From: Promethearchaeia archaeon
GTDB lineage: Archaea; Asgardarchaeota; Lokiarchaeia; Sigyniarchaeales; SOKP01
Direction: 5' to 3'
Assembly (NCBI GenBank): GCA_046483985.1
Contig: JAWOCD010000096.1
Span: 1-10,516 of the forward strand
DNA length: 10,516 nt
Within the stretch, counting starts at the first letter, position 1. Each line of letters opens with the position of its first letter. The position numbers and the translations under genes are program-made. Under the pieces are notes generated by a model that was not told where the DNA came from, searched no databases, and worked only from the letters and a program-made list of their open reading frames with translations. Shown here piece after piece: positions 1-10,516 of this stretch.

Positions 1-17
1 AAAAAGAAGTGAAAAAA

Positions 18-266
18 ATGTCAAATATATTAATAAAAGATGGTAATGAACTCAACGGGCAGTTTTTTTGTAATGGCTGTGGAGAGGTTCATTTTGGAGA
101 GAATTTAAAAGTTTTAATTTTAGGGGATAGTAAGAATTATCTCTGTAAAAAATGTTATTCAAAGTTAGAAGATTTAATTATCGATAATTCACCTTATCAA
201 TGTGAATCGGTAAAATCAGAGGACCCCAATAAGATTTCCGCACTTTTTTGTGAAGGTGAAGACTAA
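18..266 (+). CDS. Small Zn-finger protein (CxxC...CxxC)
   Basis: CNGC...CKKC motifs. ATG at 18 follows SD-like GAAGTGA; the track starts at GTG 9. Confidence 0.7.
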   Translation: MSNILIKDGNELNGQFFCNGCGEVHFGENLKVLILGDSKNYLCKKCYSKLEDLIIDNSPYQCESVKSEDPNKISALFCEGED

Positions 267-267
267 A

Positions 268-435
268 ATGTCAATAAAAAACATATGCGATAAATGCGGA
301 AAAAAAATTAATTCTATTTCAGGGTTGTATTTAGTCCAAACTCATCCCCAGGCACTTCATTATTGCTGGGTTTGTTGCAACGAAGAAGATATCCGAATAG
401 ACCCTTTTCACCAGATCGCCGAGCATTTAGTCTAA
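268..435 (+). CDS. Small Zn-finger protein (CxxC...CxxC)
   Basis: CDKC...CWVCC motifs. ATG 268 lies 1 nt after the upstream stop and follows AGGTGA; the track starts at 250. Confidence 0.7.
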   Translation: MSIKNICDKCGKKINSISGLYLVQTHPQALHYCWVCCNEEDIRIDPFHQIAEHLV

Positions 436-442
436 AATATAA

Positions 443-455
443 TTTTTACTTTTTT
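443..455 (+). terminator. Putative archaeal oligo-T terminator
   Basis: TTTTTACTTTTTT just after the stop of the upstream gene pair. Confidence 0.45.
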
Positions 456-530
456 CTTATGTTTCTTATGCTCTCTACGAGTATATGCATAAGACAAGGG
501 ATATACCCTTGCCTTGTAAAAGGGAAAAAA
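450..530. other. Multi-hairpin structured element
   Basis: Stems TCTTATGC 464-471/GCATAAGA 487-494, CAAGGG 495-500/CCCTTG 506-511 and CCTT 512-515/AAGG 520-523 (GTAA loop), closed by TTTTTTC 450-456/GAAAAAA 524-530. Confidence 0.5.
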
Positions 531-537
531 ATATAAA

Positions 538-648
538 TAAAATTAATCAAGAACTACTCAAGATCTAAGTTAATTTTCAGTTAGATTTATATATGAGAAA
601 AACAATAATAAGAATATAAGGATTTAACTTAAAATTAATCAAAAACTA
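538..648. repeat. 19-bp direct repeat pair (18/19 identical)
   Basis: TAAAATTAATCAAGAACTA at 538-556 and TAAAATTAATCAAAAACTA at 630-648. Confidence 0.75.
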
Positions 649-656
649 ACTGAAAA
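574..656. repeat. 11-bp perfect inverted repeat, candidate operator pair
   Basis: TTTTCAGTTAG 574-584 and CTAACTGAAAA 646-656; a second pair TAAGTTAA 566-573/TTAACTTA 624-631 is interleaved. Confidence 0.7.
586..593 (+). promoter_or_regulatory. Archaeal TATA box of the promoter for the RHH-led gene run
   Basis: TTTATATA in the largest intergenic gap, about 70 bp upstream of ATG 660; the upstream BRE position is non-canonical. Confidence 0.55.
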
Positions 657-659
657 ATT

Positions 660-854
660 ATGAGTAAAACGAAAAGAAAAACACTTCAATTGGAACGAGA
701 TATTGTTGAGAATGCTGAACAAATTGCAAAAAGTAAATTTGAATATCGCGTCATTAACTCGACAGCCGAAGCAATTAGGGAGATCCTAATTGATTTTATC
801 AAAAAAAACCGTAATCATCTTTCAAAAACTGAAAAGGCCAAAACAACACCTTAA
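660..854 (+). CDS. Ribbon-helix-helix (CopG/Arc/MetJ-like) DNA-binding protein
   Basis: Strand KRKTLQL, helix ERDIVENAEQIAK, second helix NSTAEAIREILIDF; 64 aa. Confidence 0.75.
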   Translation: MSKTKRKTLQLERDIVENAEQIAKSKFEYRVINSTAEAIREILIDFIKKNRNHLSKTEKAKTTP

Positions 855-878
855 ACTTTAAGGAGGTTTTTATAAAAG

Positions 879-1247
879 TTGACTGTGCAGAAATTACAAA
901 ACAAAATGAAAAGGACTCTCTCCCGCGTCTACAAACACGCGTTTGAGATTTGGGAGCGTGCCCATCAAGACCTAAAGGAATTAATGAAAAAATATCCTGC
1001 GGTGAAAAATACTTTTTTTGAAAAGCAACTCGATATCGCAGGGACCAAGGCACAGATCAATTTAATGAAATATGAACTTACCGATGTCGTGCCCAAAAGG
1101 GCAACCCACAAATCACCAAACCACACCGGGTCACGAAGAGATATTTTTTTCATGATCTTTGCTCTTATTTTTATTATCGCTCTAATTTGCTTTGCCACCG
1201 TAGCTACCATAAATTTGTTTTTCTTTTTAATGGAGGTATGGTACTAA
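879..1247 (+). CDS. Hypothetical protein with C-terminal transmembrane segment
   Basis: SD AGGAGGT 861-867 before the TTG start; hydrophobic tail IFFMIFALIFIIALICFATVATINLFFFL. Confidence 0.7.
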   Translation: MTVQKLQNKMKRTLSRVYKHAFEIWERAHQDLKELMKKYPAVKNTFFEKQLDIAGTKAQINLMKYELTDVVPKRATHKSPNHTGSRRDIFFMIFALIFIIALICFATVATINLFFFLMEVWY

Positions 1248-1576
1248 TGTTAGAGCAAATCGCAATTCCCGAAAAAATCCGTGAGGATGCCAAATGTAAC
1301 TGCGGCAATCGGCAATGGACTCAACAAAACATTGAGATTAACACAGTCCAAGTTGGAGGGATAATTATCGCGTTTGAGATATCGCTCGGATTAAAATGTA
1401 CGGAATGCGGGCTATATTCTCTAAAACTAATCGGAACTTTTGATAACTTAAGGAATCTAAAACATTTAACTACTTTTCCATATTGCCGAGAACTTATCCC
1501 TGAATTGGAAAAGTATAAGGGCCACATTCTCTCTTCTTTTGAAACACTTAATAAACAACATAACGGAGGAATTTAG
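1247..1576 (+). CDS. Hypothetical Zn-ribbon protein
   Basis: CNCG...CTECG motifs. TAATG overlap and GGAGGT 1232-1237 favour a start at 1247 over the track's 1187. Confidence 0.7.
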   Translation: MLEQIAIPEKIREDAKCNCGNRQWTQQNIEINTVQVGGIIIAFEISLGLKCTECGLYSLKLIGTFDNLRNLKHLTTFPYCRELIPELEKYKGHILSSFETLNKQHNGGI

Positions 1577-1582
1577 AAAAAA

Positions 1583-2068
1583 ATGATGGCATCGAAGAAA
1601 GCGAATAGTCAAAAGTCAAAGACTAAGTTTGACAAAAGAAAAGGGATTAGGATTAACGACTTCCAGAATTTTGGGTGGGATCCAGAATATATTAGACAAA
1701 GGCTGGATCAAATGTCACACACAAAGTTTGACTACCTAAAACAGAAGTTGTCAAACAACCATAATCACACTATCCGCCTAACCCAAAGCCAAGCCGAGAA
1801 ATGGGATCCGGACATTATTCATCATTTTCTAAATGTCAAACAAGACGTTTGCCAAGAACCAGATGTCAAACATATGGACAAATCAACAGAAAAGAATGAA
1901 GGCATGGAAACAGCTTTAGTTCAAATGATCACTTTTTTTGATACTCTTTTTCGTGAAAAACTGGGAGACCTTGGGATTTCAGATTCTGGACTTAAGAAGC
2001 TATTTAACTTGATTGATAAGAACTTAGATGAAGACTTAATTGAGAAAATGAGGAGGGAACTATTGTGA
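1583..2068 (+). CDS. Hypothetical protein
   Basis: 161-aa ORF with upstream GGAGG and coupling to the next gene; no motif recognised. Confidence 0.7.
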   Translation: MMASKKANSQKSKTKFDKRKGIRINDFQNFGWDPEYIRQRLDQMSHTKFDYLKQKLSNNHNHTIRLTQSQAEKWDPDIIHHFLNVKQDVCQEPDVKHMDKSTEKNEGMETALVQMITFFDTLFREKLGDLGISDSGLKKLFNLIDKNLDEDLIEKMRRELL

Positions 2069-2445
2069 TGTCATACAAAGAACAACTGAAAGCAGAACTG
2101 AAACGACGCGAACAAATAAAACAGAAAAGACAAAAAGAAGCCAAGAAAAAGGAAAAGAAAAAGAAAGAATGTCAATGGTGCGGCGAGCAATTTATTAGGC
2201 TTTCAACCCATTTACCACATTGCCCACAAAGTCCTTACAATAAAGAAGGAAAAGACATAAAGGACCCAATAACACCGTCCAAGATCATCTCCGAGGTAAA
2301 ATCCTTTCTTAAAGAAAAAGACAACGTCGACTGGAACTATATTGAGAAAGTCCTTACTACCGACACATCACATAACTACAAATATCTCAGGAGGAAACTC
2401 AAAGATTTCGTAGAAATTCTAATCGCAATGAGGAGGATTGAGTAA
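2068..2445 (+). CDS. Lys-rich coiled-coil protein with C2HC zinc finger
   Basis: CQWC-GEQFIRLST-H-LPH-C motif; TGATG overlap and SD GAGGAGGG. Confidence 0.75.
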   Translation: MSYKEQLKAELKRREQIKQKRQKEAKKKEKKKKECQWCGEQFIRLSTHLPHCPQSPYNKEGKDIKDPITPSKIISEVKSFLKEKDNVDWNYIEKVLTTDTSHNYKYLRRKLKDFVEILIAMRRIE

Positions 2446-2446
2446 G

Positions 2447-2776
2447 GTGAATTCACACGAGTTAAAAGACCACATAAACGCACTTTTAAAAAAGGTTTCA
2501 AAGTTTGCAAACGAATTCAAACCGGTTGATGTTCTTACAACAACTGATAAGAAAAAGCAAGATAAAATAGTTCAAGAGTTATTAGATTTCTTCCCGAGCA
2601 GTTGGCCGCATGGAGAGAGATATAAAACTCTCAAGGCGTGGCTGAAGGGAACTGAAACAGACGAGCAAAAGATAACCCGAACGCTCTATGAACTAAAGAC
2701 TATGATTAAGAACTATTATCTTGATGAAGTGGAACAATTATTAGAAAAATTAACAACATGTGAGGTTTCAGAGTAA
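2447..2776 (+). CDS. Hypothetical alpha-helical protein
   Basis: SD GAGGAGG 2430-2436 is better spaced for GTG 2447 than for the track's TTG 2438. Confidence 0.65.
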   Translation: MNSHELKDHINALLKKVSKFANEFKPVDVLTTTDKKKQDKIVQELLDFFPSSWPHGERYKTLKAWLKGTETDEQKITRTLYELKTMIKNYYLDEVEQLLEKLTTCEVSE

Positions 2777-2778
2777 AA

Positions 2779-3297
2779 ATGAACTTGACACAGACTATGA
2801 AGGACATTAGAAAAACAGCTCTTTTTATTATTGTTTTTCTCACAGCATTTTTCAAAATCATTTGTTTATATGTATTCAAATTTATAAAAAAATATTTTAT
2901 TCAACTCATATTAATCATAGTCGCTCTTTTAGTTGGCTGTGAACTGATATGGTTAGCATCGGTATTCGATATAAGCGTGCCATTATTAATTATTCCTCCA
3001 CGGGACAATTTTGAGATAAGTAGCGCTTTTATCGGCCGAGAAGTAGTTCGCATTTCGCGAGCGTCGGGAACATCGCAAAACATGTTTCTTTTTCTGTACC
3101 GTTTTTATCCCATTTCAAATTCAAATTATATATTCTTAACCCTGTTATTATTCTTATTCTGTTATTATGGGCTTACATCGTCATGGTCGTGTGAAAAAGA
3201 TTACTTGAGTGTTTTGCGACCCCAAAACGTAATCTACTACAAATCAAAATCAAAATCAAATCAATTTAAATCTAAAATAAACGAGGTAAAACAATGA
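2779..3297 (+). CDS. Multi-pass membrane protein, hypothetical
   Basis: About three hydrophobic segments (ALFIIVFLTAFFKIICLYVF; FIQLILIIVALLVGCELIWLASVF; YIFLTLLLFLFCYYGL). Confidence 0.65.
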   Translation: MNLTQTMKDIRKTALFIIVFLTAFFKIICLYVFKFIKKYFIQLILIIVALLVGCELIWLASVFDISVPLLIIPPRDNFEISSAFIGREVVRISRASGTSQNMFLFLYRFYPISNSNYIFLTLLLFLFCYYGLTSSWSCEKDYLSVLRPQNVIYYKSKSKSNQFKSKINEVKQ

Positions 3298-3566
3298 ATA
3301 TTAAATTAAAAAATAATTACGATATCAGAGCTTTAGCATCTTCCCTTTCAAACGCAAAGGGCCCGCAACTGGAAACCGCGCTTAATATTCTCAAGCAGAT
3401 GCATTCCCAACTTAGTAACAAAGACTTGCAAAACTACATTAAAACAATCATCGAATATGATTTACTTCCGCGGACAAAACAAAACAATTTCTCTGCGGCG
3501 GCGACAAAATCATGCAAGACGGTGATTAAAAAACTTAAACGGTATAATACAGAGGTGTCAAGCTAA
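3294..3566 (+). CDS. Hypothetical protein
   Basis: ATGA overlap, upstream GAGGT, 90 aa. Confidence 0.65.
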   Translation: MNIKLKNNYDIRALASSLSNAKGPQLETALNILKQMHSQLSNKDLQNYIKTIIEYDLLPRTKQNNFSAAATKSCKTVIKKLKRYNTEVSS

Positions 3567-3570
3567 AGAG

Positions 3571-4107
3571 ATGACCGAAGCCGATAAACAATTTGAGCAA
3601 CAACAATCAATTAAGAGAGAAGAGATCATCTTAGAACAAGCAATAACAATCTATGAAACCGCGCTTGACTCTGATGTAATTTCATTCCGCGAAGCAAAGA
3701 TTAGAAAACTACGACAAGCTTTAAACAAACTAACTGGAGATCGGTATGCGCAGTTAGATTCAAAACTCGCTACACTCGAAGCCAACACCAGAAAGATGAA
3801 GGAACTGAAAAATGCGGAACTTCGAATCAATACCGACAAGGTTAATAACACAGACACAAACAATTTCAGAAAGTTCGTGAAGCAGTTAGAAATCTCTAAG
3901 ATACAACGAGACATAATGATATTATTGAATCGAGGTCCCATGCCCAGAAGTAAAATCGTGACAAAACTTGGTAAGCCCAGGACAACGATCTATGATAATC
4001 TCCGAAAACTACAAAAGAAAAACTTAGTTGACAAGTATCCGTTCAACAACGGAGAACGGGGCCGACCGATAATAATGTGGAAACTGACAAATCAAGAGGG
4101 GGTATAA
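3571..4107 (+). CDS. Coiled-coil plus C-terminal winged-HTH regulator (TrmB-like)
   Basis: GPMPRSKIVTKLGKPRTTIYDNLRKLQKKNLV...GRP fits the TrmB/ArsR-type wHTH pattern; SD GAGGTG. Confidence 0.8.
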   Translation: MTEADKQFEQQQSIKREEIILEQAITIYETALDSDVISFREAKIRKLRQALNKLTGDRYAQLDSKLATLEANTRKMKELKNAELRINTDKVNNTDTNNFRKFVKQLEISKIQRDIMILLNRGPMPRSKIVTKLGKPRTTIYDNLRKLQKKNLVDKYPFNNGERGRPIIMWKLTNQEGV

Positions 4108-4109
4108 TC

Positions 4110-4328
4110 ATGTTTAACTTTTTAAAGCGAAAACTAAAATCATTAGGGAAGTCATTAGTCCTTTCTGATTCAGAAAAAGTTAAGCTGGTAAACGCGGATA
4201 CGTACAAAGCTGAAGCCGAAGAATTAGCGTGGGCAAATAAACAATTACATAACCAAATCCAGAACTTACAAAATAAATTAGAGTATCATAAAACAGAAAG
4301 AGAGTTACAATTGTTGGAGGGATTTTAA
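4110..4328 (+). CDS. Small coiled-coil protein
   Basis: ATG 4110 follows GAGGGGGT (track start 4077); heptads LAWANKQLHNQIQNLQNKLE. Confidence 0.65.
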   Translation: MFNFLKRKLKSLGKSLVLSDSEKVKLVNADTYKAEAEELAWANKQLHNQIQNLQNKLEYHKTERELQLLEGF

Positions 4329-4330
4329 AG

Positions 4331-4592
4331 ATGTCAGAAAATTTGAATTTGAATGAAACAAAAGAAGAGGAATCATTATGTCTTTCTGAAAGCGACAAAA
4401 AGAAATTCATAGAGAAAGTCAAAGAGAGAACACCGTTACAAAACGCATTATTCTTTATCAATATAATTTGTATTATTATGGACTCTAAGGATCTCAAAAT
4501 CAGAATTAATTCGAAAGCTCTCTAAATTTTTTGTAGATCGACCTGATAAATTAAAAGATATTTTGAAGAAAATTAAAAAACAAAAAAGGTGA
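4331..4592 (+). pseudogene. Hypothetical gene, probably interrupted by a +1 frameshift (intact ORF is 4331-4525)
   Basis: A second frame is open from 4467 to 4592 (FVLLWTLRISKSELIRKLSKFFVDRPDKLKDILKKIKKQKR*), has no start codon near its beginning, and ends on the PCNA SD (AGGTGA). Confidence 0.5.
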
Positions 4593-4602
4593 ACAGATTA
4601 AA

Positions 4603-5424
4603 ATGTTTAATATCAAATTAGAAAACCCCAAAATTTTGAAGACGATTATTTCGGCAATTGAAGGACTCATCGATGAGACGGTAATTCGGATAGCACTCGA
4701 TAAAGTCGTGATTAATGCTATGGACCCCAGCAAGATCGTTCTTACAGAGATTACACTTCCAGAAGAAACTTTTGACGACTACAACGTTACAGAACCCGCA
4801 AACGTTCCACTGAATTTAGAAGATCTAAATAAAATCTTGAAACGTGTAAACAATTCGGACTTTTTGAGACTTTCAATGACCGAGAACGCGCAAAAAATAA
4901 AGATAAGCGCATTTGACCCTGAGCATCAGCGTAACCGAGAATTTCATTTGGCATTATTAGATTTAGACATTGAAAAAGCCGACATGACGACGTTATTTGA
5001 TATCCATTATCCCGCAACCGCAACACTGTCACCCGGGCTGTTTCTCGAAGCATTAAAAGACTGTGAAATCTATTCGGAAATCATAAATATCAGCGCAACC
5101 GAGGAGACACTTTATTTTAAAAGCGAAGGTCAAATCGGTGAAGCAAACTATGAGCTGTTCGGAGAGTATCTCTCTAACTTAAACGTAACATCAGACGCGA
5201 AAGGCACATACGCAATCGAACATTTAAAAAAGATTCTGAAACTTATTGCGATTACGGAGAAATTTAGCATAGACGTAAAAACGGACCACCCGATAAATCT
5301 CACGTTTGATATTAGTACCGGAGGCACGGTTCATTATTTTCAAGCGCCCCGAGTTGAGGAACCGGAGTTTGACGAAGAAGAAATCTTGGAGGATCTCGAA
5401 TTAGAAGAGGAAGAAGCAGAATAA
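4603..5424 (+). CDS. pcn: DNA polymerase sliding clamp PCNA (archaeal type)
   Basis: Hallmark motifs AMDPSKIVL, FDDY, LNLEDLNKILKR, F-SEG-G, GTYAIEHLKKILK and C-terminal YFQAPRVE; 273 aa. Confidence 0.97.
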   Translation: MFNIKLENPKILKTIISAIEGLIDETVIRIALDKVVINAMDPSKIVLTEITLPEETFDDYNVTEPANVPLNLEDLNKILKRVNNSDFLRLSMTENAQKIKISAFDPEHQRNREFHLALLDLDIEKADMTTLFDIHYPATATLSPGLFLEALKDCEIYSEIINISATEETLYFKSEGQIGEANYELFGEYLSNLNVTSDAKGTYAIEHLKKILKLIAITEKFSIDVKTDHPINLTFDISTGGTVHYFQAPRVEEPEFDEEEILEDLELEEEEAE

Positions 5425-5437
5425 CAAATCAACATCA

Positions 5438-5450
5438 TTTTTTTTATTTT
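5438..5450 (+). terminator. Putative oligo-T terminator after pcn
   Basis: T8-A-T4 run starting 13 nt after the stop codon. Confidence 0.5.
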
Positions 5451-5510
5451 ACTCTATTGTCTCGCGTCTCGCGACCAAGGAGTATTAACAATAAAAAAAG
5501 AAGTGATAAA

Positions 5511-6542
5511 ATGGTTCAAATAAAACAAAGACCAAATTTTAAACCAGCAGAATGCAATCACAACAATACGATATTTCGTAATGGGTTTAAAGTATGTACC
5601 AATTGTGGAAATATAATCGATAAACACCTTACATCTGGGCGATACCTCAGAGGCGATACACAAGATATTCAAAAATATGGAACCCCACCGAGAGCAACAG
5701 CATTAGGAGATACCCAATCATCTCTTCGAGAAGGAACAACATTCAGAAAAAAAGACATATATAAAACAAACAATTCACCCTTATTTTTCAGGCTAAAAAG
5801 GATCGATAAATATCGATATAAAGACCAGGAAACTTATTTACGTATATTTAAACGATTACACAAGGTGTGTCTCCGTTTGGGAATTCCACGACATATTACC
5901 GAGGCGGCGGCATACAGATTTCGGAAATTAAAAAACGGAGACTATAATATCATTAACAATTCAACCGCGATAGTATATTGTCTCTGGGATACTATTCGAT
6001 TTTATAAATTTAATACAAACCTAAAGAATCTTATTAACGCATTTAAAGAAGAGGGTACTCATATTCGAGGTAGACTCCTAATTCGCGATGGGGCCCTTTA
6101 TAGTAAATATCTCAAAAACGAAGGTATCGTAAAATCAAAACCTAAACATGCAAAAGATTATATTCCAACACTTATCGCAAACTTCTTAGCAAATAAAGAG
6201 AGAATCCAAGAACGTCTTACTTATAAAAGTGTACCCATCTCCCCTGAAAACTATATTTTTACATTAGAGCGTTTTGCGTTTTATATTATTGATATTATAA
6301 ATATCCCTCTCAGATATTCAAGTCTTAATCCATTTCAAACCGCAAGTACAGTATTATATGTTGCGGGAAAAATGGTCGGAAAAATAAAAGGTTATTCATC
6401 AACTGTATTAACCCAATCGCTTATTGCAGAAATTACAAACGTCGCCATACACTCTATTCGAGGGGTATATGGAAAACTACTCAAACCGATTCTTGATGTA
6501 ATCCTATTTAAATTAAAGGAAGGTAAATATGACACAGAGTAA
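5511..6542 (+). CDS. tfb: Highly diverged transcription initiation factor TFB/TFIIB homolog (copy 1)
   Basis: N-terminal Zn ribbon CNH...CTNCG; cyclin-repeat segment LHKVCLRLGIPRHITEAA; C-terminal HTH LTQSLIAEITNVAIHSIR. ATG 5511 follows GAAGTGA; the track starts at TTG 5457. Confidence 0.8.
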   Translation: MVQIKQRPNFKPAECNHNNTIFRNGFKVCTNCGNIIDKHLTSGRYLRGDTQDIQKYGTPPRATALGDTQSSLREGTTFRKKDIYKTNNSPLFFRLKRIDKYRYKDQETYLRIFKRLHKVCLRLGIPRHITEAAAYRFRKLKNGDYNIINNSTAIVYCLWDTIRFYKFNTNLKNLINAFKEEGTHIRGRLLIRDGALYSKYLKNEGIVKSKPKHAKDYIPTLIANFLANKERIQERLTYKSVPISPENYIFTLERFAFYIIDIINIPLRYSSLNPFQTASTVLYVAGKMVGKIKGYSSTVLTQSLIAEITNVAIHSIRGVYGKLLKPILDVILFKLKEGKYDTE

Positions 6543-7452
6543 AAATCCAGGGAATGTTATGCCCACTACATATTATTGTCCCGAGTGTCTGAAATATTCG
6601 GGAGTTTTAGACCCAGTCTCCAACGAAACAATCTGTGAAAAATGCGGTCTCGTGCTGGACGATACAAACATTAAAAATTGCGAGCGACCAATGTTTAACC
6701 GAAAACAAATAAAATCACGGAAGCGTACAGGACCCCCTTCATCACCGTTATACCTTAACAAGTCGACGGTGTTTAAGAAAAGAGATATCTTCAGTTTGAT
6801 AAACTCAAAGGCAAATCAACGAAAATTCTCGAGACTCTATAAAAGAAATTTGTATCTTAATTCTCAGAATCGGAGCTTAAAAAACGGGCTGGACGAATTT
6901 AAAGGGATTATGAACCACTTTCAGATCCCAAGACCAATACGCCTACGCGTCTTTACGTTAGTAAAACAAGCGCAAGCAAAGAACCTTCTCCAAGGACGAG
7001 CGTATCATACAATTATTCCGGCACTGTTATATTTAGTATGTCAAGAGCGCAATTTTCCGCTGCGACTGCGAAAAATAACATCAGAGCTAAAAATCTCAAA
7101 TCATATTTTTTTTAAATATCTTCGTGTTATGGCTGCGGAATTAAAAGTGTCACATAATAAACAAAAACAAAACATGCATGTTACGAAGACTTGCGCCGAA
7201 CTTGACATTCTATTTCTTGAACGCGAAGTAGCGTTACTACTACAGAAAATTCCGTTTTATATCAAGAACGGAAAAAAGCCAGGAGGTATATTAGGCGGAG
7301 TTATTTATTATTTTTCTCAGAAAAAGCATTTAGGAATTACATATCAACAGATCTCGGATATTGTAAAAGTTACCGAGCCGTGCATACGAGCTCGATTTCG
7401 GGAAATTAGAAAATGGATACAACAGATCAAGGAGGGAAACAATCAGAAATGA
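6529..7452 (+). CDS. tfb: Transcription initiation factor TFB/TFIIB homolog (copy 2)
   Basis: CPEC...CEKCGLVL Zn ribbon; RKRTGPP reader loop; NLLQGR and NGKKPGG repeat motifs; HTH ITYQQISDIVKVTEPCIRARFREI. Confidence 0.93.
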   Translation: MTQSKNPGNVMPTTYYCPECLKYSGVLDPVSNETICEKCGLVLDDTNIKNCERPMFNRKQIKSRKRTGPPSSPLYLNKSTVFKKRDIFSLINSKANQRKFSRLYKRNLYLNSQNRSLKNGLDEFKGIMNHFQIPRPIRLRVFTLVKQAQAKNLLQGRAYHTIIPALLYLVCQERNFPLRLRKITSELKISNHIFFKYLRVMAAELKVSHNKQKQNMHVTKTCAELDILFLEREVALLLQKIPFYIKNGKKPGGILGGVIYYFSQKKHLGITYQQISDIVKVTEPCIRARFREIRKWIQQIKEGNNQK

Positions 7453-7868
7453 CCATGTGTAGATATGCGGAGCTATGCCCACATTATAGACTAAAATCAT
7501 ATATATGTAATAAAAACCCTGGGCCATATTGCGGCCAGTATAAAAGACTTCAGAAAAAGGAAAAGAGGATTAGACAACGGAAACAAGGCAAAGGCAAAGC
7601 AACATTCTTCACCGAAGAGCTGGAAAAAATGTTTGAGAATTTAACTAAAAAAGTGGTAATAAGCAAAGGGCTGAGTAAGCAGAATCATCACACAGTTTGT
7701 AATCTTATTTTTATTGGATACAAACCTGGATGTTCAGCTCGTGAATCGCAAAACTGCGAGCATAATCGAAACGGTATATGTATGCTTCACCAAGATTTAA
7801 GCTGTGCGGCTGTTCAAACTATTAAAAAACGAGAATTACGCATGCGGGAGGAATTAATTAAAAAGTGA
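7449..7868 (+). CDS. Cys-rich hypothetical protein with two metal-binding clusters
   Basis: ATGA overlap with the tfb stop (track start 7413); C-x5-C-x9-C-x7-C at the N-terminus and a second Cys/His cluster at the C-terminus. Confidence 0.65.
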   Translation: MTMCRYAELCPHYRLKSYICNKNPGPYCGQYKRLQKKEKRIRQRKQGKGKATFFTEELEKMFENLTKKVVISKGLSKQNHHTVCNLIFIGYKPGCSARESQNCEHNRNGICMLHQDLSCAAVQTIKKRELRMREELIKK

Positions 7869-8416
7869 CGATTGAAAGCAAGGAAATTAAACATTATACA
7901 AAAGACGACATTTTAAATCAATTGGAAGTTTTTAAAGAGACGCGATGTTTTCTGTGGGGGAAAGTGACAACTCAAAAATTCTGGGATATTCGAAGCGAAG
8001 TTGGGCGTGATATATTTCGCGAAGAATTAGGCGTGCATTTGGATAAACAAGCCGGCGACTGGATTGCCAAAGTCCGCATTGCTCGACAACCGCGCCAGAA
8101 GAAGATATATATTCATAATATATCGATTGGAGATCATGTTTGGATTCAGAATGTACATCCTAATACAAATATTGGTAACGGGGGCTTTCGACGAATTGGA
8201 AAAGTAGTAGAGATTCGAAGCGATGGAAAATTAAAAGTAAGATATACTCGAAGTGACGTTGATCAAGATTTTGTCGAGCGTATAAATCTATTTGTTCCTA
8301 TTTATCTTGGTTATCAGAATCATGATAATTTAATCTCAGGTAACGTTGCGAAAAGAGAAAAGTTTTGGAAAGTAAACTATAAACTTATTAAGGAGGATAA
8401 CCTAGATGCGGTTTAA
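7865..8416 (+). CDS. Hypothetical protein with possible SH3/KOW-like beta-barrel
   Basis: ISIGDHVWI...IGKVVEIRSDGKLKVRY pattern; GTGA overlap; upstream GGAGG. Confidence 0.6.
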   Translation: MTIESKEIKHYTKDDILNQLEVFKETRCFLWGKVTTQKFWDIRSEVGRDIFREELGVHLDKQAGDWIAKVRIARQPRQKKIYIHNISIGDHVWIQNVHPNTNIGNGGFRRIGKVVEIRSDGKLKVRYTRSDVDQDFVERINLFVPIYLGYQNHDNLISGNVAKREKFWKVNYKLIKEDNLDAV

Positions 8417-8720
8417 TTTAGAATCATACAAAAAATTCTATTCTCTCCCTGAAGAGATTAATTATAAATTATATATGCAGATCGCCCAAAAACGCGATGA
8501 TCTTCTCTGGTGTTATCACGATTGTCTTAATGAGATTACCCGGTTAGCTCGAGAAGTGGTAGTGCCAGAATTCACTTCGAAGGAAGCAAAATATTATCGT
8601 AGACATTTATTTGACTTAATTGAACTTTTACAAGAGCGTCCGAAAAAGAAAACGCATCCACTCTATAAACGAATAAAACACCAGAAACGACAAAAACAAA
8701 AATTGGAGGCAACCCACTAA
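8406..8720 (+). CDS. Hypothetical protein with basic C-terminus
   Basis: SD AGGAGG, 104 aa, overlaps the upstream gene. Confidence 0.65.
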   Translation: MRFNLESYKKFYSLPEEINYKLYMQIAQKRDDLLWCYHDCLNEITRLAREVVVPEFTSKEAKYYRRHLFDLIELLQERPKKKTHPLYKRIKHQKRQKQKLEATH

Positions 8721-8721
8721 A

Positions 8722-9156
8722 ATGACTGGAAAAAAACCACTCTTTCAGAAAAAAGGCTTTTTGGCTGTGTTTAACATATTTAAAGAGGATTCATTTCACG
8801 CTACAGAAATTCTCTATAAATATTTTCTTACGCTTTTACGCGGAAGAGGGGCGGAAAGCGCATTCTATACAGTAAAAACAAAATTGGAGGAAAAGAACAT
8901 TATATCATTTTATGAATCAAACTTGGGCAAAGTAATTAAATTAACAAAAAAAGGCCAACAGATACGACAAATTATAGGGCTTTTACAGCAGCTTTTAGAT
9001 ACCGAAACCTATTTGTTACGAGCAGACCATAAGGTTCATGAGCGTAAGATTAGCCATGTGCTTACTATTTTAATGAAGCTCTTGAGAGGGAAAGACCCTT
9101 TCGATGAACTTGAACAAAAATATTCGGAGGTATTAAAACATTCAAAATGGAGATGA
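8722..9156 (+). CDS. Winged-HTH DNA-binding protein (MarR/PadR-like wing)
   Basis: ESAFYTVKTKLEEKNIISF...KVIKLTKKGQQI shows the typical recognition helix, wing and LT-KG motif. Confidence 0.7.
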   Translation: MTGKKPLFQKKGFLAVFNIFKEDSFHATEILYKYFLTLLRGRGAESAFYTVKTKLEEKNIISFYESNLGKVIKLTKKGQQIRQIIGLLQQLLDTETYLLRADHKVHERKISHVLTILMKLLRGKDPFDELEQKYSEVLKHSKWR

Positions 9157-9278
9157 AGGCACATAACTTCCAATTTGGCAAAAGGGATATCGGGTTACTT
9201 CAAGATATTAAACCCTTGATTAATGAGAACCTCTTTGAAAAGCTCAAAGAACGACTTAAAAAAAAGGAGGGATTATAA
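9153..9278 (+). CDS. Small 41-aa protein not in the ORF track
   Basis: ATGA overlap with the upstream stop; MKAHNFQFGKRDIGLLQDIKPLINENLFEKLKERLKKKEGL*; fills the gap and ends 1 nt before ATG 9280. Confidence 0.55.
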   Translation: MKAHNFQFGKRDIGLLQDIKPLINENLFEKLKERLKKKEGL

Positions 9279-9279
9279 G

Positions 9280-9663
9280 ATGGAAATGGGCACAATTAGA
9301 AAAAGATTAAAAGAACGGTTCCACGGCGAGAATAAACGCCGCAAATATCGGGCCGTATTTGAGCGATTCGGCTCACGTTCGGGATACAAAGGGCCAGTCC
9401 GAACAATACTCTTAAAAAATCTTGTCGATGGAAAAACACATAAACCAATCGCCGATCATTTATGGATTGATTGCGGAAAACGGTTTGACAAGATACATTT
9501 AACTTCTGGCGATTTAGTTGAGTTTTACGCCCGTGTCGATGCCTATGAAAAAGGTTATAAATTCAAACGCATCGATTATCGGTTAGTGTATCCCAGTAAA
9601 GTAAGAAAACTAAATGTTGATTATAATCTTAAAAAATATTTTAAAAATAAGGAGGAAAAATAG
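9280..9663 (+). CDS. Hypothetical protein, possibly OB-fold-like
   Basis: F-RFG...TILLKNL...DHLW...GDLVEF-ARV--Y-KGY...DYRL-YPSKV resembles a widespread uncharacterised family as I recall it (unverified). SD AGGAGGG 9265-9271 favours ATG 9280 over the track's 9223. Confidence 0.65.
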   Translation: MEMGTIRKRLKERFHGENKRRKYRAVFERFGSRSGYKGPVRTILLKNLVDGKTHKPIADHLWIDCGKRFDKIHLTSGDLVEFYARVDAYEKGYKFKRIDYRLVYPSKVRKLNVDYNLKKYFKNKEEK

Positions 9664-9665
9664 AA

Positions 9666-9908
9666 TTGACAAAAACAATAAAAAAGCGCATTAGAAAGAT
9701 CACCTTATCATCTCGAACACTTCTGATTGACATCCGCAATCATTCGGCGATTCTTAAACCATTTGATCCGAACCTGAACGGATTTGACTGGAGCAGACCG
9801 GTTACCATTACTATAGAACAAGAAGCGATTACTCCAATATGTAAGCATTGTAAAGGTCTTGAGCATTTACGCAAACAAAAAACAAATGAGGTGAAAAAAC
9901 GTGACTGA
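9666..9908 (+). CDS. Hypothetical protein, weakly AbrB/swapped-hairpin-like, with a C-terminal CxxC
   Basis: SD AGGAGG before TTG; beta pattern IRKITLSSRTLLIDI...PVTITIE; CKHC. Confidence 0.5.
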   Translation: MTKTIKKRIRKITLSSRTLLIDIRNHSAILKPFDPNLNGFDWSRPVTITIEQEAITPICKHCKGLEHLRKQKTNEVKKRD

Positions 9909-10347
9909 AGAATTTGAAAAAATAAAAAGTGACTTCGTGGACCTTGAAGTAAGAGAATTTCTTTCCAAGAATTTCGAAATTATGATGAATTCGGGGTTGG
10001 GTATGAAGGGATTTAAGCGACACTTTTCGGACTATATCGAGCGCATGAAGGAATCCCAAATTGGAAAATCAAAATGGTATTGTAAGCAATGCAAGGAAGA
10101 GTTTATACGTCCAGATAAAGAACATAATTGCCCGTGCTGCGGAGCTCATGCAGAGTTAATTCAGCTTGTTTGGTGCCGGTGTGCGGATTGTGAAAAATAT
10201 CTCGAAACATATCACGCGTGTGACGCATGCGGTGGGACGATGGACCGTGAAAATTCAAAAGAAGAATGGTTTTGGTGTCAATGGTTTTACCCAAAAGAGG
10301 AGCTTTATAGTCAGTATATTAAACCTAAGGAGCTGAGCGAGAAATGA
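9901..10347 (+). CDS. Multi-Zn-ribbon protein
   Basis: WYCKQC...CPCCG and CRCADC...CDACGG...C motifs; strong SD GAGGTGA before the GTG start. Confidence 0.75.
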   Translation: MTEEFEKIKSDFVDLEVREFLSKNFEIMMNSGLGMKGFKRHFSDYIERMKESQIGKSKWYCKQCKEEFIRPDKEHNCPCCGAHAELIQLVWCRCADCEKYLETYHACDACGGTMDRENSKEEWFWCQWFYPKEELYSQYIKPKELSEK

Positions 10348-10516
10348 AACATGCACGACTTTCGGAGCAGATAAGTATATGTGCTCGATGTTATAGATCC
10401 ACTAAAGGAAGATTTTTTCTCTTTCAATCTTGGGGGCGGGAATCGGTATTTTGTCCGGAATGTGTACACGATATGAAAAAAAAAAGGGAATTTAAACTTA
10501 TGAAACGAACATATAT
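10344..10516 (+). CDS. Small Zn-finger protein, 3'-truncated by the window edge (not in the track)
   Basis: ATGA overlap; MKHARLSEQISICARCYRSTKGRFFLFQSWGRESVFCPECVHDMKKKREFKLMKRTY... with CARC and CPEC. Confidence 0.65.
   Translation, partial: MKHARLSEQISICARCYRSTKGRFFLFQSWGRESVFCPECVHDMKKKREFKLMKRTY

Follow-up and report, generated by a model that had tools for sequence, protein, structure and literature searches.

The window (the whole 10,516-nucleotide stretch of DNA analysed, contig C121 of its metagenome-assembled genome, MAG) is a fragment of a 10H_0-like Asgard mobile element, either a plasmid or a virus that lacks a capsid or escapes recognition, and not a piece of chromosome. It encodes a winged-helix (wHTH) protein, a sliding clamp (PCNA) and two TFBs of different classes, a combination that recurs in three diverged elements: the window with its close relative L012, the 17-kb metagenome contig L014, and 10H_0. 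What is new here is that these elements each combine TFBs of two classes, one from either class, that the divergent member (TFB1) can be assigned to a paralog family found near orc1/cdc6 on nearly every chromosome of the order, and that its overlap with the canonical member (TFB2) is kept in L014. The features of the region are as follows.

3571-4107, + strand: winged-helix (TrmB/ArsR-like) DNA-binding protein, a member of the conserved module (Pfam TrmB 5.5e-7, HTH_5 7.5e-5, residues 108-157)
4329-4602, + strand: variable slot directly upstream of pcn, with a 64-aa ORF (4331-4525) and a 77-bp spacer
4603-5424, + strand: PCNA sliding clamp with acidic C-terminal tail, 273 aa (Pfam PCNA_N 8e-19, PCNA_C 4e-11)
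5425-5510, + strand: pcn-tfb1 spacer, 86 bp, with a T8 run, a GTCTCGC tandem and an A/T-rich stretch read from the sequence
5511-6542, + strand: TFB1, divergent TFB paralog, 343 aa, with a C-x-H...C-x2-C ribbon, a shortened reader/linker and an insert separating its two cyclin folds
6529-6542, + strand: tfb1-tfb2 overlap of 14 nt (ATG at 6529, TAA at 6540-6542), putative translational coupling
6529-7452, + strand: TFB2, TFB of canonical layout, 307 aa; ribbon of four Cys, reader/linker motifs, a pair of TFIIB repeats and a helix-turn-helix at the C-terminus
8722-9156, + strand: small putative transcription regulator (phrog_11046 'transcriptional regulator' 7e-4; homolog at L014:11574-11858)

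The sequence-only reading had described pcn followed by two overlapping full-length TFBs among orphan genes, and this description is borne out by the coordinates, the Pfam matches, the 14-nt overlap and the mostly orphan ORFs around them. TFB2 is readily recognised (Zn_Ribbon_TF 9.7e-9; two TFIIB repeats at 2e-16, with PF00382 stretches at 6871-7125 and 7264-7410; phrog_20431 4e-25). Its zinc ribbon (CPEC...CEKC) holds four metal ligands, and its C-terminal helix-turn-helix, VTEPCIRARFREI, aligns with the host sequence VTEATIRNRYKEI. The protein starts with MTQ, as do two relatives, and ends in ...IKEGNNQK. In phylogeny it forms an element-only clade with P0017 (from L014) and P0016.

TFB1, taken alone, is barely detectable as a TFB, with a weak Zn_Ribbon_TF match (0.013), a phrog_20431 match of 5.5e-5 and no Pfam TFIIB match. 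However, a TFB1-family profile matches both cyclin repeats of the Pyrococcus woesei TFB core (1ais_B, 3.6e-6), the top Foldseek matches of its AlphaFold model (core pLDDT 70-85) are 1d3u_B, 1ais_B and TFIIB, and a canonical-TFB HMM scores its orthologs at 6e-18 (L012, 91% identical) and 4e-24 (L014). Thus, the middle gene encodes a TFB homolog with two cyclin-fold repeats. Its start is placed at ATG 5511 and not at TTG 5457, because P0004, its 91%-identical ortholog, starts at that position with MVQIK, and the protein ends in ...KLKEGKYDTE. The ribbon presents three cysteines and a histidine (E-C-N-H...C-T-N-C) as a candidate metal site. The CNH triplet is invariant among element TFB1s, while the chromosomal cousins have CxxC...CxxC and a reader/linker region longer by about 11 residues. 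In addition, NN stands in place of the GR motif in cyclin repeat 1, and the second arginine of the I-R-N-R-Y helix is lost. Both TFBs nevertheless retain a ribbon, motifs like those of the reader/linker, a pair of cyclin folds and, within the C-terminal helix-turn-helix, the ...T-x-x-I-R-x-x-Y/F helix.

Pfam recognises both clamp domains in the window PCNA, and an alignment to its host counterpart shows the conserved C-terminal ...APRVEE strand. The clamp shares 48% identity with the host protein (contig C115), about 45-46% with that of L014 and 40% with that of 10H_0. Comparison of the window with L012 gave dN/dS values of 0.024 for PCNA, 0.14 for TFB1 over its whole length and 0.12 for the N-terminal part of TFB2, so that all three proteins are under purifying selection between two natural variants.

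The surroundings of these genes differ among the elements. In L012, pcn lies directly upstream of tfb1-tfb2. L014 carries wHTH, PCNA, a canonical-type TFB and a TFB1-type TFB, with identities to the window of 38% for TFB1 and about 29% for TFB2; a stretch of 2.8 kb with four genes lies between pcn and the TFBs, and the orthologous TFB pair overlaps by 4 nt. A TFB2-type gene in a further locus (L013) has no TFB1 upstream, and the pair is therefore not obligatory. The L014 PCNA is 72% identical to a host PCNA, and the L014 TFBs belong to old element lineages, which indicates that the clamp can be exchanged without co-evolving TFBs.

The gene set itself is not new, since the published element 10H_0 (GenBank LC711081.1, 'plasmid P-10H_0'), a circular, CRISPR-targeted Asgard element, carries all of it in a single cluster (Medvedeva et al., bioRxiv 10.1101/2021.07.29.453957). 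For 10H_0 and the 7H_42-like elements, common PCNA and TFB homologs were already described (Medvedeva et al., section 8; later Nat Microbiol 2022), and in LC711081.1 a PCNA gene and two TFIIB genes are annotated in a span of 6 kb. The earlier statement that no example of this pairing was known is hence wrong as regards co-occurrence. As in the window, the 10H_0 genes form one co-directional cluster with PCNA, a small wHTH, a canonical-type TFB and a TFB1-type TFB (identities to the window of 40% for PCNA, 41% for wHTH, 26% for TFB and 27% for the TFB1-type protein). However, the order differs (PCNA-wHTH-Orc1-TFB-x-x-rSAM-x-TFB1type), the cluster includes Orc1, which the window lacks, and the two TFB genes neither adjoin nor overlap. 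In the tree, the other TFB of 10H_0 groups with host canonical TFBs instead of the TFB2 clade, and its TFB1-type protein groups with the chromosomal family; the two classes are not distinguished in the 10H_0 paper. Conserved pcn-tfb-tfb synteny, which the sequence-only reading had proposed to look for, is thus found as a gene set in L012, L014 and 10H_0, but the direct adjacency is absent from L014 and 10H_0. Radical-SAM and DNA-methyltransferase genes follow the 10H_0 cluster, whereas in the MAG of the window such a part lies on a separate contig, C49. Four genes of C121 and six of C49 are shared with 10H_0, and the two contigs may be linked through their common homology to 10H_0 and L014, not through assembly.

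Grouping of PCNA with a TFB exceeds chance, given that PCNA lay near the TFB in none of 74 TFB-anchored metagenome loci (flanks of up to 10 kb on each side) as against three divergent mobile elements; the 74 loci came from a metagenome scan with a TFB2 alignment, are mostly generic TFBs and serve as background only. Scans of IMG/VR with TFB1, TFB2 and a TFB2-clade alignment returned no relative, and a scan with a PCNA alignment returned one 115-kb viral contig whose PCNA is 43% identical to that of the window and which has no TFB. TFB1 had no match in the phage protein collection, and a word-indexed protein search with an alignment of element TFB1s found no further element-type TFB1.

Upstream of pcn, homologs of the wHTH gene adjoin PCNA in L014 (58% identity over the HTH) and 10H_0 (41%), and the host has a paralog at C50:66655-66846. 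The slot between wHTH and pcn holds a 148-aa ORF in L012 and is missing from a contig of tidal-flat run X1, where 4329 is joined to 4597. Downstream of pcn, the 86-bp spacer is a candidate terminator or promoter; its motif TCTCGCGTCTCGCGA occurs once in the genome, the GTCTCGC tandem is confined to this one spacer of the window, and the L014 PCNA gene likewise has a hairpin and T run directly 3'. The clamp gene may thus be transcribed separately from the TFBs.

The family to which TFB1 belongs was found on the chromosome in 142 of the order's 154 genomes and in every one of the 39 that are of high quality; in the host, as in its relatives, the gene is some 2-3 kb away from orc1/cdc6. Element TFB1s are 26-30% identical to these chromosomal proteins (30% to the host copy) and branch outside them (tree support: 100% for the TFB1-type clade, 98% for the element TFB1 clade and 97% for the TFB2 clade). 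Extra TFB1-like copies in genomes of the order (G052, G077, G147, G026, G005 and others) had no PCNA in the stretches examined, and two of them adjoin a canonical TFB.

On balance, these data favour a 10H_0-like element in which the two non-redundant TFBs steer the host RNA polymerase and the clamp acts separately. Under this model, the early/regulatory region would encode the winged-helix regulator, the clamp and the two TFBs, with TFB2 as an element-specific lineage of complete canonical layout and TFB1 as a member of a divergent paralog family. The two would be made together from their translationally coupled genes, would bind host TBP and host RNA polymerase, and would direct this machinery to the promoter classes that the element needs, as alternative TFBs of haloarchaea and Sulfolobus do. 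Promoter reprogramming by the two TFBs is a plausible hypothesis. The clamp would provide processivity and a tethering platform for the replication and DNA-modification enzymes of the element, and several of its candidate clients end in PIP-like motifs.

Halobacteria possess multiple TFBs with paralog-specific programmes. In archaea with several TFBs (Halobacterium TFBa-g; Sulfolobus TFB1/TFB2/TFB3), the paralogs send one RNA polymerase to different programmes; those genes are chromosomal, whereas here two paralogs lie on a mobile element whose host has ten TFB-family genes. Virus-encoded TFBs (some rudiviruses, WyrdV1, JinchiV1 and Halorubrum tailed viruses; phrog_20431) are also full-length and are presumed to recruit the host transcription machinery. 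However, they are described as single genes, neither in a coupled two-class pair nor next to a clamp, and share only ~22% identity with TFB2.

A less probable role for TFB1 is host take-over by mimicry. The element protein would copy the orc1-linked host paralog and switch on, or hold on, its programme, possibly one linked to replication or the cell cycle, which would yield a replication-friendly cell, while TFB2 served the promoters of the element. The near-universal chromosomal family and its proximity to orc1/cdc6 are consistent with this, as are the clustering of the 10H_0 TFBs with Orc1/Cdc6 and PCNA, the retention by elements of a TFB1-type gene beside another TFB, and the cell-cycle wave driven by Sulfolobus TFB2 (bioRxiv 10.64898/2026.09.06.749720). 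However, the linkage to orc1 may only mirror the clustering of conserved genes near the origin, and, given the low identity and outside branching of the element TFB1s, the two groups need not share DNA specificity.

It is rather unlikely that TFB1, or both TFBs, serves as a decoy that binds TBP or RNA polymerase unproductively and halts host transcription, in which case TFB1 would resemble the viral inhibitors of archaeal RNA polymerase and not an initiation factor. The altered ribbon of all element TFB1s, in which one cysteine is lost (the histidine may replace it), and the 11-residue reader/linker deletion mean that TFB1 may not support initiation, and the NN replacement and the missing arginine point the same way. 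However, the NN signature and the altered helix occur as well in the universally conserved chromosomal proteins, for which an inhibitory role is improbable; element TFB1s with no more than 38% identity all keep the CNH triplet, which points to a working metal site; and purifying selection extends across the full length of TFB1.

The sequence-only reading had suggested replication-coupled transcription as in phage T4, in which the element's own clamp, once on replicating DNA, might bind TFB1, TFB2 or both and turn on late promoters. This proposal, for which gene neighbourhood is the present support, now appears very improbable. The neighbourhood is suggestive in that pcn is immediately upstream of tfb1-tfb2 in the window and L012, shares a co-directional array with two TFBs in L014 and 10H_0, and is found beside no other TFB in the background loci. 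In phage T4, gp55 and gp33 each carry a C-terminal clamp-binding tail. A motif scan, however, found no PIP-like motif, strict or loose, anywhere in TFB1 or TFB2, and the gene neighbourhood is not fixed, pcn being separated from the TFBs by four genes in L014 and by wHTH and Orc1 in 10H_0. The T8 run that follows pcn and the host-like PCNA of L014, which speaks for a swappable clamp, also argue against it. Furthermore, PIP-like C-termini occur in this element family on DNA-modification enzymes: on C49, a radical-SAM-like protein ends in QVNLTQWG, an ASCH protein in KITLMRFI, a methyltransferase in QKNISRWI (QKNLRCWIK in its L014 ortholog) and a 658-aa protein in TLTLDYFM. Complex prediction of PCNA with TFB1 and TFB2 (score 0.00, mark 0.32) counts neither for nor against. 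T4 late transcription (gp45, gp55, gp33) resembles this system only in that one mobile genome supplies a clamp as well as promoter-recognition factors.

The mobile origin of the window follows from the absence of housekeeping genes, the existence of a separate host PCNA (48% identical) and host TFB1-like gene (30%), and the clustering of the same gene set in 10H_0 and L014, and the earlier claim that the genes are element-encoded is upheld. All 24 ORFs of the 10.5-kb contig are co-directional and most are orphans, with Pfam matches in only 4. Most ORFs are coupled stop to start, with ribosome sites of the GGAGG type, and only four spacers exceed 45 bp, at 436-659, 4526-4602, 5425-5510 and 9157-9222, too few to define a promoter motif. 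No tRNA and no Rfam family match was found in the window, and the contig has neither terminal repeats nor overlaps with other contig ends of the MAG. The host keeps its own PCNA and ten TFB-family genes. The element-type TFB1 occurs in 1 of the 154 genomes of the order (685 bits, against at most 165 bits elsewhere), 153 other species genomes of the order lack any DNA relative of the window, and a variant 90-94% identical is present in one tidal-flat metagenome (DNA run X1), while no RNA run is listed as carrying the region. Capsid, terminase and integrase genes, proposed earlier as marks of the parent contig, were not found by Pfam and phage-family profile searches. Spacer evidence also failed to appear, with only weak, short and unconvincing spacer-like matches in 153 related genomes and no CRISPR array recognised in the MAG by a crude scan. 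An ordinary chromosomal island, with pcn and the two TFB genes as host paralogs in a badly assembled stretch of chromosome, would fit the GC content (35.7% against 35.2% for the genome) and the missing integrase, capsid and terminase genes, but is hardly credible given the lack of core genes, the match in gene set and order (apart from the differences above) to circular 10H_0, the absence of the region from the 153 other species genomes and the gene-swapped variants in other metagenomes.

A more speculative and quite improbable extension is that the TFB1-type proteins of this Asgard order are basal factors tied to replication, and that mobile elements recruit a copy of their own along with PCNA (and, in 10H_0, Orc1). 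If true, a specialised TFB would couple transcription to origin firing or S-phase, a state that the element would force or sense; replication-coupled gene expression would then have an archaeal counterpart, not necessarily by direct clamp binding.

No known organisms are closer relatives of eukaryotes than Asgard archaea, and TFIIB, Brf and Rrn7 have an ancestor-like counterpart in TFB. The presence of two TFB classes on elements suggests that genetic parasites of the Asgard lineage target the choice of promoters by alternative basal factors, and the elements point to an unstudied, order-wide divergent TFB paralog beside orc1/cdc6. With two small proteins and four spacers, TFB1-TFB2 offers a compact and testable system for the division of promoters among TFB paralogs.

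The window spans all of contig C121 (10,516 bp), one of 128 in a 4.06-Mb MAG, for which 'Asgard archaeon' is the safe taxonomic description (the NCBI label on the MAG of one relative is 'Candidatus Hodarchaeota'). Its GC content is 35.7% (genome, 35.2%). The 24 ORFs are all on the + strand, mostly stop/start-coupled and with GGAGG-type sites upstream, and four of them have Pfam matches. These four, together with TFB1, are:

3571-4107, + strand, TrmB/ArsR-type winged helix (Pfam)
4603-5424, + strand, PCNA gene pcn (Pfam PCNA_N 8e-19, PCNA_C 4e-11)
5511-6542, + strand, TFB1, 343 aa, between PCNA and TFB2
6529-7452, + strand, TFB2 (Pfam zinc ribbon and two TFIIB repeats)
Fourth Pfam-matched ORF, + strand, weak matches only

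TFB1 is a TFB homolog, despite the absence of a Pfam TFIIB match to this protein alone. A match to the viral TFB family phrog_20431 was obtained (5.5e-5), and PF00382 is present in several of its relatives at about 30% identity. A TFB1-family profile matches the Pyrococcus woesei TFB core (1ais_B; 3.6e-6) in both of its cyclin repeats, and the best Foldseek matches of the TFB1 AlphaFold model (overall pLDDT 60, core 70-85) are 1d3u_B, 1ais_B and TFIIB chains. Furthermore, its orthologs in the related metagenome loci L012 and L014 score 6e-18 and 4e-24, respectively, with an HMM built from canonical TFBs. The TFB1 start is the ATG at 5511, the same as in a 91%-identical ortholog, and the tfb1 and tfb2 reading frames share 14 nt. 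Because of this evidence, the sequence-only reading of pcn followed by two overlapping TFB homologs is borne out.

Features of TFB1 and TFB2 aligned against the canonical TFB of the host
Zinc ribbon: host, CPEC...CGSC; TFB2, CPEC...CEKC; TFB1, E-C-N-H...C-T-N-C
Reader region: host, EWRAF; TFB2, RPMF; TFB1, GRYL (roughly aligned)
Linker start: host, RVGAP; TFB2, RTGPP; TFB1, YGTPP
Linker end: host, GLSTMI; TFB2, KSTVF; TFB1, EGTTF
GR motif, cyclin repeat 1: host, GRS; TFB2, GRA; TFB1, INN
C-terminal helix: host, VTEATIRNRYKEI; TFB2, VTEPCIRARFREI; TFB1, VAIHSIRGVYGKL

This feature-by-feature alignment indicates that both proteins keep the full TFB layout. The C-N-H triplet of TFB1 is invariant across element TFB1s sharing only 38% identity, its reader/linker region is about 11 residues shorter than in its chromosomal cousins, and its two cyclin folds are separated by an insert. 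The chromosomal TFB1-like family also has the INN signature and the altered helix. Between the window and L012, a natural variant, dN/dS is 0.024 for PCNA, 0.14 for TFB1 and 0.12 for TFB2 (first 95 codons only), which marks all three as functional genes, with the two TFBs evolving faster than PCNA.

An exhaustive HMMER search with TFB2 retrieved just two proteins that are clearly nearer to it than generic TFBs are, one of them on L014. This 17.1-kb contig carries, in order, two TrmB-like winged-helix (wHTH) genes, a small gene, PCNA, four inserted genes, TFB1 and TFB2, with radical SAM, DUF4326, Dam and a methyltransferase downstream. Its TFB1 is 38% identical to window TFB1 and overlaps its TFB2 (~29% identical to window TFB2) by 4 nt. 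A tblastn search of plasmid records with PCNA led to the circular 84.4-kb 'plasmid P-10H_0' (LC711081.1; Medvedeva et al., bioRxiv 10.1101/2021.07.29.453957), annotated as PCNA, wHTH, Orc1/Cdc6, TFIIB, two hypothetical genes, radical SAM, a hypothetical gene and TFIIB, and with radical-SAM and DNA-methyltransferase genes ~10 kb further along. In our own HMMs, the first TFIIB is of the canonical class (305 bits) and the second is TFB1-type (206 bits, 1e-63). The 10H_0 and 7H_42-like elements, which 'share homologs of PCNA and TFB', were treated as elements that CRISPR targets and whose type is unknown, be they novel viruses or plasmids (bioRxiv 10.1101/2021.07.29.453957), and the gene grouping is already in print for 10H_0. 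In contrast, PCNA was found in the flanks of none of 74 TFB-anchored metagenome loci and at none of ~35 chromosomal TFB1-like loci, and a 115-kb IMG/VR contig that carries a related PCNA lacks a TFB. Therefore, the grouping of PCNA and TFB is a genuine one, specific to a small Asgard element family.

In a quick IQ-TREE phylogeny of TFBs (SH-aLRT support), to be read with care given several long branches, support for the TFB1-type clade is 100%. The element TFB1s of the window, L012 and L014 form a monophyletic group inside that clade (98%), and their sister group comprises the 10H_0 protein together with the chromosomal family. A second clade, of TFB2 sequences (window, L014 and a further locus, L013; 97%), so far holds only element or short-contig sequences, and the canonical-type TFB of 10H_0 groups with host canonical TFBs. 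Two element lineages have thus each retained a TFB1-type gene alongside an 'other' TFB, an argument against redundancy of the two classes. The host MAG has its own PCNA on C115 (15404-16207) and an enlarged second copy on C32. The C115 copy is 72% identical to the PCNA of L014 (4116-4922) and only 48% identical to window PCNA, which suggests a recent replacement of an element clamp by a host copy. Exchange with hosts appears to affect the clamp gene, whereas the TFBs are old element lineages.

Most likely, these two basal factors would use host TBP and RNA polymerase, and the element clamp would serve replication and DNA modification. We infer that TFB1 and TFB2 would serve promoter classes chosen by the element, because of their complete domains, the purifying selection on them, the retention of one gene per class and the known behaviour of TFB paralogs. 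The multiple TFBs of haloarchaea are one precedent. Such behaviour has also been documented for Sulfolobus TFB2 (bioRxiv 10.64898/2026.09.06.749720).

The host MAG has ten TFB-family genes and its own TFB1-like gene (C50:86615-87607), 30% identical to TFB1. This chromosomal family occurs in 142 of the order's 154 species genomes (39/39 high-quality ones), usually as a single copy in conserved synteny with Arf-type GTPases, rpS17e and orc1/cdc6. Mimicry of this orc1-linked paralog, driving a host programme, is conceivable but unlikely. That TFB1, with its changed zinc ribbon and GR motif, is a decoy seems more doubtful still.

The TFB1-like paralogs are divergent, unstudied proteins of ~340 aa, always near rpS17e and an orc1/cdc6 gene (G000:C50:86615-87607 and about 83300-84540 in the host MAG; also L009-L011). 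Extra copies occur in some related genomes: G052 has three within 55 kb (C69, L112-L114), and in G147 (C7, L119) and G077 (C7, L117) a TFB1-like gene has a canonical TFB as its immediate neighbour, in tandem and in divergent orientation, respectively. No PCNA was found near the extra copies of these three genomes.

It had also been proposed that the element clamp might activate the two TFBs, as in T4. No PIP-like motif, strict or loose, was found anywhere in TFB1 or TFB2. An 86-bp spacer with a T8 run lies directly 3' of pcn in the window, and a hairpin and T run lie downstream of L014 pcn, which suggests that pcn may end a transcription unit. Furthermore, pcn-TFB adjacency is absent in L014 and 10H_0. 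C49, a 15-kb contig of the same MAG whose genes all run in one direction, has six genes in common with the DNA-modification section of 10H_0 and four in common with L014; it probably represents a further fragment of the window's element or of a sister element. PIP-like C-termini are found on C49 enzymes (QVNLTQWG, KITLMRFI, QKNISRWI and TLTLDYFM); four consecutive DNA-modification-type proteins at 5127-10387 have such ends. The L014 methyltransferase (16296-17036), 40% identical to its C49 ortholog, ends in QKNLRCWIK versus QKNISRWIS. Thus, the motif is conserved where a clamp client would be expected, and these modification proteins are likely clients of the element clamp. Clamp activation of the TFBs is unsupported by these observations, and a T4-like model is highly improbable.

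Element-type TFB1 reaches 685 bits in the host MAG only and <=165 bits elsewhere in the order, and no window-like DNA was found in other genomes of the order. L012, a 2.8-kb JGI contig, keeps pcn-tfb1-tfb2 intact at ~93% nucleotide identity (read from the alignment). Tidal-flat metagenome contigs cover 29/30 window bins at roughly 90-94% identity, one of them joining 4329 to 4597 and skipping the variable slot upstream of pcn. The window DNA is an accessory, mobile piece, and an ordinary chromosomal island is scarcely credible.

The slot itself (4329-4602) holds a 64-aa ORF in the window and a 148-aa ORF in L012. A 92-bp intergenic element (443-533) is 93% identical to G000:C56:12920-13011, on an element-like contig with an MCM helicase and a tyrosine integrase. 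It lies directly after a stop codon on both contigs, forms three hairpins when folded (z = -3.5) and may be a small RNA, terminator or regulatory site that the two share, a hint that C121 and C56 are parts of one element or of sister elements. A ~160-aa domain without a Pfam match is shared by a 566-aa protein of L014 (5397-7097) and a 658-aa protein of C49 (8411-10387); the host MAG has at least 12 paralogs of it in scattered positions (34-43% identity), and 10H_0 has one. Three 61-bp tandem units at a contig end (G000:C127:15-171) were rejected as CRISPR, as spacers are absent.

The window module is a real, well-conserved element module of a published kind, to which this analysis makes two modest additions, namely the distinction of two TFB classes and the connection to a paralog found next to orc1 across the order.
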